From contig JACOZN010000005.1 in NCBI GenBank assembly GCA_016181305.1, positions 1 to 64,000 of the forward strand: 64,000 nt of DNA, given 5' to 3'. The notes under the pieces are model-generated. The model had not been told where the DNA came from, made no database searches, and saw only the letters and a program-made list of their open reading frames with translations. The position numbers were made by a program, and so were the translations under genes. Every line of letters starts with the position of its first letter. Position 1 is the first letter of the stretch. Below, piece by piece: positions 1 through 64,000 of this stretch. Source of the DNA: Candidatus Woesearchaeota archaeon (lineage in GTDB: Archaea > Nanobdellota > Nanobdellia > Woesearchaeales > GW2011-AR4).

Positions 1-690
1 CGCTTTCTCAAGATTTCCTTTCAATGCATATTCACACATGTCGTGCATCTCTCTCGGTATTATGTTGCTTGCTACAGATATCACCCCTTTGCCGCCAAGA
101 GCCATCAAAGGCAGTGTCAAATTGTCATCTCCAGATAAAACGTCAAAGTTTTTTGGAAGATCGTTTATAACTTCCATCATCTGGGACACGTTTCCAGACG
201 CTTCCTTCACCCCAACAATGTTTGAGTGCTCTTTTGCAAGCCTTGCCAAGGTTGATGTTTCCATATTTACTCCTGCCCTGCCCTGTATGTTGTAGATGAC
301 AATCGGAATATCGACTGCATTTGCAATTGCGCTGAAGTGCCGATACAAGCCTTCCTGTGTCGGCTTGTTGTAATAAGGGCAAACATGTAATGCGGCATTT
401 GCGCCAAGCTCTTTCACCCCATGAGTCATTTCAATGGCGTGCTTGGTTGAGTTGCTGCCTGCCCCTGCAATCACAGGCACTTTTCCCTTTGCAGCATCTA
501 CCACAATTTCTACGACTTTTTCATGCTCCCCATGTTCAAGTAAAGGGCTTTCCCCTGTTGTGCCGCAGGGCACAATGCCGTCAATCCTGTTTTTGATCTG
601 GAATTCCACAAGATTCCTCAAAGCTCCCTCATCTATACCGCCTTTTTCAGTAAAAGGCGTAACAATTGCTGTCATTGCTCCTTTAAACAT
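1..690 (-). CDS. dapA: 4-hydroxy-tetrahydrodipicolinate synthase (partial, runs off window start)
   Basis: Manual translation MFKGAMTAIVTPF...GTTGES...AGAGSNST...PYYNKPTQEGLY...IYNIQGR...VGVKEASG; ATG at 690 overlaps the dapB stop. Confidence 0.95.
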   Translation of the reverse strand, partial: MFKGAMTAIVTPFTEKGGIDEGALRNLVEFQIKNRIDGIVPCGTTGESPLLEHGEHEKVVEIVVDAAKGKVPVIAGAGSNSTKHAIEMTHGVKELGANAALHVCPYYNKPTQEGLYRHFSAIANAVDIPIVIYNIQGRAGVNMETSTLARLAKEHSNIVGVKEASGNVSQMMEVINDLPKNFDVLSGDDNLTLPLMALGGKGVISVASNIIPREMHDMCEYALKGNLEKA

Positions 691-1379
691 CTTGCCTGCC
701 TCCGATTATGCTTTCCATCATATTGTCTATCGTATAAAATCCTTTTTTCCCTTTTATCCACTGCGCTGCCATCAAGGCCCCTGCAGCAAAACCTTCCCTG
801 TTCCTTGCTTCATGTTTCAATTCAATAGTGTCTGCGCTGCTGTCAAACCCCACAACATGGGTGCCCGGAATCGAGCCTGCCCTTATCGAGGCAAAATGCA
901 GCTCGTTTGGGCTTATTTTCCCTTCAGCCCTGTCAAACAGCAGCTTGCCCTTTCTTCTTATGTTTTTAACTAAAATATCTCCAATCGTTTTTGCTGTTCC
1001 GCTTGGGCTGTCAATTTTTTTGCTGTGGTGCAGTTCATACCCGTAAACATCGTACTCCTCCAGTTTGTTCATCATTTTTGCCGCATTTTCCACTATCCTG
1101 AAAAATATATTAACGCCAATTGAAAAGTTTGATGAATACACAAGCCCTATGCCGCTTTTCTTGACAATGCTTCTGGCTTCATCAATTTCATCATGCCATC
1201 CTGTCGTGCCAACCACGATGTTTTTTTTGAATTTTGAGATTTTTCTCTTTACTTATCTCCCTGTGGCTCGCGCTGGATTCAGTTGGGTCTATAGTCGAAA
1301 CTACATTGATGCCCCTTGATTTGGCAGCCTTTGCCACTTCCCGCCCCATTTTCCCGTAGCCTATTATTGCGATGTTCAT
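683..1379 (-). pseudogene. dapB: 4-hydroxy-tetrahydrodipicolinate reductase, split by an internal deletion/frameshift near 1245
   Basis: N-part MNIAIIGYGKMG (1191-1379) and C-part VVGTTGW...E.HH..K.DSPSGTA...H.A.NREGFAAGAL (683-1216) lie in different frames; the usual DVxIDF segment is absent. Confidence 0.85.
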
Positions 1380-1406
1380 GTACCGAAAGGTATAAATATA
1401 CCCTAT

Positions 1407-1423
1407 ATAAACATTGTGTTATT
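1407..1423. promoter_or_regulatory. Palindrome ATAAACA-ttg-TGTTTAT in the 71-bp divergent promoter region; candidate operator
   Basis: Perfect 7-bp inverted repeat between the dapB and ACT-gene starts, next to a BRE/TATA-like ccgaaaggtataaata. Confidence 0.4.
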
Positions 1424-1450
1424 ATAATAACATTTTGAAATATTATTGTT

Positions 1451-2107
1451 ATGCCCACCGTAAGCCACATCGTGAAAAAAATCGTAAGCGAGCAGCCTTT
1501 TGTAGAGGAAGCGCTTGGAAACGGCATAATAAGCATAGCGAATTTGGCGGAGAATATGGTGCCAAGAGTGGAAAAGGAGCTCGGCAGTAAAGTCAAGCAG
1601 GCTGCTGTTGTAATGGCAATAAGGCGGTACGCCGAGGAGATTGCAGGGCACAGGAAGAAGACAAAATCCTTTAATTATGCGGGAGAAATAATAATGAAGT
1701 CCAATATCTGCGATTTTACAGTCATCAAGTCGAATACCCTTCTTGCAAAATTAAAAAACATCCACAATTTGGTGAATTTTGAGAGAGGAGACACGCTTAA
1801 TGTAATTGTAGGCAACAACCAGGTGAGCGTAATAATAAATGAAAAATACATGCAAAATCTGGAGAAATTCCTTTCCGGGGAGAAAATATTGAACAAGGAA
1901 AAGGGGCTTGTTTCATTGACTATCATATTCACCTCGGATGATTTTCTCCATACTCCCGGGATCGTGTTCGACACAGTCAGGAGGCTTGCATGGGAGAACA
2001 TCAACATTTACGAAATTGTCTCGACAATGACGGAGCTGGCATTTATTTTGAGCAAGAGTGATTCAATGAAGGCTTATGAAGTTTTGCAGAAGCTTGTCAG
2101 CAGATAA
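1451..2107 (+). CDS. ACT-domain protein, putative amino-acid-responsive regulator
   Basis: Helical N-terminus plus C-terminal ACT-like segment (TPGIVFDTVRRLAWENINIYEIVSTMTELAFIL); divergent from dapBA. Confidence 0.7.
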   Translation: MPTVSHIVKKIVSEQPFVEEALGNGIISIANLAENMVPRVEKELGSKVKQAAVVMAIRRYAEEIAGHRKKTKSFNYAGEIIMKSNICDFTVIKSNTLLAKLKNIHNLVNFERGDTLNVIVGNNQVSVIINEKYMQNLEKFLSGEKILNKEKGLVSLTIIFTSDDFLHTPGIVFDTVRRLAWENINIYEIVSTMTELAFILSKSDSMKAYEVLQKLVSR

Positions 2108-2116
2108 CAGAAATAA

Positions 2117-2139
2117 TGGGCCCAAGTGGGTGTCGAACC
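2117..2139 (-). repeat. Degenerate second copy of a tRNA 3' end (GGTTCGACACCCACTTGGGCCCA)
   Basis: Shares CTTGGGCCCA with the tRNA 3' end 82 bp away and has a GGTTCGA T-loop-like motif. Confidence 0.6.
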
Positions 2140-2198
2140 AACTGTTCCGCCAGTTGAGTGCGGAAACAAGTGCAATTTTCAATTGCACGGATAAGAAA

Positions 2199-2330
2199 TG
2201 GGCCCAAGGGGATTTCAACCCCTGACCCCCTGATTTCTTTTTGCATTAAGAGTCAGGTGCTCTAATTGCCCCAACCTTTTTGCAAGCAAAAAGCTTGGCC
2301 AAAAACGAGTGCAGGCTGAGCTATGGGCCC
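2199..2330 (-). tRNA. tRNA-Lys(CTT) with a ~45-nt D-loop insertion and a 12-nt anticodon-loop (37/38) intron; T-loop reads TTGAAAT
   Basis: GGGCCCA/TGGGCCC acceptor stem, GCTC/GAGC D stem, CCTGA-CT-CTT-AA-TCAGG anticodon arm once ATGCAAAAAGAA is removed, AGGGG/CCCCT T stem. Confidence 0.8.
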
Positions 2331-2435
2331 GAGAGAACTCCAAGATTTCAGGGCGATTTAAAAGGTTTTCTGAAAAATAATGACAGCCCTATATACTAAA
2401 ATTTAAAACAAAATCAAACAGGATGTCTTATTTGC

Positions 2436-2651
2436 TTACCCGAATTTTCCCTCCCTTGACAGGCCCTCAATCGCTGCCCTCAGCTTCTCAATATGCCTCT
2501 GCAGATCATGCTTCAGCTCCTTGTACTCCTCTGCGCATAATGGATGGTTGTCCTTTTCCGCATCATGCAGGGCGTGCTTCTCGATAAAGCCCACAGCCTT
2601 TGTCAGCTTGTAAAGAAGCTTGGTTTTGTTGTAGTTGCAGTTGCACAGCAT
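2436..2651 (-). CDS. Small helical hypothetical protein (71 aa), possibly ferritin-like half bundle
   Basis: ATG at 2651 preceded by GAGGTGG SD; His/Glu-rich amphipathic helices. Confidence 0.6.
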   Translation of the reverse strand: MLCNCNYNKTKLLYKLTKAVGFIEKHALHDAEKDNHPLCAEEYKELKHDLQRHIEKLRAAIEGLSREGKFG

Positions 2652-2783
2652 ACATACCACCTCTTTTTTATTTGTTCCTGCTATCCTGTTTATATAAATG
2701 TTTCTGAAATTTGAACTTATGGCAGTCATGTTAATTTTCCACAATCTATTTATATAAGCTTGATAAGAATAATCCAAAAGGAG

Positions 2784-3614
2784 ATGATTGAAATAAAAAG
2801 AAGGCATATTGTGTTATTCTTATTTTTTGCAATCGCGCTTATAGCCATAAGCGGCTGCTCAAAGCCCGAGTGCAAGACAAGCGCTGACTGCAGCCCAAGA
2901 ACCTGCTTTGCGGCAAAATGCGAGGATAAAAAATGTGATTATTCACTGAAGCAGAACTGCTGCGGCAACAGGGTTAATGAAAGCATTGAAGACGGGAAGC
3001 CGGGCAACTCGTGCACCTGCCCCCAGGATTACGGGAAATGCGAAGGCAAGGGCAAGGTAAAAATCGGCTCAAGGCTTGAAGATGCGGCATACGTGCGCTA
3101 TTTGTGCAATGCCGACAGCCAATGTGTTTTGGGAGTTGACAAAAATGATGTAATCCAGCAGAACTTTTTGGATACGCTTGACATAGGTATCTTGAAGGCA
3201 AGTTCTGTCATCAAATACCCAAAGCCGTTTGACGTGAAGAAGGACAGCTTTGAATTCACATTATCCATAGACAATGCAGCTGCTGACGTCATACTGCCCG
3301 TAAGGATTACAAAGATAAGGCTTCTGCTCAGCAGCGAGTACACAAGGACCGAGCAGCTTATTTCAGAGCAGGAGCTTGACAGCACTCTCAATGAAATTGG
3401 TGACCGGGCAACGATAAGGGTGCCTATTAACCTGAATTACAGGCCGCAGGAAGCAGAGGAGGCAGGCGGCTTAAGGTATGTGATAGACTATGTCTACAAA
3501 AAGAAAGTGCTCAGCAGCAGAGCCGCAAACGGCACAGGCATATACACAGACGAGATAGTCAGGGCGTCTTTTACAGCGCCTCCCAAGCCCGTTATCTTTG
3601 TGAGAAGTGGATAA
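2784..3614 (+). CDS. Cys-rich secreted lipoprotein-like protein
   Basis: Hydrophobic signal ending ISGC, Cys-rich N-domain, beta-rich C-domain; AAGGAG upstream of the ATG. Confidence 0.75.
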   Translation: MIEIKRRHIVLFLFFAIALIAISGCSKPECKTSADCSPRTCFAAKCEDKKCDYSLKQNCCGNRVNESIEDGKPGNSCTCPQDYGKCEGKGKVKIGSRLEDAAYVRYLCNADSQCVLGVDKNDVIQQNFLDTLDIGILKASSVIKYPKPFDVKKDSFEFTLSIDNAAADVILPVRITKIRLLLSSEYTRTEQLISEQELDSTLNEIGDRATIRVPINLNYRPQEAEEAGGLRYVIDYVYKKKVLSSRAANGTGIYTDEIVRASFTAPPKPVIFVRSG

Positions 3615-3615
3615 A

Positions 3616-4149
3616 ATGCTTGGCAAAAGAGCTATAGAGCTGTCGCTTAATTTTATCGTCATACTCATAATCTCAATAGTTATATTCGGCTTTGGAGTCA
3701 GGTTTATATCCAAGCTTTCCAGAGAGGCAATAGATATAGAAAAAATAACTACAGAGCAGCTTGATGAGATAATAGGCGATTTGGTTTGCGAGGGCTCTGA
3801 CAGGGTTTGCATAGGCACAGACAGGAAAACAATAAGCAGGGGGAAGTGGGACACTTTTGGAGTCAAAATAATAAACATAATTGACGGGCAGCATTTTCTA
3901 ATAGCAGTCTCAAGGCCCAATATCCGGGGCTACACAAAAAACAAGGTTGAACTAAGGGCAGAAAATCTCGTATGGAATCCCAAGGAAAGGGATGTTTTTA
4001 TAGGCAAGAATGAGGAGGAAACCCTTGGGATTGCCATTCAGGTTCCGCCAAGCGCAGTTTCAGGCACCTACATCTTCAATGTTGAAATCAAGGCTGCTGA
4101 CGGCAGTCTCTACTCAAACGTGCAGAAATTATATGTGGATGTGCCTTAG
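3616..4149 (+). CDS. Archaeal type IV pilin-like protein (class III signal peptide)
   Basis: MLGKRA/IELSLNFIVILIISIVIFGFG: basic residues, then hydrophobic stretch. Confidence 0.7.
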   Translation: MLGKRAIELSLNFIVILIISIVIFGFGVRFISKLSREAIDIEKITTEQLDEIIGDLVCEGSDRVCIGTDRKTISRGKWDTFGVKIINIIDGQHFLIAVSRPNIRGYTKNKVELRAENLVWNPKERDVFIGKNEEETLGIAIQVPPSAVSGTYIFNVEIKAADGSLYSNVQKLYVDVP

Positions 4150-4150
4150 G

Positions 4151-4915
4151 CTACCCCACAGCCTCAACAATCTCGGCAAAGCTTTTTGCGTCTAGAGAGG
4201 CGTTCCCGACCAGGCCTCCGTCAATATTGGGCATTGCCAAAAGCTCTTTTGCATTTTCGGGCTTCATCGAGCCGCCGTAAATAATTCTTGTATTCTTTGC
4301 AGCTTCTTCGCCGTACATTCCCTCAAGAAGTTTTCTTATGAATAGGTGAGCATCTTCTGCATCCGCCTTTGTTGCAGCTTTCTGGCTTGGATTGCCCCTG
4401 CTGATTGCCCAAACAGGCTCGTAGGCGACAACAAGCCCCTTGGGATTGGCGACATCTTTAAGGCATTTCAGCAACTGGTCTTCAAGCTCGTCCTCAGTCC
4501 CGCCGTGCCGCCTCTGCTCAAATGTCTCGCCAACGCACAAAATGGGCTTCAAGCCGTGATTTAAGGCAGCAATAACCTTTTTGTTGATTAAACTGTCATT
4601 TTCGCCAGATTCCCTTCTCTCTGAATGCCCCAGAATAACATATTCGCAGCCGATTTCCTTCAGCATCAAGGGCGAGATTTCTCCGGTATAGGCTCCTGAA
4701 TCTTCAAAATTCATGTTTTGGGCGCCTAAATCAATGTTACTGCCTTTCAATTCATTAGAAACAACTTGCAATGAAGTAAAAGGAGGGCAGATTACAATTT
4801 CAACATTTTTTATATTTTTAATTAATTTTTTAAATTCACTAATAAAAGAAACAGCTTCCTTAATTGTCTTGTTCATCTTCCAGTTTGCTGCTATCAACTG
4901 CTGCATTTTTGCCAT
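4151..4915 (-). CDS. tpiA: Triosephosphate isomerase, bacterial-type
   Basis: AANWKMNKT, GAYTGEIS, GHSERR, AYEPVWAI, YGGS, DGGLVG motifs; 254 aa. Confidence 0.97.
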   Translation of the reverse strand: MAKMQQLIAANWKMNKTIKEAVSFISEFKKLIKNIKNVEIVICPPFTSLQVVSNELKGSNIDLGAQNMNFEDSGAYTGEISPLMLKEIGCEYVILGHSERRESGENDSLINKKVIAALNHGLKPILCVGETFEQRRHGGTEDELEDQLLKCLKDVANPKGLVVAYEPVWAISRGNPSQKAATKADAEDAHLFIRKLLEGMYGEEAAKNTRIIYGGSMKPENAKELLAMPNIDGGLVGNASLDAKSFAEIVEAVG

Positions 4916-4929
4916 TTAGTATGTACCTC

Positions 4930-5190
4930 TTATTTTAATTTTTCCCTGATAGCATTCTCTATCTCGTCAATTACTCCTAAGGCTCCACAATTTCCGGTAT
5001 CTGTATTGCATTTTTGACCTTGCGGACAAGTTCTTGCTTCATATAAACAAGAACCAGTATTAGAATTGCATGAATCAATAGTACAGAGATTATTATCATT
5101 ACAAGATACATTTTTACATTTATCAGTTTCACATCCATTAATAAATAATGCCAAAGCTATTACAAAACCAATTAATATAGTTTTTTTCAT
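4930..5190 (-). CDS. Small Cys-rich lipoprotein-like protein
   Basis: MKKTILIGFVIALALFINGC signal; CNDNNLCTIDSC motif. Confidence 0.7.
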   Translation of the reverse strand: MKKTILIGFVIALALFINGCETDKCKNVSCNDNNLCTIDSCNSNTGSCLYEARTCPQGQKCNTDTGNCGALGVIDEIENAIREKLK

Positions 5191-5246
5191 TTGTTTTGTA
5201 TTGTCCAAGATTTTGACTATTCGGTTTATCGTAAAATAGTCTGTTA

Positions 5247-6404
5247 TTATATCTCCTTAATTAAATCTTCATTTTTAATTTCTGAGCTTATTTTTTTTGT
5301 TGCAATTATATCATATTTATCTTTTAACAAAGATAAAATTTTTTCAGCTAAAAGCTTGTCATTTTCTGAGGAAGTTTCTCCTATTATAACCAATACTTGG
5401 TTAGCATAAACAAAAACACTGACTTTATTTTTAAATTCCGCAATTGTAACCTCACTTTTTAATCTGGTTTCATAGTTGTTACCTATTTCGCTTTCTAAAT
5501 CTTTTGTGAGATTTGCAATCAGGATTATATCGCTTGCAGGTCCATAATCATCTGCAATAAAGTAAATTTTTTGCAAGGTTGGTGCAGGAACTTGTTGTTG
5601 TGGTTCTGATTTTGTCGCAGAAGACTCCCCTAAAGGTTTTACACATCCGCATAAATTACCATCGCAAGTTGCAGCCCAAGCCTCGTTGATTGAACTGCAG
5701 TAATTGAAGCACATGCTAAGTTCACTATTTGACGTGACATCACAAGGCTCACCTTCTTTTATGATTTGCTCTTTTCCAATAGTTTGTATTATGGCATTTG
5801 CGTACTGCTTATCCTTTTCTCCAGATTCAGGAGCTGATAATAAAATAGCATATTTTTGTCCTTCTTTAAATCTAGTATATAGGGATATTGATTTTATAGG
5901 TGGTGTAAAATCTTTCACCACATTAGCATCTACGATTTTTTTAGCTGACCAAAAGAAAGATTGGGTGTCGCCAGAAAATTTAATATCAATTCTTATTTTT
6001 TTGTCGGGGTCCCCCGCTTCTTTTAATGTGGACATATCTACTTCATAAAGGCTTTCACCAGATATTGGAAATTTAAGTTGATTTTCTAGATGCAAGCTCC
6101 AGCTATTTAGCAAGAACCTTTCAAAGCCCCCTTCACCTTCAACTCTTATAAATTCCTCTGTTATTTCGATTTTTCCATTTTTTTTAAGTTCTACAATCCC
6201 ATAAAGGACTTTAACGTCCTTATCAACTCCGCCCGCAATCTGCAGTAGCCAATTATCCGGATTTACACTAACTGGTTTTGCCACAAATTCCGCTGCATAA
6301 ACAACTTTAATTTCATCAAATTCATATCTTGCCAGTTCCTGTGCATTAACAAGTAAAATATCTAAAGAAATTAGCATCAAGATTATCGTAATTATTTTTT
6401 TCAT
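5247..6404 (-). CDS. Secreted hypothetical protein (AT-rich)
   Basis: 385-aa ORF with Sec signal (VNA/QE) and a small Cys cluster. Confidence 0.75.
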   Translation of the reverse strand: MKKIITIILMLISLDILLVNAQELARYEFDEIKVVYAAEFVAKPVSVNPDNWLLQIAGGVDKDVKVLYGIVELKKNGKIEITEEFIRVEGEGGFERFLLNSWSLHLENQLKFPISGESLYEVDMSTLKEAGDPDKKIRIDIKFSGDTQSFFWSAKKIVDANVVKDFTPPIKSISLYTRFKEGQKYAILLSAPESGEKDKQYANAIIQTIGKEQIIKEGEPCDVTSNSELSMCFNYCSSINEAWAATCDGNLCGCVKPLGESSATKSEPQQQVPAPTLQKIYFIADDYGPASDIILIANLTKDLESEIGNNYETRLKSEVTIAEFKNKVSVFVYANQVLVIIGETSSENDKLLAEKILSLLKDKYDIIATKKISSEIKNEDLIKEI

Positions 6405-6425
6405 TCTTTTACAAGTTTAATGTTT

Positions 6426-7097
6426 TTATCTAATCTTTTTATTCTTTTTGCTTTTTGACTTCAATGCCATGACAGCGCCTATCAGGATTATGGATGCAGA
6501 CGCCAGCATGACGCCTTTTGATATCCTTAAGCCCAAGTCCATAAACAGCTGCTCGGGGTACAAATTTACAATCATCTCTTTTGCAGGATCAAACAAATAT
6601 GTTCCCTGCTCAAACAGCAGCCTGTGGAACGACTCGAATGTTGATGAAAAGCCGAAGCTTATCAGAAAAAACAATATTGCTGCAAGAGCTATTGTCAAAA
6701 TGCCGCCGAAAAAAAGGACCTTGCCGACGAAATTTATTATGTAATGGTTGACTTTTAATATTAATGCCGAGGCTATGAGCAGCAGTATGAACATGGCTGT
6801 AAGGGCGTAAAGCAGCAGGGTTGATATTCTGACGGCATTCCTGACATCAAGCAGGTGCAGCCTTTCCCTTTCGTTAAATTCGTTTGGAAGCTCGTTGCTC
6901 TTTCCGCCTATGAAATTCATCACCTTTTCGTGCAGTGAAAAAGCATTCGGGACATTCTGCTGCACACCGTATTCTGAAAATTTTTTTTGATAAAACGAGC
7001 TGTCAAAACTCATGAGGTTCAGCACAAGCAGAAACAGCAGAAACGGCAGAATAAGAATCATCAGGAATTTTGCTATAGGTGTAAATGTAAATCCCAT
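6426..7097 (-). CDS. Integral membrane protein, DUF1461/TIGR01906-like
   Basis: ER.HL.DVR, F..FH.L.F and W/Y.FDP...M..LYP..F motifs; 4 TM segments. Confidence 0.8.
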   Translation of the reverse strand: MGFTFTPIAKFLMILILPFLLFLLVLNLMSFDSSFYQKKFSEYGVQQNVPNAFSLHEKVMNFIGGKSNELPNEFNERERLHLLDVRNAVRISTLLLYALTAMFILLLIASALILKVNHYIINFVGKVLFFGGILTIALAAILFFLISFGFSSTFESFHRLLFEQGTYLFDPAKEMIVNLYPEQLFMDLGLRISKGVMLASASIILIGAVMALKSKSKKNKKIR

Positions 7098-7098
7098 C

Positions 7099-7506
7099 TT
7101 AGCTGTCCATCATTATTACTTTCTTCTCGTCTTCGACTGCCTTTTTGATTGCGTCCTCGATTGTTTTTGCATCCTTTTTTTTAGGGGCATTTCTGGCTTC
7201 TTCCCTGCCCTCTTCAAATACCATCCTTGCAGCCTTGAACGGTATCTCTTTCTCATCTATCGCTTCTTTTTCCTTTTTCTCTTCCTCAAGGTCAAAAGCG
7301 TCAGTAGCCTTTTTTTCATCTTTCTCTTTCTGCTCCTCTTTTCTCATGTAGTCTGACGAGGGGTCTTTTCCCCCGGGGCCGTATTTTTGCTCGTGGTACT
7401 TTTTGTCGTCTTTCCTGTCCGGTGGGGAGCCTGCATATTTGGAGCTATGATAACCTTCAGAATGTATGTTCCACTTGTCCTCTTCTGACAATTTTGCCTT
7501 GTACAT
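7099..7506 (-). CDS. Highly charged hypothetical protein
   Basis: 135-aa ORF packed between neighbours, K/E-rich. Confidence 0.65.
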   Translation of the reverse strand: MYKAKLSEEDKWNIHSEGYHSSKYAGSPPDRKDDKKYHEQKYGPGGKDPSSDYMRKEEQKEKDEKKATDAFDLEEEKKEKEAIDEKEIPFKAARMVFEEGREEARNAPKKKDAKTIEDAIKKAVEDEKKVIMMDS

Positions 7507-7507
7507 C

Positions 7508-7663
7508 TTAAGATGCGATAAGCCCGCCCCATACGGGCTTTTTAATCCTGTAGCCCCTCTTAATCAGCAAATCCGCTTCCCTGCTGTTCCTCTCAAGCAC
7601 CATTGCCTCAAATTCAAAGTCAAAAGCATCATTTGGCTCCAAAAACGGGTTTAGGCTGTTCAT
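7508..7663 (-). CDS. Small hypothetical protein (51 aa, MNSLNPFLEPNDAFDFEFEAM...)
   Basis: Manual translation; AGGAG upstream; stop 1 nt before the next ATG; below the ORF-track cutoff. Confidence 0.5.
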   Translation of the reverse strand: MNSLNPFLEPNDAFDFEFEAMVLERNSREADLLIKRGYRIKKPVWGGLIAS

Positions 7664-7721
7664 TCTGCAAGCACTCTCCTTTTTAAACTTTTTGTTTTTA
7701 ACTACTTAAAAGTAACTCTAA

Positions 7722-8045
7722 TTACGCCTTAGTTAAAATCAGGTCTATCTTGCTCCTGAGCTGCGCCTCGGGGTAAGCACCTATTATCCTGTCGACCTCC
7801 TTTCCCCTGCTGAATATTATCATGCACGGTATCCCTCTCACGTCGTGCTGCGTTGCAATCTCCTGGTTGTCATCAACATTCAGCTTTGCAAATTTCAGCT
7901 TGTTTGCATACTCGCTTGACAGCTTTTCAAGGACAGGGCTGACTATCCTGCACGGCCCGCACCACGGCGCCCAGAAATCAACAAGGGCAGGGAGCCCGCT
8001 TTTCAAAATTTCGCCTTCGAAAGTGTCTTTTGTCAAGTCCAGCAT
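7722..8045 (-). CDS. trxA: Thioredoxin
   Basis: DFWAPWCGPC motif, 107 aa. Confidence 0.97.
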   Translation of the reverse strand: MLDLTKDTFEGEILKSGLPALVDFWAPWCGPCRIVSPVLEKLSSEYANKLKFAKLNVDDNQEIATQHDVRGIPCMIIFSRGKEVDRIIGAYPEAQLRSKIDLILTKA

Positions 8046-8076
8046 TTTATTAGGAGCTATTGCTGAATTTTAGAGC

Positions 8077-8583
8077 TTACCTGAAAATCAGGTACCTTCT
8101 TCTGTCAATGTCCATGTCTATGAAAGAGTCGCATTCCTGCTTCAGCATCGAGGAGCTGGATTTCCCGAATGCAATAGCCTCAATCCTGCAGCCGAGCGCG
8201 TGCCTCAGGTGCTGAACCAAAGGCACATAGTCGCCGTCGCCGCTCACAATAACAATAGTGTCAAGCTTGGGCGCCAGCTCAATCGTGTCCATCGCCAATC
8301 CTATGTCCCAGTCGCCCTTTTTCGCGCCTCCTGCAAAAATCTGCAGATCCTTCGCCCTTACCTCAAAGCCGATTTTTTCCAGCGCATCAAAAAAATTCTG
8401 CTCCTCCTTGACATCTGCCTTTATTACATAGGCGATTGCCCTTATAAGGCTCCTGTTGCCAACCGCAGCCTTCAGTATCTGCGCAAAGTTAACCTTTGCG
8501 TTGTAAAGGTTTTTGGCAGAGTAATACATGTTCTGCACATCGACAAACACGCCCACCCTCTGATCCTTGAAATGCATTGTCAC
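8077..8583 (-). CDS. NYN-domain (LabA/DUF88) protein
   Basis: VFVDVQN, KGDWDIGLAMD, SGDGDYVPLV motifs. Confidence 0.92.
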   Translation of the reverse strand: MTMHFKDQRVGVFVDVQNMYYSAKNLYNAKVNFAQILKAAVGNRSLIRAIAYVIKADVKEEQNFFDALEKIGFEVRAKDLQIFAGGAKKGDWDIGLAMDTIELAPKLDTIVIVSGDGDYVPLVQHLRHALGCRIEAIAFGKSSSSMLKQECDSFIDMDIDRRRYLIFR

Positions 8584-8742
8584 TCACTCCCTTAAGCTGG
8601 GCATTTTTTCCTCGTAGCCGCAGTTTGAGCAGCGCACGGCATTGCCCTCGAAAGCCAGCGCCAGCTGCCTGCACCTCGGGCATTGCTTCAAAACAGAAAA
8701 CTTCTTTAGCTTTTTTTCAAACCGCTCCTCATCATGATTCAT
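8584..8742 (-). CDS. Small C4 zinc-ribbon protein (52 aa)
   Basis: Manual translation ...QCPRCRQLALAFEGNAVRCSNCGYEEK; stop abuts the NYN start. Confidence 0.7.
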   Translation of the reverse strand: MNHDEERFEKKLKKFSVLKQCPRCRQLALAFEGNAVRCSNCGYEEKMPSLRE

Positions 8743-8818
8743 GACTATTTTTGCTGTTGCTCCGCTTATATATAAAGTTTGTGAAAAATGAAAATTATCA
8801 GCAAAACCAAAGAAGCAG

Positions 8819-9031
8819 CTATTTTATGATCTCATACTCTTTGACTACAATCCATGAAAATATGAACAGGATTACCGCGCCTGCAATTATCCACGACAGC
8901 CCTGCCTGCGTGGTGTCATTATACATCAGGTAAAGCCCGTAAGCCATTATTCCAAACCCCAGCCAGAGGAACTTGTCCAAAACCATTTTCATAATCTCAA
9001 ATTCCTGCTGCTCCGATAGCCTTCTTTTCAT
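8819..9031 (-). CDS. Small 2-TM membrane protein
   Basis: 70 aa, two hydrophobic helices. Confidence 0.7.
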   Translation of the reverse strand: MKRRLSEQQEFEIMKMVLDKFLWLGFGIMAYGLYLMYNDTTQAGLSWIIAGAVILFIFSWIVVKEYEIIK

Positions 9032-9035
9032 TGTT

Positions 9036-9605
9036 TCATCCCTTTACAACTATAAAAAAGTCTTTCTGCGCGTAAATATAATCAGGGTCCGCCACTCCTA
9101 CGCTTTCATCAGTCACTTCAAAGTTTAAAACATACGAGCCTGCAGGAGTCGCGGTTGGTATTTTCAGCCTTAGGTTTTTCACATCAGCCTCTGCCGAAGC
9201 CAGCTTGTAGCCGTTTGGCGGCTGGGCCGTCTGGAACCATTGTGGATTCTCGATTTGGAATGTCCCTCCCTGTGTGCCTGAAGCCGGTATGAAGGAAACA
9301 GGCGTGAACCTGAGCTTGTAGCTAAGTGTTGAATCCTTTTTGTTTCTTACGCCTACAGTCAGGATAGTGGATTCCCCCTTGCCAAGCTCAATCTGGGTTT
9401 TTGGAAATGCAACCTTTTTGTCGCCTGAAATCAGGTCTTCCAGAACCTTATTCTTCACCTGATCAGTAACATCGCCGCCTATCTCGCCGACTTTCCCGAA
9501 CAGCCCCCTTATAAAGCCAAGCCCGAGCCCCAGAAGGGTCATAGCCAGCACGACAATAACAATAGCCTGTATTGAAATTTCTAAAGAAGCCCTTTTATTA
9601 AGCAT
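9036..9605 (-). CDS. Archaeal type IV pilin-like protein (class III signal peptide)
   Basis: MLNKRA/SLEISIQAIVIVVLAMTLLGLGLGFI; C-domain resembles that of 3616-4149. Confidence 0.75.
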   Translation of the reverse strand: MLNKRASLEISIQAIVIVVLAMTLLGLGLGFIRGLFGKVGEIGGDVTDQVKNKVLEDLISGDKKVAFPKTQIELGKGESTILTVGVRNKKDSTLSYKLRFTPVSFIPASGTQGGTFQIENPQWFQTAQPPNGYKLASAEADVKNLRLKIPTATPAGSYVLNFEVTDESVGVADPDYIYAQKDFFIVVKG

Positions 9606-9729
9606 TCACACACCTCTTTTTTATGCAATCGGGTTATATTTTATTAAATTACACAACTAATTTATAAACTTTTCTAAATTGCACAATTCAATAGCAACCT
9701 TTAAAAATCAGTGAAAAATTCTGTTTGGT

Positions 9730-10266
9730 ATGGCAAGACTAAGGACATTTGTTTCTTACAGGAGGCTTAAAAGGCCCTACACAAGGACGTCAAAATTCAA
9801 GGCAAAGTCTTACATAAAGATGACTCCGAACGTTAAGGTAGTTAGGTTCGACACAGGCGACGCAAGCAAGGATTTCAGCTATACCCTAAACCTACTCTCA
9901 AAGTCGGATTTGCAGATAAGGGACAATGCGCTGGAAAGCGCAAGACAAACCTCAAACAAGTTGCTGGAAACACATCTTGGCTTGAACGGGTTTCACCTAA
10001 AAGTCAAAGTCTACCCTTATCATGTTCTCAGGGAGCATGCCCTTGCATCGGGAGCAGGCGCTGACAGGTTCAGCTCCGGCATGGCACATTCATTCGGCAA
10101 GCCGATTGGATTGGCTGCAAGAATAAAAAAGGGGCAGGCAATTTTTCAGGTAAGCGTTGACAAGCAGAACCTTGAAATTGCAAAGCAGGCGCTTGAAAGG
10201 GCCTCGAAGAAGCTTCCTTGCTCTTGTACGATACAGCTTACTGGCAATAAAAATATCAAGCAATGA
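9730..10266 (+). CDS. rpl10e: 50S ribosomal protein L10e/uL16
   Basis: QIRDNALESARQ, GADRFSSGMAHSFGKP motifs. Confidence 0.96.
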   Translation: MARLRTFVSYRRLKRPYTRTSKFKAKSYIKMTPNVKVVRFDTGDASKDFSYTLNLLSKSDLQIRDNALESARQTSNKLLETHLGLNGFHLKVKVYPYHVLREHALASGAGADRFSSGMAHSFGKPIGLAARIKKGQAIFQVSVDKQNLEIAKQALERASKKLPCSCTIQLTGNKNIKQ

Positions 10267-10322
10267 GTCTCTCATCTTTGGCTTTCGAAAACTATAAATA
10301 GGTCTTTTGATATTCATTTTTC

Positions 10323-11372
10323 ATGGTTCTCGAATTGCTCGACAATATTACCCCAAACAAGTACCTCCATTCTGTCATCATACTCCTGGTTTTTTATGCA
10401 TTGTCGGAGCTTGTCGTATTTATTTCCCAGAGGGTAATACTCCAGCTCACCAAAAAGACAAAAACCAACTTGGACGACTTGATAGTCTCCAAAACAAACA
10501 AGCCCATATCACTTATACTGATAATTCTTGGGCTTAGGCTTTCAATAATCCCGCACAAGGTGAAGCCGTACATTCTGGACATATTCGGGCATATCCTGGC
10601 ATCGCTGATTATTGTGCTGATTGCTTACATATTCATTGTCATTTTCGACATAATTATAATAAACTGGGGCAGTAAATTCGCCGCAAAAACCGAATCAAAG
10701 GTTGATGACGAGGTTGTGCTTCTGTTCCAGAGGTTTTCCAGAATAACGCTGAGCCTTATAGGGCTGATTTTTATACTTAATATTTGGGGAATTGAAGTTG
10801 CGCCTTTGCTTGCAAGCCTCGGGATTGCGGGTATTGCAGTTGCTTTTGCCCTGCAGAGCACTCTCGGCAACATTTTTGGCGGCATATCCCTTATTGTCGA
10901 CAAGAGCATTACAGTTGATGATTTCATAAGGCTCGAGGATGGCACAGAGGGCAAGGTAACCGACATAGGATTGAGAAGCACAAAAATAAAAAGCAGGGAT
11001 GGTGACCTGATTATACTTCCGAATGGCAAGCTGGCCGACTCCAAGATATACAATTACCACAAGCCGCTGCCGATAACAAGAGCCACTGTTGACTTCAGCG
11101 TCAAGTATGGCTCTGAGCCTGAAAAAGCCAGGAAAATCGCGCTTGATGAATTAAAAAAAATAAACTATGTGCTGAAAGAGCCCGTACCTGTAATTATTTT
11201 TGCCGAAATGGGTGAGTTCGCGCTTAAGTTCAAGGCGCATTTCTGGGTTAAGTCCATAAATGAAAAAATAGAGGCAAAAGATGCTGCCACAACAGCAATA
11301 TACAGCGCCCTCAACAGGAACAAGATAACTATACCCTTCCCTACAAGGACGGTCTACCTGAAAAAGGGCTGA
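10323..11372 (+). CDS. mscS: Small-conductance mechanosensitive channel
   Basis: LLASLGIAGIAVAFALQSTLGNIFGG, G.V.DIGLRSTKI, PNGKL motifs. Confidence 0.93.
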   Translation: MVLELLDNITPNKYLHSVIILLVFYALSELVVFISQRVILQLTKKTKTNLDDLIVSKTNKPISLILIILGLRLSIIPHKVKPYILDIFGHILASLIIVLIAYIFIVIFDIIIINWGSKFAAKTESKVDDEVVLLFQRFSRITLSLIGLIFILNIWGIEVAPLLASLGIAGIAVAFALQSTLGNIFGGISLIVDKSITVDDFIRLEDGTEGKVTDIGLRSTKIKSRDGDLIILPNGKLADSKIYNYHKPLPITRATVDFSVKYGSEPEKARKIALDELKKINYVLKEPVPVIIFAEMGEFALKFKAHFWVKSINEKIEAKDAATTAIYSALNRNKITIPFPTRTVYLKKG

Positions 11373-11376
11373 AGAA

Positions 11377-13914
11377 TTACCTGTTTAGTATCTCCTTGAT
11401 TATGCTGTAAGTCTCAGGATATTTGTCTATGTTGAGGATTTCTGTGTGGAGGTTTTCTCCAAATAGGCTGCTGCAGGTGCCGTTTATTTTGAATATTTCG
11501 GCATTTTCCATCTCCGCGTTTTTTGACAGGGCAATTCCATCTCCGTCTCCCAGCTTCATTTTGCAGCCCTGCCCGATTATTGCATAAATTTTGAGATTTG
11601 ACGGCTGGCTTAAGGGGTCATTCAGCTTGTTGATGAAAAGGCTGTTTTCCTGCATTTCACTGCATTCCCTGTTCTCGCCCACCAGGCTGCAGTAATCCCC
11701 TATCGGGCCTGAAATTCCTTTGTTTGGGGTCGCAATCATAATAACCCTGTCAACATCTCCTGCGCCAAAAATCTGGATGTACCTTCTTGCCACCAAGCCG
11801 CCCATTGAGTGGGCGATTATGTTAACTTTGGGCTTGCCTGTTCTTTCTTTTACGAGCTCCATTATGTCTTTCAGCCTCAGGGCGTATGTATCGATGCTTT
11901 CGCTCTTTGTCGGCACGACTATGTACTTGTCCTCTTTCTTGAATGCATCATAGTAATAGCTTGCCTTGACGCTTACAGGCCTGCCTGACAAGCCCCATAT
12001 GCCCTTTTGAAGCTGCTCGTTCCTGGAGTACAGCGAGACAATGCCGGCATTCAGGTAGCCGTCGTCCTGAAGCCGCGACTGGAGCTTGTCGAATGAGTCA
12101 AGGGAAAATTCAGGAGAATTGTCCTTTGCAAGGGAGTGCCCGTGCAGGAATATGACCGGAAATGTCTTCGGGTCGTTTTTGCAGCTTTCGTCCACGCAGC
12201 ACCGCTGGCATTTGCTGAATATGCAGCAAATCGGCGGATTGTCAGACAGGTTCGTGTCTATTTTTGAAGTAAGGTTGTAGGATATGTTTAGGCTTATCAG
12301 CTCAAAATTGAAACTGCCAAGGCTTCTCGCAGGCTTGCCTAGGCTTGAGCATTTCTCCATCAATCGCGATATCTGGCCGGATGCATTGATTTTTGATAAA
12401 AGGTACAATGAAATGTTTATTGACTCATTATAATCCAAAGCCATGATGCTGCTTATGTTTTTAGGCAGCACCTGCTCTGCAATTCGTATAATTTCAAAAT
12501 CGGTCTTATTCCCCGATTTTGCTTTTTCGAGCGACTCGTAGTAAGAATTGTTTATCTTCCTCAGCTCATTTTCCCTGAAGCTGTCAGCCAATTCCAAAAA
12601 TCTGTTGTCTGAAGGAAAGCTTATCCTTTTTTCTTCAATGACCGCCAATGACTCGTTTCTTGTGCGCAGGTATTCTTCTTCCAGTGCGCTCAATGCGCTG
12701 CAGGCTTGCTTTAACTGCAGCGAGTCAGGATGCCTTTCCGCAAATTCCCCGCTGTTTTTTATTACATTGCCTAGGGTAATGTTTTCTTTGCAGTCCTGCT
12801 TCAGGCTGCACAGGAGGTCTTTCCCCCCCTTTAAAGCTTGCCCGAGGCTGAAGAACATCTCTATGGCAGGGGCTTTTGTCCTCTCAATTAACAACATCTC
12901 CTGTTTCACGAGGCTGTCAATATCAGCCCCGATTTTGCCGTAGCTTTCAAAGGTGTTGTTTGTCATCGATGATGACACGTTATCAAAGCCGGCAATATTA
13001 ATTGAAAACTCAGTTAGCACCTTATTGCCTTCGAGGCTGCTTATAAATTCATTCAATTCATTCAGGTTCCTGCCCATCTCCCCCAATCTTGACAATAATT
13101 CGTTATGCAGCAAAATAACATTGTCGATGTCTTTATCCATGCCATCTATCGATTTTTTGATATTGTCCAGGCTTGCAAAAAAGCTTTCATTAAACATCTT
13201 GCTTAATTTTGTATAGTTTTCAACCGACCAGACGCTCCTGAGGTTCTCTATGGATAGCCTTGTTTTGCCGTAAGCATCGTCGATTTCCGCCTTTCGGCTT
13301 GATAAATTAAGCAGGTTAGCTTTGTGAGCCAGTTCAAAATATTTTTGGCTCAGCTGCTGCAGCATAACATCAGAAGCAGCCAGCTGCTCAAGCAGTTCAG
13401 TGACATTCTGCCCCAGGGTTTTTTTAAGCTCCTTTTCGGTTTCTGTAAGGTCATAGTTTAGGGTTACCAGAGAAGACCTTGATTTTTCATCGCCTCTTGT
13501 CAGGCAAAGGAAAGAGCGTATGCTGCGGCATTGGACATCAAAGCTGTAAATATCCTGCCCGGAGCCGAGCCTTTTGACGCTGACTTCATAGCTTTTTGCA
13601 ATATGCTGCTGGCTCTTAAGAATAAACTCGCCTTTGTCAATTACGCTGTTCGCGCTCCTGTCGGTAAAAGAATAGGAGCATGACGCTTTGCAGTACGCAG
13701 CATTGCCAATTGAAACATCAAAGCCAATCCTGCTTTTGTCGCCGTAATGCATTATGAGTGATTTTTCAGGAGGGTTAAGGCTTACTATCAGCTCATTGCC
13801 CAGCAGGAAATTTATCTTTTGATTAAACACCACAATCAAATAAATCAGGAGCAATGCTACAACAATTATTACTGGCATCTCGTATTTCTTAAAAAAAGGC
13901 TTCTGCTTGTCCAT
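11377..13914 (-). CDS. Large membrane-anchored alpha/beta hydrolase (lipase/esterase-like C-domain)
   Basis: N-terminal TM, long helical region, then VIFLHGH, AHSMGG nucleophile elbow, DGDG and H motifs. Confidence 0.8.
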   Translation of the reverse strand: MDKQKPFFKKYEMPVIIVVALLLIYLIVVFNQKINFLLGNELIVSLNPPEKSLIMHYGDKSRIGFDVSIGNAAYCKASCSYSFTDRSANSVIDKGEFILKSQQHIAKSYEVSVKRLGSGQDIYSFDVQCRSIRSFLCLTRGDEKSRSSLVTLNYDLTETEKELKKTLGQNVTELLEQLAASDVMLQQLSQKYFELAHKANLLNLSSRKAEIDDAYGKTRLSIENLRSVWSVENYTKLSKMFNESFFASLDNIKKSIDGMDKDIDNVILLHNELLSRLGEMGRNLNELNEFISSLEGNKVLTEFSINIAGFDNVSSSMTNNTFESYGKIGADIDSLVKQEMLLIERTKAPAIEMFFSLGQALKGGKDLLCSLKQDCKENITLGNVIKNSGEFAERHPDSLQLKQACSALSALEEEYLRTRNESLAVIEEKRISFPSDNRFLELADSFRENELRKINNSYYESLEKAKSGNKTDFEIIRIAEQVLPKNISSIMALDYNESINISLYLLSKINASGQISRLMEKCSSLGKPARSLGSFNFELISLNISYNLTSKIDTNLSDNPPICCIFSKCQRCCVDESCKNDPKTFPVIFLHGHSLAKDNSPEFSLDSFDKLQSRLQDDGYLNAGIVSLYSRNEQLQKGIWGLSGRPVSVKASYYYDAFKKEDKYIVVPTKSESIDTYALRLKDIMELVKERTGKPKVNIIAHSMGGLVARRYIQIFGAGDVDRVIMIATPNKGISGPIGDYCSLVGENRECSEMQENSLFINKLNDPLSQPSNLKIYAIIGQGCKMKLGDGDGIALSKNAEMENAEIFKINGTCSSLFGENLHTEILNIDKYPETYSIIKEILNR

Positions 13915-14030
13915 GGCTTGTCAATATTCTAGGTAGGTTAAATAGTTTTTGGGAAATATACCTAGAACTTCATAGAGATATTTATTTCCATATAGCAAAT
14001 AATTTAATCATATTATTTTGCATATAAGCA

Positions 14031-14050
14031 ACCGAAAGCTTTAAATATAA
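14031..14050 (+). promoter_or_regulatory. Archaeal BRE/TATA promoter (accgaaagctttaaatataa)
   Basis: Purine-rich BRE followed by TTTAAATA upstream of the antiporter gene; near-identical motif at 18871-18890. Confidence 0.55.
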
Positions 14051-14166
14051 GTAACTTACATTTTAAGGCTATTAATATACATTTTTGTATACCAATATAG
14101 AAAATTAAGTAAAAAATCGTTGGGCTTGATAGTTTTATTTATCTGACTCAACACAAGAGTGTTAAA

Positions 14167-15894
14167 TTGGCAACAGAATTGATTAGCTTAGGAGTACTTT
14201 TCTTATGCGCTATAGCAGGCGGAGTTATAGCTGCCAGATTCAAACAGCCGGCTGTATTCGGCTTGCTGCTTGTAGGCGCCGTAATAGGCCCGAATCTTCT
14301 CAATCTTGTCCAGGACGCCGGAATGATAAGCATGATGGCTGACTTTGGCGCAATACTCATATTATTCATCATAGGGCTGGAGTTTGACATATCAAAGCTT
14401 ATGAAGATCGGTGCAAGATCTATACTAATAGGGCTTCTGAAATTTGCTATTGTCCTTTTTTTTGGCTATGAAACTGCTTTGCTGCTGGGATTCGGCGCAA
14501 AAGTTGCCCTGTTTACAGGAGTCATATTGTCGTTCAGCAGCACGATTGTTGTCGTGAAAGTGCTTGAACAGAAGGAGATGTTCAGCAGGAAGGAAGTTCC
14601 CCTGCTGATTGCTGTGCTGATAATAGAAGATATAATAGCAGTCATAGCGCTTACATTCTTCTCAGCAGTAAAGGATCCTGGCACAAGCGTGATATCAACG
14701 TTTGAGCACATAATATTTTCACTTGCAATCCTGATATTCGCATATTTTATCACGATCAAGATTCTGAAGCACGGGGTAAGCTTAATACTGAAAAACAGCA
14801 GCGACGAATCTGTGCTGATTTTCCTCTCGCTGGGGATAGGTTCCCTGTTCAGCTACTTTGCATTCTCGCTTGGGCTGACGCCGTCGGCAGGCGCATTTTT
14901 GGCAGGCAGCCTCATAGCGTCGCTGCAGAATGCTAAAGAATACGGGAAAGCCATACAGCCGTATGCCTTGATTTTCTCGTCGCTGTTCTTTATATCCATG
15001 GGCACTATGGTTGACTTCAGGGCGATTGAGCTGAATCTTGCGCTCATCGCAGCCCTGATGTTTACCGTGCTTATCTCAAGGTTCATAGCAATAGGATTTT
15101 TGACTATGCTGCTGGCAAACTTCAGGAACGAGCAGCCTTTCTTTTCAAGCATTGCAATGATGTCTGTCGGGGAGTTCTCCCTGCTGGTTGCAAAAGAAAG
15201 CGAGAAATTCTCGCTTGGCATAGACTTGGTTACAATAACAGCCTCTATAATCTTCATCAGCGCGGTGCTGATGTCCATTGGCATAAACTACAGCGAGAGT
15301 ATATCCAACTCCATGAGCTCAAGAGTCCCGCTGAAAACAAAGCTGAAGCTGGAGAGGCTTTCAAACTACATGAGGAAGTTTTTTGACCAGACTGAAATAG
15401 AGAACTTCTTCACAAAAAAGCTCAGGGCAGACTCAAAAATGGCTTTCATGCTCGCGGTCCTGGCTATGTTTGTTTTCTTTACCTTAAGGAGGATGTCCGC
15501 TTTAGTGGGGCTTAATTTTCACCCCTTTGTTTTGTATGCATTTTATGCGGCAAGCGCCATGCTGATGGCTTACCTGCTGAAAATCACATGGAACAGGATT
15601 AGGGAGATACACCGCACGCTTTCAGTCATACTTACCAACGTGGACAGCTCGAGGAACATAAAAAAGTGCACAAGGATACTCAACAGCCTGCTGATGGCGC
15701 TGCTGCTTTTGTTCTCGGCAATGCTTTTCCCGTTTGCAATGTTCTCATTCAACTTCAGCGGCTGGATGAATGCAGTGCCCTTTGCACTGATGCTGGCTGC
15801 GTTTTACTACATAAAAAGGCTTGTTGTGCTTATCGACGGGCATTCCGGCTACCATGAGGGATACATCGCAGGCATTTCGACGGCAAAATTCTAG
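14167..15894 (+). CDS. Cation:proton antiporter (CPA2/Kef-type)
   Basis: G..LILFIIGLEFD, SSTIVVVKVL, IIEDI, GAFLAG, GEFSLLVA motifs; TTG start. Confidence 0.9.
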   Translation: MATELISLGVLFLCAIAGGVIAARFKQPAVFGLLLVGAVIGPNLLNLVQDAGMISMMADFGAILILFIIGLEFDISKLMKIGARSILIGLLKFAIVLFFGYETALLLGFGAKVALFTGVILSFSSTIVVVKVLEQKEMFSRKEVPLLIAVLIIEDIIAVIALTFFSAVKDPGTSVISTFEHIIFSLAILIFAYFITIKILKHGVSLILKNSSDESVLIFLSLGIGSLFSYFAFSLGLTPSAGAFLAGSLIASLQNAKEYGKAIQPYALIFSSLFFISMGTMVDFRAIELNLALIAALMFTVLISRFIAIGFLTMLLANFRNEQPFFSSIAMMSVGEFSLLVAKESEKFSLGIDLVTITASIIFISAVLMSIGINYSESISNSMSSRVPLKTKLKLERLSNYMRKFFDQTEIENFFTKKLRADSKMAFMLAVLAMFVFFTLRRMSALVGLNFHPFVLYAFYAASAMLMAYLLKITWNRIREIHRTLSVILTNVDSSRNIKKCTRILNSLLMALLLLFSAMLFPFAMFSFNFSGWMNAVPFALMLAAFYYIKRLVVLIDGHSGYHEGYIAGISTAKF

Positions 15895-16030
15895 GAAATA
15901 AAGCAAGCCCGGCAATTGCAAATCAATTTCCTGCTCCTGAAGCCAAAACATAATCCCAAAACTATTTAAATTAAGCACTGTTCACTTCCTTATCTGATTA
16001 TGATAATACATAATGGGACAGGAGGCAAAA

Positions 16031-16528
16031 ATGGTCAGCTTTAAACTTTGCATTTCAGACCCTTCGACAGGGCGGACATTCCAAAAAGAGGTAAAGGACA
16101 GCACTGCAAAGCCGTTTATCGGCTTGAACATAGGGGAGAGCATAAAAGGCGACGCGATTGAGCTTGGAGGATATGGGCTCCAGATAACCGGAGGCTCTGA
16201 CTATTGCGGCTTTCCGATGAGGAAGGGAATTCTCGGCTTGAGGAAAAAGCTTGTGATTTACGGCGGAGTCGGGTTTGGCGGCGCAGGCAAGGGCATCAAA
16301 AAGAAAAAAACAGTGTGCGGGCACAAGATACACGACAGGATTTCGCAGATAAACCTTAAAGTCACGAAGCAAGGCACTAAGAAGCTTGCAGAAATTTTTG
16401 GAGTCCCTGAGAATGCGGAAAAGCAGGGGAAAGCCGAGGCAAAAGAGGAAAAGAAGGAATTGAAAGAGCACAAAGAAGCAAAGAAGGAAGCCAAGGAAGA
16501 GAAAAAAGAGCAGATTTTAAAATCATAA
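16031..16528 (+). CDS. rps6e: 30S ribosomal protein S6e
   Basis: FKLCISDP, ITGGSDYCGFPMR motifs; GGAGG upstream of ATG 16031. Confidence 0.96.
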   Translation: MVSFKLCISDPSTGRTFQKEVKDSTAKPFIGLNIGESIKGDAIELGGYGLQITGGSDYCGFPMRKGILGLRKKLVIYGGVGFGGAGKGIKKKKTVCGHKIHDRISQINLKVTKQGTKKLAEIFGVPENAEKQGKAEAKEEKKELKEHKEAKKEAKEEKKEQILKS

Positions 16529-16590
16529 ATGGTGTCAAAAGCAGATTCAATATAATTTCGAAATAATATTAGCGAACCGCTAATTAAAAC

Positions 16591-17871
16591 ATGGCTAGAA
16601 AGAAAAAAGATGAGCAGCAGCAAGAGTTGCAGGAAGAAGTTAAGGCGCAGCCAGCCCTTAATATAGGCATGGTTGGGCATGTTGACCACGGAAAAACAAC
16701 CCTTCTTGAGCGGTTAAGCGGCAAATGGACAGACACTCATTCTGAAGAGCTTAAGCGCGGCATCACTATACGGCTGGGATACGCTGATGTCATATTCAGG
16801 AAATGCGAGAAATGTGAAGGCGCAAGAGCCTACACTACAAAGGAAAAATGCCCTGTTGACGGCTCTGAAACAATCCCATTGAGAAAAGTCAGCTTTGTTG
16901 ATGCTCCTGGGCACGAGTCATTGATGGCGACAATGCTTTCGGGCGCGACTATAATGGACGGCGCCTTGCTTCTCGTCGCTGCAAACGAGGAATGCCCGCA
17001 GCCCCAGACAAGGGAGCATTTGATGGCGCTTCAGATTATAGGAGTCAAGCACGTCATTATCATACAGAACAAAGTTGATTTGGCAAGCGGGGAGCAGGCA
17101 CTTGAAAATTACAGGCAAATAAAGGAATTTTTGAAGGGGACTGATTTTGAAAATGCGCCCGTAGTTCCGATTTCAGCCCAGCACAGGGTTGGGCTTGGCT
17201 ACCTTATAAAGGCGATTGAGGAGAGTATCCCTACGCCTGCAAGGGACTCAGGCAAGGAACCCATAATGCTTGTTGCAAGAAGCTTTGACATAAACAAGCC
17301 CGGAATAACCCATGGCAAGATGGTTGGAGGGGTTCTTGGAGGAAGCCTGAAGCAGGGCACATTAAAAGTGAATGATATGGTGGAGATAAGGCCAGGACGC
17401 ACTTTAGTCGAGAAAAACCAGCAGGTGTGGAAGCCGCTGGCGACGAGGATAGTAAGCCTCAATTCTGGCGGCATAAATTTAGAGGAAGTCGGGCCGGGCG
17501 GCTCAGTCGGGGTGCTTACTTCCCTTGACCCCTCGATTGTGAAGTCAGACCAGCTGACAGGCTCTGTGGTCGGCTTGCCAGGAAAACTTCCAAAAGTATG
17601 GAATGAACTGATTTTGGATGTTCATTTATTGCAGAGGGTTGTTGGCACAAAAGAGGGTTTAAGCGTCGAGCCCATCAAGATGTCAGAGTCCCTTATGCTT
17701 AACGTAAACTCAGCTGCTACCGTCGGCATTGTAATAGAGCTGAAAAAGAATAAGATAAAATGCAGGCTGAAATTGCCTGTTTGCGCCGATGCAGGGCAAA
17801 GGGTTACAATTTCCAGAAGGATTGGCAACAGGTTCAGGCTGATTGGTTACGGGGAGATTGTGGAGAAGTAA
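16591..17871 (+). CDS. eif2g: Translation initiation factor 2 gamma subunit
   Basis: NIGMVGHVDHGKTT, RGITIRLGYAD, DAPGHE, QNKVD motifs. Confidence 0.97.
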   Translation: MARKKKDEQQQELQEEVKAQPALNIGMVGHVDHGKTTLLERLSGKWTDTHSEELKRGITIRLGYADVIFRKCEKCEGARAYTTKEKCPVDGSETIPLRKVSFVDAPGHESLMATMLSGATIMDGALLLVAANEECPQPQTREHLMALQIIGVKHVIIIQNKVDLASGEQALENYRQIKEFLKGTDFENAPVVPISAQHRVGLGYLIKAIEESIPTPARDSGKEPIMLVARSFDINKPGITHGKMVGGVLGGSLKQGTLKVNDMVEIRPGRTLVEKNQQVWKPLATRIVSLNSGGINLEEVGPGGSVGVLTSLDPSIVKSDQLTGSVVGLPGKLPKVWNELILDVHLLQRVVGTKEGLSVEPIKMSESLMLNVNSAATVGIVIELKKNKIKCRLKLPVCADAGQRVTISRRIGNRFRLIGYGEIVEK

Positions 17872-17876
17872 AAAGC

Positions 17877-18809
17877 TTAATATTTAATTTTAATTTCTGC
17901 TAAACCCAAAACATTTTGTTGTTCGTTTTGATTAAAAATAAGATGTCTTACTTGTATTAAGCTTCCACCATTTTCTTGTGGGAGTTCAATTGTCGCAACT
18001 CTTTGAACTTCTCCTTTGTCTTTTGCAATGACTCCAAACATTTTTTCCATGCTAATTCCCACCTGTCCAAGTGCTTTCATAATCCCATCATCAATTCTTA
18101 CTCCCAAATAAAATGTTCCTTCATTCTTAAGAATTCTAGGTAATTCATAAACCAATTTCTTAGAAAGTTCCGCCGAAGAATTCGTTTCGTATGATGTCCT
18201 TTCTTCGTCCAGAAAATGAGTGCCCTTAAATACGTCATAACTTCCCCATAGCATGAAAGTAACTATATCTGCTTTTGTTTCGCCCTCTGCAAGCATTTTC
18301 TCGGTTATATGCAGTTTTGTAATGTCATCTAAAAGAAGGGTGTAACCTCTTCTCAAATGTGCTGGTAGTGGTTTAAGCTCAAACCCAATTTTACTGTTAA
18401 ATTCAAGTGTAGAGTCAGAGTACCTATCTACTTGCCATTTGGCTTTAAGTTTATCTTCAGCTAACTGCAAACAATAACCATTTAAATCAACCCCAACTGC
18501 TGGAGTTTTACTCCATTGTGTAAGAAAATTTCCCGTTCCACATCCCAAATCAATTAAAAGACCATCTTTTTCACCTATGAATTCTGAAATCTTCCTGTAA
18601 ACTCCACTATCTCTGTGCAAATTGGATATTCTTTCCCACTCATAAGCATAATTTCTTGTCTTGTCATCCAATGTTTTGGCAACATTTCTTACAGCAGTCG
18701 TTGGACTTTCTTTAAAATGATGCCTAATGGTTCGTCTAGCATTTGCATCTGCGATAGATTCAAGGGCAGATCCCCTCCATTTTCTAAAGTATGTTTCTGA
18801 AAAAGGCAT
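17877..18809 (-). CDS. Class I SAM-dependent methyltransferase-like protein (AT-rich)
   Basis: LIDLGCGTG motif I and VGVDLN motif. Confidence 0.7.
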   Translation of the reverse strand: MPFSETYFRKWRGSALESIADANARRTIRHHFKESPTTAVRNVAKTLDDKTRNYAYEWERISNLHRDSGVYRKISEFIGEKDGLLIDLGCGTGNFLTQWSKTPAVGVDLNGYCLQLAEDKLKAKWQVDRYSDSTLEFNSKIGFELKPLPAHLRRGYTLLLDDITKLHITEKMLAEGETKADIVTFMLWGSYDVFKGTHFLDEERTSYETNSSAELSKKLVYELPRILKNEGTFYLGVRIDDGIMKALGQVGISMEKMFGVIAKDKGEVQRVATIELPQENGGSLIQVRHLIFNQNEQQNVLGLAEIKIKY

Positions 18810-18870
18810 AAAACTTTGGCTAAAAATATACTTTATAAACCTTTTTCTTTTTAACCACTTTAAAGTAGCA

Positions 18871-18890
18871 AAAACCGAAAGGTTTAAATA
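18871..18890 (+). promoter_or_regulatory. Archaeal BRE/TATA promoter (aaaaccgaaaggtttaaata)
   Basis: TTTAAATA about 24 nt upstream of ATG 18914. Confidence 0.6.
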
Positions 18891-18913
18891 CTAGTTCTTT
18901 CTCTGTATATGGC

Positions 18914-19243
18914 ATGAGGGGGTTGGTTATATTTGTGTCAGTACTTGTATTTATGGCTTCTTTTGGCTTTTTAGCTTCAGCTATCTACAGCGATAAAGCT
19001 GTAACTAGCATGGAAAACAGCCCAAAGCAGGAAGCAAAACAACTGGAATTCAGCACTTACACTACCGCTGTCTGTGAAAAGGGCAAAGATGTTGTTAAAT
19101 GCAGGGACGAGTTCTTTGTAAACTGCAACGGCACAGTCTCAAAAGCGATTGATGTTGCTGAATGCGAGGGCATAAAAGTCGAGATTCCGAAAGCGCTTGG
19201 GTTTGCGACTTTCGGAAGTGATTGGAAGGATCCGAGGAATTGA
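18914..19243 (+). CDS. Small secreted/membrane-anchored Cys-containing protein
   Basis: N-terminal hydrophobic helix, four Cys. Confidence 0.7.
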   Translation: MRGLVIFVSVLVFMASFGFLASAIYSDKAVTSMENSPKQEAKQLEFSTYTTAVCEKGKDVVKCRDEFFVNCNGTVSKAIDVAECEGIKVEIPKALGFATFGSDWKDPRN

Positions 19244-19245
19244 AA

Positions 19246-19692
19246 ATGGGGTTAGAACAAATAGTGGAAAAATTAAAGGTAATAGGGGTTTTCCCTAAAA
19301 CTGTGAATGAAAGTGCAGAAATCTTTAGAGATTGTGCTAAACCAGAAGCAATTGCAGGAGAAGTGGGCAGACGTCATTATTCATGTGGAGAAGAGCAATT
19401 TATTTATTTTCACTTAGGAGCTTTATTTAGATATGATTCACAATTTAAATCAAAATTCTTGGCAGACGCAAGACAAGAACTCGGCAATCTTGGAATACTC
19501 CCAGAAAATATTGATGAATATTTTCAAAGCGGGGCAGATCCTGGACTTGTGTTTATGTCAAGCCATGAACAAGAATATGGTTTAAGCGAAGTTAGATATC
19601 CTAGAGATGTTATGTTGAATTTTTCTAAACGAGCTGACCAATTTGCCCTTGACAAGTTGAGGGAATGGTTGGGCGTTAAAGAAAAAACCTAG
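19246..19692 (+). CDS. Hypothetical protein
   Basis: Open frame from ATG 19246, just after the upstream stop. Confidence 0.6.
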   Translation: MGLEQIVEKLKVIGVFPKTVNESAEIFRDCAKPEAIAGEVGRRHYSCGEEQFIYFHLGALFRYDSQFKSKFLADARQELGNLGILPENIDEYFQSGADPGLVFMSSHEQEYGLSEVRYPRDVMLNFSKRADQFALDKLREWLGVKEKT

Positions 19693-19719
19693 TTAAGATT
19701 CTTATAAACTAATCTAATT

Positions 19720-20244
19720 TCATTCCCCCTCCAAATCAACCAAAGTAATCACTTTATACTTTTCTTCGAGCTTTTTCATCCCGCCCAGGTCAGGCAGCCC
19801 GATTATGAAGGCGCACTCGACAACTTTGCCGCCTAGGCATTCAATTAGCTTGCATGCAGCCAAAGCGGTTCCTCCGGTTGCAATCAAATCATCAACAAGC
19901 AGAACCCTCGAGCCTTTTGGTATTGCATCAACATGGACTTCAACAACTGCCCTTCCATACTCCAATTCATAACTTTCCTTTTCTGTCTTTGCAGGGAGCT
20001 TGCCTTCCTTCCTTATTGGCACAAATCCCTTATGAAGCCTGTGGGCAATAGCGCCTCCAATAATAAACCCCCTGCTTTCAATTCCAGCGACCAAGTCAAT
20101 GTGGTAGTTTTTGTATCTTTCACAGAGCCTGTCAATTACATAGTTAAAGGCTTTCGCGTCTTTCAGCAATGTTGTAATGTCCCTGAACATTACTCCCTGC
20201 TTTGGCCAATTTGGGATTGTACGAATGGATGATTTTAGGTCCAT
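19720..20244 (-). CDS. apt: Adenine phosphoribosyltransferase
   Basis: PNWPKQGVMFRDIT, ESRGF, RKEGKLP, VLLVDDLIATGGT. Confidence 0.97.
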   Translation of the reverse strand: MDLKSSIRTIPNWPKQGVMFRDITTLLKDAKAFNYVIDRLCERYKNYHIDLVAGIESRGFIIGGAIAHRLHKGFVPIRKEGKLPAKTEKESYELEYGRAVVEVHVDAIPKGSRVLLVDDLIATGGTALAACKLIECLGGKVVECAFIIGLPDLGGMKKLEEKYKVITLVDLEGE

Positions 20245-20332
20245 AATAAAATGGTTTTTTAGGGGGTATTTATAGTTTTTTGATTTTTGATTATGAATAA
20301 ACTTTTAAATAATATTAGATTACTATGCTCTA

Positions 20333-21464
20333 ATGCTCGTCAACAGCCAAAACTATCGCACTGTATGGATGCAGGATTCTTCTGTTTACTTGATAAACCA
20401 GCAGTTATTGCCGCATAAATTCGAGATTTATCAGGCAAAAAATCATCTTGAAACAGCCGATGCAATCAAGACAATGATTGTGAGGGGAGCGCCTGCGATC
20501 GGCGCAACAGGGGCTTTTGGGGGGAGCGCCTGCGATCGGCGCAACAGGGGCTTTTGGGGTTGCGCAGGCTGCTTTGGAATTTACAGGCAAAGATTTTGAA
20601 AATTTTAAAATTCATCTGAGGAAGGCTGAACAAGTCCTGAAATCAACAAGGCCGACTGCCAATGACTTATTTTTTGGAATTGATTTCGTAATGAAAAAAG
20701 CCCTTGACAATTTTGACGCCGATATTGCAAAAAAATATGCGCTAAAAGCCGCGAATGAATACGCTGACTGGAGCGCTGAAATGTGCAGGCAGATAGGAGA
20801 GCACGGAAATAATCTAATAAAAAATAACCAGAACATTTTAACACACTGCAATGCAGGCGCCTTGGCCTGCGTTGATTTCGGCACTGCATTGTCACCTATA
20901 AGAATAGCCCATTACAGCAAAAAAAATATTTTTGTTTATGTAGATGAAACACGCCCAAGAAACCAGGGAGCTTCTTTGACAGCATGGGAGCTTGCTCAGG
21001 AAAAGATAAATCATGCGATAATAGCTGACAACGCTGCAGGGCATTTCATGAAGCGTGGTAAAATTGACATGGTTATCGTGGGCGCTGACAGGATTGCGAT
21101 GAACGGCGATGTGGCAAACAAGATAGGCACTTATGAAAAGGCTGTTTTGGCAAAAGAAAACAATGTTACATTTTATGTTGCAGCGCCGTCATCAACTTTT
21201 GACATAAGCGCAAAAACCGGAGAGGATATCCCAATAGAGGAAAGGAGTGAAGATGAGATTCTGTACATGCATGGAATGGACGAAAAAGGCAATATAAATA
21301 AATTTAGAATATCACCTAAGGAAAGCACTGCAAAAAACCCTGCCTTTGATGTGACGCCGGCAAAATATATTACTGGAATAATAACTGAAAGGGGAGTTAT
21401 AAAGCCGACAAAAGAGGAAATTGAGAGGTTTGTCGGGGGTAAAATAATTCAACAACCTTTATAA
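20333..21464 (+). pseudogene. mtnA: Methylthioribose-1-phosphate isomerase, frameshifted by a 37-bp tandem duplication (possibly an assembly error)
   Basis: MIVRGAPAIG, TRPTAN.L, LTHCNAGALA, DETRPRNQGA.LTAWEL, VGADRIA.NGD.ANKIGTY, NPAFDVTP motifs across two frames. Confidence 0.92.
20484..20557 (+). repeat. Exact 37-bp tandem duplication (20484-20520 = 20521-20557)
   Basis: GGGGAGCGCCTGCGATCGGCGCAACAGGGGCTTTTGG twice, with G-run microhomology at the junctions. Confidence 0.97.
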
Positions 21465-21495
21465 ACAATAGTTGTTTATCTAACATTGAAATAAA

Positions 21496-22305
21496 ATGGA
21501 TTGGGGGATGAAGAACAGGCTGGCGAGGATTTTCAATCAAAAGAGCGGCAGGACTGTGATGCTTGCTGTTGACCACGGCTATTTTCAGGGCCCTACAACC
21601 GGATTAAAAAAGCCAAGGGAGACAATAACCCCTTTGCTGCCTTACTCTGACTGCTTGTTTGTTACAAGGGGAGTTTTGAGAAATTGCATTGCTCCTGCAA
21701 CAGGCACGCCAATATTTTTGAGGGTTTCCGGAGGCCCAAGCGTTCTGGGAGAGCTTTCAAACGAGGACATAACAACATCTATGAAAGAGGCGTTAAGGCT
21801 GAATGCAGCTGGAGTCGGGATTTCTATTTTTGTAGGAGAAAAAAACGAGGACAGGACTATATCAAACCTTGGCAGGCTGGTGAATGAGGCAGAGGAATAC
21901 GGAATGCCTGTGCTTGCAATAACAGCAGTTGGCAAGGAGATGGCAAGAGATGCAAGATATCTTGGACTGGCGTGCAGGATTGCTGCAGAGATTGGAGCGC
22001 ATATGGTTAAGACCTATTATTGCGAGGAAGACTTTGAAAAGGTCGTTGAAGGCTGCCCTGTGCCGATTGTAATTGCAGGCGGAAAGAAGATTCCTGAAAA
22101 AGATGCCTTGCAGATGGCTTATAATGCAATAAGCAAAGGCGCTGCAGGAGTTGACATGGGCAGGAATATTTTCCAATCAGAAAACCCGGTTGCAATGATG
22201 CAGGCAGTGAGGGCTGTTGTCCATGATAATTATTCTGCTGATGAGGCTTTTGAAATGTTTAACAAATTGAAAGGGCAGAAAGTTGTTTCTAGTGTTGTGG
22301 AATAG
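21496..22305 (+). CDS. lsrF: 3-hydroxy-5-phosphonooxypentane-2,4-dione thiolase (LsrF, DhnA family)
   Basis: DWGM..RL.RIF, DHGYFQGPTTGL, VKTYY, GCPVPIVIAGGKK, GVDMGRNIFQS match the recalled E. coli LsrF sequence. Confidence 0.92.
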   Translation: MDWGMKNRLARIFNQKSGRTVMLAVDHGYFQGPTTGLKKPRETITPLLPYSDCLFVTRGVLRNCIAPATGTPIFLRVSGGPSVLGELSNEDITTSMKEALRLNAAGVGISIFVGEKNEDRTISNLGRLVNEAEEYGMPVLAITAVGKEMARDARYLGLACRIAAEIGAHMVKTYYCEEDFEKVVEGCPVPIVIAGGKKIPEKDALQMAYNAISKGAAGVDMGRNIFQSENPVAMMQAVRAVVHDNYSADEAFEMFNKLKGQKVVSSVVE

Positions 22306-22342
22306 AAAGTTATTTATACAGGTATTTTGAAGAATAACTTTT

Positions 22343-22912
22343 GTGCTAAAAAACAAGAAAGCGGCATCATTCGGGACAATTGTCGCCATTTTTGGCTCTG
22401 TACTTATTGCTCTTGGCGTTGCCTGGCTTATTGCGCAAAATTGGCACCAGATGCCTGCACCGCTCAAAATTTTCATTCTTCTTGCGGCGACAAGCGGGGC
22501 TTACACAGCGGGCACGATACTTAGAGTTCGCGATTATCACGGCATTGGAAAGGCACTGCTTGTCCTGGGCGCATTGCTTTACACCCTAAGCATTTTTTTG
22601 ATTGCGCAGATATACTCAACCAAAGTAACTTTTCAGGGGCAGGCTTGGCTATGGCTATTGGCTTGGGCTGGGATTTTTGCTGCTTCATATGGATTCCAGT
22701 CTTCGGCAAGCTATGTTGTTGCAGTAATCGAATACGGCATATGGGTTATTATCCAGACTTTCGCATTTTTTGAATCGGCAGGTTTATTTTCTGGAGGTGG
22801 TTATGGGCATGCTGTTCTTGCATCATTTTTCATGGTTTCTGGAATTGCCTTAGCGCTAACAACCGGCTCAGCCTTATACCTTAAATGGAGGGAATCAAAA
22901 TCGCCTGGCTAG
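22343..22912 (+). CDS. DUF2157-like membrane protein
   Basis: GSVLIALGVAWLIAQNW...LIAQIY signature. Confidence 0.75.
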   Translation: MLKNKKAASFGTIVAIFGSVLIALGVAWLIAQNWHQMPAPLKIFILLAATSGAYTAGTILRVRDYHGIGKALLVLGALLYTLSIFLIAQIYSTKVTFQGQAWLWLLAWAGIFAASYGFQSSASYVVAVIEYGIWVIIQTFAFFESAGLFSGGGYGHAVLASFFMVSGIALALTTGSALYLKWRESKSPG

Positions 22913-24018
22913 GATACTTTGGATACTTTGGAATATTCTTTTGGTTGATTTTTTTGATACCTGTAATAATAGTTGTGGCATGGTTTTTCTCTCGTAGGAA
23001 AACAACAAAAACATTTCAAGATGCATTATATACCATCTATGGACTCTTATCGTCAAATATAATCTTCTGGCTTGCGCTTATGCTCCTTAGAATTTCAAAA
23101 TTACAGCATGCAGTTTATGTTTTGCTTTTGGCAATGGTTGTAGTTGCAGTCATTGCTTACTATTTCCAATCATCTGGGAGCCTTATGCTGGCAATGTTAG
23201 AGCTTGTTACTTTAGTTATACTGCAATATGCAGCATTTATAGAAGCAAAAGAAGATTTTATCTCGCCGGGGTTCTTGGCATTTTACTTGCTCCTCGTAGG
23301 ACTTATTCTTTATGGCTTAAGCTTGGTGCACAGGGCTATGAAGCACAAGTTTGGCAGGGTATTTCAGGAATGGAGCGCTTTTTATTTGCTTTTATTTAGC
23401 TATATTCTTTCCTTTCAGATTTTGCTGCCTTACTTATGGCCAAGCGAGTCAAAATCCACAACAGGAGCTGTAGCAATGCTGTTCATAATGGCTGTGCTGG
23501 CTATTGCTTCCTTGGTCATTGGAGTGATGGGCTCGGTAAGCAACAAATCTGTTCAAAACAGGGAAATAGGCTTATTTGTTGTTTTTGTGGTATTGCTGTC
23601 TTTGCTCATATGGGCTACTAGTTTTGTTTCTGATTCGCAAGCAGATTATGGCTATTATGGAAGAGGTCCTTCTGTTTCTGGCCCGCTGCTTTATGTGTGG
23701 ATTTTCTCTAACACTATCTTTATAGGAATAATTCTTGCAATAATCGGCTATGGAACATGGCAGAAAATTCCTAAGATAATCAATTTAGGCATATTATTCT
23801 TTGCCGTTGACATTATTACAAGATATATTGGGTTTATAATGGACTATTGGGGTTACACAAGCCTTGCCATAATATTCATAAGCGGGGGGCTTATTTTGCT
23901 GGCAGGTGGATATGGAATAGAGAAATGGCGAAGGAGTTTAATAAGCAAGGCAAAATCGGGAACAATTCCACCATCTTCTAGGACTCCGCAATCAACTGCA
24001 AGATATACAAGAAAATGA
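22885..24018 (+). CDS. Polytopic membrane protein (DUF2157/DUF4401-like)
   Basis: About 10 TM segments; C-terminal INLG..F...II.RY...D.W...S..FI.GG pattern. Confidence 0.7.
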   Translation: MEGIKIAWLGYFGYFGIFFWLIFLIPVIIVVAWFFSRRKTTKTFQDALYTIYGLLSSNIIFWLALMLLRISKLQHAVYVLLLAMVVVAVIAYYFQSSGSLMLAMLELVTLVILQYAAFIEAKEDFISPGFLAFYLLLVGLILYGLSLVHRAMKHKFGRVFQEWSAFYLLLFSYILSFQILLPYLWPSESKSTTGAVAMLFIMAVLAIASLVIGVMGSVSNKSVQNREIGLFVVFVVLLSLLIWATSFVSDSQADYGYYGRGPSVSGPLLYVWIFSNTIFIGIILAIIGYGTWQKIPKIINLGILFFAVDIITRYIGFIMDYWGYTSLAIIFISGGLILLAGGYGIEKWRRSLISKAKSGTIPPSSRTPQSTARYTRK

Positions 24019-24530
24019 ACCAGTATGCTCGCTTAATAATCGTTTTGGCAATACTTCTTGGTATATCGGGCACTTTTCTTCTTTATCTGGCATGGCCATC
24101 ACTTACTGGACAAACAATTGTTCTGGCTTTAAGGCCAGTTGATCCCTTTGACCCTTTCAGGGGGCAGTATATAACTCTTAATTATGAGATAAATGCTATT
24201 CCCTCTGTTGATGGCGCAAAGGAAAGCGATGCAGTTTATATCTCCTTGAAGGAAGATGAAAACAAAATTTGGAGGTACGAATCAGCATCTTTGGAAAAAC
24301 CGCAGCGAGGCATATTTATTAAAGGAACAATAAAATCAATTTATGGCGGCACAACGAGAGTTGAATATGGCATTGAGCAATTCTTCTTTGAAAGGCATGC
24401 GGAATTTCCCCAGCGCGATTTAACCGTCGAAGTGAAAGTAAGCAGTTCCGGGCAGGCAAGAATATCCCAATTGCTGCATGAAGGCAATCCAATTAACATA
24501 ACTTACAGAAAACCAAGCCTGACTTCTTAA
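24015..24530 (+). CDS. GDYXXLXY-family protein
   Basis: L.L.PVDPFDPFRGQYITLNY and YGIEQFF motifs; ATGA overlap. Confidence 0.88.
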   Translation: MNQYARLIIVLAILLGISGTFLLYLAWPSLTGQTIVLALRPVDPFDPFRGQYITLNYEINAIPSVDGAKESDAVYISLKEDENKIWRYESASLEKPQRGIFIKGTIKSIYGGTTRVEYGIEQFFFERHAEFPQRDLTVEVKVSSSGQARISQLLHEGNPINITYRKPSLTS

Positions 24531-24570
24531 TCACAAAACCTTTTTATAAGCATTAAATATTCTTTTCTTT

Positions 24571-25596
24571 ATGAAAGTTGCAGTCTATTACAACAACAAG
24601 GATGTAAGGATAGAAGAGCGCCCAGTTCCGGCAATAAGCGACGGCGAGATTCTTGTAAAGGTAATTGCTTCAGGAATCTGCGGCAGCGATGTCATGGAGT
24701 GGTACAGGATAAAGAAAGCGCCTCTTGTCCTGGGGCATGAATTCAGCGGCGTTATTGAAAAAACCGGCAAAAATGTGAAAAATTTCAAGATTGGCGACAG
24801 GGTTATGGTTTCCCATCATGTGCCGTGCATGAAATGCCATTACTGCCTGAACAACCACCATACTGCATGCGAAACACTCCATAAGACAAACATTGAGCCC
24901 GGAGGATTCTCGGAATACATAAGAGTCCCGAAAATAAATGTTGAATTAGGGACTTTTAAGCTGCCAGATGATATTTCTTTTGAAGAAGGCACTTTTGTCG
25001 AGCCTGTTGGGACTACTATAAGAGCGCAGAGGCTGGCAAATTTAAACAATAACCAAACATTGCTTGTAATCGGAAGCGGCATCTCTGGATTAATGCATAT
25101 AAAATTGGCAAAATCAAAAGGCGTCAAAAAAATAATCGCAGCTGACATTAATGAATACAGGCTGAATGCTGCAAAAAAATTCGGGGCGGATTTTGCTTTG
25201 GATGCAAATCAAGATTTAATTGAAAAAATAAAAGAAATAAACGAAGAAAGGCTGGCAGATTTGGTAATTGTATGCGCAGGCGCAATGCCGGCTGCAAAGC
25301 AAGCCTTCCAATGCGTTGACAAGGGCGGCACAATCATGTTTTTTGCAGTTCCTAAGCCCGATGAACATTTTGAAATTCCAATAAATGATTTCTGGAGGAA
25401 TGAAATAAAAATAATGACTTCTTACGGCGCTGCGCCGGATGATTTAAAAGAGTCATTGGAACTGATTAAAAATAAAAAGATAAATGTTGCTGATATGATA
25501 ACGCACAGATTAAAGTTTGATGAAATACAGAAGGGGTTTCAGTTGGTTGCTGAGGCTAAAGATTCTTTGAAGGTTATTGTTTACCCAAATAAATAA
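24571..25596 (+). CDS. Zn-dependent (sorbitol/threonine dehydrogenase-like) MDR alcohol dehydrogenase
   Basis: GICGSD, GHEFSG, CxxCxxC...C structural Zn site, GSGISG, acidic residue (ADINEYR) suggesting NAD. Confidence 0.93.
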   Translation: MKVAVYYNNKDVRIEERPVPAISDGEILVKVIASGICGSDVMEWYRIKKAPLVLGHEFSGVIEKTGKNVKNFKIGDRVMVSHHVPCMKCHYCLNNHHTACETLHKTNIEPGGFSEYIRVPKINVELGTFKLPDDISFEEGTFVEPVGTTIRAQRLANLNNNQTLLVIGSGISGLMHIKLAKSKGVKKIIAADINEYRLNAAKKFGADFALDANQDLIEKIKEINEERLADLVIVCAGAMPAAKQAFQCVDKGGTIMFFAVPKPDEHFEIPINDFWRNEIKIMTSYGAAPDDLKESLELIKNKKINVADMITHRLKFDEIQKGFQLVAEAKDSLKVIVYPNK

Positions 25597-25661
25597 AATG
25601 TGAATAAAAATACAATAAAAACTAATTCGTGAAAAAATAATCCGATAATGAAAATAAAATC

Positions 25662-26611
25662 AAAAAATCACGAGAGCGACTTTTTGCTGCAAAAGTTATT
25701 AAAGTAATCCGCTTGTGATTTTTTTATTAAAAATCATTCTCCGCCAATCACCGCACTCTTTATATCTTCCCTGCACCGGCAGTCAATGTAATTTATTTTT
25801 GGAATGGCTTCAAGTAGCAATTTTTTCACATTCTCGGCATTCTTGCGCATTGTTTTCAAAATCATCCCGATATTGACGCCGTCTTCATGCGGATGCCAGA
25901 CATCGAAGTCCGTTGACATCGCGACAATCGCATAGCAAATCCCAGCTTCCCTTGCCAAAACAACTTCTGGCACAGTGCTCATGTTGATGACATCAGCATT
26001 CCATTGCCTGTACATGTGGCTCTCTGCCTTTGTAGAAAATCTAGGTCCTTCAATTGTTACAACCGTGCCTTTCTTGTGATGCTCAAATTTCATCTCTTTT
26101 GCGGCTTCTGCAAGCAGTTCCCTTAATCTTTTGCAAAAAGGCTCTGCCATCGGAATGTGGCAGACTTTATCAGAATCATAAAAAGTTTGATGCCTTTTTG
26201 TTGTCCTGTCAATGAACTGGTCGCAGAAAACCAAATGCCCGGGCTTTATCTCCTCCCTCAAAGAGCCGCATGCAGTTGTTGCAATTATATGGGTGCAGCC
26301 CTGCTCTTTCAATGCCATTATGTTTGCCCTGTAATTGACATTGCTCGGCATTATTGTGTGCTTTTTGCCGTGTCTTGCCAGAATCACAACGTTAACATTC
26401 CCTATTTTGCCTATTACTAAAGCGCTTGAGGGGTTGCCGAATCCTGTTGTTGAATTTATTTCTCTTGCATCTTTCAGAATTCTCGGATCTTCCAATCCAG
26501 AGCCGCCAATTATGCCGATTTTTATTATCCCAACCACCTATTAATTATTAATAAATCACAAGCTGGTCTCCTCACTCACCATGCTTATAGAGGACGCTCT
26601 CGTTATTTTTT
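25662..26611. repeat. Imperfect 19-bp inverted repeats (17/19) flanking mtnP (25662-25680 / 26593-26611)
   Basis: AAAAAATCACGAGAGCGAC versus reverse complement AAAAAATAACGAGAGCGTC. Confidence 0.45.
25734..26537 (-). CDS. mtnP: S-methyl-5'-thioadenosine phosphorylase
   Basis: [56 protein letters not shown]. Confidence 0.95.
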
Positions 26612-26650
26612 ATTTAAAATTTTAATTTATTACATCAATTACAACAAAAT

Positions 26651-27205
26651 CTATTTCTCAGCCTTAACCTTTAATGGGCTTTTTATTGCTTTATCGCTTA
26701 TGATTGCAGAGTTTCCGCTCGGGTCCTCAATTATGATTTTCTGCTTTTCCTGCCCCCACGCTATCCTTGTCAGCTTCTTCAGGAGGTTTTTTGCCTTCTG
26801 CCTGTCTTCGTCATCCTCTGCAGCCTCTTTCAGCGATTCAATCTGGTATTTTACCCTGTTCAGTATGCCCTCTATGTTTGTCACGTAGCCCTGCGCCGCA
26901 GGCCCGGGAGTTATTGTCGTGACATGGGGTATTTTGACAGTTGCCTCGGATGACTTGACAACCCTTACTTTCATGTCCTCTTCGCTGGAAATCTCAAACT
27001 CGAACTTCACAGGCTCTTTCTGCTCTGTTGCCTCAACATCAGCCTTATGGTACTTGCAGTTGTTGCAGGTCATTGAGAAAAGATAAACCTTGCCGAAGTA
27101 AGGCACTTCTGTTTCCCTTTCCGTCAGAATCAATGTTTTTTCGTGGCACAGCGGGCAGAGCTGCTGCTCGAAATCACCTTCAGATACGCTTTCTTCTTTA
27201 GGCAT
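26651..27205 (-). CDS. ZPR1 zinc-finger protein
   Basis: CPLC...PYFGKV...CNNC; VTNIEG; DPSGNSAI. Confidence 0.93.
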   Translation of the reverse strand: MPKEESVSEGDFEQQLCPLCHEKTLILTERETEVPYFGKVYLFSMTCNNCKYHKADVEATEQKEPVKFEFEISSEEDMKVRVVKSSEATVKIPHVTTITPGPAAQGYVTNIEGILNRVKYQIESLKEAAEDDEDRQKAKNLLKKLTRIAWGQEKQKIIIEDPSGNSAIISDKAIKSPLKVKAEK

Positions 27206-27241
27206 AAACTCTTTAGAAAAGGGTTTATTTTTATAGTTTTC

Positions 27242-27290
27242 GGAAAAATCAAGATTTTTCCAGAACTCAGAAAATCGTTGATTTTTGATA
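27242..27290. repeat. REP-like tandem hairpins (GGAAAAATC-aa-GATTTTTCC; AAAATC-gtt-GATTTT)
   Basis: Two adjacent inverted repeats; related CTCAGAAA..GATTT motif at 28142-28195. Confidence 0.5.
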
Positions 27291-27298
27291 GTTTTTGG

Positions 27299-27550
27299 TT
27301 ATTTAGGAAAGTATAGGAAAGCAGCCTGTGACGGAATCAAGTCAAGCGAAGTTTTGTAAAACTTTTTAATTGCTTCCCTAACATAAAACTCGACATTTTG
27401 TGCATGTTGGTCCTTCGGAACAGGAATGCCATGAGAATACAATGCATAGTTTAATAGTTCTCTCCTAATGCTATATGCTAGCCTACTAACTAAGGAATTA
27501 ACTTCTACATCAGCTTTTAACCTTTGTCCAACGTCCCTCAAAGCACCCAT
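27299..27550 (-). CDS. Hypothetical protein (83 aa)
   Basis: ATG-initiated ORF between sepF and ZPR1, same strand. Confidence 0.5.
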   Translation of the reverse strand: MGALRDVGQRLKADVEVNSLVSRLAYSIRRELLNYALYSHGIPVPKDQHAQNVEFYVREAIKKFYKTSLDLIPSQAAFLYFPK

Positions 27551-27583
27551 CTTTAGTAGAAGATTAAAATATCAAAAGAAAAC

Positions 27584-28024
27584 CTATTCCTCGTATTCAG
27601 CAACTTCCACGCTTTCTGCCTTCTTGCCTTCATCCTTTGAGGGCTTGGGTCCCCTGTATATGTGGGCAAAGTTCGGCACAGCTGCAATCCAGTTCTCTCC
27701 AAATCCCGCTATATCGCCTTCAATGGCATCGCAGGTTTTCTTGAGCTTGTTGACCGCCCTTTTCAGCTCAACAAGGTCCTTGTCTTTCAGCGGCTTGATA
27801 TTGACTAGTGCAATTGTGCGGCCTTCCCTCAATGCATCAAGTATTGGCTTTATATGCTCAAACTCCTCGATTATAAACGGCCTTACCATGAGCTTTGACT
27901 TTGCGTCTGCTGCAGACTCGCTTCCAAGCTCAACATATCCCTGCTCGGCTTCCTCAAACATCTCAGAACCAGAGCCGGTTCCCAGTTTTTCCTTCAGCTT
28001 GCTTAAAAATCCCATCAAAATCAC
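27584..28024 (-). CDS. sepF: Cell division protein SepF
   Basis: I.DALREG.TIALVNIKPL...LKRAVNKLK....IEGDIAG. Confidence 0.9.
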   Translation of the reverse strand: MILMGFLSKLKEKLGTGSGSEMFEEAEQGYVELGSESAADAKSKLMVRPFIIEEFEHIKPILDALREGRTIALVNIKPLKDKDLVELKRAVNKLKKTCDAIEGDIAGFGENWIAAVPNFAHIYRGPKPSKDEGKKAESVEVAEYEE

Positions 28025-28227
28025 CTTCTTATTTAGTTTAATATTTTTAAATCAGTTTCCCGTAAGTTAGCAGATATATAAATCTTTCTATTCTGCTGAG
28101 TAGTAAATAAAATTTTTAATTGGGAAGTGCAGGACAGGAACCTATCAAAAAGCTGAGAGATTTTGAGAGGCTCAGAAATTTCACGGATTTCGAAACCTTT
28201 TTATAATCACCTCAGTTCCGAAAGCCC

Positions 28228-28518
28228 ATGGTAAAAAGAATCGGCGGGCTTAGGAGAAAAACAAGGTACAAGTTCAGGAAAGAGAAGAGGAGCAGGGGAA
28301 AGATAAGCTTTACAAACTACCTTCAGTCATTCAGTGCAGGCGACAGGGTTTACCTTAATGTCGAGCCAGCCGTGCAGAAAGGAATGTACCATCCGAGATT
28401 TATGGGCAGAACTGGCGTAATAAAAGGCAAAAGAGGAAAGTGCTACGAGGTGGCAATGAATGACATTGGCAAGGGAAAAACGTTGATAGTTCATCCAGTT
28501 CACTTAAGGAGGGCTTAA
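28228..28518 (+). CDS. rpl21e: 50S ribosomal protein L21e
   Basis: GGLRRKTR, KGMYHPRFMGRTG, LIVHPVHL. Confidence 0.97.
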   Translation: MVKRIGGLRRKTRYKFRKEKRSRGKISFTNYLQSFSAGDRVYLNVEPAVQKGMYHPRFMGRTGVIKGKRGKCYEVAMNDIGKGKTLIVHPVHLRRA

Positions 28519-28519
28519 A

Positions 28520-28867
28520 ATGGCAGAAACCCAGATAATTTCGGAAACGCCAATCAATACGTACCAGCTGAAGAAAGAGCTCGAAAAAATAAAGAAAAGG
28601 GATGGCGAGCTGAATTTCAGGGCAAACAGGACTGAAGAGCACATAAGCCAGATTGCAACGCTTAAAAATGCCGATGAGCTGTTTGACAAGCTGATGAAGC
28701 TCAATATACCGAGGCTTAAGGAGCAGCATATCCACAAGATAATTGACATAAACCCGACTACCCTAAACGAGCTCAAGTCGCTCCTGCAGGGCTATACAAT
28801 AACAATCAACAATGACTCAATGAAGAAGATTGTGGACGCAGTCAACGAATTCCTGGAAAAGAAGTGA
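28520..28867 (+). CDS. rpoF: RNA polymerase subunit F (Rpo4)
   Basis: ELNFR..RT.E, KI.DI.P.T..EL..L motif; follows rpl21e. Confidence 0.88.
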   Translation: MAETQIISETPINTYQLKKELEKIKKRDGELNFRANRTEEHISQIATLKNADELFDKLMKLNIPRLKEQHIHKIIDINPTTLNELKSLLQGYTITINNDSMKKIVDAVNEFLEKK

Positions 28868-28912
28868 ATTATACATAATCTTTATAAATACAGATATTTC
28901 TGTTTGCTGAAA

Positions 28913-29806
28913 ATGGGAGTGGCAACAAGCGAGCAGCATCTAAGCCTAAACAGGAGGCTGGCGCAGGAATCGAACAGGCTTGTGAAAAGGTTCAGCAACA
29001 AAAGCTATTCAAAAATTGAAAAAATCCACAAGCTGCTGCCGAGGCGCGACATATCAGTTGAAAGAAAAAAGGAGCTTCTGGCTAAAAAGCTCCATAATGC
29101 GGTTGTTGCTGCATTTTCAATCGACAAGGGTAAGTTCAATAAATCAAGCCTTGAAGCGCTGAAAAGAAGAATTTCAGCCATTAGGGAGATGACAGGCAGG
29201 CTGAGGGGCATAAATTATTATATTGAAACTTCGCTTTTAGATGATTTGAATGTCCCGATTAAAAAAAAGGGAAGTGCCGGATTAAGGCTGCAGGGAAGCC
29301 TTGCAAGGGACGAGATTGAAGCGCTTGAGTACGCAGCCTATAAGCTGATAGAAGGCGCTGCAATGCTGGACAAAAGGCTGCTGGACAAATACTCGCGGAA
29401 AAAGAGCATAATCCTAAAAAAGCAGAAGATGAAAACCAAAGACTTGGAGTTTGTGCTGGGAAAGGAATCTGCTGCCCTGGAGCACCTCGAGGCAAAACTG
29501 CCTCCGCCGAGGGCAATTGGCATGGCTTTGTTAAAAGAGCCGGCATTCACGCACTGGGCTGCAAGGGTGTTCGCCCTTTTGTCGTATTTTGAGCATATGC
29601 ACCATAAGGAAAGGGGAATTTTAAGCGGGCTTAAAAAAAGAAAATCGGCAAAAAGGGCTATAAACAGAAAAATAGCCCATTTGATAAGGGAAAAATCAGA
29701 GCTGCTTGGGCTGATGCAGGAAAAGGCAGCCTCTATGGAAAAATTAAGATTGGATGGTGCAGCTAAAAGAGAGCTGCATAAATTTACTGCTGCAATAAGG
29801 CTTTGA
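28913..29806 (+). CDS. Basic helical hypothetical protein
   Basis: About 297-aa ORF between rpoF and DUF655. Confidence 0.7.
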   Translation: MGVATSEQHLSLNRRLAQESNRLVKRFSNKSYSKIEKIHKLLPRRDISVERKKELLAKKLHNAVVAAFSIDKGKFNKSSLEALKRRISAIREMTGRLRGINYYIETSLLDDLNVPIKKKGSAGLRLQGSLARDEIEALEYAAYKLIEGAAMLDKRLLDKYSRKKSIILKKQKMKTKDLEFVLGKESAALEHLEAKLPPPRAIGMALLKEPAFTHWAARVFALLSYFEHMHHKERGILSGLKKRKSAKRAINRKIAHLIREKSELLGLMQEKAASMEKLRLDGAAKRELHKFTAAIRL

Positions 29807-29809
29807 GGC

Positions 29810-30388
29810 TTGGAAATGGAACATGAAAAAACCGAAAGGACGAAGGAGGAAACAGCCATAGTGCTTGATTTCCTCCCCAACGGCTATCATTACGACGAAA
29901 GGCCGATGTACATGAAGACTCCGATAGCCCAAGCCATAGGCAAGGAGTATTTTGTGCTCCTGGAGCTCGTGCCGAAGAAAGGCATTCATCTCCAGCCTTT
30001 TGAAGAAGTGTATATAGGGGACGGCAAAAGGGACAAGATACACCATATAGTTGGCAAAATGAGCGTTGCAAAGCTCACAGCAACCGCAAAATCCGAGCTG
30101 GACTTTGTGATAAAAGACATAATCAAAAAAAACGAGAAGAAGTTTATAGAGTTTTTTAACAGGGCGCAGCCGTTAAGCACAAGGATGCACCAGCTTGAGC
30201 TGCTGCCCGGGCTCGGGAAAAAGCACATGTGGCAGATAATAGAGGCAAGGCGCGATAAGCCCTTCGAGGATTTTTCAGACCTGAAAAACAGGGTGAAGCT
30301 GATGCCCGATCCTGAAAAAACCATTATCAAGAGGATCCTGCAGGAGCTGGAAGGCTCTGAAAAGCACAGGATTTTTGTCGAAGCATGA
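29810..30388 (+). CDS. DUF655 putative nucleic-acid-binding protein
   Basis: IVLDFLP.G, AQAIG...F.LLEL, RMHQLELLPGLGKK HhH motif. Confidence 0.93.
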   Translation: MEMEHEKTERTKEETAIVLDFLPNGYHYDERPMYMKTPIAQAIGKEYFVLLELVPKKGIHLQPFEEVYIGDGKRDKIHHIVGKMSVAKLTATAKSELDFVIKDIIKKNEKKFIEFFNRAQPLSTRMHQLELLPGLGKKHMWQIIEARRDKPFEDFSDLKNRVKLMPDPEKTIIKRILQELEGSEKHRIFVEA

Positions 30389-30395
30389 TTACGGC

Positions 30396-31016
30396 ATGCA
30401 AAACAGCATAAAATTCTGGAGGATAAGCACTTCTGAAAAGGAGCTGAAAGACCTTCTGAAGGCATGGATTGCGGTTTCAATAGCGTTTGCAATAGCCATG
30501 AGGGGCTCGTCGCTTTTTTCGGCTGATTTTTATTTTAAATTTGTCGTCTCAGCCATGACTGTCGGCGCTGGATTCCTTCTTCACGAGCTTGGCCATAAGA
30601 TTGCGGCTCAAAGATATGGCTGCTTTGCCGAATTCAGGTCATTCGACAACATGCTAATCCTTGCCGTTGCCATGTCATTTTTCCGGGTAATATTTGCAGC
30701 TCCTGGCGCCGTTATGATATCCGGAAGGGTAAACGCAAGAAAAAACGGCGTGATATCCGCTGCAGGGCCTGCCGTAAACCTGATATTGGCTTTGGCTTTT
30801 GCATCATTTTACTTTGCCCCCCTGCCGGGCCTGCTTAAATCCGTGGCATCTTACGGCTTTGTGATAAATACATGGCTTGCCCTGTTCAACATGATTCCTT
30901 TCTGGCTCTTTGACGGCTACAAGATATTTAAATGGAGCAGGTTAGCCTACTTTTCCATAGTCGGCATTGCCCTCGCCTTTATGGTCTCCCAGCAATTTAT
31001 CCTCTTAAAGGCATGA
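30396..31016 (+). CDS. M50 (site-2) family intramembrane metalloprotease
   Basis: HELGH, AAGPAVN, NTWLALFNMIP...DG. Confidence 0.9.
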   Translation: MQNSIKFWRISTSEKELKDLLKAWIAVSIAFAIAMRGSSLFSADFYFKFVVSAMTVGAGFLLHELGHKIAAQRYGCFAEFRSFDNMLILAVAMSFFRVIFAAPGAVMISGRVNARKNGVISAAGPAVNLILALAFASFYFAPLPGLLKSVASYGFVINTWLALFNMIPFWLFDGYKIFKWSRLAYFSIVGIALAFMVSQQFILLKA

Positions 31017-31159
31017 AAATGAAGCACAGCAGCCCAAAATGCCCAAACTGCGGAAGAAAACTGACGGAGAGCGAGCTTTACTGCTATTTTTGCGAGATGA
31101 GCCTGCCGGAGCCCGCTGAGAAAATCAGGAAAAAAGATGGAAATTCAGTGCCAAAATAA
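31013..31159 (+). CDS. Small C4 zinc-ribbon protein (48 aa)
   Basis: KCPNCGRKLTESELYCYFCEM; ATGA overlap with the protease stop. Confidence 0.7.
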   Translation: MKMKHSSPKCPNCGRKLTESELYCYFCEMSLPEPAEKIRKKDGNSVPK

Positions 31160-31386
31160 AAAATAAATTTTGGGCAAATTCAAAAACAAAAAAATTTTAA
31201 GAACACGAAGAAAATTTTATCGTCGAGGAATCCAATCCAAAGAATTTTTGGCGTAAGAATATCGGGAAAAAATGCAAAAAAATCATAAAAATTGTCGTCG
31301 GAAAAAACAAAAAAAGAAAAGATTTAAATACTACCTTTATAATTTATTTTAAATTGAAAAGAGGATTTTCAAACCGTGAATTTAAA

Positions 31387-31782
31387 ATGAGCGAATTTGG
31401 ATTGCACGTTACAATCGATGCATCAAGGTGCAACAAACAGAAGCTGATTTCAGTGCCCTTGGTGTATGATGTTCTAGACAACTTGCCTGCAAGGATAGGA
31501 ATGACAAAGATGACTCTGCCCTATGTGGTAAAATGGCTGGATAAGTTCTCGGAAGGAACTCCGGGCATTTCCGGGTTTGTCATGATTGCAGAAAGCCACA
31601 TAAGCATCCACACATTCCCCGACCAGGATTACGTGTTCATGGACATATTCTCGTGCAAGGAGTTTGACGCTGAGAAGGCAATAAGCTACCTTGTGAGGGC
31701 TTTTGAAGCCAAAAAATACGAAAAGCATGTCCTGAAGAGGGGCATGGACTTCCCGAGAAAGGTAATTTTAAGCCAGATGTAA
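31387..31782 (+). CDS. speD: Pyruvoyl-dependent S-adenosylmethionine decarboxylase proenzyme
   Basis: G.SG.VMIAE/SHISIHTFP...F.DIFSC cleavage motif. Confidence 0.9.
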   Translation: MSEFGLHVTIDASRCNKQKLISVPLVYDVLDNLPARIGMTKMTLPYVVKWLDKFSEGTPGISGFVMIAESHISIHTFPDQDYVFMDIFSCKEFDAEKAISYLVRAFEAKKYEKHVLKRGMDFPRKVILSQM

Positions 31783-31863
31783 TCGAGTTTCCAGTTCTTA
31801 ATCGGGATTTTTCCAATAACTTCAACAGAAGATTTTTATTCCGCTGGCTCTAACTACCCAATC

Positions 31864-32736
31864 ATGGCTAGAAATCCAATACACAATAAACTCAAAATCG
31901 GGCTTGTTCAGGCAAAAGTAAGCGATAAAGTTGATTCTAACCTGTCAAAGACGGCAAAGCTTGTCAGCCATGCGGCAAGAAAGGGGGCATCAATAGTCTG
32001 CCTTCAGGAGCTTTTTGCAACGCCTTATTTCTGCCAGCAGGAGAGAAAAGAATTGTTCAGGATGGCAGAGAAAATCCCGGGCAAAATCTCAAAATTCCTC
32101 TCAAAAACCGCAAAAACGAATAAAGTTGCATTGGTTGGCGGCTCTATTTTCGAAAAAGGCGAAGACAACAAATACTATAACACCTCCCTAATACTTGACG
32201 ACAAGGGAAATTTAATTGGAAAATACCGCAAGGTTCACATTCCTCACGATCCCGGCTATTACGAGCAGTATTATTTTAGTTCCGGCAATCTTGGCTATGT
32301 GCAGGCAGATTTCAACAATGTCAGGCTAGCGCCTTTGATATGTTATGACCAATGGTATCCTGAAGCAGCGAGAATAAATGCCCTAAGGGGGGCATCTGTC
32401 ATTTTCTACCCAACTGCCATAGGCTGGACTGCTGACATGAAAGAAAACGAGCCATTTTCAGCTGAAAGGTGGCAAAACTCGATGTGCGGGCACGCCTCAA
32501 TGAACGGCGTTTACGTAGCTGCTGCAAACAGGGTTGGCAAGGAGGGTGGCATAGATTTTTGGGGCGGTTCTTTTGTAACAGACCCATTTGGAGAGATTAT
32601 TAAGAGAGCCAGCAGCTCTAAAGAAGAAGTTTTAATTGCCGAAATTGATTTAGGCAAAGTTGCAAGCTCTCAGGAAGGATGGGGTTTTCTTGAAAACAGA
32701 AAGCCCATGACTTACAGGGAATTATACGAAATCTGA
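31864..32736 (+). CDS. aguB: N-carbamoylputrescine amidase (carbon-nitrogen hydrolase)
   Basis: CLQELF, YRKVHIPHDPGYYEQYYF, ICYDQWYPEAAR; adjacent to aguA. Confidence 0.88.
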   Translation: MARNPIHNKLKIGLVQAKVSDKVDSNLSKTAKLVSHAARKGASIVCLQELFATPYFCQQERKELFRMAEKIPGKISKFLSKTAKTNKVALVGGSIFEKGEDNKYYNTSLILDDKGNLIGKYRKVHIPHDPGYYEQYYFSSGNLGYVQADFNNVRLAPLICYDQWYPEAARINALRGASVIFYPTAIGWTADMKENEPFSAERWQNSMCGHASMNGVYVAAANRVGKEGGIDFWGGSFVTDPFGEIIKRASSSKEEVLIAEIDLGKVASSQEGWGFLENRKPMTYRELYEI

Positions 32737-32746
32737 TATTAATCTC

Positions 32747-33787
32747 ATGAATTCTCCAAAAGAACTCGGCTTTAGGATGCCTGCGGAATGGGAACCACAA
32801 GAAGCAATCTGGCTTGCATGGCCTCACAACAAGGACACATGGCCAGCTGAAATGCTTATGGAAGTTGAGGATTCCTATGCCAAATTTGTCAAAGTTTTGC
32901 ATACCGGGCAGAAAGTTAAGATTTTGGTTGGCAATCACGATTCTGAATTAAAAGTTAGGGAAAAGCTAAACCAAGCAGGGATAAACCTTTCCCAAATCAT
33001 CCTTTACCAAATTGGCAATCAAGATGCTTGGATTAGGGACTATGGACCGACTTTTGTGGTAAACAACAAAGAAAACAAGCTTGCAATGGTTAAATGGGTA
33101 TTCAATGCATGGGGCGACAAGTACGATGATTTAAAGCCGGACAATGGAATTCCCTATGAAATGAATAAAATAATGAAATTGCCTCTTTTTGAGCCAGGAA
33201 TTGTCTTGGAAGGCGGCTCTATAGAAGCCAATGGCTCTGGGACATTGCTAACAACTGAGCAGTGCCTTTTAAGCAAAAATAGAAATTCAAATCTAAAGAA
33301 AGATGAAATTGAAAAGTATCTCAAAGACTACCTTAATGTTTCCAATATTTTATGGCTCAGGGAAGGGATTGCAGGAGACGACACTGATGGGCATATAGAC
33401 GACATTGCAAGATTTGTAAACCAAAATACAGTGGTTTGCGCCTTTGAAGAAAACGAAAATGATGAAAATCACAGCATTTTACTTGAAAATTATAAGCTGT
33501 TGAGCCAAATGAGAGATGAAAGAGGCAATAAGCTGAATATCATAAAGCTCCCTATGCCTGGCTTTGTTGGAGATGATGAAAGAAGGTATCCGGCAAGCTA
33601 CACAAACTTCTACATTGGCAATGAAGCAGTTGTTGTGTCGATTTTTGGGCATGAGAATGACAGCAAAGCGCTTGAAATACTGCAAAAGCTTTTTCCAAAT
33701 AGAAAAGTCGTTGGTGTAAACTGCAAAGCTATGGCGTATGGATTTGGAGCATTGCATTGTGTAAGCCAGCAGGAACCAAAAATTTAG
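32747..33787 (+). CDS. aguA: Agmatine deiminase
   Basis: MPAEWEP, DAWIRDYGP, LEGGSI, DDTDGHIDD, SYTNF, GALHCVSQQ. Confidence 0.95.
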   Translation: MNSPKELGFRMPAEWEPQEAIWLAWPHNKDTWPAEMLMEVEDSYAKFVKVLHTGQKVKILVGNHDSELKVREKLNQAGINLSQIILYQIGNQDAWIRDYGPTFVVNNKENKLAMVKWVFNAWGDKYDDLKPDNGIPYEMNKIMKLPLFEPGIVLEGGSIEANGSGTLLTTEQCLLSKNRNSNLKKDEIEKYLKDYLNVSNILWLREGIAGDDTDGHIDDIARFVNQNTVVCAFEENENDENHSILLENYKLLSQMRDERGNKLNIIKLPMPGFVGDDERRYPASYTNFYIGNEAVVVSIFGHENDSKALEILQKLFPNRKVVGVNCKAMAYGFGALHCVSQQEPKI

Positions 33788-33802
33788 ATAGTTAAAATTT
33801 TC

Positions 33803-34990
33803 CTAGTAAATAACTTTTGCTTCTGCCTTTAATGGCTTCAGCAACCCAGCTTCCTGCCTCAAAATGTCTGCCATGTCGGTTTTCTCCCATGTGAAGTCGG
33901 GGTCTTCCCTTCCGAAATGTCCGTAAGCTGCAGTTTTCCTGTAAATCGGCCTTCGCAGATTTAAATGCTCAATTATCCACTTTGGAGTCAGCTTGAAGTG
34001 CTTCTTGGCAAGCTCGACAATTTTTGCCTCAGGAATCTTGTTGGTGCCGAAAGTATCTATGTTTATTGATGTTGGCTGCGCTATCCCTATGGCATAAGAC
34101 AGCTGTACCTCGCACCTGTCGGCAAGCCCTGCCGCTACAATGTTTTTTGCAACATACCTTGCGGCATAAGCTCCGCTCCTGTCAACTTTGCTTGGGTCTT
34201 TGCCTGAGAAAGCCCCTCCGCCATGCCTTCCAACCCCGCCATAAGTGTCAGCAATTATCTTTCTTCCTGTAACTCCCGAATCCCCCTCAGGCCCTCCAAT
34301 GACAAACTTGCCTGTCGCATTTATGTAAATCTTGGTTTCATTGTCAATCCATCTGCCGCACACGGGCTTGATAACCTTGTCAGTAATCTCTTCCCTCAGC
34401 TCGTCTTCGCTTATCTTGTCCAGGTGCTGTTGCGCGATAACCACCGCGCTAAGCCTTTTTGGCACATTATCATGATATTCAACGCTGACTTGCGACTTGC
34501 CGTCAGGGCCCAAATCCGGAATAATCCCCCTTTTCCTTATCTCAGCGAGCTTCATTGTAAGCTTATGCGCAAGCATGATTGGCAGCGGCATTAGCTCGGG
34601 CGTTTCGTTGCATGCAAATCCGTACATCATTCCCTGGTCGCCTGCGCCTTCCTTGTCAACGCCTTGGGAAATATCCGGAGACTGCCCATGTATGCTTACA
34701 AGCACTCCCGCATCTTCGCAGTCTATCCCGAATTGGGGGTTTGTATAGCCGATCTCTCGTAAGGCTCTTCTTGCAATGCCCTGCACATCTGCGTATCCCC
34801 TGCTTGTGATTTCACCTGCAACAACTACCAATCCTGTTGTTGTAAGGCATTCAACTGCAACCCTGGAATAAGGGTCTTGCACATACAGGTTATCGAGAAT
34901 AGCATCGCTTATCTGGTCGCAAATCTTGTCAGGATGCCCCTCTGTAACAGATTCACTGGTAACATATGTTATATTCGCCAATTTTACCAC
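33803..34990 (-). CDS. metK: Methionine adenosyltransferase, bacterial/eukaryotic type
   Basis: [40 protein letters not shown]. Confidence 0.97.
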
Positions 34991-35128
34991 CTCGCATCAA
35001 AGAATGTCATTATTGGACGTATTCCGGCTCTGTTTATAAAAACTTTTGTGAAAGAAATATTCCAAAAGGAATAATTTTAAATATAAGTTAGTAATCCTGA
35101 ATAAGCGTGCGAAGGGGGCTTTGCTGGA

Positions 35129-35674
35129 ATGACTTACGAGCTTGAAGAAATCAGGAAAATCAGGAAAAAGCTTGGCATGACTCAGACAGAGCTGGCTAAC
35201 CGCGCAGGAGTTTCCCAGTCGCTTATTGCAAAGATAGAGAGCGGAAAGATTGACCCCACTTATACAAAAACAAAGAAGATATTTGCCGCATTAAGCGAGC
35301 TGGAGAAAAAGGAAGAGGTAAAAGCGGAGCAGCTGATGGCAAGCAGGATTATAAGCGTTGAATCGGGAACCCCAATCAAAGAAGCAATCGGCAAGATGAA
35401 AAAATCCCAAATCTCGCAGCTTCCTGTCATAGACGGCCATAAATTGGTGGGCTTGGTGTCAGAATCAATAATACTTGAGGCTTTGCTTAACCAAAAAGGC
35501 AGTGAAGTCAGGGATGTAATGCAGGAAGCCCCCCCAATAGTGTCAAAAACAACCTCCATGCAGGTAGTTTCAAACCTTTTGAAGTACTACCCAATGATTT
35601 TGGTGTCAGAAGGAGGCAGGCTTATTGGATTGATAACAAAGAGCGATTTATTGGGGAAGCTGTATAAGGGTTGA
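35129..35674 (+). CDS. HTH (Cro/C1) + CBS-pair transcriptional regulator
   Basis: LGMTQTELANRAGVSQSLIAKIESGKIDP followed by two CBS motifs. Confidence 0.93.
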   Translation: MTYELEEIRKIRKKLGMTQTELANRAGVSQSLIAKIESGKIDPTYTKTKKIFAALSELEKKEEVKAEQLMASRIISVESGTPIKEAIGKMKKSQISQLPVIDGHKLVGLVSESIILEALLNQKGSEVRDVMQEAPPIVSKTTSMQVVSNLLKYYPMILVSEGGRLIGLITKSDLLGKLYKG

Positions 35675-35682
35675 AATGATTA

Positions 35683-36453
35683 ATGGCTGACACAGAGTAC
35701 AAAAAGCATAAGAGGACACTGGATAAAATTCTTGCTGTAGAGGAACTGCCAACTCACCAGGAAGTTCTGGAATTGGAATCATTTGAAGACAGCAACCATA
35801 TAACTAATCCTCAATTGAACGTTAGGTTGTTTGGAGCGCCAAAACTCTTCCCTGTTGCATTGTTGCAGGGAAAGGATACGCTGCTTTGGAGAGAGCGTAT
35901 TTACAATATAGAAACAGTTGAATTTGTGGACGCTTTAGCCCGAGAAATAGCGGAATTGAACTTAGATGGCGAGTATCTCGAAGTAGCTGCTGGCAGAGGC
36001 AAGCTAAGCTATTGGCTAAGGCAGAAAGGCATACCAATAAGGGCTACGGATCTTGTTCCGATATCTGAATACGTTGAGCAGCTGGAAGCCTGCTTATCTC
36101 TTAGTAAATACTCCCCTGCATTTGTCTTAACATCTTGGCTTCCACAACAATGTGGATTGCAAAAAAGAGTAGTGGAGACTGAATCCGTAAGGGCTTATAT
36201 AGATATTAGAGGAGACTATCCGGGGATATCCATAGATGATTCAGGAATAAAAGCTTTTACAGAGATGGATTTGGCATCCTTTCTGGTAAAAAATGGGAAA
36301 AAAGACTCTTTCATATTTGAAAATAGAAAAACCAGATGGCATGTAACTACTCCAAAAAAACTCGCAAAATTAGCCTCACCAGCAGCTAAATTCCCTTATA
36401 AAAGAGATGAGGAACCTTATACTAAGCGTGTTTGGGTATGGAAGCGCACTTGA
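35683..36453 (+). CDS. Methyltransferase-fold hypothetical protein (AT-rich)
   Basis: YLEVAAGRG motif-I-like segment followed by IRATD. Confidence 0.55.
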   Translation: MADTEYKKHKRTLDKILAVEELPTHQEVLELESFEDSNHITNPQLNVRLFGAPKLFPVALLQGKDTLLWRERIYNIETVEFVDALAREIAELNLDGEYLEVAAGRGKLSYWLRQKGIPIRATDLVPISEYVEQLEACLSLSKYSPAFVLTSWLPQQCGLQKRVVETESVRAYIDIRGDYPGISIDDSGIKAFTEMDLASFLVKNGKKDSFIFENRKTRWHVTTPKKLAKLASPAAKFPYKRDEEPYTKRVWVWKRT

Positions 36454-36460
36454 TATTTTA

Positions 36461-37183
36461 TTATACCATCTGCCTTAACTTACCCACCTTCCCAAACCCA
36501 TAAACCTCGTCTTCCACAACATAAACCTCAAAATTGTCCAAGTTCTGCTTGAGGAAAGGGCTCAATATAATATCGCGAAGCAGGTTAGTTCCTTCAATCA
36601 TGGTGTTAAAAGAGGGCTGCGCTATCAGGCACTTGCCTTTGTACCTGCCCTTCAGGAAGCATTTAACCTTCTCAACTCTGGCGCCTTCTTTTAGAGACAC
36701 GGCAGGATGCTCATGCCCGATTATAATAGTAGAAGCCCCCTTTAGGGTTTTCTTGTCTGGAATCTTGTCACCATGTGTTACGAGCACGTTTCCAATAATT
36801 ACATTATCAACAACCTTAACATTCCTTTTCTTAGCTATAGGTCCTAGTATAGTATCATGATTGCCCTTAACAAGCACTATTTCTTGGCAGTGTTTTGCCA
36901 GCAAATCGAGAAACTTAAGCGTATTGCGCCACTCCTGCTCCGATATTGTGCCAAACTCATGCTTCAAGTCGCCATTAATAACTATAGTTTTGATTGTTTT
37001 GCCCTTTAAAGCCTTAAATATGCTACCCATTTTTTTAACCATCTCATCAAACTGCAGCCTTGGCACAAGAATGCCTTGCTTGTTCAGCGCCTCTTCATAG
37101 CCTATATGGGCATCGGCTATTACAAGGGTTGAGTCAAAATACAATGCCAGGTCAACTATTTCGATATTAGGCAGTATCTTCAT
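36461..37183 (-). CDS. Metallophosphoesterase (archaeal ICC-like/MJ0037 type)
   Basis: IADAHIGYE, NGDLKHEF, KGNHD, HGD, GHEHP motifs. Confidence 0.92.
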   Translation of the reverse strand: MKILPNIEIVDLALYFDSTLVIADAHIGYEEALNKQGILVPRLQFDEMVKKMGSIFKALKGKTIKTIVINGDLKHEFGTISEQEWRNTLKFLDLLAKHCQEIVLVKGNHDTILGPIAKKRNVKVVDNVIIGNVLVTHGDKIPDKKTLKGASTIIIGHEHPAVSLKEGARVEKVKCFLKGRYKGKCLIAQPSFNTMIEGTNLLRDIILSPFLKQNLDNFEVYVVEDEVYGFGKVGKLRQMV

Positions 37184-37259
37184 ATGCTAAAGAGATACAG
37201 GCAACTATAAATAGTTTAAGATGATAAAAAATAAAGAAAAAGAAAAAAATAAAGCCTGA

Positions 37260-37625
37260 TTAGGCTGTTTCGCCTTTTGCTAGGTCCCAGACTTGCTTCA
37301 GTGCCACAACTATAGTTGCAGGCACAACGAAAGCAAGGATGCTGTTAAAGATTCCCTGCATATACTGGCCTATTACCTTAACTTCCTCCCAGCCCTTAAT
37401 CTGGTCACCGGCAGCATAAGCCACGATTACTATAGAAACAGCTACTAGCAAAAACTCCTTGGTTTCTTTTCCTGACACGTTCAGGAAACCGACAACCAAA
37501 CCAAGCACAACAAGCAATGACTGAAGCCATACTGTTGCATTGCCTAGTTTAGAGGCTGCCAAGCCAAGCACTACTGCTACAATCACTCCAATAATAAAGG
37601 AATAATTGCCTATTTGTTTCTCCAT
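37260..37625 (-). CDS. Small 4-TM membrane protein (paralog A)
   Basis: GLVVGFLNV..KET..FL and PA.IVVALK motifs; GGAGGTG SD. Confidence 0.85.
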   Translation of the reverse strand: MEKQIGNYSFIIGVIVAVVLGLAASKLGNATVWLQSLLVVLGLVVGFLNVSGKETKEFLLVAVSIVIVAYAAGDQIKGWEEVKVIGQYMQGIFNSILAFVVPATIVVALKQVWDLAKGETA

Positions 37626-37967
37626 CTAGTTTCACCTCCTAGTGTGAACTAAAGCCCGAAGCTTCTCCGAGCCCTTAAGCGCTAGGCGCTTAAGGTATAT
37701 ATCTTGAGAATACCCATATATAAAGCTTTCGCAAAACATTAATTTTTAAAAGTTCAATTCTGGCTTTTCTATCTTAAAAAACCATAAAACAGCTTGTTTT
37801 TAATGAATGCAGGCTTATTATTACTTGTTTTTTACCGGATAGTGAAGAATACTAAAAGGTGACTCTCAAATAAAATACCCTATTTTGTTTCCATAAAGCA
37901 AAATTTAAATATAAGTTCAATTATATTGTTTCAAAGGGATTTAAAGATTGGAGGTGGAGGATTAAAA

Positions 37968-38312
37968 ATGGCAGCAAAGATAGGGCAATGGGCATTTATA
38001 GTTGGTGTGATACTTGCCGTAATATTCGGCTTTCTAAAAGCAGGAAACTGGGCAGGCATTGTTACACTGATATTGGTGGTGGCAGGGCTCGTAGTTGGGT
38101 TCCTGAATGTTACCGAGAAGGAGACAACCCCTTTTTTGGTGGCGTCAATAGCCTTGATGGCGACAAGCGCTGCGAATCTTGAGGTTATAAACGATATGGT
38201 GCCAAATGTCGGCACATGGCTCCAGAACATTGTAGGGAATTTTGCAGTTTTGATTGCACCGGCAGCTGTTGTAGTTGCGCTGAAGGCTGTTTATTCCTTG
38301 GCACAGGACTAA
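37968..38312 (+). CDS. Small 4-TM membrane protein (paralog B)
   Basis: Same motifs as 37260-37625; GGAGG SD. Confidence 0.85.
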   Translation: MAAKIGQWAFIVGVILAVIFGFLKAGNWAGIVTLILVVAGLVVGFLNVTEKETTPFLVASIALMATSAANLEVINDMVPNVGTWLQNIVGNFAVLIAPAAVVVALKAVYSLAQD

Positions 38313-38408
38313 AGCCTTTTTCTTTTTTATTTTCTTTTTTCTTATCTTATATTGTGCAGCAGCTTAGGCTGCCAAATATATTTAAACTGGTCCAAAATTC
38401 TTATCAAA

Positions 38409-39116
38409 ATGAAAAATGCGCTGTACATGAATGACTCGTACATGAAAGAGTTCGAGGCTGTTGTTGAAAGCATCAAGGATGGCAAATACATAGTTCTTGA
38501 TAAGACTGCCTTTTACCCAAGCGGAGGCGGACAACCTAATGATACTGGAGTCATGGTGTGCAATAATGAAGAATACCCTGTTGTTTATGTAGGCAAGTTC
38601 TCTGGGGTTATAAGCCATGAGGTTGGCAAGACTGGCTTGAAAGAAGGCGACAAGGTTATTGGGAAGATCGACTGGGACAGAAGGTACAGGCTTATGAGAA
38701 TGCACACTGCTGCCCATATAATAGATGCTGTGCTTTACAATGGGGCAGGGGCTTTATGCACAGGCAACCAGCTTGGAACCGACAAGTCACGAATTGACTT
38801 TTCGCTTGATGTTCTGGACAGGGACAAAATCCAGCAATACGTTGACATATCCAATAGGTGGGTTAATAAGGCAATTGATGTGAAGATTTACTCTTTGCCA
38901 AGGGAAGAAGCTTTGAAAATCCCGGGCATTGTTAAGCTTGCAGGAGCAATGCCGCCTGAGGTTACAGAGCTCAGGATTGTCGAGATTCCGGGCATTGACA
39001 TACAGGCAGACGGCGGAACACAAGTCAAAAATACCTCTGAGATAGGGGAAATAAGCCTTGTGTCTGTTGAGAACAAGGGCAAGAATAACAGGAGGATGTA
39101 TTATACTATAAGCTAA
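38409..39116 (+). CDS. alaXM: Alanyl-tRNA editing protein AlaX-M
   Basis: T.FYPSGGGQPNDTG, MRMHTAAH, QADGGTQV. Confidence 0.93.
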   Translation: MKNALYMNDSYMKEFEAVVESIKDGKYIVLDKTAFYPSGGGQPNDTGVMVCNNEEYPVVYVGKFSGVISHEVGKTGLKEGDKVIGKIDWDRRYRLMRMHTAAHIIDAVLYNGAGALCTGNQLGTDKSRIDFSLDVLDRDKIQQYVDISNRWVNKAIDVKIYSLPREEALKIPGIVKLAGAMPPEVTELRIVEIPGIDIQADGGTQVKNTSEIGEISLVSVENKGKNNRRMYYTIS

Positions 39117-39201
39117 TTCTCTACATTCCAGTAGTGACAAAATAGAAAGATTTATAAAGAGAGAAATTTATTGGTTTTAGTGTTATTTGTGGGTGGGTTA
39201 A

Positions 39202-40164
39202 ATGCTGTCACGAAGAGAATTTTTGCGGACTGGAATAGGACTAGGATTAATGGCGAGCGGTATAGGGAGTTTGGAGAATATATTATCACCTTCCTATGCC
39301 CAAAGTAGAAGAATTACCTTTGAAGAAGCACGTGCTGATATAAATTTGAGGCAGGGGTACTTTGACCGACTTGTAAAAGAAGAATTTGGTGAAGAAGCTT
39401 CCAGTTTTGTAGACGGGTTTGTTTATGACCACAGTACTAACCTTGCCAGAAATTACGAAGCTCAAACCCGCTTCGAGTCGACTGAGAAAATGATTATTAA
39501 TAAATTAGTGGAAAAAAGCTTACCGAAAGTATTAAATGACCATCGGTTCAGAGATTCAGATAAATCTCAACTTAAAAAGCAATTGGAAGCTGAGGTAAGA
39601 GAGATATTTAGATCTAGTCCAGCATATTCTCGCCTTAAGGAAAGGGCGTACCAAGAATCAAAAAATGCTGAGGAATTTGAGCAAGGAAAAGCTATAACAT
39701 TACCGACTTCTTACCTTGAAAAAAGACCCAAATCAAGAATTTTTGTTTTCAAGCCGATGTTTGAAGATACTGTTACAATTCTTGGAAAATATCCTGCTAC
39801 AGAAGAAGGTTTTAAAAGTAATTTACGACATGAATATAGGCATGCAAAGCAGAAAATAATTGGGATTAAGCTAAGTAATGGTGTCCATCTAATTCCAGAA
39901 TACTTGTCAAGACTTAATCCTAAGATAAGAAAGTTTGCACGCGAAACTGAGGCGTATATACAAGAAGTTGATAACACCCTAAAACTTGGAACAAGTCATC
40001 CCGCGTACAATGAAGCAGTTGCAGTTTTTAAGCAACATTTATTTAAATCTGCCATTGACCCGAGGCAGTATGGTTCAGAAGAAAGAAAAGTAATTGGATA
40101 CATGAATGACGAAATTAGTAGAGCCATGACTAGGCACATATCAGTAAAGCCTTTTACGTTTTAA
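39202..40164 (+). CDS. Protein with twin-arginine signal and HEXXH motif (putative zincin)
   Basis: SRREFL + hydrophobic + AQ; LRHEYRHAKQ...E.EAY. Confidence 0.65.
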   Translation: MLSRREFLRTGIGLGLMASGIGSLENILSPSYAQSRRITFEEARADINLRQGYFDRLVKEEFGEEASSFVDGFVYDHSTNLARNYEAQTRFESTEKMIINKLVEKSLPKVLNDHRFRDSDKSQLKKQLEAEVREIFRSSPAYSRLKERAYQESKNAEEFEQGKAITLPTSYLEKRPKSRIFVFKPMFEDTVTILGKYPATEEGFKSNLRHEYRHAKQKIIGIKLSNGVHLIPEYLSRLNPKIRKFARETEAYIQEVDNTLKLGTSHPAYNEAVAVFKQHLFKSAIDPRQYGSEERKVIGYMNDEISRAMTRHISVKPFTF

Positions 40165-40180
40165 ATAAATTCTCTTCAAA

Positions 40181-41176
40181 ATGCTAAACCAATCAATCCA
40201 AATCTTGAGGACAATGCAGTATCCAACCGGGCTTTTTGCAGCCAGCAGGATGACTGCCAAGACCGGCTACAACCTTGCATGGATAAGGGACAATGTTTAC
40301 GCTGCAATCGGCTTGGAAGCTGCGCAGAAATACAATATCGCGAGGAAAACTTTGAGGGCTTTGCTGGACATACTTCTGAAGCACGAATACAAGATAGACT
40401 GGGCTATAAAGGAAAAGCCAAAGCACCACTACCAGTACATTCATGCAAGATATGACCCAATCACAATGGAAGAGGTATACGAGCAGTGGGGCAACAAGCA
40501 GAATGATGCAATCGGAGCTTTATTGTTCAAGATAGGTGATTTGGAGGAAAAAGGCATTAAAATAATAAGAAATGAAAATGACTTGAGAATCCTGCAAAAG
40601 CTTGTTTACTATTTGCAAAGCATTGAATACTGGCATGACAGGGACAACGGAATGTGGGAGGAGAATGAGGAATTGCATGCCTCTTCAATCGGAGCATGTG
40701 TGGCTGGACTTAAGAAGATAAGCAAGATTGTTAATGTTCCAAAAGATTTGATAAAGCAAGGAGAAGATGCGCTAAACAATTTACTTCCAAGAGAGTCTGA
40801 AACAAAAGAAGCGGACATGGCTTTGCTGTCATTAATCTATCCTTACAATATTGCATCAAGAAAGCAAAGAGATTCTATTTTAAAGAACATAGAGGGAAAG
40901 CTAGTTAAGGAAAAAGGAGTTATGAGGTATATAGGCGACAAATACCATTACAGAAATGGAGAAGCGCAATGGACAAAAGGATTGCCGTGGCTTGCAATAA
41001 TCTACAGGCAGATGAACAAGCCAGACAAGTATGCTTTTTACATGAGAAAAACGATGGAAGCCATGAATGAGAAAGGCGAACTGCCTGAGCTTTACTATGC
41101 TGACGGCAATGGCTATAATGAAAACTGCCCATTGGCTTGGAGCCAGGCGCTGTTTGTGGCGGGGCTGGGGGGATGA
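40181..41176 (+). CDS. Glycoside hydrolase family 15 (glucoamylase/phosphorylase-kinase-like)
   Basis: GY...WIRD.VY, Q.DA.G, D.GMWEE, LHASSIG, LPELY, PLAWSQA. Confidence 0.88.
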   Translation: MLNQSIQILRTMQYPTGLFAASRMTAKTGYNLAWIRDNVYAAIGLEAAQKYNIARKTLRALLDILLKHEYKIDWAIKEKPKHHYQYIHARYDPITMEEVYEQWGNKQNDAIGALLFKIGDLEEKGIKIIRNENDLRILQKLVYYLQSIEYWHDRDNGMWEENEELHASSIGACVAGLKKISKIVNVPKDLIKQGEDALNNLLPRESETKEADMALLSLIYPYNIASRKQRDSILKNIEGKLVKEKGVMRYIGDKYHYRNGEAQWTKGLPWLAIIYRQMNKPDKYAFYMRKTMEAMNEKGELPELYYADGNGYNENCPLAWSQALFVAGLGG

Positions 41177-41817
41177 ATATGAAAAATTTGGAAGAAAGGG
41201 TGGATTTCAGAGAAGCAAATGAAGAAGAAGTAGAATTTGCAACACAACATTCAAAAGTCTCAAAACGTTTAAAGCACAACGGATACAGGCTATTTCTTGG
41301 CGAAAAGATTGGTGAACATAGAACTTATGTCTGGCTCGATGACAAGACTGATACAAGTTTTTTAGATTATGGAAGAAGTTTAGTGGATATCCCGGCAAAT
41401 TTATTGACCAGAGTTAAACCATACTTATCTTTAGAATCTCACGAACAATTACAAGAATCTGGACCACTTTTGAATGATTTGGGCACACTAAGTACACATT
41501 TAAACAAGAACATAGTTCTGTATTTTAGGGCACATTCGGCTAAAGGTAAAGATAATGAAACTTTGCAAATCCCAAGAATAGATGAAAGTGGCTCTACTTT
41601 AGAATTCCAAAACAAGGATATTCTAAATGATTTTTTCCAATTGAAAACACAAGTGAGCAGGTGGTGCTTGATGTTGAAATTTAATGCTTACCTAACGACA
41701 CCATCAGAGTTACCAAAAGCTGCTGGCGAAATGCTTGAAGTTTACGACGAAATTGCTAAGAGGTATAATGGTGATTTAAAACAAATAGCCCAACTTAAAT
41801 TTCCATCAAGAGCTTAA
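41173..41817 (+). CDS. Hypothetical protein (AT-rich)
   Basis: ATGA overlap with GH15; 214 aa. Confidence 0.65.
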   Translation: MNMKNLEERVDFREANEEEVEFATQHSKVSKRLKHNGYRLFLGEKIGEHRTYVWLDDKTDTSFLDYGRSLVDIPANLLTRVKPYLSLESHEQLQESGPLLNDLGTLSTHLNKNIVLYFRAHSAKGKDNETLQIPRIDESGSTLEFQNKDILNDFFQLKTQVSRWCLMLKFNAYLTTPSELPKAAGEMLEVYDEIAKRYNGDLKQIAQLKFPSRA

Positions 41818-41893
41818 AATGCATAATCCAGGACAATCATTGGAAAAATTGTCAAGAAGGGAATTTTTGGAATTTATTTAATCGGAATATTCA

Positions 41894-43108
41894 ATGACAA
41901 CAAAAAAGCAACGCAGAAGAATTAAAGAACTTGCAAAATCTAATCTTACCACTATAAAAATAGCCGAAAAATTAGGAGTAAAAAAAAAGGAAGTTGAGGA
42001 AGTACTGCAAATACCAAAAAGCAGTAGGCTAAAAACTAAAACCCTTGTTATATTAGGTGCAGGATTAATTGCGACTGCTGGAGTAGCGTATCACTTTTTA
42101 GGGGGCTACCATAAGCGTAATGAGCTAGTTTCTTACCCGACTCAAGTTCAATATAATATAGTTATCAAAATTCCTGACTTGATTCAAAAATTTGAGGCAA
42201 TGCCTCTAGCAGAGCAAAGCGGGATTCTTTCCAGTTTAGAGCAGTTTACGCTTCAGACTAGGGCAGGAAAGCGTGCACAATACATTAATGATGCAATCAA
42301 AGTTAAGGAAAGTTTAGATACATCTTTGTCACTAAATGTACTTGTTTATAGCTATCCCCACAATGTTATTTATTCAAACAATATTCCAAATAGTTACTAT
42401 TTGGACGCATTTATTCGTGGCAGTCCATTGATATTCCTTAAAGCCCATGAAAGACTGCATTTTATACAGGATACCTCATCTAAATGGGATATGCTAGAAA
42501 CCCTCCTCATAAGCAATACGCCCGATAAGATTTCTCCTACATCCTTTAATAAAAAACAATCTTCAATAAAAGATGACGATATTCTGGATTTTATTAGAAA
42601 AGAGCAGAATAACCCAACCATTTCATCCGAAGAAGCGACAAAATTACTATTAGAACTTATTAAAACTTATGAATCTGCAAAACCTGAGATATGGTTGATA
42701 AGGGAAGTCCAAGCTAATCTTGCTCTTGGAGTATATACCAGCAAAGAGCTTTATGAAAAACTTCAAACAAAAGAAATCAAAAAAGCTTCAGGGGAGGTAG
42801 ACATAACTAGAATAGGGCTACAAAAATTTGAGCAGGTATTCAGAAGCACGCTTGAACTATTGGCAATTTATGACGACCCCATAGAATCTGCAAAGTTTGT
42901 TGGTAAATATGGAAATTCCGTTGCTGAATATGTGGCAAAAGTTGAAGAGCTTAAAATAGAAAAGGGTGTTAAAGATGCACTTCAAATTGGATTAAGAAGG
43001 CAAAATCTTATACAACAGGATACAAATTTGATTCGAAAACATTCAATAAATTATGTGGTCCAAAAATACTTAAAATCTACCCAAACACCCCCTCAACCAT
43101 CTCAATAA
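41894..43108 (+). CDS. HTH + TM + HEXXH hypothetical protein
   Basis: TTIKIAEKLGVKKKEV HTH-like segment, TM helix, KAHERLHF and downstream REVQA. Confidence 0.6.
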   Translation: MTTKKQRRRIKELAKSNLTTIKIAEKLGVKKKEVEEVLQIPKSSRLKTKTLVILGAGLIATAGVAYHFLGGYHKRNELVSYPTQVQYNIVIKIPDLIQKFEAMPLAEQSGILSSLEQFTLQTRAGKRAQYINDAIKVKESLDTSLSLNVLVYSYPHNVIYSNNIPNSYYLDAFIRGSPLIFLKAHERLHFIQDTSSKWDMLETLLISNTPDKISPTSFNKKQSSIKDDDILDFIRKEQNNPTISSEEATKLLLELIKTYESAKPEIWLIREVQANLALGVYTSKELYEKLQTKEIKKASGEVDITRIGLQKFEQVFRSTLELLAIYDDPIESAKFVGKYGNSVAEYVAKVEELKIEKGVKDALQIGLRRQNLIQQDTNLIRKHSINYVVQKYLKSTQTPPQPSQ

Positions 43109-45053
43109 ACACCGCATTGCTCCACGCCTGGTTAAAGCATCCTTTGCTTGTCAATTCCTTTGCAGAGCTTAATTCAGAATGGCAGCCGATGCAGCCTTTC
43201 CAGAGGATTTCCTCGGTGCTTGCCTCAATTATTTTTTTTATGTATTTTTGAAATTTATTTTTGTTGATTCTGCTCATTGTCAATGCTGCCAGATTATTTA
43301 CCCAAAACCATGAATCACCGCGATGATAACTTTTTATGTTTTCGCCTGTGCTTTCATTGGTGAACAATGGGTTGCTTTTGTCTATTGTTGCCAATCCGCC
43401 CCAGTCAAGCCAAAGGGCTTTTAGCGCATTATCAAAGCAGGTTTCCCATTCCTTATTGCTTAATAATTCCTGATAAATGTAAGATGCAATGAAGATATTC
43501 GGCCTTATTGTAAAATCATTCAATCCGTCTGCTAGGATTTTCCCGTCCCAGAATCTTTGCCTTGCCTTATTTTTTAAAAGGTTTTCAAGTATTTTATATT
43601 TATTGTTCTGTGTTAATTCAAACATCAGCCCGTACATATTTAATCTCAATGCCTGTATTTCAATCCTGATTCCGTTTCTGACGTCATCTTCAAATTCCGT
43701 ATCCATCCATGTTTCCTGCTTTTCATTCACCTCAAAATTGTCTTTTGTATGATGTTTCAACAAGCCATTGAGCGATTTTTCAAGCGAATTTTCAATTTCA
43801 TAGATTAAATGATGGCATTCATTCTCTTTTTTTCTTATAATTAAAGCACAATTTTTCAGATACTCTTTTATTCTCGGGGAATTATGGCTTCTGTTCTCTT
43901 TAATTGCTTTGATTGAGCCTTTTATCGAGTTTATTGTCTGCTTGTTCCTATTTATGCTGTCAACAATCTCCCTGCATCTTAAAAACAGCCATCCATGGGC
44001 GTCTGCACTACCTAATTTTTTTAAGCCGTGCTGCCCGATTAAATTCGGAAGTCTTCCATCATTATTTATGTGGTTTAGATGCTTGAAGAGCATTTTTTTT
44101 CCAAGCTGCCTGTTAAACTTATTTATCGATTTAAATGCCACCAAAGAGTCCCTTGCCCAGAACTGGAAGAACCACGGCAATCCCGCAAATACGCCGTAAT
44201 TATTTTTGTCTTCAACAATTAAATTGTTAAGGGAATTGATAGCGTTTGCATATGCAACTTTTATCTCATTGCTTATCGTTTTATTTGAGATTATTTTTTT
44301 AACTGCATCATTGTTTAAAATACTGAAAAAACTCTCTTTTTCCATTTTTTTTATTCCTTCTATATTATTAAAAATATAATTGCATTCATTTGCTGCCTCA
44401 TTCTTGTTTTTTGAAACTGAAAATAAAAATTTCGAGCCTTTCAGCTTTAGCGCATTGTAAACATGTCTTCTGAATGGCGGAGAGCTTCTTTCCTCATCTG
44501 TTGAGTAATGCCTTTCAATCCATCGGTTGTTTTTTTCATAAAAATTATTGTTGCTTTTAATCGCCAGATATAATTCGAATTCCTCCTTTCCGTCGCTAGA
44601 GTCTTCTCTCTTGTCTGTCTTTTTTGTGAATTTTACAATTATGCAGCCGTTTTCCTCAGAAATTTCATAGTGCCTGCCCCATTCCCTGTTGTCATAAGAT
44701 TTCTTGCAGTCAAGAATCAAATCTATTTCGCTGTTATCGCTTAGCTCGTAGATTAATGAATTCTGTCCTTTAGGCATAACAAAGGATTCAACAACGCTGT
44801 TTTTTACCCTCTCAGCAAAATGGAAATTATTTTTTAAGATGGAAACATCATTATGACCTAAAATCTCTATGTTTTCTATGAGCCTGTACATCTCCATTTC
44901 CTTTTCGTCGAAATAGAACAAGCCATGGTATCTGGAAGGTGGAGAATTGAAAAAGCTGCAATAGCCTCCTTTTTTGTTTGCCAGCAAAAAGCCTGTATCC
45001 TCATCAACCCTTTTTTTTATGCTTAGTGCTCCCAAGTTATGGACTATTTCCAT
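43077..45053 (-). CDS. Amylo-alpha-1,6-glucosidase (glycogen debranching enzyme)
   Basis: AGLPWFFQFWARDSL, TWMD, IEIQAL, RPNIF, YHRGDSWFW, QAWS. Confidence 0.9.
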   Translation of the reverse strand: MEIVHNLGALSIKKRVDEDTGFLLANKKGGYCSFFNSPPSRYHGLFYFDEKEMEMYRLIENIEILGHNDVSILKNNFHFAERVKNSVVESFVMPKGQNSLIYELSDNSEIDLILDCKKSYDNREWGRHYEISEENGCIIVKFTKKTDKREDSSDGKEEFELYLAIKSNNNFYEKNNRWIERHYSTDEERSSPPFRRHVYNALKLKGSKFLFSVSKNKNEAANECNYIFNNIEGIKKMEKESFFSILNNDAVKKIISNKTISNEIKVAYANAINSLNNLIVEDKNNYGVFAGLPWFFQFWARDSLVAFKSINKFNRQLGKKMLFKHLNHINNDGRLPNLIGQHGLKKLGSADAHGWLFLRCREIVDSINRNKQTINSIKGSIKAIKENRSHNSPRIKEYLKNCALIIRKKENECHHLIYEIENSLEKSLNGLLKHHTKDNFEVNEKQETWMDTEFEDDVRNGIRIEIQALRLNMYGLMFELTQNNKYKILENLLKNKARQRFWDGKILADGLNDFTIRPNIFIASYIYQELLSNKEWETCFDNALKALWLDWGGLATIDKSNPLFTNESTGENIKSYHRGDSWFWVNNLAALTMSRINKNKFQKYIKKIIEASTEEILWKGCIGCHSELSSAKELTSKGCFNQAWSNAVFIEMVEGVFG

Positions 45054-45081
45054 ACCACCCTCAGCTATTTATACGCTTTTT

Positions 45082-46815
45082 CTACAGCCATATCCAGTCA
45101 GCCATCGACGCTGTTTTTCTCGCCTGAAGCTTGTTCGCAACTCTTTCCTCTTTGGGCATGTTTGCGAAACTGAACATTACATCAACAAGCTGGCTGACAA
45201 CATCTTCATCGCTCTTGTTGAGCCTTTTCAGTACAAAAATTCCCGGCGTTTCGGTCTGAGCGCATTCTGAGCAAAAAAACCTCCCAAATCCGGCCAAGTC
45301 AGTTGTGACAGAAGAGACTCCCAGGGCGCCTGCCTCCAACGGAGTGTAGCCCCACGGCTCGTAATAGCTCGGGAAAACGCCAAGATGCGAGCCCTGCATA
45401 GCCTCATAATAATTAAGGTTAAGGAGGCCGTCTGCCCCGCTGAGGTATATCGGATAGTAGACAATCTTGACATTATCCTGCTCGTCATTGTTCATGTTGG
45501 CAGAGATTATTGTCCTCAGTATTGTGTCATTCTCGTCATACAAGTCATGCGTCAGCAGAGGGGGCTTGCCTTTCCTGACAAACTTTGCAATCCTGATTTT
45601 CATCTCCGTGAGGAAGTCGTCTTCAAAAAGGCTTTCTTTCGCCGCTTTCCTGCCTGAAACAAACGAGTAAATTATGTTTTTCTCGACATCGCCCAGCACT
45701 TCCTCGAGCGCATCCTTTACATCCTGATAAAGGGTTTTGTTCTCCAGCAGCTCGGGCCTTATGTTCCTGAAATTGGCAGGCACCCAGATGAATGCAACAA
45801 TTGTCTTTTTGCTCTTTGCCTGCTTCAGCTTTTCGTTCAGCCTGCCAAGAGCCTTTATGAATATGTCTATTCCCTTGTCATGGAATTCGTACCTGCCTGC
45901 GATGAAATAAATCAAGGTTTCCTTCAGGTCAAAAGTATGATACGGGAAAAAGTAGTAGAGCATGAATTCCCTTATCCTGTCGCGCTGCAGCCTGTGCTTA
46001 ATCACAAGCTCCTCAAATGTGGGAAACTTGCTTATATCAAGTCCATTGGGCAGCAGGACATCGGGCTTTTTCTTAAGCAAATACTCTGCCTCCATTCCTG
46101 TTATCTCGCTTACAGTCGTGAAAACATCTGCAAATGCAGCAGAATTCTTCTCAACAAGGTGCTTTGCCTCTATGTTGTATTTGTACACCTCATTGTCGGG
46201 ATTTATTTTATTCCACACATTATATAGGTCTATGTTGGAGCTTGCCAAGGTTCTTCCCAGCACAGTAGCGTGGGTTGTAAAGACAGCTGCAATTTTCACA
46301 TTTTTCTTCTTTAGGTAGAGCAACCCAACTCCCGAGAGCCATTCGTGGAAATGCGCAACAATCTTTTTGTTTTGGCTGCAGCCTGCCAGTTTCTCGAGCA
46401 GCATTCCCGCGCAATACGCCCATGCAACAGGCTCGTCATAGTCATCCTGCGCCCTTAATGAGTCAATCCTGTACCAGTCCCAAATCTCCCGCTTTATCCC
46501 GTTGGCTTTATGCCTGTAGTTCACAAAGTCTATCAGGATTGCATAAGGCATTCCTTCAATGAGCCATTTTCCGAAATGGCAGATGATGCCTTCTTTTTTC
46601 AGCTCCTCAAAAGGCAGCTTGCATATTTCACTTGGCACTTCCTCCTGAAACTCTCCCAATGCCTTTGATGCAAAATAAGGGCCTATCAGAAAGTAGCTGC
46701 TGCCGTAAGCCTCGGACATTCTTGCAGCCTTTGACTTCACAACAGTGTAGATGCCGCCTACCTTGTTGCACACCTCCCACGAAACCTCAAACAAAATATC
46801 GGCTTTTTTTTCCAT
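45082..46815 (-). CDS. Glycogen synthase, GT3 family (C-terminus apparently altered by a small deletion)
   Basis: FEVSWEVCNKVGGIYTV, HEW..G, FTTHAT.LGR, GRYEF..KG, GVFPSYYEPWGYTPLE. Confidence 0.93.
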   Translation of the reverse strand: MEKKADILFEVSWEVCNKVGGIYTVVKSKAARMSEAYGSSYFLIGPYFASKALGEFQEEVPSEICKLPFEELKKEGIICHFGKWLIEGMPYAILIDFVNYRHKANGIKREIWDWYRIDSLRAQDDYDEPVAWAYCAGMLLEKLAGCSQNKKIVAHFHEWLSGVGLLYLKKKNVKIAAVFTTHATVLGRTLASSNIDLYNVWNKINPDNEVYKYNIEAKHLVEKNSAAFADVFTTVSEITGMEAEYLLKKKPDVLLPNGLDISKFPTFEELVIKHRLQRDRIREFMLYYFFPYHTFDLKETLIYFIAGRYEFHDKGIDIFIKALGRLNEKLKQAKSKKTIVAFIWVPANFRNIRPELLENKTLYQDVKDALEEVLGDVEKNIIYSFVSGRKAAKESLFEDDFLTEMKIRIAKFVRKGKPPLLTHDLYDENDTILRTIISANMNNDEQDNVKIVYYPIYLSGADGLLNLNYYEAMQGSHLGVFPSYYEPWGYTPLEAGALGVSSVTTDLAGFGRFFCSECAQTETPGIFVLKRLNKSDEDVVSQLVDVMFSFANMPKEERVANKLQARKTASMADWIWL

Positions 46816-46971
46816 TTTGTATAGTTGTATCTACATTAATCAATTACTTGCCCTTTGATTTATAAATCTTTAACACTACTTAAGAGGAAGGATGCAAGTC
46901 CAAGCAATAACTTTTTATAGTAGATACTTCTGATTATAATAGGCATAACATAATCATATTATAGTAAAAGG

Positions 46972-47289
46972 GTGGTACTTATTAGCGATGTGTTTATCCA
47001 AAAGAGGAGATTTACAGACTTACGGAGCTCTATTCTTCTGTGCCTTGCATCAGGGCAGAAAACCATAAACCAGATTTCGAATGAAACTCAGATTAACTGG
47101 AAGACTGTTGAAAGGCATCTTGTCCATTTAATCGGCAAAGGATGGGCTCGGGAAGTTTTTAGTTCTGCATACGTAAGAGTGTTTGAGCTGACTGCATTCG
47201 GCAAGGATTACCTGAGAAAAAATGTGTCCAAAAACGTGCAGATATCAGACTATAAAATAATTAAAATCAACGGCGAGGATGCATCATGA
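46972..47289 (+). CDS. Winged-helix (ArsR-like) regulator
   Basis: KTINQISNETQINWKTVERHLVHL; GTG start; overlaps the GT4 start. Confidence 0.75.
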   Translation: MVLISDVFIQKRRFTDLRSSILLCLASGQKTINQISNETQINWKTVERHLVHLIGKGWAREVFSSAYVRVFELTAFGKDYLRKNVSKNVQISDYKIIKINGEDAS

Positions 47290-48479
47290 AAGTTTTGATG
47301 TTCGGCTGGGAATTCCCGCCTTTGAGTAGCGGCGGGCTTGGAACTGCATGCTATGGCTTGACCAAGAGCCTCAGCAAAAAAGGCGTAGAAATAACCTTTG
47401 TGCTACCGTACTCGGGCGACATTGACGCCGATTTCCTCAAAATAATCCCTGCAGGAAATGTAAAGATAAGGAAGATATCCACATTTTTGCAGCCTTACAT
47501 GAGCTCGCAGGAGTATAAAAAATCACTGGGCAAAAAGCCGCAGCCAAAAATTTACGGCTCAACCCTGTTCGAGGAGGTTGCAAGGTACACGCTTGCAGCC
47601 GAGAAAATTGCCGAGGAAGAGGACTTTGACATTATACACTGCCATGACTGGATGACTTTCGGAGCAGGGATAAAGGCGAAAAAGAAGAAAAACAAGCCTT
47701 TGGTGCTGCATGTGCATGCAACAGAGCACGACAGGACAGGCGGGCATGCAGTCAACCAGCATGTTTATGACATTGAAAGGCACGGAATGCACAAGGCTGA
47801 CAAGGTTATTGCAGTAAGCAACTTCACAAAAACAAAGATTATGGACCATTATGGACTGCCGCCTGAAAAGATAAGGGTTGTGCACAATGCAGTCGACTTC
47901 TCGCAGCATTATTATAACGAGGATTTCGGGATTAAAAAGACTGACAGGATTGTGCTGTTTTTGGGCAGGATAACCCTGCAGAAAGGGCCTGATTATTTTG
48001 TGCATGCGGCAAAAAAGGTTTTGGGGCATGAGAAGAATGTCAAATTTGTGATTGCAGGCTCAGGCGACATGGAGCCTTTCATCATCGAGAAGGCGGCAGA
48101 GCTCGGCATTGCAGACAAAGTGCTTTTTGCAGGATTCCTCAACCAGGATGATGTGGAGAGGGCTTACAAGATGGCAGACATTTATGTCATGCCTTCTGTG
48201 TCCGAGCCTTTTGGGATAACGGCCTTGGAAGCAATGAAGTACAAGACTCCGTCAATAGTCTCAAAGCAGAGCGGGGTGTCGGAGGTTGTGAGGCACTGCC
48301 TCAAGGTTGACTTCTGGGACGTTGACGAGATGAGCAGCAAGATAATCGCGCTTTTGAGGTACAAGCCGCTGCACGAGACTTTGAAGGAGGACGGCTACTT
48401 CGAGGTAAAAAGGTTCAGCTGGGACACTCCAGCGGAAAAATGCATTCAGGTTTACAATGAGCTGATTAGCAAAGGTTAA
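47286..48479 (+). CDS. Glycosyltransferase family 4 (glycogen-cluster type)
   Basis: GWEFPP..SGGLG, HCHDW, YVMPSVSEPFG. Confidence 0.93.
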   Translation: MKVLMFGWEFPPLSSGGLGTACYGLTKSLSKKGVEITFVLPYSGDIDADFLKIIPAGNVKIRKISTFLQPYMSSQEYKKSLGKKPQPKIYGSTLFEEVARYTLAAEKIAEEEDFDIIHCHDWMTFGAGIKAKKKKNKPLVLHVHATEHDRTGGHAVNQHVYDIERHGMHKADKVIAVSNFTKTKIMDHYGLPPEKIRVVHNAVDFSQHYYNEDFGIKKTDRIVLFLGRITLQKGPDYFVHAAKKVLGHEKNVKFVIAGSGDMEPFIIEKAAELGIADKVLFAGFLNQDDVERAYKMADIYVMPSVSEPFGITALEAMKYKTPSIVSKQSGVSEVVRHCLKVDFWDVDEMSSKIIALLRYKPLHETLKEDGYFEVKRFSWDTPAEKCIQVYNELISKG

Positions 48480-48542
48480 ATATAAGACTAGATTGATTGG
48501 TTGAACTCAATAATAAATAATACAATAAAAACATCAACAAAA

Positions 48543-49649
48543 ATGGTAAGCGTCTGCTTTTATTTCCAGGTTCACCAGCCGCCGAGGCTGAGGAAGTACT
48601 CTGTATTCGAGATTGGGCACCACAACAATTACTTTGACGAGCGCAAGAACGAGGCGATAATTAAAAAGGTAGCCCACAAATCCTACCTGCCTGCAAACAG
48701 AGTTGTTCTTGACCTTATAAACAAAACCGACGGAAAGTTCAGGGTTGCATACAGCATGACGGGCATTGTTCTCGAGCAGCTTGAAAGATTTGCGCCTGAA
48801 GTTATCGACAGCTTCAGGGAGCTTGTTAAAACAGGCTGCGTTGAAATCCTTGATGAGACTTACCACCACACGCTTTCATACCTCTACTCGAAAGAGGACT
48901 TCAGGGAGCAGGTTTTGCTGCACAACAGGAAGATAAGGCAGATGTTCAGCTTCAAGCCAAAGGTTTTCAGGAACACGGAGCTTGTTTATAATAATGACAT
49001 TGCGGAATTTATCGGGAAAATGGGCTACAAGGGCATCCTGGCAGAAGGCGCTGACCATATTTTGGGATGGAGAAGCCCGAATTTCGTGTACAGGCCAAAG
49101 GGATTGAATAACATAAAGTTGCTTTTGAAAAATTATCGCTTGTCGGATGACATTGCATTCAGGTTCTCTGAAAAGAGCTGGGAAGAGTTCCCGTTAACCG
49201 CTCCAAAATACGCGCAATGGATAAACAAAATCAACGGCAACGGCAATGTTGTCAATCTGTTCATGGACTATGAAACCTTTGGCGAGCACCAGTGGGAGGA
49301 TGCGGTTGCAGAGCTTGATTTCCCGCATTATGTGAGCTGGGCTGACATTGAGAGGGACCTGAGCGCATGGCTGGGCAACAGGATGCAGCAGGAAGCAATA
49401 AGCCAAGTCTACAATTTGGAGCCTCATGTGAAATTGTCAAAAAATCCAGCCTTGCTTGACGAGTGGAGAAAGCTGCAGACCAGCGACCATTTCTACTACA
49501 TGTGCACCAAGTGGTTCAATGACGGCGACGTGCACAAATACTTCAACCCCTATGACAGCCCTTATGAGGCTTTCATCACTTACATGAACATTTTGAACGA
49601 CTTCAGGATGAAGGCGAATAAGCTGGGCGAGGTTAAGGTGGTGGAATAA
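48543..49649 (+). CDS. Glycoside hydrolase family 57 alpha-amylase (apparent in-frame internal deletion near 49300)
   Basis: FQVHQP, ETYHH, FRNTEL, MDYETFGEHQW, SWAD.ERDLSAWLGN, QTSDHFYYM. Confidence 0.92.
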   Translation: MVSVCFYFQVHQPPRLRKYSVFEIGHHNNYFDERKNEAIIKKVAHKSYLPANRVVLDLINKTDGKFRVAYSMTGIVLEQLERFAPEVIDSFRELVKTGCVEILDETYHHTLSYLYSKEDFREQVLLHNRKIRQMFSFKPKVFRNTELVYNNDIAEFIGKMGYKGILAEGADHILGWRSPNFVYRPKGLNNIKLLLKNYRLSDDIAFRFSEKSWEEFPLTAPKYAQWINKINGNGNVVNLFMDYETFGEHQWEDAVAELDFPHYVSWADIERDLSAWLGNRMQQEAISQVYNLEPHVKLSKNPALLDEWRKLQTSDHFYYMCTKWFNDGDVHKYFNPYDSPYEAFITYMNILNDFRMKANKLGEVKVVE

Positions 49650-49656
49650 TCATTTT

Positions 49657-50237
49657 ATGAAAATAACCTCTTTAGAAGCTGCAGTTAAAAGTGGAATAAG
49701 CAAAAATCTCATATTCAAAAAAATTGCAGGATTAGAAAGAGAATTCTTTCCGAATTACCCGTATAATATAAATGGCATTAAAAAATCCCATAAATTAAGC
49801 AATGGGTGCACATTGATTGCATTTGACAAAGGCAATGTTATTGGTTACCTAATACCGCTATTCTTTAAAAGCAAGGATTATCTTCAGATATTAACAATTG
49901 CAGTTGATAAAAAGCATCATAAAAAAGGCTATGGAACTGAATTGATTAAAAAATGTGAGCGGATTGCACGTTCTTTAAAATTGAAAAGTGTGATATTGAG
50001 GGCAGATGTTTCGTATCCGATATTAAAAACATTAAAAAATTAAAATATCGCCCTATGCAAACTATGGACATTAATAATTTTACAAAAGAAGGGATATTCA
50101 GCCCTAAAGACGATATTAAAAAAGAGATTTTTAAATCAAAAATATCTGCTTTATTTCCAAAAGCATATATTATAACCAAGGACATAGGCAAGAAGAGCCA
50201 TTATTCCTTTATTCCAATGATTAAAAATATAAAATAA
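49657..50237 (+). pseudogene. GNAT acetyltransferase-like gene split at an A6 tract (50034-50039)
   Basis: IAVDKKHHKKGYGTEL motif A; adding one A fuses 49657-50043 with 50055-50237 (LKKLKYRPMQ). Confidence 0.6.
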
Positions 50238-50313
50238 TATGCCCAAAAATTATGCGTAAGAACGAAGGCTAAGTTTTCGGTTTAAAGTGAGGCGAAAATT
50301 AGAAACGGAGCTT

Positions 50314-50565
50314 TTAGTGCGAAGAAGGATAGTAAAACTGTTCATCTCCATAAAGAAAACCTTTAGTTCTAGCTTGAATTAAACCTCTCTGTTCTGCTTC
50401 TGTAATAGCATCTCTTGCATCTTTTAAACCTAAAGGATTTTTGCTATCATGTTTTAATCTGGTTTGTTTTGTAAGTTCGAAAAGGTTAAATTCACCAGGT
50501 TTTTCATTTACTAAACCAACAACATATCCTAAATTCCTTTCCAAAGGACTAACTGTTTCGCTCAT
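50314..50565 (-). CDS. Small hypothetical protein (winged-helix-like)
   Basis: 83-aa ATG ORF, AT-rich. Confidence 0.55.
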   Translation of the reverse strand: MSETVSPLERNLGYVVGLVNEKPGEFNLFELTKQTRLKHDSKNPLGLKDARDAITEAEQRGLIQARTKGFLYGDEQFYYPSSH

Positions 50566-50652
50566 ATCAATTGTTATTACTGAATAGTTTATAAAACTTT
50601 CGTTTTTGCCACACTTTTCAACCCTTTAGTTTCTCGAAGATAACCTTTAGGA

Positions 50653-50766
50653 AAAAATTCCAACAACTTGGCGAGACGAGGCGGGGGTTGTCCCTTACGG
50701 GGTGCCGAGTAGGGCAAAATCGCAGAGATTTTGACCGTCGAAGCCATAGTTGTTGTTGGAATTTTT
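50653..50766. repeat. 114-bp attC-like palindromic element with perfect 15-bp terminal inverted repeats
   Basis: AAAAATTCCAACAAC ... GTTGTTGGAATTTTT, inner TGGC..GACG/CGTC..GCCA arms. Confidence 0.7.
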
Positions 50767-50820
50767 GTTTTAATTCTACAAACCAAAACCTTTATATACT
50801 AGGTATACTTTAGGTATACC

Positions 50821-51039
50821 ATGAGGGCAATAACAACAATAAAGCTCCAGAAAAGCACGAAATCGGAATTAAACCATCTCAAGCTCAAGTCTGAAAGCTA
50901 TAATTCTGCGATAAAAAGGCTGATTTCTGATGCAAGGAATTCAAACTTAAAGGCAGAGCTTATTGGGGCTTACAAGTGCATGGGCAAAAAAGATTTAGAG
51001 TTCCTTGAAGAGTGGGAGCCTGCATCCAATGAAGTATAA
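50821..51039 (+). CDS. Putative antitoxin (RHH-like)
   Basis: TTIKL....K..L..LK...ESY...I.RLI pattern; overlaps the toxin start. Confidence 0.75.
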   Translation: MRAITTIKLQKSTKSELNHLKLKSESYNSAIKRLISDARNSNLKAELIGAYKCMGKKDLEFLEEWEPASNEV

Positions 51040-51395
51040 TGGCTGAGGTAAAAAGAGGCGACATCTGGCTGGTTAATCTGGACCCAACCATAGGGCATGA
51101 AATCAGGAAATCAAGGCCTGCTGTCATAATCCAAAATGATTTGGGAAACAAATACAGCCCCATAACCATTATAGCGCCGATTACTTCACAAAACATAGAA
51201 AAAACCTATCCCATAGAGGTTGTTTTGGACAGAAAAAACTCTGGCTTGGAAAAGGTTTCAAAGGTCCTTCTCAACCAAATAAGAGCCATAGACAAAAGAA
51301 GGCTGATAAGAAAACTGGGCAGGGTTGATTACGAAACGATGGCAAAGGTAGAAAATTCGATAAAGATTAGTTTAGGGCTTGTAAAAACGGAGTGA
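51039..51395 (+). CDS. mazF: MazF/PemK-family endoribonuclease toxin
   Basis: KRGDIWLVNLDP.IGHEI.K.RPAVIIQND, IAPITS, NQIRAIDK.RL. Confidence 0.93.
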   Translation: MAEVKRGDIWLVNLDPTIGHEIRKSRPAVIIQNDLGNKYSPITIIAPITSQNIEKTYPIEVVLDRKNSGLEKVSKVLLNQIRAIDKRRLIRKLGRVDYETMAKVENSIKISLGLVKTE

Positions 51396-51445
51396 TAATT
51401 TTTAAACCGCAAATCATCGAAAATTAAAAATGTGAATTTCCATAA

Positions 51446-52216
51446 TTAAAGCCATTGCCACAAATCTCCAAGCACAAGGAAGTTGCCAATTTCTTTTGTT
51501 TGGGGCAAATGCCTCTGAGCTTTTTCTAAATGACGTTTAGAACTTTCTTGAATTCTTTTTAAATCAAATCGTTTATCATCAAGCATTTGTTGAACTTCTT
51601 CTGTTGTATACTCATGCTCTCTTATGTTAGACCACTCAGGTTTATAATATTCCGTCGGAGATACTCCCTGCGAACCAGCACTTAGAATCACTCTTGCTTT
51701 TAACGAGTCTCCGTTTAAAAATTTTATAAATCTTCCTGGAGTTTCCCTATCTATTGGGTCTATCCCTACTGCCAAATAGTCTATTCTTACCGCCAAAGGA
51801 TTGTCATTAGGAGGTAATTTATATATAAAAAATCTGTCTATTGTTCTTTCATCCCTGTACTCATAGCCTTCTCTATGTTCTATATGTATACCACGCTTAT
51901 CATATTCTCTTGCTCCTTCAAAACCGAATGCGTAACTACTAAAACAAGAATGTAAATCATCTAATAATTCATTACTGAAAGGGAACGGACCATACTCTGT
52001 CGGTTTTAGAATAAGCGGCTCTTTTGTGGTAGCTTCTCTGACATATTGTACACAACCAATGACACCTTGAAAATTTGGCTCATTAACTCTAGAAACAACA
52101 GTAAATTCAGGATTGAATGGAGGAACTATGAGCCCTTCTGTAATTGAATTCTTGGAATTATCTCCACCTTTTAATCTCCCTTCTTGTTGAAGTCGTGTTA
52201 ATAATGTTAGTGTCAT
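51446..52216 (-). CDS. Hypothetical protein (AT-rich)
   Basis: 256-aa ORF with no recognised motif. Confidence 0.65.
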   Translation of the reverse strand: MTLTLLTRLQQEGRLKGGDNSKNSITEGLIVPPFNPEFTVVSRVNEPNFQGVIGCVQYVREATTKEPLILKPTEYGPFPFSNELLDDLHSCFSSYAFGFEGAREYDKRGIHIEHREGYEYRDERTIDRFFIYKLPPNDNPLAVRIDYLAVGIDPIDRETPGRFIKFLNGDSLKARVILSAGSQGVSPTEYYKPEWSNIREHEYTTEEVQQMLDDKRFDLKRIQESSKRHLEKAQRHLPQTKEIGNFLVLGDLWQWL

Positions 52217-52357
52217 TTTGAATTAACCTTTAATACAAGTACGGAAATTAGTTATTTATTTAAATCTTTTGTTTTGTTACTACTAATCGATTATTATCAA
52301 ACAAAACCGCAAATTATAAATATACCAAACAACATAAATCTTAAAAAGAGTGATATA

Positions 52358-52705
52358 ATGGCAAAAAAAAGAGGCAAGACATTTGGTAAAGCTAGTTCTA
52401 AGAAGCCACTGCAGTCTGTGGAGGTTATAATAAGAAAGAAGATTCTCGGGGAGGCTCCTGTGGAGCACCATTTTGTTGTAGCAGACGGAAGGAAAATAAA
52501 AAATATAATTGAACTTGCAGACGCGCTTGAGACAATGAGCGAGGAGATATTCAGGCACCATGCCAACGAGTTCAAGAACGACTTCAGCTCATGGGTTAAG
52601 GATGTCTTTTATGACCACAGCCTTGCAGAGGACATTTCAAGGGCCAAGAACAGGCTGGAAACCCAGATTGCAGTTTTAAGAAGGCTGGTAAAGGAGCTGA
52701 TGTAA
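52358..52705 (+). CDS. DUF5752-like protein
   Basis: F....G..I.N..EL..AL..M....F.HH....KNDFSSWV.DV motif. Confidence 0.75.
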   Translation: MAKKRGKTFGKASSKKPLQSVEVIIRKKILGEAPVEHHFVVADGRKIKNIIELADALETMSEEIFRHHANEFKNDFSSWVKDVFYDHSLAEDISRAKNRLETQIAVLRRLVKELM

Positions 52706-52706
52706 C

Positions 52707-53006
52707 ATGGTGACAAAAGACGAGGCAAAAAGATACCTGTGCGATGCAGCCCCTGAGCAGTGCTTTTGGATTAATAACGGCCCCATATTGAAAAACATGG
52801 AAGAGCTGGCAAATGCGCTGCCGGACATGGCAGAAGACACCTTCAGGCACCATGTAAACGATGAAAAGAACGACTTCAGCAGCTGGGTCAGGGATGTCAT
52901 AGGCGACCAGAAGCTCGCAAACGAGCTGGCAAGCGCGAAAAACAGGGACTCTGCCCTGAAAAAAATAAGGAACAGGCTTAATTCTTTGAGGAAGAAGGCT
53001 GGCTAG
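52707..53006 (+). CDS. DUF5752-like protein (paralog)
   Basis: Same motif: FWINNGP.LKN.EEL...F.HHVN..KNDFSSWVRDV. Confidence 0.75.
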   Translation: MVTKDEAKRYLCDAAPEQCFWINNGPILKNMEELANALPDMAEDTFRHHVNDEKNDFSSWVRDVIGDQKLANELASAKNRDSALKKIRNRLNSLRKKAG

Positions 53007-53103
53007 GGTTTTTACTCGTTATTTTCCGATACCTTTAAATACTACCCTCGGATATCCAGCCGAGCTAATGCGCTTGGCAACAACAAGGTTTCTGAGGTAA
53101 AAA

Positions 53104-53217
53104 ATGGAAGGTGAAGAGCAAAGGGAATGCCCGAGTTGCGGCACCATACTTGAGGAAGGCGAGCTTGAGTGCCCCTCATGCGGGGAAAACTTTGTTGATG
53201 ATGACGAGCCGCTTTAA
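53104..53217 (+). CDS. 37-aa C4 zinc-ribbon microprotein
   Basis: ECPSCGTILEEGELECPSCGENF; GAGGT SD upstream. Confidence 0.7.
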   Translation: MEGEEQRECPSCGTILEEGELECPSCGENFVDDDEPL

Positions 53218-53320
53218 AGCACTTTCATGGGGTGAGCCAAATGAGGACATTTTACAGCAGATGGGATGAAGAAGACGGCGATGACGACAATGATTCTAAC
53301 GATTCAGATTACTAGCAAGC

Positions 53321-53581
53321 ATGTCGAGTGAAATGGAAGAATACACAAAATACGAGCAGGCACGGATTATCGGAGCAAGGGCGCTGCAGATTTCTATGGG
53401 AGCTCCATTTTTGGTTAAGCTGGATGATGAAGACCTGAAGAAAATGGGCTATAACCCGATTGAGGTGGCAAAGCTTGAGTTCAGGCAGGGGCTTATACCT
53501 ATAAGGGTCAAGAGGCCGCTGCCGGGCACGATAAAAAGGGATTCCTCTGCAAAGCCGTTTGACCAGACAAAGCTGGAGTAA
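53321..53581 (+). CDS. rpoK: RNA polymerase subunit K (Rpo6)
   Basis: [21 protein letters not shown]. Confidence 0.96.
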
Positions 53582-53585
53582 TTTT

Positions 53586-53834
53586 ATGGGAAGAATAAAA
53601 ACGCTGCTTTCTAAGAGAATCGCAAAAAAGCTTGTTAAGGAGCACGGCAGTGAATTCACTTCTGAGTTCAGCAAGAACAAGGCTCTTGTTGAAAAGTACA
53701 CAAACGTTGCCTCTTCAAAATTGAGGAATATCATTGCAGGCTACACAGCAAGGCTTGTAAAGCAAAAAACCATTCTTGAAAACCAGCCCAGAAGAAGGGT
53801 TCACGAAGAGGACCTGAGCAAGTATTATGAGTGA
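53586..53834 (+). CDS. rps17e: 30S ribosomal protein S17e
   Basis: MGRIKT, F..NK, SKLRNIIAGY. Confidence 0.95.
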   Translation: MGRIKTLLSKRIAKKLVKEHGSEFTSEFSKNKALVEKYTNVASSKLRNIIAGYTARLVKQKTILENQPRRRVHEEDLSKYYE

Positions 53835-53838
53835 TTGG

Positions 53839-54321
53839 TTATTTCCTGAATTTCTCTCTCAGTCTTTTCTCAACAATTGCAGGCACAAATCCATTCACCG
53901 AGCCGTTGAACATTGCGATTTCCTTCACAATGCTCGAGCTTAGGAATGCATAGTCATCCTTTGTCATCAGGAAAATTGTCTCAATGTCCTTCGCAAACTC
54001 CCTGTTGAACTGGGCTCTCTGGAACTCAAACTCAAAATCTGAAATCGCGCGCAGGCCCCTTATTATGACATTGGATTTTTTCTTCTTCACATAGTCCAGA
54101 AGCAGGCCGTTGAAGTGCTCAATCTCTATCCTGCTGTTGTACATTTTCAATGACTCCTTCAGCATTTCAACCCTTTCATCAGGGGAGAAGGTTGCTGTTT
54201 TCTGCGGGTTTTCCCCCACAAGAATATACAGCTTGTCAAACAGCTTCAAAGCCCTCTCAATAATGTCAATGTGCCCGTTGGTTACGGGATCAAATGCGCC
54301 GGGATAAACTGCGGTTTTCAT
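53839..54321 (-). CDS. coaD: Phosphopantetheine adenylyltransferase, bacterial-type
   Basis: YPGAFDPVTNGHIDI, IRGLRAISDFEFE, LSSSIVKEI. Confidence 0.96.
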   Translation of the reverse strand: MKTAVYPGAFDPVTNGHIDIIERALKLFDKLYILVGENPQKTATFSPDERVEMLKESLKMYNSRIEIEHFNGLLLDYVKKKKSNVIIRGLRAISDFEFEFQRAQFNREFAKDIETIFLMTKDDYAFLSSSIVKEIAMFNGSVNGFVPAIVEKRLREKFRK

Positions 54322-54326
54322 GATTT

Positions 54327-54917
54327 TTAACTCAATTCCGTGATGATTTTTTCGACTTGCCTTTCCAGATGCCCCAAGCCCTTGTTGTTGTCAACCACAA
54401 AATCAGCATATTTCAGCTTTTCATTTAGCGGCATCTGCGCCTTTAAAATCTTTTCTATTTGCAGCCTTGTGAATCTTTTGTTTCTTTTCAGGATGTTTTC
54501 CCTGCTGCATTTTACAACAATGACTTTGTCAACCAGATTTTTTGCCTTTGTCTCAAGCAATAAGGGCGCATCAATAATTATTTTTGCATTTTTGCCGCAT
54601 TTTTTCTGGACTTGCTTAATCTGATTTTTAATTTCTTCAATAATCGGGGAATGCATGATTGAATCCAGTTTTTTTAATTTATTTTTATCTCTGAATACTG
54701 CATTGCCTAATTTTTGCCTGGCAATATTCTTGTTTTTATCTAAAATGCGGCTTCCAAAATTCCTAACAAGCTCTTTTTGGATTCTTTTGTCTTTTTTCAG
54801 TATTTCATGCCCTATCCCGTCGGCATCAATCCTGCTGTAATGATGCCTGCTGAAAAGTTCTGCAACTGCAGTTTTCCCCGAGCCGACCGAGCCTGTGACG
54901 CCTATGATCATATTCAC
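54327..54917 (-). CDS. coaE: Dephospho-CoA kinase, bacterial-type
   Basis: IGVTGSVGSGKT, IDAD, DAPLLLE, Q.P..EK...ADFVVDN. Confidence 0.95.
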   Translation of the reverse strand: MNMIIGVTGSVGSGKTAVAELFSRHHYSRIDADGIGHEILKKDKRIQKELVRNFGSRILDKNKNIARQKLGNAVFRDKNKLKKLDSIMHSPIIEEIKNQIKQVQKKCGKNAKIIIDAPLLLETKAKNLVDKVIVVKCSRENILKRNKRFTRLQIEKILKAQMPLNEKLKYADFVVDNNKGLGHLERQVEKIITELS

Positions 54918-55696
54918 AACAAGTTTGCAAGCTTCTTTATATCCTTATTGGCAACGTGAGTGTAAATCTGGGTAGTCTGCAGGCTTGAATGCCCGAGCAG
55001 TTTCTGGATGTGCCTTATGTCCGCGCCTGCCTCCAAAAGATGGGTGGCAAAGCTGTGCCTCAAGGTGTGGGGTGTTATTTTCTTTCCGATTCCAGCCCTT
55101 TCTGCTGCATTTTTAACAATCATCTGGATTGTCCTTTTATCATACTTTTTCCCCAGGTTTGACATGAAGGCAAAGCTTTCTTTTTTAATGCCCAGGTATT
55201 CAATGAAATCCTTTAGCTTGCCATGCAGGAAGATTATTCGTTCCTTCCCGCCTTTTGCTATCTTAAGGTGAATAACATCCCTTTGAAAGTCAATGTCTTC
55301 CCATTTCAGGCTCACTATCTCGTTAAGCCTTATGCCCGTGTAATATAGAAACATCAGGACTAACCTATGCTTTAGGTTTAATGTTGCCTGAAGCATCTTG
55401 CTTATTTCCTCTTTGCTCAGGACTACTGGAAGCTTGCCTTTGTTTTTTGCAAGAGGTATTGTCTCATCGAACTTCTGCCTCAAAACATTCTCGTAAAAGA
55501 ATTTCAGCGCGAAATACACGCTCCTTATGCTGGAGCGGCTTTTATCGGCATACCCAAGCAAAAACTCCCTCGGCTGAAGCCCAGACTCAATGAACTTCCT
55601 TATTATCAATGCATAAGCCTTTTCAGTCTGCCTTGAGTGCTTCCTCAGCCTCAGCTCTTCAGACAGCTTATTAAGGTAAACATGCGCATCTTCCAT
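54914..55696 (-). CDS. Tyrosine recombinase (Xer-type, no IntI-specific insertion)
   Basis: Catalytic R (TGIRLNE), K (AKGGKER), HxxR (HTLRH), H (LLGH), Y (TQIYTH); N-terminal SAM-like domain. Confidence 0.95.
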   Translation of the reverse strand: MEDAHVYLNKLSEELRLRKHSRQTEKAYALIIRKFIESGLQPREFLLGYADKSRSSIRSVYFALKFFYENVLRQKFDETIPLAKNKGKLPVVLSKEEISKMLQATLNLKHRLVLMFLYYTGIRLNEIVSLKWEDIDFQRDVIHLKIAKGGKERIIFLHGKLKDFIEYLGIKKESFAFMSNLGKKYDKRTIQMIVKNAAERAGIGKKITPHTLRHSFATHLLEAGADIRHIQKLLGHSSLQTTQIYTHVANKDIKKLANLL

Positions 55697-55742
55697 AAAG
55701 CTAATGAATAACTATAAGTATATAAAAACTTCGCTTTAACAT

Positions 55743-55793
55743 ATCTAACACCTATTAAACAGCAATTAAAACTGCGTTTAATAGTTGTTAAAA
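55743..55793. repeat. attC-like imperfect hairpin upstream of the recombinase
   Basis: ATCTAAC-ac-CTATTAAAC[A]GCA...TGC-GTTTAATAG-tt-GTTAAAA; one extrahelical base. Confidence 0.6.
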
Positions 55794-55797
55794 TCAA

Positions 55798-55839
55798 TTA
55801 TTACTCGGGGCACACGACGAAACGGAGGGGGCACACTCA
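55798..55839 (+). repeat. Left bipartite end repeat (TTATTACTCGGGGCACACG + GGGGCACACTCA)
   Basis: Inverted copy at 59094-59172. Confidence 0.8.
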
Positions 55840-55921
55840 CTACGTTGATACGAACTTTATACATTTATTAGGAGAAATTGAGGCGAAAAGTTTATATATC
55901 TGTTGTATATACACTGGCTAT

Positions 55922-56182
55922 ATGACAACCGAAATGATTACTCTAAAGCTTGATGATATGTTCTTGAAAGAGATAGACTCTATTGTGGAGAAACAGGGTT
56001 ATCATAACAGGACAGAATTTATCAGAAATGCACTTAGAGAGAAAGTAGAAGATACAAAAATAAAGGATGCAATGATACAAATTGCCCACTTGAAGGGCGC
56101 TTCCAAGAAGAAAACAAGTGATGCAGACCTTGAGAAGATTAGGGAAAAAGTTTTCAATGAATTAGACAAAAAAGTTAGATAA
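55922..56182 (+). CDS. Ribbon-helix-helix (CopG/NikR-like) protein, putative antitoxin
   Basis: MITLKLDD.FL.EID..V...GY.NRTEFIR.ALREK. Confidence 0.88.
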   Translation: MTTEMITLKLDDMFLKEIDSIVEKQGYHNRTEFIRNALREKVEDTKIKDAMIQIAHLKGASKKKTSDADLEKIREKVFNELDKKVR

Positions 56183-56591
56183 GATCTTCTGGTTTGTGAT
56201 GTTTTGATACATCTTCCAGCTTTCTGAAATGTCTGTCTCTTGTTACAAGGATTAAGTCGTTGTCTCTTGCTATTATAACGTGCAAAGCATCTCCAGCAGG
56301 AACATCTCTTTCCTTTGCAATTTTTTTGGCTTCTTCTCGCTGTTTTTCTGTAGCAATAATCTTTTTTATAATTTTTTCAAAAGGCTTAAACATTCCATTG
56401 ATTTCTGCAACTGAATAAAGTGTCTCAAGTTCTTTTATAAGAAAATCGGTAAGCACAATAGCACTTTCTTTTGCTTTTATTTTGACAAGCAGCTTAAAGG
56501 CGTAATCGCCTAGTGGCTCATTGTTATAGCCTTTCCTATCTTCATAAAGATCAACCCAAATTGAAGTGTCTATTATGTATTCTTCTGCCAT
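56175..56591 (-). CDS. PIN-domain (VapC-like) nuclease
   Basis: YIIDTSIW, E, GDALH, LVTRDRHF motifs; ATG at 56591. Confidence 0.9.
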   Translation of the reverse strand: MAEEYIIDTSIWVDLYEDRKGYNNEPLGDYAFKLLVKIKAKESAIVLTDFLIKELETLYSVAEINGMFKPFEKIIKKIIATEKQREEAKKIAKERDVPAGDALHVIIARDNDLILVTRDRHFRKLEDVSKHHKPEDLI

Positions 56592-56712
56592 AGTAAGCAA
56601 GTGATTGTATGGGTATTTATAATTTACTAGTTCTTTGACGTGAAAAACCATAGCAAAGTTTTTATATGTACATTTAGGTTTTCGTATATGGGGTTGGTAA
56701 ATAAAGCTCAAA

Positions 56713-59055
56713 ATGGTTAAAGGCTATTGTAAGTATTGTTTGTCTGGAAAAAAGGAAGAAGTAGAACAATGTCCCCATTGTCAAAAACATTTTTGTAGTG
56801 AGCATATTACTCCAATAGAGCCTGGTTCTTATCGTCCAGAAAAATCTCGCATATTTATTAATCAAATAAGACTAGGTCATGAAAATACTCATCCATGTCC
56901 TGATTATGTTGATTACTTAGAAGAACAAAAAACAATTCACGGCAAAAAATATGGAGAAGCATTAGACAAATTATTAGGTAGTACTCCAAAGTATAAACTT
57001 CCTTTATCGGAAAGACAAGAAATAAGGGATACAAGGCATAATATTGCTAAAGAAAATGAAGAATTTAATAAAAGTGTTAATGCTAAGCTTGAGGTGGATA
57101 TTCAAAGAAGAAAAGAGGATAAAATTAAACGTAAAGAACTAGAAAAAGAGAAACATAGACAAGAGATTGAAGAAAAGGAGAGACTTAGTAGGGAGATAGA
57201 GGAAAAACAAAAAAAGCATTTGAAAAAACAAGAAAAAGATGAGCCTTACCTTTACAGGTATATTTCGCCAGAAGAGAGAAAATCCAATCAACCACCAAAA
57301 GTACCTGAAAAATATAAAAAAGAGCATGTAGGGACAGCACACCATCATCATGAAACACCCAAGGAAGAAACTGCAAAAGAAAAATATTATAAAAAAGAAG
57401 AATCTGGCATTTTTTCAAAGTTAAAAATTAATAGAAAGAATTTTTATGTGGTTGGCACAATAATTTTATTATTACTTGTCGGATTATTCTATGGGACCTC
57501 AGCCAAAACTATAATTCAAGAAATCAAGAATGTATCCAATACAAAAACTATAAGCTCTTACGAAAATATCTCAAATAAAATCTCATTTTCTAACTATCTT
57601 AATGATATTTATGCATTTGATAAACAAGAAGTTACATTAAATGGTTTTCTTGAAAGAAGCGTTGAAGGAGATGGCAATGCTGGAGTTCATGTATTTTCAA
57701 TTGTAGATGACTACAACAATAGAGTTGTATTGGAATGGTCTTATAATAACTTAAAAAAATATTTACCAGATTTGGGAAAAACAAAAGAATTGTATTCTGT
57801 TCAAGGAATTTTTAAGAGAGAATACAAGACTTTAAAATTAAATGTCGAAAACATAAATATCTATAAAAGAGAACCAGCTAAACAAGTAGAAGTAAACAAT
57901 ATAGTAAGCTATACTGAGCAAATTACTATAAACAGAACAAGTCCAAAGTATCCTTTGGTTAGAAATTTGGTTTTTAAACTCATAGGTAAAGAAATTATTT
58001 GCGAGGATGGTACAAAAATTGATTCTTGTTCTAATGAAAAACCACTATACTGCTCTATTAATGGACTAAAAGAAGAACCAGCAAAGTGTGGATGTCCTTC
58101 AGGCAAAAGATTGTACCAAAATCAATGCATAAATGAAGTCAAATGCTCAGATGGAACTTATGAGCCAGAATGTTCAAAAAATAAACCAAAACAATGCGTG
58201 AATGGGAAACTTGTTGACAATCCAGAAGTATGTAACTGTCCAGAAAACTATAAAGTAAAAGATAAAAAATGTGTTTATATCAGATGTTCTGATGGAACTA
58301 TCGAGCCAGATTGTTCTGCAAAAATGAAGATGCAATGTATGGAAGGCAATTTTATTTATAATCCAAATAAATGTGGTTGCCCAGATGGTTATGTCAAAAG
58401 AGGAAATAATTGTGTAAAAACTTGCAGCGATGGAACTGCGTATGACGAATGCTCTGATGATATGCCTCTTTATTGTGATAATGATGCATTAATAAACAAA
58501 GCGTCAATTTGTGGTTGCCCTTCTGGTTCTGGCTCAAAATATAAACAATCAGGAGAACTATGTTTAGATTTGTCAAATCCAGATATAGAGTATATAGAAG
58601 AAAAAGTTCATGAACTAATAAACCTACAAAGGCAAACAAATGGACTGTCAAAATTATCCTATGACACAAAACTTGTACAAATTGCAAGAGCCCATAGCCA
58701 AGATATGGCTACAAATGACTTCTTTTCCCACGACAATTTACGTGGGGAAGACCCAACCGATAGAGCAAGTAAAGTAGGCTATAATTGCAGAAAAGATTAT
58801 GGTTCATATTATACAAACGGTATTGCAGAAAATATTCACCAAGGTTGGACATATGGAACAACATGGTATACAAATGGTGTTGAATCTAGTAAGGAGTGGT
58901 TAATGCCTGACGAAATATCAGAAAGTGCTGTTACTGGATGGATGAACAGCCCAGGTCATCGCAAAAATATACTAACAAACACGTATGATAAAGAGGGAAT
59001 AGGCGTAGCAGTAGCATCAAATGGTGCTGTTTACATTACGCAAGATTTTTGTTAA
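56713..59055 (+). CDS. Membrane protein with AN1-like Zn finger, Cys-rich repeats and C-terminal CAP/SCP domain
   Basis: CxxC..CxxC..FCxxH..H.C; TM; four C(S/E)DGT repeats; HSQDM, AENI, WMNSPGHRKNIL. Confidence 0.88.
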   Translation: MVKGYCKYCLSGKKEEVEQCPHCQKHFCSEHITPIEPGSYRPEKSRIFINQIRLGHENTHPCPDYVDYLEEQKTIHGKKYGEALDKLLGSTPKYKLPLSERQEIRDTRHNIAKENEEFNKSVNAKLEVDIQRRKEDKIKRKELEKEKHRQEIEEKERLSREIEEKQKKHLKKQEKDEPYLYRYISPEERKSNQPPKVPEKYKKEHVGTAHHHHETPKEETAKEKYYKKEESGIFSKLKINRKNFYVVGTIILLLLVGLFYGTSAKTIIQEIKNVSNTKTISSYENISNKISFSNYLNDIYAFDKQEVTLNGFLERSVEGDGNAGVHVFSIVDDYNNRVVLEWSYNNLKKYLPDLGKTKELYSVQGIFKREYKTLKLNVENINIYKREPAKQVEVNNIVSYTEQITINRTSPKYPLVRNLVFKLIGKEIICEDGTKIDSCSNEKPLYCSINGLKEEPAKCGCPSGKRLYQNQCINEVKCSDGTYEPECSKNKPKQCVNGKLVDNPEVCNCPENYKVKDKKCVYIRCSDGTIEPDCSAKMKMQCMEGNFIYNPNKCGCPDGYVKRGNNCVKTCSDGTAYDECSDDMPLYCDNDALINKASICGCPSGSGSKYKQSGELCLDLSNPDIEYIEEKVHELINLQRQTNGLSKLSYDTKLVQIARAHSQDMATNDFFSHDNLRGEDPTDRASKVGYNCRKDYGSYYTNGIAENIHQGWTYGTTWYTNGVESSKEWLMPDEISESAVTGWMNSPGHRKNILTNTYDKEGIGVAVASNGAVYITQDFC

Positions 59056-59093
59056 TATTAAAATTTATCACCCGATTACTACTACTTTTAACT

Positions 59094-59172
59094 TGAGTGT
59101 GCCCCTTAATTCTCATCCTTGACGTATCGCTGTCGCTCATTTGATTGGACGAACGAGTGTCCCGAGTAATAA
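59094..59172 (-). repeat. Right bipartite end repeat, inverted relative to 55798-55839
   Basis: TGAGTGTGCCCC (exact 12-bp reverse complement) and CGAGTGTCCCGAGTAATAA (17/19). Confidence 0.8.
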
Positions 59173-59214
59173 CTTTTCGGGCGAAATTTTACCCCACTTC
59201 GTAGGGTAAAAGAG

Positions 59215-59387
59215 ATTAACAAGAATTAGGCGGTTCGCAGGGTCGCTTACGCTAAAACGCCAAGCGTTTTCCCCTGCTCTCCCAAATTTTTGCCAGCTCT
59301 GAAAAATTCTCCATCTCTGAAGTTTGTGGGTTGCCTCAAACTTCGAGGGGAATTTTTCGAGGGCAAAAACTTCGCCTAATAAGTTAG
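59215..59387. repeat. ~173-bp branched palindromic element with AAC...GTT-type ends
   Basis: TAAC..ATTAGGCG / CGCCTAAT..GTTA outer arms; inner GCAGGG/CCCTGC, AAAACGC/GCGTTTT, TTTTGCC/GGCAAAA, GAAGTTTG/CAAACTTC. Confidence 0.7.
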
Positions 59388-59434
59388 TTTCAATAATTTT
59401 TAGTGGCTAAACGACTGATAGGGGGACATTCCGC

Positions 59435-60496
59435 TCATTCCACAATATTCCCGGTGTGGCTTTCAACTGCAGGCAATTGCGGAGGCACGACTTTTCCATA
59501 GAACACACGCACCGTTTTATCATTTATCTTTAAGACAGAGGGGTCATATACATTATCTTCCTGAAAAACAGGCATTGGCTCGCCGAAATCAAGCCCGTCA
59601 GATGATTCCACATAATAGATTCCTTTGGGAACTTTAGCAAATCCTTCATCTATAGAGGCTGCAAAAAGCACGTATTTATCGGCGATTCTGGCCAATGCTG
59701 GATCAACGAGATTTGGAACCCTGATTCCTGCTTCTTTTGCAAAATTAAGCCCATCAGAGGATACAGCTGATCCGATCCCGTGCTGCATTCCTGATGCCGT
59801 CACATAGTATATCCTTACTCGGCCGTCCGGAAGCATTATGGCATCTGGAACAGAAGCCCAGCCATTGTCGCCGTTAGTCTCTGAATCTATCCTAAGCCCC
59901 TCTTTTTCGAAAGTCAAGCCATCTGAAGATACTGCAGAATAAATTTTGTGTATAGACTGTCCGGGCCCGGGGTTCTGGCTATTCGCGCCCTTGTAGTACA
60001 TCCTAATTTTTCCGCCCGGAAGATTTACGATAGTCGGATCGCAGACGATGAATTCAAATCCTGCTCCTGGGGAGATTCTTATGCCCTGCTCTTTTGCAAA
60101 AGTCAGTCCGTCATTGGAAATCGCAGACAATATCCCTTTGATGTTGCAGTAGTACAGGCGAACTTTTCCATCCTTCAAGCCATGCACAAAAGGAACAGAC
60201 CCGTCTGCAATTCTTGAGCCGCCGTCTTTCTCCCAGGAAAAAGACAATGCTTCTGCAGCCGGTTCTGTCGGCATATTGTTAATTTCAGGGATTAAATCCT
60301 GGGGTGTTTCAGAAACGGATTCCGGTTCAGCCTCGGAGTTTGACGGGAAACCTTGCTGCAAACCTCCGGCAACCCCGGCTTCCCCATCCCGCTCAGCTTC
60401 CTCCTGCGCTTCTTTGAAATCGGCAGACTCCTGAGCAGCGCAGCCAGAAATAATAATAGCAAAAACCAGCATAAACAACACAGCCTCTTTTTTCAT
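59435..60496 (-). CDS. Lipoprotein-like protein with repeated SxDGLxF blades (beta-propeller, glycosidase-like)
   Basis: Signal ending ISGC; four S(N/S)DGL(T/N/D)F repeats, each followed by DP/PD..RxYY-type segments. Confidence 0.75.
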   Translation of the reverse strand: MKKEAVLFMLVFAIIISGCAAQESADFKEAQEEAERDGEAGVAGGLQQGFPSNSEAEPESVSETPQDLIPEINNMPTEPAAEALSFSWEKDGGSRIADGSVPFVHGLKDGKVRLYYCNIKGILSAISNDGLTFAKEQGIRISPGAGFEFIVCDPTIVNLPGGKIRMYYKGANSQNPGPGQSIHKIYSAVSSDGLTFEKEGLRIDSETNGDNGWASVPDAIMLPDGRVRIYYVTASGMQHGIGSAVSSDGLNFAKEAGIRVPNLVDPALARIADKYVLFAASIDEGFAKVPKGIYYVESSDGLDFGEPMPVFQEDNVYDPSVLKINDKTVRVFYGKVVPPQLPAVESHTGNIVE

Positions 60497-60570
60497 TATT
60501 CTGGCACCCCATTATGTTATATTTAAATCTTTTCAAAATCTTTATAAACCCCAATACTTATACCGCATCT

Positions 60571-61029
60571 ATGGCAAAACAGATTTTTGTGAATTTGCCG
60601 GTAAAGGACCTAGACAAAACAATAGAATTCTTTACTAAACTGGGCTTCGATTTCAACCCCAAATTCACAGATAAAAACGCAACATGCATGATTATCGGCG
60701 AAAACATATTCGCAATGCTGTTAGTTGAAAAATTTTTCAGGACATTTATCCCCAACAAGGGAATTTCTGACGCTAAAAAAAGCACAGAAGTGCTTGTTGC
60801 ACTGGCAGTTGAAAGCAGGGCAAAAGTTGACGGGATGGTAAATAAGGCAATAGAAGCCGGCGGCAAAGAATACAGGACAGCGCAAGACCATGGATGGATG
60901 TACGGGCGGGCTTTCGAGGATTTGGACGGGCATGTCTGGGAAGTGTTTTACATGGATGAAAGCAAAATGCCGGAAGAGATGAAAAGTAAAGACAATAAAA
61001 ATGAACAAGAAGAATTCAATAACGCTTAA
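60571..61029 (+). CDS. VOC/glyoxalase-family protein
   Basis: IFVNLPVKDL...FF..LGF, DHGWMYGRAFEDLDGHVWE. Confidence 0.92.
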   Translation: MAKQIFVNLPVKDLDKTIEFFTKLGFDFNPKFTDKNATCMIIGENIFAMLLVEKFFRTFIPNKGISDAKKSTEVLVALAVESRAKVDGMVNKAIEAGGKEYRTAQDHGWMYGRAFEDLDGHVWEVFYMDESKMPEEMKSKDNKNEQEEFNNA

Positions 61030-61414
61030 ATCCCAACACATCACTATTTCAATTAATCGCTCTGCGAATGACGTTTACGAATTCACTTCAAATCCCGAGA
61101 ATCTTCCAAAATGGGCAGCAGGTCTTAGCGGTTCTATAAAAAACATTAAAGGCGACTGGATTGCTGAATCTCCGATGGGAACCATCAAAATTAAATTCGC
61201 TGAAAAAAATAAATTCGGCATTCTGGACCATGATGTCATTTTGCCGTCAGGCGAGAAAATCTATAACCCGATGCGCGTATTTCCCAACAACGATGGCAGC
61301 GAATTAGTCTTCACACTGTATCAAAGGTCAGATATGTCAGACAAACTGTTTGAAGATGATGCTAAGCTGGTCAAAAGGGATATTGAAAAGTTAAAGAAAT
61401 TGCTTGATAAATAA
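61001..61414 (+). CDS. SRPBCC/polyketide-cyclase-like protein
   Basis: I.R....VY.F...PENLPKWA, G.LDH.V, NPMRV..N..GSE..FTL. Confidence 0.85.
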   Translation: MNKKNSITLKSQHITISINRSANDVYEFTSNPENLPKWAAGLSGSIKNIKGDWIAESPMGTIKIKFAEKNKFGILDHDVILPSGEKIYNPMRVFPNNDGSELVFTLYQRSDMSDKLFEDDAKLVKRDIEKLKKLLDK

Positions 61415-61504
61415 GGAGAAACGATCATGAAAATTAAACTAACCCTTAGTACTAACATTTATATATCCAATCCGCAATTTACATTTATTCGGGGGTAGAA
61501 CATT

Positions 61505-61863
61505 ATGGCTTATTTCAAAACAAAATATGTCTCATGCTTGGGTTCATGAAACTGCTCGGGTTGTGGGGCATGCCTGGCGGTGCTGCTGCTTTCGGGACTT
61601 TGGTTTGGTATGCCGGCGTTTTTGAGCTGATGATTGGATTATCCATGCTGACTGGAGTATTAGTTCGGCTTGCATCCGCCTTTGGCATAGTCATGATGAT
61701 TGTTGCTTACTACTTGGGGCATGTTAAGGTAGGCGGCTGGAATCCGCTTGTTAACTTTGGAATGCCTGCCATCATATTCCTGCTTGCATTCTTAGTCACA
61801 TTAGCTTACGGCGCAGGAAAAGCCAGTCTGGAAAAAATAGCCTTTAAAAAAGAATTTTTCTGA
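61505..61863 (+). pseudogene. DoxX-family membrane protein with a disrupted 5' end
   Basis: G..E...GL....G...R.A motif in 61534-61863; ATG at 61505 is out of frame and the first TM is short. Confidence 0.6.
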
Positions 61864-61908
61864 GTTTTTTTGTTTTAATTTTTATTTAAATGCAGCTTTA
61901 ATCTGCAT

Positions 61909-62583
61909 CTATGAACTTAGGCTGTTTACAAATGCTGAAACTTCACTTTCATTTTGAAGAACAACGACTTCCAAGTTTGGAAACTCCTCATTTTTAGGAA
62001 TTTCCTGGGTTCTATGGATAAGATGTATAACCCTTTCATCGACTATTTCTCTTTTCTGTGTGTTCCTGCTGTGTCTTTTCAAAGAAACGTCCAAGCCAAG
62101 GTTCAGATAAACCAGCATTTTTTTAGTTTCATCCAAACCTAAATTAAATCCCATTATTTCCGCCATTTCTGATAGGCTCTCAAATAACATTCTTCTCCTT
62201 ACCCTATCGTGCAGGAGTGATTCTATAACAGGAATTTCACCACCTATATGCGATAATTCCGATACTATATAAGAATTTACAGCTTGTTGAAAAAGCTGAT
62301 TCCAGAATGTCTTGCCATCCTTACCGACTGCTGTAATTACGGCGTACTTTAGTTTATTTAAATCCCTTTTGCCAGCCGACGGAGTGCTAATTCCAAATTG
62401 CTGCAGTATAGCCGGGTAGAACTTCTGAAGAGACTCAAAAAATTTCTCTGGCTCTTCTTCAAGTTTGTCATGTATTGAATCTATTCCAAGAATCTTATAT
62501 TTAGGGTTTCTTTGTTTTATTGCATCGCATAAGTAACTCTTTCCTGAATAGGGTATACCTCCAACAAGCATTAAATTTTCCAT
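61909..62583 (-). CDS. P-loop nucleotide-kinase-like protein
   Basis: LVGGIPYSGKS Walker A; LDVSLKRHSR lid-like segment. Confidence 0.75.
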   Translation of the reverse strand: MENLMLVGGIPYSGKSYLCDAIKQRNPKYKILGIDSIHDKLEEEPEKFFESLQKFYPAILQQFGISTPSAGKRDLNKLKYAVITAVGKDGKTFWNQLFQQAVNSYIVSELSHIGGEIPVIESLLHDRVRRRMLFESLSEMAEIMGFNLGLDETKKMLVYLNLGLDVSLKRHSRNTQKREIVDERVIHLIHRTQEIPKNEEFPNLEVVVLQNESEVSAFVNSLSS

Positions 62584-62626
62584 TATAATTAAGTAATGGG
62601 CGACTTTTTATATGCTTATTGTTTTA

Positions 62627-64000
62627 TTACTCCTTTATCTTTATCCTAGCCATCACCTGCTCGTGCATCCTTTTCACAAACTCTGCCCTGTCCTCAATCT
62701 TCATTAAATCCGTGAAGCCCTGCAAAAACAGGTTGAATGCAAACGGCGACGGAAGGTTTGTATTGATTTCCTTCACAAGGATCTTTTTCTGCTCAATCCC
62801 CTCAATCACCTTGGAGGCGCTTTCTATGTCCATCAGGTCCTCCAAAACCTCCCTTCTTGCCTCCTTAAGAATGCAGAAGTCAGTGCTTATTCTTCTCACG
62901 GCATTAATCAGGATCATTGACGAAACCTGCTGCCTTCCAACCCTTTTCTGGCGCCCCATGTAGCTCCTCAAAATCATCATAGCCCGAGTTGCGCAGTGCC
63001 TGAACCTTCTTTTCAAAACTTCTGTATGCTCTATAGCCATTTCCATTATTTTCCCCATTTCCTTTGATTTTACAAGGTTGAATGCCTGCATTATGTTGAT
63101 GCTTTTCTCAGATGCAACATAAAACCCGTTGTCATTGATGCCAATCTCGACATCCCTGTGCTGAGTTCTTCCAATCGCAAATGCAACTGCTCTTGACAGG
63201 CAGTCATTAACCCTTCTTCCGTACAAAGTGTGGAATATTGCATACTTCCTTTTTGACTTCGGGTCAGCGTAGTGCTCGACTATGATTCTTGAATGGGACG
63301 GAATCTCGGCGTAGCTGAACTGCTCGTAGAAATACCTGTAAATTGACTCTGAGGAGTTTTTGTCAACGTAAAGGTACTTGTCTATGAAATCAAGAACTTC
63401 CTTTCCTGATTTGTTTGCGCAAAATAATTCATTCATCAGCTTCCTGAACCTTCCGATGTCCAATGCCAAGTCAAAGCTCAGCGGCAGCATCTCGGAAAAC
63501 CATGAGGGTATTGTCGGAGGCCTGTAAACAGAGGCATTGACATAAGCAACCATGCCTTTTGCGTACAGAAACTCATAGCGCTCGCCTCCAAGCACAAAGA
63601 CATCTCCTCGTTTCAGCCTTTCAAGAAACGCCTCGTCAATGTACCCAATGGGCTGCTCGCCAACCTTGACTGTAATGAAGGATTCTTCAGGAATCGTGCC
63701 AATGTTTGTCATGTAGATAACCCTTGACATCTTGCCCTTTTTTCCAATTTCCTGTGTTTCCTCATCGTACCAAATCTTTGCGTAGATATGCCTGTCCTCA
63801 AGCGAAATGTATTTTCCTGCAAGGTATTCAATTACCTCAATGAAGTCCTTCCATTCCAATTCATTGTAGCAGTAGCTTTGCTTTATTAAATTAAACAAGT
63901 CCTTTGCTTTCCATCTTTGCTCAAGGCTCATTCCATGGACTTGCTGCGCCAGGACATCTAGGCAGTTTCTTGGGATATGGATTTTGTCAATCTTTTTTTC
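62627..64000 (-). CDS. lhr: Lhr-core ATP-dependent helicase, C-terminal part (runs off window end)
   Basis: Frame stays open to 64000 (IHIPRNCLDVLAQQ); NIGTIP, G.IDE.F...L..GDVFVLGG, GRRVND.LSR, SPFA. Confidence 0.93.
   Translation of the reverse strand, partial: EKKIDKIHIPRNCLDVLAQQVHGMSLEQRWKAKDLFNLIKQSYCYNELEWKDFIEVIEYLAGKYISLEDRHIYAKIWYDEETQEIGKKGKMSRVIYMTNIGTIPEESFITVKVGEQPIGYIDEAFLERLKRGDVFVLGGERYEFLYAKGMVAYVNASVYRPPTIPSWFSEMLPLSFDLALDIGRFRKLMNELFCANKSGKEVLDFIDKYLYVDKNSSESIYRYFYEQFSYAEIPSHSRIIVEHYADPKSKRKYAIFHTLYGRRVNDCLSRAVAFAIGRTQHRDVEIGINDNGFYVASEKSINIMQAFNLVKSKEMGKIMEMAIEHTEVLKRRFRHCATRAMMILRSYMGRQKRVGRQQVSSMILINAVRRISTDFCILKEARREVLEDLMDIESASKVIEGIEQKKILVKEINTNLPSPFAFNLFLQGFTDLMKIEDRAEFVKRMHEQVMARIKIKE

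Follow-up and report, generated by a model that had tools for sequence, protein, structure and literature searches.

The locus described here raises the question of what a homologue of LsrF does in an archaeon whose neighbouring genes belong to nucleoside salvage. The window, that is, the whole stretch of 64,000 nucleotides analysed, belongs to the 78%-complete genome of a tiny archaeon of Woesearchaeota type (G000 in the genome set), and this limit applies to every genome-wide absence given below. An earlier note had described five clustered genes, apt, mtnA, an LsrF-like gene, a Zn dehydrogenase and mtnP, together with a tpiA in the window. All of them are confirmed, the five lying within 6.8 kb, and the features are as follows.

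4151-4915, minus strand: TpiA
19720-20244, minus strand: apt, adenine phosphoribosyltransferase, 174 aa (NF002634, 261 bits; TIGR01090, 236 bits; both above cut-off)
20333-21464, plus strand: mtnA, 5-methylthioribose-1-P / 5-deoxyribose-1-P isomerase (TIGR00512), split into two ORFs
20484-20557, no strand: perfect 37-bp tandem duplication in two copies (TRF), shifting the mtnA frame
21496-22305, plus strand: LsrF-like class I aldolase-fold enzyme, 269 aa, putative 3-hydroxy-2,4-pentanedione-5-phosphate thiolase (NF006081, 430 bits against a cut-off of 297)
22343-24530, plus strand: three membrane-protein ORFs (Pfam), namely DUF2157, an unassigned ORF and GDYXXLXY
24571-25596, plus strand: Zn-dependent medium-chain dehydrogenase, 341 aa, Tdh/polyol-DH type (ADH_N and ADH_zinc_N domains)
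25734-26537, minus strand: mtnP, 5'-methylthioadenosine / 5'-deoxyadenosine phosphorylase, 267 aa (TIGR01694, 323 bits against a cut-off of 275)

The LsrF-like gene starts 31 nt past the mtnA stop, and mtnP is convergent with the dehydrogenase gene. This arrangement, as well as the position of apt, is the same in the relatives L002, L004 and L036. Since the genome holds eight radical-SAM genes and a spermidine synthase, and the window encodes a SAM decarboxylase, the by-products 5'-deoxyadenosine and 5'-methylthioadenosine (MTA) are both made in this organism.

Judged from its gene content, the cluster has about an even chance of being a salvage unit for the SAM by-product 5'-deoxyadenosine, perhaps for MTA too, ending in a predicted oxidation and CoA thiolysis. 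In such a unit, MtnP would release adenine and 5-deoxyribose-1-P by nucleoside phosphorolysis, Apt would convert the adenine to AMP, and MtnA would isomerize the sugar to 5-deoxyribulose-1-P. A two-enzyme cassette, conserved in many phyla, would then take the place of the usual class II aldolase step. The Zn dehydrogenase would oxidize the methyl-carbinol C4 of 5-deoxyribulose-1-P, yielding 3-hydroxy-2,4-pentanedione-5-phosphate (P-HPD), from which the LsrF-like enzyme, through a Schiff base on Lys172 and with CoA, would form DHAP, destined for TpiA, and acetyl-CoA (methylthioacetyl-CoA if the sugar came from MTA). The substrate, the position oxidized and thiolytic rather than aldol cleavage are what we infer here.

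The LsrF-like protein appears orthologue-grade given its NF006081 score, its ~60% identity (336 bits) to the E. coli LsrF structures 3GKF and 4P2V, and the retention of 9/9 residues named in the LsrF structure paper. Indeed, D26, H27, K172, G195, G196, D220, M221, G222 and R223 align with E. coli D57, H58, K203, G226, G227, D251, M252, G253 and R254, and according to that paper Asp251 is replaced by Ser or Ala in related aldolases. In the tree, E. coli LsrF falls within a 12-row subclade nested inside a wider LsrF-like radiation, and two members of this subclade keep an adjoining dehydrogenase.

The NCBIfam name of the protein, LsrF, would suggest the processing of imported autoinducer-2 (AI-2), a form of quorum quenching, and lsrF of marine ammonia-oxidising archaea has been taken as an AI-2 processing gene (PMC11442133, 2024). 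However, LsrK, LsrG, LsrB and LsrR were not found in the 78%-complete genome (tblastn, E. coli proteins), nor within 10 kb of any of the 80 best LsrF-like loci, which come from more than ten phyla. No FGGY kinase was found in the genome either, and P-HPD cannot arise from AI-2 without LsrK and LsrG. AI-2 processing is therefore close to refuted and highly improbable, and the independence from AI-2 signalling proposed earlier is supported. Extending the searches to the whole 78%-complete genome also upheld further gaps that the earlier note had seen in the window, as neither the class II aldolase/MtnB family (PF00596) nor ARD/MtnD was found; RuBisCO or RLP was not found there either. The ADP-forming acetyl-CoA synthetase domain was likewise not detected in this genome, which counts against an acetyl-CoA-forming route.

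The dehydrogenase had been described as sorbitol-DH-like, and its nearest solved structures agree with this: ketose reductase (1E3J), sorbitol DH (SDH), L-threonine 3-DH (TDH) and galactitol-1-P 5-DH (GatD). Its best NCBIfam model is Tdh (198 bits, below the cut-off of 380). It carries the zinc motifs C37/H56/E57 and E144, a structural four-Cys site (C86, C89, C92, C100) and a Rossmann GxGxxG followed by a conserved Asp192 after the beta-2 strand, a position at which Asp marks NAD use. By sequence it would be an NAD-type enzyme of the Tdh/polyol type, proposed here as a candidate 5-deoxyribulose-1-P 4-dehydrogenase.

A Zn-ADH homologue was counted as a partner when within 2.5 kb of the LsrF-like gene, and 65 of the 80 best loci have one. 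Pairs occur in Nitrospirota, Nitrososphaerota, Omnitrophota, Thermodesulfobacteriota, Binatota, Acidobacteriota, Methanoperedens, Thermoplasmatota and other groups. In four loci without Zn-ADH, a class II aldolase/SDR-dehydrogenase fusion adjoins LsrF instead. The conserved unit is thus the pair, in which a dehydrogenase partner looks near-obligate, and no third conserved neighbour was found across the 80 loci.

Co-occurrence ties this pair to salvage of the MtnA/MtnP type. MtnA scores above cut-off in 47/50 pair-bearing genomes. Within Thermoplasmatota, MtnA is present in 42/44 LsrF-positive versus 60/107 LsrF-negative genomes (Fisher p 7e-7) and within Nanoarchaeota in 2/2 versus 10/199. Common descent and the wide occurrence of MtnA inflate these co-occurrence figures. 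The PF00596 family is absent from 30/50 pair-bearing genomes.

The same pair could act on 1-deoxy-D-xylulose-5-phosphate (DXP) in an overflow or catabolic route, with C4 oxidation giving what would chemically be the identical product, P-HPD, LsrF then forming DHAP and acetyl-CoA, and the mtn neighbourhood being secondary. A bona fide DXS, unexpected in this genome, is indeed encoded there (826 bits). The enzyme is rare in the phylum sample (6/201 genomes), yet the two LsrF holders among these 201 both have it, and with G201, G214 and G228 so do all Woesearchaeota-type holders. DXS exceeds its cut-off in only 24/50 pair-bearing genomes, against 47/50 for MtnA, and was missing from every genome of ammonia-oxidising archaea, Methanoperedens and Thermoplasmata that was checked. 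As the 80 loci show no dxs linkage among their recurrent neighbours and the cassette here lies between mtnA and mtnP, a role in DXP breakdown is improbable.

In several lineages, the pair is also physically linked to genes of the mtn group or to apt. Such linkage is found in the clade of the window (L002, L004, L036), in G035 (mtnA, aldII, lsrF, ADH), in L078 and the Anaerolineae locus L080, in the Binatia locus L084 (apt, lsrF, aldII-SDR fusion, mtnP), and in the Thermoplasmatota G284 and G291. Together, co-occurrence and repeated linkage support the tie between the pair and MtnA/MtnP-type salvage. Of the conserved gene linkage anticipated in the earlier note, the LsrF-ADH part holds widely and the mtn part extends to these lineages, but mtn linkage is rare outside Thermoplasmatota (about 4/50 genomes), ~90% of pairs having no adjacent mtn gene. 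Moreover, in both G035 and G284 a small class II aldolase-like gene belongs to one operon with mtnA and LsrF, and G074, a congener of G035, has mtnA-aldII without the cassette; for these reasons the cassette may be an accessory that acts on some other substrate.

Such a substrate might be another phosphorylated keto-sugar, for instance a 6-deoxyhexulose-1-P or a pentulose-1-P arising when nucleosides or sugars are broken down, in which case the tie to MtnA/MtnP would be indirect. The many pairs devoid of mtn neighbours and the lack of a third conserved neighbour fit this idea, as do the RhaD-like aldolase/SDR fusions, familiar in rhamnose catabolism, that adjoin LsrF in L084, L086, L091 and L101. 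In L084, however, apt and an MTAP-type phosphorylase accompany the fusion and LsrF, the co-occurrence with MtnA is strong, and among the holders are ammonia oxidisers that live autotrophically as well as tiny DPANN genomes poor in sugar catabolism. Degradation of another sugar phosphate is consequently rather unlikely.

A further possibility, unlikely although somewhat less so, would be a DHAP shunt that relies on a non-orthologous aldolase. In this case, the LsrF-like enzyme would cleave 5-deoxy- or 5-methylthio-ribulose-1-P into DHAP and acetaldehyde or methylthioacetaldehyde, and the Zn dehydrogenase would reduce the toxic aldehyde to an alcohol, as in the DHAP-ethylene shunt. Both the fold and the catalytic residues of the protein, which are those of a class I aldolase, would allow it, an alcohol dehydrogenase step ends the known DHAP shunt (PMC10986504), the co-occurrence and linkage of MtnA fit equally well, and 30/50 pair holders lack a class II aldolase. 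On the other hand, the protein shares ~60% identity with a thiolase whose CoA dependence is proven and which is nested in the same clade, it keeps the LsrF-specific Asp251, and its partner falls among the dehydrogenases of secondary alcohols, polyols and threonine. To our knowledge, described DHAP-shunt clusters carry no dedicated ADH, whereas the pairing here is near-obligate, and a second aldolase would be redundant in G035 and G284, where a class II aldolase-like gene already stands in the operon. The oxidative-thiolytic route, from 5-deoxyribulose-1-P through P-HPD to predicted DHAP and acetyl-CoA, is the best-supported reading, held with roughly half of our confidence.

Two peculiarities of the locus bear on this route. 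The N-terminal mtnA ORF (20333-20599; 88 aa, 52 bits on TIGR00512) and the C-terminal one (20517-21464; 315 aa, 361 bits) result from the frameshift brought about by the two duplicate copies, 20484-20520 and 20521-20557 (period 37, 2.1 copies, 100% match). Deleting one copy in silico gives an open 364-aa frame. The extra copy is missing from L002, L004 and L036, and relatives carry mtnA as a single 358-aa gene. Genome-wide, there are just four perfect tandem duplications in the range of 32-52 bp, this one included. The frameshift may interrupt the pathway in this archaeon; alternatively, the duplication could be artefactual. The membrane-protein ORFs (DUF2157, 22343-22912; unassigned, 22885-24018; GDYXXLXY, 24015-24530) separate LsrF from the dehydrogenase here and in L002 and L036, whereas the two genes abut in L004, which lacks these ORFs. 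They were not found near LsrF in the remaining loci of the 80-locus comparison, and are a lineage-specific insertion, probably outside the pathway.

The pathway of the earlier note stands in part. An LsrF working outside AI-2 signalling, its dehydrogenase partner, the mtn tie and sound chemistry speak for it, but the frame-shifted mtnA, the aldII-like genes in the G035 and G284 operons and the DXS of the genome complicate it. No paper describing this route was found in the literature, in line with its presentation as undescribed.

One known system for comparison is AroA' (MJ0400), the ADH synthase of the DKFP pathway by which archaea make aromatic amino acids. It is a member of the same DeoC/LacD-fold subfamily, acts on a methyl-ketone sugar 1-phosphate and provides the next-nearest solved structure (2QJG, 149 bits). 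The window protein differs in reaching only 195 bits on TIGR01949 (cut-off 299), and no DHQ synthase II was found in the 78%-complete genome. Ammonia oxidisers and Methanoperedens possess a separate true AroA' beside DHQS-II, besides their LsrF-like gene.

The DHAP shunt for 5-deoxyribose disposal (MtnP or MtnK/DrdK, MtnA/DrdI, Ald2/DrdA; PMC6079011, PMC10986504) shares with the proposed route MtnP, MtnA and adenine salvage, the substrates 5'-deoxyadenosine and MTA, and the product DHAP. Only two variants of it are named, both with Ald2 (PMC10986504). It thus employs a class II aldolase, not found in the 78%-complete genome, and releases a free aldehyde, whereas the proposed route would yield acetyl-CoA and NADH by oxidation and CoA-dependent cleavage.

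The proposed chemistry is sound and is paralleled by threonine dehydrogenase (Tdh) and 2-amino-3-ketobutyrate CoA ligase (Kbl). Tdh oxidizes CH3-CHOH-CHX-C(=O)-, a moiety that 5-deoxyribulose-1-P also bears, after which Kbl, the partner of Tdh, liberates acetyl-CoA. The proposed route would share this logic, with a Zn-MDR dehydrogenase turning CH3-CHOH into a beta-dicarbonyl and a second enzyme cleaving the latter with CoA to acetyl-CoA. The dehydrogenase here matches Tdh models best, yet at 150-200 bits against cut-offs of 380 or more, and cleavage falls to a Schiff-base TIM barrel instead of a PLP enzyme, with a sugar phosphate as presumed substrate.

The closest relative remains LsrF of the E. 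coli/Salmonella lsr operon (3-hydroxy-5-phosphonooxypentane-2,4-dione thiolase, EC 2.3.1.245; 3GKF, 3GLC, 4P2V), ~60% identical over the whole barrel and of the same NCBIfam equivalog. Common to both are the Lys that forms the Schiff base, Asp57/His58, Asp251 and the Gly/Arg residues that bind phosphate. In the window protein the ~31-aa N-terminal domain-swap extension is missing, and the window has no lsrK, lsrG, lsrACDB or lsrR. Whereas the partner in the lsr operon is the isomerase LsrG, here it is a dehydrogenase, with mtnA, mtnP and apt as neighbours, and in the tree the dehydrogenase-paired radiation contains the E. coli type as a derived subclade. If the proposed route is true, a close homologue of LsrF, the "quorum-sensing" enzyme, would serve the recycling of a waste sugar into DHAP, acetyl-CoA and NADH with no free aldehyde.

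The five genes that the earlier note assigned to a salvage pathway (apt, mtnA, an lsrF-like gene, a Zn dehydrogenase and mtnP) are real, with domain or profile matches at their coordinates. The region is flanked by aIF2-gamma, S6e and a ZPR1 homologue, and its closest relatives at the protein level carry the labels Woesearchaeota or Nanoarchaeota. From mtnA through the dehydrogenase, all genes run in one direction with intergenic gaps of 31-40 nt.

4151-4915, TpiA, elsewhere in the window
19720-20244, minus strand, apt
20333-21464, plus strand, mtnA, split in two frames in the assembly (TIGR00512-type score 361 bits, above cut-off)
21496-22305, plus strand, LsrF-like gene (NF006081, 430 bits)
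22343-24530, plus strand, three membrane-protein ORFs (DUF2157, unassigned, GDYXXLXY)
24571-25596, plus strand, Zn-MDR dehydrogenase of the polyol-dehydrogenase type
25734-26537, minus strand, mtnP (323 bits, above cut-off)

The source genome (G000) is a 1.07-Mb assembly of 22 contigs, 78% complete, and absences in it carry that limit. With MtnP and MtnA at 323 and 361 bits, both above cut-off, it holds the phosphorylase and isomerase genes of the DHAP shunt, the latter frame-shifted. It also encodes eight radical-SAM genes and one spermidine synthase, and both by-products, 5'-deoxyadenosine and MTA, are predicted from this gene content to be made. A polyamine gene string (SAM decarboxylase, 31354-31782; N-carbamoylputrescine amidase, 31864-32736; agmatine deiminase, 32747-33787) spans 31354-33787 of the window. 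Genes for MTA production are thus encoded near the salvage cluster, at a distance of 5 kb.

In the assembly, the frame of mtnA is shifted by a perfect 37-bp tandem duplication at 20484-20557; deleting one copy in silico gives an open frame of 364 aa, and the extra copy is absent from three relatives of the window clade (L002, L004 and L036). Only four perfect tandem duplications of 32-52 bp occur in G000, which is above chance expectation for 1 Mb:

contig C2, 11433, 52 bp
contig C4, 40911, 32 bp
contig C5 (that of the window), 20484, 37 bp
contig C19, 45473, 36 bp

Because all four differ in length, a fixed k-mer join artefact is unlikely; they may be true micro-duplications or may stem from amplification or assembly. 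The three membrane-protein ORFs (DUF2157, unassigned, GDYXXLXY) are an insertion between lsrF and the dehydrogenase. The order in L004 is apt (minus), mtnA, a small ORF, lsrF, dehydrogenase and mtnP (minus), with 45 nt from lsrF to the dehydrogenase, and the insertion is carried by L002 and L036. The DUF2157 protein is a single 600-aa ORF in L002, and at 22343-24018 the window has two ORFs, 189 and 377 aa long, that overlap and meet at two copies of a 9-bp tandem repeat, GGATACTTT; possibly a second gene is disrupted here. The mtnA-lsrF interval holds a small ORF without assignment (107-140 aa) in L002 (7548-7970) and L004 (7600-7923); the window is without it, its gap there being only 31 nt. 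L036 has the gene order of the window (apt, mtnA, lsrF, DUF2157, GDYXXLXY, dehydrogenase, mtnP). The MAGs of L036 and of another locus, L055, are labelled 'uncultured Methanosarcinales'; these labels look wrong, the two loci being either syntenic with Woesearchaeota loci or sister to them.

On the LsrF equivalog NF006081 (cut-off 297), the LsrF-like protein reaches 430 bits; of 201 genomes sampled from the phylum, only 2 attain the cut-off. It matches the E. coli LsrF structures at 336 bits and about 60% identity. The key residues of E. coli LsrF are Asp57, His58, Lys203, Gly226, Gly227, Asp251, Met252, Gly253 and Arg254, the position of Asp251 being Ser or Ala in related aldolases (PMC2728841). 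All of these are kept in the window protein, the catalytic and phosphate-binding ones as D26, H27, K172, G195, G196, D220, G222 and R223 in a HMMER alignment to 3GKF. CoA-dependent cleavage of 3-hydroxy-2,4-pentanedione-5-phosphate (P-HPD) to DHAP and acetyl-CoA is its putative activity. An N-terminal extension of about 31 residues is missing, the start aligning to E. coli residue 32; in the E. coli enzyme, which has an N-terminal domain-swap segment, the first beta-strand begins at residue 51 (PMC2728841).

A maximum-likelihood tree of 108 rows, built by quick search with SH-aLRT support, places E. coli LsrF in a subclade of 12 rows (support 99), to which the N-terminal extension is confined and all of whose members have it. 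This subclade is nested in a 92-row LsrF radiation (support 95), and in two of its members (loci L074 and L113) a Zn dehydrogenase still adjoins lsrF. The proven thiolase is a derived member of a dehydrogenase-paired family, and this nesting favours a common reaction type throughout the LsrF family.

The earlier note had stated that this LsrF homologue stands without lsrK and its partners, and that absence holds. No homologue of E. coli LsrK, LsrG, LsrB or LsrR was found by tblastn in the 78% complete G000, nor an FGGY kinase domain by domain search, and tblastn with the E. coli proteins found no lsr context (LsrK, LsrG, LsrACDB) within 10 kb of any of 80 loci. A role in AI-2 processing is therefore rejected. 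In marine ammonia-oxidiser genomes, lsrF is present in nearly all and was read in 2024 as AI-2 machinery, its transcripts tracking metabolic marker genes (PMC11442133).

A second reading, AroA' of the DKFP route, is likewise rejected. The window protein scores 195 bits on the AroA' model TIGR01949 against a cut-off of 299, DHQ synthase II (PF01959) was not found in G000, and only 16 of 50 holders of the LsrF-like gene have DHQ synthase II, these carrying a separate true AroA'. In ammonia-oxidising archaea and Methanoperedens, the true AroA' lies next to DHQ synthase II (e.g., G216:C1:1246317-1248132), and these genomes have the LsrF-like gene as well, and the AroA' of the aromatic pathway is by its sequence a paralogue distinct from the LsrF-like protein. 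AroA' and DHQ synthase II stand for the DKFP route, by which aromatic amino acids are made.

Scanning GTDB species, each represented by one genome, yielded about 600 relatives, the best 80 of which, 60-89% identical to the window protein, were examined. They come from Nitrospirota, Nitrososphaerota, Omnitrophota, Thermodesulfobacteriota, Binatota, Acidobacteriota, Methanoperedens, Thermoplasmatota and others. Among these best 80, a homologue of the window dehydrogenase lies within 2.5 kb of LsrF in 65 and within 10 kb in 67, and no third generally conserved gene was found near the pair. Most loci of bacteria, those of Methanoperedens and several from other archaea have the dehydrogenase downstream, with 46-63% identity; in nearly all ammonia-oxidiser loci it is immediately upstream, with 32-40% identity. 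Of the loci that lack the Zn enzyme, several are truncated at a contig end. In four others, its place directly beside LsrF is taken by a fusion of about 700 aa that joins a class II aldolase, with a RhaD-like N-terminus, to a short-chain dehydrogenase:

L101:4293-6380, aldolase/SDR fusion
L086:3731-5839, aldolase/SDR fusion
L084:6732-8843, aldolase/SDR fusion, between LsrF and an MTAP-type phosphorylase
L091:95-2218, aldolase/SDR fusion

With a Zn enzyme or an SDR fusion beside LsrF, LsrF-like enzymes nearly always have a dehydrogenase partner, drawn from two unrelated folds. G213 (locus L054) and G228 (locus L078), two genomes flagged as unpublished, enter the counts 65/80, 47/50, 30/50, 24/50 and 16/50; when they are left out, the values are 63/78 for the dehydrogenase, 45/48 for MtnA, 29/48 for no PF00596, 22/48 for DXS and 16/48 for DHQ synthase II.

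The nearest solved structures of the window dehydrogenase are ketose reductase and sorbitol, threonine, galactitol-1-P, xylitol and butanediol dehydrogenases. It carries catalytic Zn ligands (C37, H56/E57, E144), a structural site (C86, C89, C92, C100), G168xG170xxG173 and D192. Across 64 partners, the Cys/His-Glu/Glu set, the four-Cys site, GxGxxG, the Asp, an HH before the structural lobe and T311-H312 are kept; Cys148 of most partners is Thr in the window lineage (L002, L004 and L036 likewise). This motif set suggests a Zn-MDR enzyme of the polyol-dehydrogenase type, the Asp probably marking NAD use. Tdh is the best NCBIfam model both for the window enzyme and for LsrF-partnered dehydrogenases from six other loci in other phyla, but only at about half of the cut-off. 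The Tdh models TIGR00692 and NF003808, whose cut-offs are 458 and 380, give the window enzyme 196-198 bits, and the six others score 146-190 bits; a true threonine dehydrogenase is rejected on these scores.

Of the gene co-occurrence that the earlier note named as a check, that of the lsrF-dehydrogenase pair with mtnA was found: MtnA is above cut-off in 47 of 50 pair-bearing genomes, with one more partial. In a Nanoarchaeota sample of 201 genomes, the LsrF equivalog is present in two of different families (G000 and G035). Both are among the 12 genomes that have MtnA (LsrF-MtnA association, Fisher p 0.003), and 71 have MTAP. Among 151 Thermoplasmatota genomes, 44 have an LsrF-like gene, and MtnA is found in 42 of these versus 60 of the 107 others (p 7e-7). 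Both p values ignore shared ancestry and overstate significance.

Linkage also recurs in several lineages. The cassette is physically linked with mtn or apt genes in the window clade, in L078 (resting on the unpublished G228) and in the Anaerolineae locus L080. In G035, mtnA forms an overlapping operon with lsrF, the dehydrogenase and, between mtnA and lsrF, a gene resembling class II aldolases, and in the Binatia locus L084, apt, lsrF, the fusion and the MTAP-type phosphorylase are linked. In the Thermoplasmatota, an aldolase-like gene, mtnA and lsrF overlap in G284, and lsrF and mtnA are divergent in G291. The cassette is present in G035 and absent from its congener G074 (L035:3099-6546 versus L119:6479-7955). 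At the syntenic site, G074 keeps mtnA and the aldolase-like gene alone, which makes the cassette an add-on there; it behaves as a mobile one.

Class II aldolase-like genes thus recur with the cassette (G035, G284). The small G035 protein scores at most 67 bits on FucA, MtnB, AraD and ribulose-1-P aldolase models, and it may be an epimerase, a dehydratase or a genuine aldolase acting on one substrate. The family of MtnB and Ald2/DrdA, PF00596, is missing in 30 of 50 holders; it has no match in G000 or its closest relative G201, and ARD and RuBisCO/RLP were not found in G000.

DXP would offer another substrate, as its oxidation at C4 gives the same diketone as that proposed for 5-deoxyribulose-1-P. 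G000 has a bona fide DXS (TIGR00204, 826 bits, C19:31056-32897, outside the window), hence a second possible source of P-HPD, and local action of the pair on DXP in this genome is possible. Of the 201 genomes sampled from the phylum, only 6 have DXS, yet it is in every Woesearchaeota-type holder checked (G000, G035, G201, G214, G228), which suggests that these archaea have a MEP route of the bacterial type. As a universal substrate, however, DXP is rejected because only 24 of 50 pair-bearing genomes have DXS, with none among the ammonia oxidisers, Methanoperedens and Thermoplasmata checked.

The substrate proposed for the pair is the product of MtnA. The cassette dehydrogenase would oxidise 5-deoxyribulose-1-P to P-HPD, and the LsrF-like enzyme would cleave it to DHAP and acetyl-CoA, NADH being gained. 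The earlier note's observation of a gene cluster is confirmed, and its reading as a salvage pathway independent of AI-2 signalling is partly supported. That the pair acts downstream of MtnA on 5-deoxy- or methylthio-ribulose-1-P is probable, whereas the case for the oxidative-thiolytic mechanism specifically is evenly balanced. More tentatively still, aldehyde-free oxidative-thiolytic disposal of 5'-deoxyadenosine may be the primary, ancestral job of the LsrF family in bacteria and archaea, with enterobacterial AI-2 processing a late co-option.

To our knowledge, every cell using radical-SAM enzymes needs to dispose of 5'-deoxyadenosine, and many archaea and anaerobes lack the two described post-MtnA routes (class II aldolase and promiscuous routes). 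If the proposal is true, a widespread two-gene cassette fills this gap while conserving the C2 unit as acetyl-CoA, and the step after MtnA is explained in many genomes without MtnB, Ald2 or RLP, including all ammonia-oxidising archaea checked. It would imply a new enzyme activity, 5-deoxyribulose-1-P 4-dehydrogenase. It would also correct a systematic annotation error, "LsrF / AI-2 thiolase" calls having already been taken as quorum-sensing evidence in ammonia-oxidising archaea (PMC11442133). Literature searches found nothing that connects LsrF to deoxyribulose, to methylthioribulose or to by-products of SAM, and LsrF is mentioned neither in the 5-deoxyribose paper nor in a methionine-salvage review.

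In the 2024 DHAP-shunt paper, only two shunt variants are named, both ending in Ald2, and a search of it for 'thiolase' brought up no LsrF (PMC10986504). G000, being without PF00596, differs from both described variants. A parallel is offered by threonine catabolism. Tdh oxidises the moiety CH3-CHOH-CH(X)-C(=O)-, and 5-deoxyribulose-1-P ends in exactly this group; from the Tdh/Kbl parallel, we infer that oxidation at C4 would give P-HPD, the substrate of LsrF.

Follow-up and report, generated by a model that had tools for sequence, protein, structure and literature searches.

What does a Xer-family tyrosine recombinase do beside a segment bounded by inverted repeats in a Woesearchaeota (DPANN) archaeon: does it flip the segment, or does it exchange it? 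We examined this in a window of 64,000 nucleotides (contig JACOZN010000005.1, positions 1 to 64,000). The locus is probably an integron-like gene-cassette platform run by the recombinase, with swappable cassettes in an integron layout lacking the segment that defines integron integrases. Cassettes would enter and leave at a 12-bp core, G-TTA-N4-5-CAAT. An attI-like site (H0) would adjoin the recombinase gene, which points away from it, and every cassette would carry at its 3' end its own folded, attC-like site (P) of 110-210 nt, with TAAC/GTTA as its R box and an L box that is specific to the cassette and held by compensatory changes. The 5' end of each cassette would form an outer stem with the DNA immediately preceding P, a stem that closes only in the excised circle. 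Recombination of H0 with P, or of P with P, would insert, excise or reorder cassettes, and arrays would consequently differ between close relatives. The array of the window comprises one three-gene cassette (RHH, PIN and a membrane protein with a CAP domain) followed by a terminal cassette that encodes a putative lipoprotein. In the literature, we found no paper describing a Xer-type integron-like arrangement in DPANN.

The recombinase gene (54914..55696, minus strand; 260 aa, denoted group A) matched PF00589 at 3e-44, and the catalytic residues R, K, HxxR, H and Y were legible in its translation. Its best NCBIfam model was XerA_Arch (NF040815; 210.6 bits, cut-off 220), and the integron integrase model TIGR02249 aligned to it only as two stretches. 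The XerA structures 4a8e and 5hxy were collinear with the protein. Its residues 163-187 aligned opposite residues 175-244 of IntI4, and the IntI insertion is therefore absent. This agrees with an earlier note on this DNA, which had claimed that the enzyme lacks the insertion and that the system differs from canonical integrons. Orthologues were found across DPANN phyla at 59-94% identity. On the minus strand 5' of the gene, a TATA promoter-like stretch and, after it, the conserved box AAAAACTTCGCTTTAAC (55714..55743) were kept in nearly all of the 80 related loci, anchored on the recombinase, that formed our comparative set. The stretch may act as promoter or operator, and the ACTTCG motif also occurs in the L' arm of attC-like sites. 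The genome has two Xer-type paralogues, that of the window below the XerA equivalog cut-off and the other above it. The adjacent recombinase may be the catalyst of cassette recombination, but P-like elements lie near both paralogues.

Next to the recombinase gene, which is transcribed away from the cassettes, lies H0 (55746..55798, plus strand), a hairpin plus the core G|TTAAAATCAAT. The hairpin (55746-55790) reads TAACA-CCTATTAAAC-15 nt-GTTTAATAG-T-TGTTA, with a folding energy of -10.1 kcal/mol (z = -4.3). The motif TCGCTTAATAG(T/G)TGTT-N6-AAT is kept 5' of the recombinase across DPANN, and the sequences diverge beyond it. Similarity to relatives stops at the H0 core, and contigs of G015, G004 and a Logan assembly end at the equivalents of window positions 55785, 55790 and 55779, respectively. 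The hairpin is read as a conserved attI-like site adjoining the group A recombinase family across DPANN archaea. The earlier note had reported this hairpin as attC-like; the hairpin is present, and we assign it as attI-like instead. The note had also considered that the enzyme might group with XerA and act only on a distant dif. The XerA grouping holds by sequence, and the site adjoining the gene speaks against action at a distance only.

Two cores, ..TAGTTGTT|A and ..TAAGTT|A, set the edges of cassette 1 (55790..59385, plus strand; 3596 bp), which consists of a 5' module, the RHH, PIN and CAP genes, a 3' module and an attC-like site. In the 5' module (55798..55839, plus strand), ACGACGAAACGG lies between an outer repeat (55798-55816) and an inner repeat (55828-55839), both of which contain GGGGCAC. 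The complementary 3' module (59094..59172, plus strand) contains the inner repeat at 59094-59105 and the outer repeat at 59154-59172. The outer repeats pair at 17 of 19 positions, the inner 12-mer GGGGCACACTCA has an exact complement, and GGG(G/A)CAC is present in two copies at either end of the segment, all as previously noted save for the implied position of the inner repeat, which was one base off. No further copy of the repeat sequence was found in the 1.07-Mb genome. The G+C content was 27-37% inside the repeat-bounded segment and 42-49% in the flanks. The same start type also follows H0 in the unrelated genome L074, with a variant after H0 in L031, and metagenome contig L150 has the 3' module arranged as in cassette 1.

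The segment 55798-59172 with its terminal repeats had been taken as the mobile unit, a delimitation that the cores do not bear out, placing the unit at 55790-59385. Because the cassette runs from the core at 55790 to the core at 59385, the large palindrome behind the segment is read as the cassette's own attC-like site and not as a separate neighbor. In a circular cassette, the inverted repeats would form a stem closing around this site, and would not be the ends of an inversion or a transposon; the modelled circular junction had a folding energy of -82.9 kcal/mol (z = -10.9).

Pfam matches confirmed the previously proposed cargo. The RHH (CopG-like) gene (55922..56182, plus strand; PF01402 at 2e-07) encodes a protein that is also encoded, identically, on 7 short contigs of other metagenomes. 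The PIN-domain nuclease gene (56175..56711, minus strand; PF01850 at 4e-09, residues 45-166) likely starts at an internal ATG. These two genes are convergent with overlapping 3' ends, and thus do not form a standard toxin-antitoxin operon. The third gene (56713..59055, plus strand) encodes a 780-aa membrane protein with, in order, an N-terminal Cys-rich finger, a charged linker, a transmembrane helix, Cys-rich repeats and a C-terminal CAP/SCP domain (PF00188 at 5e-18). Its homologue on L150 encodes a protein with 72% identity, and at the DNA level the two genes share 94% identity over 1325 bases (57193-58517).

Site P (59214..59394, plus strand) was recognized by its fold, covariation and a profile match at E = 1.6e-45. 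Its 5' side comprises R'' (GATTAAC), L'' (TTAGGCG), variable inner hairpins and the invariant apex TGTGGGTTGCCTCA (59325-59338), and its 3' side comprises L' (CGCCTAA) and R' (G|TTAGTTTCAAT). The region 59173-59400 folded at -48.6 kcal/mol (z = -7.3), and the AAC/GTT-ended palindrome reported earlier is thus both present and strongly folded. The stretch before P (59173..59211, plus strand) contains the conserved box CTTTTCGGGCG as well as a small hairpin, TTTTACCC-CACTTCGTA-GGGTAAAA; in many genomes the loop ACTTCGTA of this hairpin is conserved and its stem varies yet stays paired. Compensatory changes keep 15 of the 25 pairs of the P consensus structure. All P sites share the R box TAAC/GTTA unchanged, their L box and apex stem covary, and the L'-R' spacing ranges from 3 to 9 nt. 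The exact apex was found in 41 of 301 genomes of the order, compared with 2 matches for a reversed control. These features suggest that the palindrome is an attC-like folded site. It may act as folded single-stranded or cruciform DNA, a mechanism proposed by analogy only, since the recombinase lacks the insertion that bacterial integrases need for folded attC. P-like sites had about 10 A-C and 5 G-T mismatches, too slight an excess to identify the folding strand. A lone P-like site was located far from any recombinase (C21:23327-23531).

The terminal cassette (about 59386..60510, plus strand) consists of a 5' stub, AGTTTCAAT-AATTTTTAGTGGCTAAACGACTGATAGGGGGACATT, and a gene for a putative lipoprotein of 353 aa (59435-60496, minus strand). 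No P site was found at its end, and the window holds one P site in all. The same stub begins cassettes in L037, L128 and G015, where G015 has an unrelated 439-aa gene in place of the 353-aa gene. The conserved flank picks up again at 60531.

Across the 80 loci, 46 P-like sites were found, and all 46 were upstream of the recombinase in one common orientation, with no P-like match in 617 kb downstream compared with the 46 matches in 189 kb upstream. The recombinase reads away from the variable region, as intI does and as the earlier note had stated. That note had proposed a gene-capture or inversion platform; gene capture is supported by the arrays and their turnover, and the uniform site orientation argues against inversion. 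Genes and sites alternate (ORF-P-ORF-P) in related loci, with seven P sites in a closed Pacearchaeota genome and five, five and three in others, and site orientation relative to the recombinase holds even where the cassette gene is on the opposite strand. Contigs end less than 300 bp from the gene upstream in 31 of 80 loci and downstream in none (0/80), and G015 contigs break exactly at the core. For 24 cassettes, the complementarity between the two ends had a median of 13 for cognate and 8 for non-cognate pairs, and 16 of the 24 exceeded the non-cognate 95th percentile. The "terminal inverted repeats" thus appear to be a general cassette feature, in which the 5' end is predicted to pair with the DNA just upstream of the cassette's own site. 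In unrelated genomes, the same types of cassette start are found after H0 in some cases and after a P site in others. Cassettes apparently carry their own TATA-like promoters, without dependence on a platform promoter.

Close relatives carry entirely different cassettes between common flanks, the cargo turnover that the earlier note had suggested looking for. G011 has a restriction-modification cassette between the H0 and P flank found in the window. In G015, with 94% identity in the recombinase, there are four different cassettes. On L264 the RHH-PIN module (~93% nucleotide identity) follows another attC-like site, and on L261 and L266 it follows a different gene. On L150, the CAP-gene homologue with a 3' module of the cassette 1 type is in a G+C-rich foreign context. 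The paralogous XerA-type gene on contig C12 has a dif-like site, which is unoccupied in G001; this genome and G016 have an insert of two cassettes there. Excision and the direction and frequency of recombination events are inferences.

The platform resembles integrons, sedentary chromosomal ones included, in its tyrosine recombinase transcribed away from an adjacent insertion site, in its cassettes, which mostly have a single gene and are each terminated by an imperfect palindrome (..TAAC at the 5' base and GTTA.. at the 3' base), in a second cassette-specific paired box with an unpaired spacer between the boxes, and in the cassette boundary at G|TT. Accessory cargo (restriction-modification, nucleases, toxin-like and membrane proteins) with rapid turnover between relatives is also common to both. 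However, the recombinase here has no IntI-specific insertion and its best-scoring model is that of XerA, the two ends of each cassette form an extra outer stem, and these cassettes apparently have their own promoters. The R''-L'' spacer is about 1-2 nt, and 3-9 nt separate the L' arm from GTTA. Archaeal integrons and CALINs have been described, including Woesearchaeales and Pacearchaeales genomes with 2-4 attC and no IntI (Ghaly et al. 2022, PMC9668308). In Data S9 of that study, the five visible archaeal attC sequences measure 58-91 nt, whereas the P sites span 110-210 nt, contain two or three inner hairpins and share an invariant apex loop.

The platform was also compared with archaeal XerA/dif, XerS/difSL, Vibrio IMEXs and Acinetobacter plasmid pdif modules. 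It shares with them a Xer-family enzyme and a core legible as two short arms around a 6-7-bp center, of which one arm remains on the chromosome and the other moves with the insert. As CTX phage shows, a folded single strand can serve Xer enzymes as a substrate; difSL adjoins xerS in streptococci, and CTX and TLC exploit XerCD in Vibrio. The cassettes could accordingly be IMEX-like islands, integrative elements without their own recombinase that exploit a housekeeping chromosome-dimer resolvase whose dif, H0, adjoins its gene. We consider this improbable but worth weighing, and it overlaps in mechanism with the integron-like reading. The XerA-like enzyme sequence fits it, as does the conservation of the family across DPANN phyla, expected of a housekeeping gene. 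H0 is legible as an 11-7-11 core, TTTAATAGTTG-TTAAAAT-CAATTATTACT, with arms complementary at 8 of 11 positions, and the dif-like site of the paralogue that passes XerA_Arch is empty in G001 and occupied in G000 and G016, with junctions resembling attL and attR. However, the closed genome and this genome each have two Xer-type genes, and the gene of the window scores below the XerA cut-off while the other passes it. In the closed genome (711 kb), the genes lie at 324 and 507 kb, neither opposite cdc6 (526 kb), and no G-C skew extremum was found at either gene in this genome, so neither indicator points to a replication-terminus position. The inserts are ordered cassettes of one to three genes with covarying folded sites in one orientation, neither phage-like nor plasmid-like, and pdif modules differ in being flanked by oppositely oriented sites. 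H0 adjoins the recombinase gene, whereas the Thermococcales dif does not adjoin xerA (Cortez et al. 2010, PMC2958812).

Three further explanations start from the repeats and palindromes. Flipping of 55798-59172 by the recombinase to switch surface-protein expression is very unlikely. A small tyrosine recombinase beside DNA bounded by 19-bp and 12-bp inverted repeats, with one gene for a surface protein, does recall FimB/FimE, shufflons and Bacteroides invertons, but here the repeats are cassette-specific, present whatever the cargo, and part of a larger folded site. The single orientation of all 46 sites argues against a switch, module homologues on other contigs were in no case seen inverted relative to their end modules, and we saw neither promoter-in/promoter-out logic nor inverted variants, the cargo being exchanged and not flipped. 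Equally doubtful is a non-autonomous, MITE-like transposon served by a transposase elsewhere. Bipartite terminal repeats, lower G+C and no transposase inside would suit it, but the segment ends show no target-site duplication, the repeat is unique in the genome, the left end directly adjoins the conserved core of recombination, the right repeat is internal to the conserved 3' module and away from the point where homology to other copies ends, and the same geometry recurs in cassettes with unrelated repeats. There is also little likelihood that the palindromes are simply structured RNA (3' UTR stabilizers, terminators or ncRNA) in an ordinary genomic island. The stems covary around invariant loops, as in RNA families, and each site follows the 3' end of a gene, in most cases on the coding strand. 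However, the sites had no Rfam match even at E up to 1, their orientation follows the recombinase regardless of cassette gene strand, and homology between genomes ends at their GTTA-N5-AAT end. P sites may have an RNA role alongside recombination.

The genome carrying the window is 1.07 Mb in size and 78% complete, and its nearest public relatives are labelled Candidatus Woesearchaeota (DPANN). All of the elements described in the earlier note were present in the sequence: a tyrosine recombinase of 260 aa (54914-55696, minus strand; PF00589 at 3e-44), a hairpin beside it (55746-55790, z = -4.3; the attI-like site H0), and a segment with bipartite inverted repeats at its ends, followed on its 3' side by a large palindrome (59214-59394, z = -7.3; the attC-like site P). 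The outer 19-bp repeat (55798-55816 and 59154-59172) matches at 17/19 positions and the inner 12-mer (55828-55839 and 59094-59105) exactly. The cargo of the segment is a set of three genes, for an RHH protein, for a PIN nuclease, and for a membrane protein of 780 aa that has a CAP domain, and G+C content was 27-37% inside the segment versus 42-49% in the flanks. No tRNA was detected at the site, nor any Rfam family, whether hits had to reach the gathering threshold or were allowed up to E = 1. The RHH and PIN genes (55922-56711) converge and share 8 bp where their 3' ends meet, unlike the usual antitoxin-then-toxin operon, and this arrangement is kept on short contigs of other metagenomes (L261-L265, L267).

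A scan with one genome per species yielded 80 loci encoding relatives of the recombinase (59-94% identity), in genomes labelled Woese-, Pace-, Aenigm-, and Iainarchaeota, among others. Nearly all of these loci had a promoter-like box (..TATATAAAAACTTCGCTTT..) upstream of the recombinase gene and, after it, the motif CTATTAAGCGA-N9-TCGCTTAATAG(T/G)TGTT-N6-AAT, beyond which the sequences diverged. The H0 motif of the window reads ..GTTTAATAGTTGTT|AAAATCAAT at 55776-55798, and BLAST similarity to the relatives ends at 55785-55802. Contigs ended at most 300 bp upstream of the gene in 31/80 loci, versus at most 300 bp downstream in 0/80, and the median flank was 837 bp upstream versus 9978 bp downstream. 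A Logan contig with an identical recombinase protein ends at the equivalent of window position 55779. These sequence comparisons point to H0 as the putative insertion site.

The 3' end of P, CGCCTAA-TAA-GTTAGTTTCAAT, repeats the core of the recombinase-adjacent site (G-TTA-N4-5-CAAT). An invariant 14-nt apex, TGTGGGTTGCCTCA, was found in 41/301 genomes of the order with one to three copies each, and the reversed control gave 2 hits. The 35 apex-bearing sites had one common layout, which from 5' to 3' comprises a ..(C/T)TAAC-A base, a 10-12-nt arm, inner hairpins with CCAAAT, the apex hairpin, AACTTCG with the complementary arm, 3-9 nt, and GTTA-N5-AAT at the 3' end. When 15 sites were aligned, the TAAC/GTTA pairs were invariant and the arm and apex-stem pairs varied compensatorily, with double changes in 15/25 predicted pairs. 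That site-specific arms stay complementary points to selection on intrastrand pairing, an argument that is also applied to integron attC sites. Mismatches in the sites comprised ~10 A-C versus 5 G-T, an asymmetry too small to decide the folding strand. P is predicted to be the cassette's own recombination site. As for carriage by viruses, the exact apex occurred in 103 IMG/VR stretches, which by a rough estimate is no more than chance, and the site profile matched 0/80 of the stretches fetched.

A profile built from 24 sites was searched over the 80 recombinase-anchored loci and found 46 sites, all of which (46/46) lay upstream of the recombinase and in the same orientation; no P-like site was found by this search in 617 kb downstream of the recombinase. 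Sites alternate with genes in these loci, reaching seven in a closed Pacearchaeota genome (L071), five each in loci L092 and L145 (the latter from genome G030), and three each in L109 and L148 (the latter from genome G040). At least one site was present in 23/43 loci having at least 700 bp of upstream sequence, and sites were also co-oriented in 10/10 multi-site loci anchored by the apex. Cargo elsewhere included an Eco57I-type methylase with a BsuBI/PstI endonuclease, an Mrr-like nuclease, UDG, HD, and kinase-like proteins, and small membrane proteins. Some cassettes hold two to five genes or opposite-strand genes, and TATA-like boxes precede cassette genes.

Cargo turnover, which the earlier note had proposed to look for, was evident in two relatives. 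In the genome G011, the recombinase, the coaE/coaD flank, and H0 are as in the window; H0 is followed by a DUF6338 protein and then by a restriction-modification pair; the end repeats are different ones, and similarity to the window returns at 59217-59270. The closest relative, G015, has a recombinase 94% identical to that of the window, on a contig that ends in H0. A second G015 contig begins exactly at a core (GTTATATTCAAT|) and continues through an array of four cassettes with three sites, none in common with the window, and similarity resumes at window position 60531. The 353-aa gene of the window was considered as the conserved flank and rejected, as an unrelated 439-aa gene stands at its place in G015; this replacement moved the distal edge of the array to ~60510. 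The variable region accordingly extends from 55790 to ~60510 and consists of cassette 1 (55790-59385; RHH, PIN, and CAP genes) and a site-less terminal cassette, with boundaries at the cores, replacing the unit of 55798-59172 delimited in the earlier note. A further small presence/absence difference was seen just past the array: a 224-aa ORF (61909-62583) is absent from the otherwise collinear G015 contig, in which the equivalents of window positions 61891 and 62637 are 8 bp apart (L258 6473 and 6481).

Parts of cassette 1 were also found in other contexts. An identical RHH protein occurs on seven short contigs of other metagenomes (~93% nucleotide identity), one of which begins at the core as in the window; on one, the gene comes after another small attC-like site (..TACAGTTAGTTTCAAT|ATGACTACGGGGCACAC), and on two it comes after a gene for a membrane protein, with a 5' module that differs. 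The CAP gene has a homologue at metagenomic locus L150, with 72% identity at the protein level and 94% at the nucleotide level over 1.3 kb; that copy has the same 3' module, next to a site collapsed to GAAC-A-GGAATTCC-GAT-GTTG and an unrelated, G+C-rich flank. An exact-match query for the 780-aa protein against other assemblies returned no record. Cassette starts of the same types come after H0 in certain genomes and after P sites in other genomes, differences at the junctions fall within the 12 bp G-TTA-N4-5-CAAT, and the spacer of the core goes with the cassette at some junctions and with the platform at others, a pattern that fits strand exchange at both edges of the central region.

The bipartite end repeats had suggested an invertible segment to the earlier note, which had also allowed for ends of a DDE-transposase family. 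A transposon or MITE reading was rejected: the end repeats are single-copy in the genome, no target duplication was found at 55797/59173, and there is no transposase inside. The single orientation of all sites in the 80 loci argues against an inversion switch, and homologous modules on other contigs likewise keep their orientation to the end modules. Other-cargo cassettes in G011, in genome G003, and on contig C12 of the window's genome are flanked by bipartite inverted repeats of their own, differing in sequence. For 24 cassettes, pairing was scored between the first 70 nt past the core and the stretch immediately preceding the site that belongs to the cassette. Cognate pairing had a median score of 13 versus 8 for non-cognate pairing and exceeded the non-cognate 95th percentile in 16/24 cassettes, often beginning at the first base past the core. 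This cassette-specific pairing indicates that the repeats are not the ends of a mobile segment, but flank the crossover point. In a circular cassette, the repeats would form an outer stem around the site and the small hairpin that precedes P (59187-59211, conserved loop ACTTCGTA); the modelled circular junction, with 59086-59385 joined to 55790-55851, gave -82.9 kcal/mol (z = -10.9), and the outer stem is a model structure. Many cassette starts (e.g., window 55800-55845, and loci L037 and L085) carry tandem ACGA(C/A)..A..GGGGG(A/C) motifs, e.g., ACGACGAAACGGAGGGGGCAC, and the matching cassette ends carry CCCC..TTAATTC. The recombinase or an accessory protein may bind at these tandem motifs.

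Another explanation is that the enzyme is simply the housekeeping XerA, acting on a distant dif. The solved structures closest to it in sequence are XerA of Pyrococcus (4a8e) and Thermoplasma (5hxy), followed by IntI4, and its alignment to XerA is collinear; the grouping with XerA contemplated in the earlier note stands to this extent. However, the enzyme narrowly missed the cut-off of the XerA equivalog model NF040815 (XerA_Arch; 210.6 bits versus 220) and has its own site next door. Contig C12 carries another Xer-type gene; it is 42% identical to the window's enzyme and passes the same model with 268.2 bits. Both paralogues are carried by the closed Pacearchaeota genome (711 kb), where their positions are 324 kb and 507 kb, with cdc6 at 526 kb, so that neither is opposite cdc6 (a weak test); a similarly weak test found no G-C skew extremum at either Xer gene on C12 or on the window's contig, C5. 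Given two paralogues, neither opposite cdc6 nor at a skew extremum, the window's enzyme is probably not the sole housekeeping resolvase. A dif-like ancestry of its site is plausible. The C12 gene has a dif-like site directly upstream, ACTTCGCCCAAT-CYGT-ATTAG.. / ACTTCGCCCAATCCGT|ATTAGGCGAAC (gene, site, and insert at C12 12860-15300; L029 3840-6300), which is empty in genome G001 (L140) and occupied in the window's genome and in G016 (L141). The insert is 1.5 kb long and contains a degenerate P apex in addition to a pair of small membrane-protein cassettes, both of which are flanked by inverted repeats of their own; the junctions of the insert resemble attL and attR.

Integrons are defined by IntI together with its extra domain, through which bases flipped out of a folded attC site are read. 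They are the closest model for the array. An attI-like site beside the recombinase and a G|TT core, both features of integrons, were found here, with H0 conserved and the divergence located at G-TTA-N4-5-CAAT. The IntI-specific domain around patch III was not: residues 163-187 of the window's recombinase (24 aa) stand opposite residues 175-244 of IntI4 (69 aa), so that the IntI-specific segment is missing, as the earlier note had claimed, and the match to TIGR02249 is in two stretches with 184 bits versus a cut-off of 265. The sites, putatively of attC type, show an R''-L''...L'-R' layout and compensatory changes; they are longer than integron attC and have other spacers and a conserved apex. 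In integrons, cassettes mostly hold a single gene without a promoter and are expressed from a platform promoter, Pc. The arrays described here are co-oriented, some of their cassettes are multi-gene or hold opposite-strand genes, and the TATA-like boxes may be promoters of the cassettes themselves. Xer-exploiting elements (IMEXs and pdif modules) are a second model, with a common enzyme family and hybrid-site logic; unlike the window's system, they are without an array of covarying folded sites.

Published archaeal integrons comprise 75 genomes with 539 attC sites and only six IntI, all with the IntI domain, and Woesearchaeales and Pacearchaeales genomes are listed with two to four attC sites and no IntI (PMC9668308). 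The five attC sequences seen in Data S9 of that study are canonical and 58-91 nt long, and a search of its supplement gave no hit to the apex motif (Ghaly et al. 2022; PMC9668308). We found no paper linking such arrays to Xer-type recombinases in DPANN, in keeping with the suggestion that the arrangement may be undescribed.

Taken together, the co-oriented arrays, covarying sites, and cargo turnover support the reading of the locus as an integron-like gene-capture platform. We infer the recombinase to be its catalyst; which form of DNA it acts on, and that it is active today, are likewise inferred. For the wider proposal, that DPANN carry a distinct and widespread gene-capture system of plain Xer-family recombinases without the IntI insertion, long folded sites with three-way junctions, and a G|TTA core, we put the chances at about even. 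If true, this Xer-based system would mean that the integron principle was invented independently, or else that a relative of the Xer-to-IntI transition is still living, making that principle broader than its textbook definition and offering a testable model for the origin of IntI from Xer. It would also explain the absence of IntI from most archaeal attC clusters in DPANN, could account for the integrase-less archaeal clusters of 2022, and would point to a main route of defence and surface gene exchange in these genome-reduced, host-dependent archaea. Since the site is short, conserved, and adjoins the candidate enzyme, it is directly testable in vitro or in E. coli.

Other site-like sequences were observed in the same genome. 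A third P-like site (C21 23327-23531, minus strand; E = 9e-12), complete with a preceding GTCTGCGGACGCAG box and a small ACTTTGTA hairpin, comes after a 498-aa gene in an island of 28-34% G+C, on a contig without a tyrosine recombinase; it is a solo cassette outside the arrays. In the window, ~3.5 kb past the 3' end of the recombinase gene and on the opposite side from the array, a low-G+C stretch contains a 114-bp palindrome (50653-50770; region 49650-52270) with perfect 15-bp ends, AAAAATTCCAACAAC...GTTGTTGGAATTTTT. In its 3' part, the sequence ATAGTTGTTGGAAT is similar to the H0 core. The palindrome has one copy in the genome and no match to the P profile, and it may represent a different class of cassette site. 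Beside it are two small overlapping genes (50821-51395), a putative MazEF-like pair. Two adjacent paralogous genes of 143 and 99 aa (52274-53006), with the C-terminal motif ..FRHH.N..KNDFSSWV.DV.., sit between the low-G+C stretch and a small gene (53321-53581) that, judged from its sequence, presumably encodes an rpoK-like RNA polymerase subunit.
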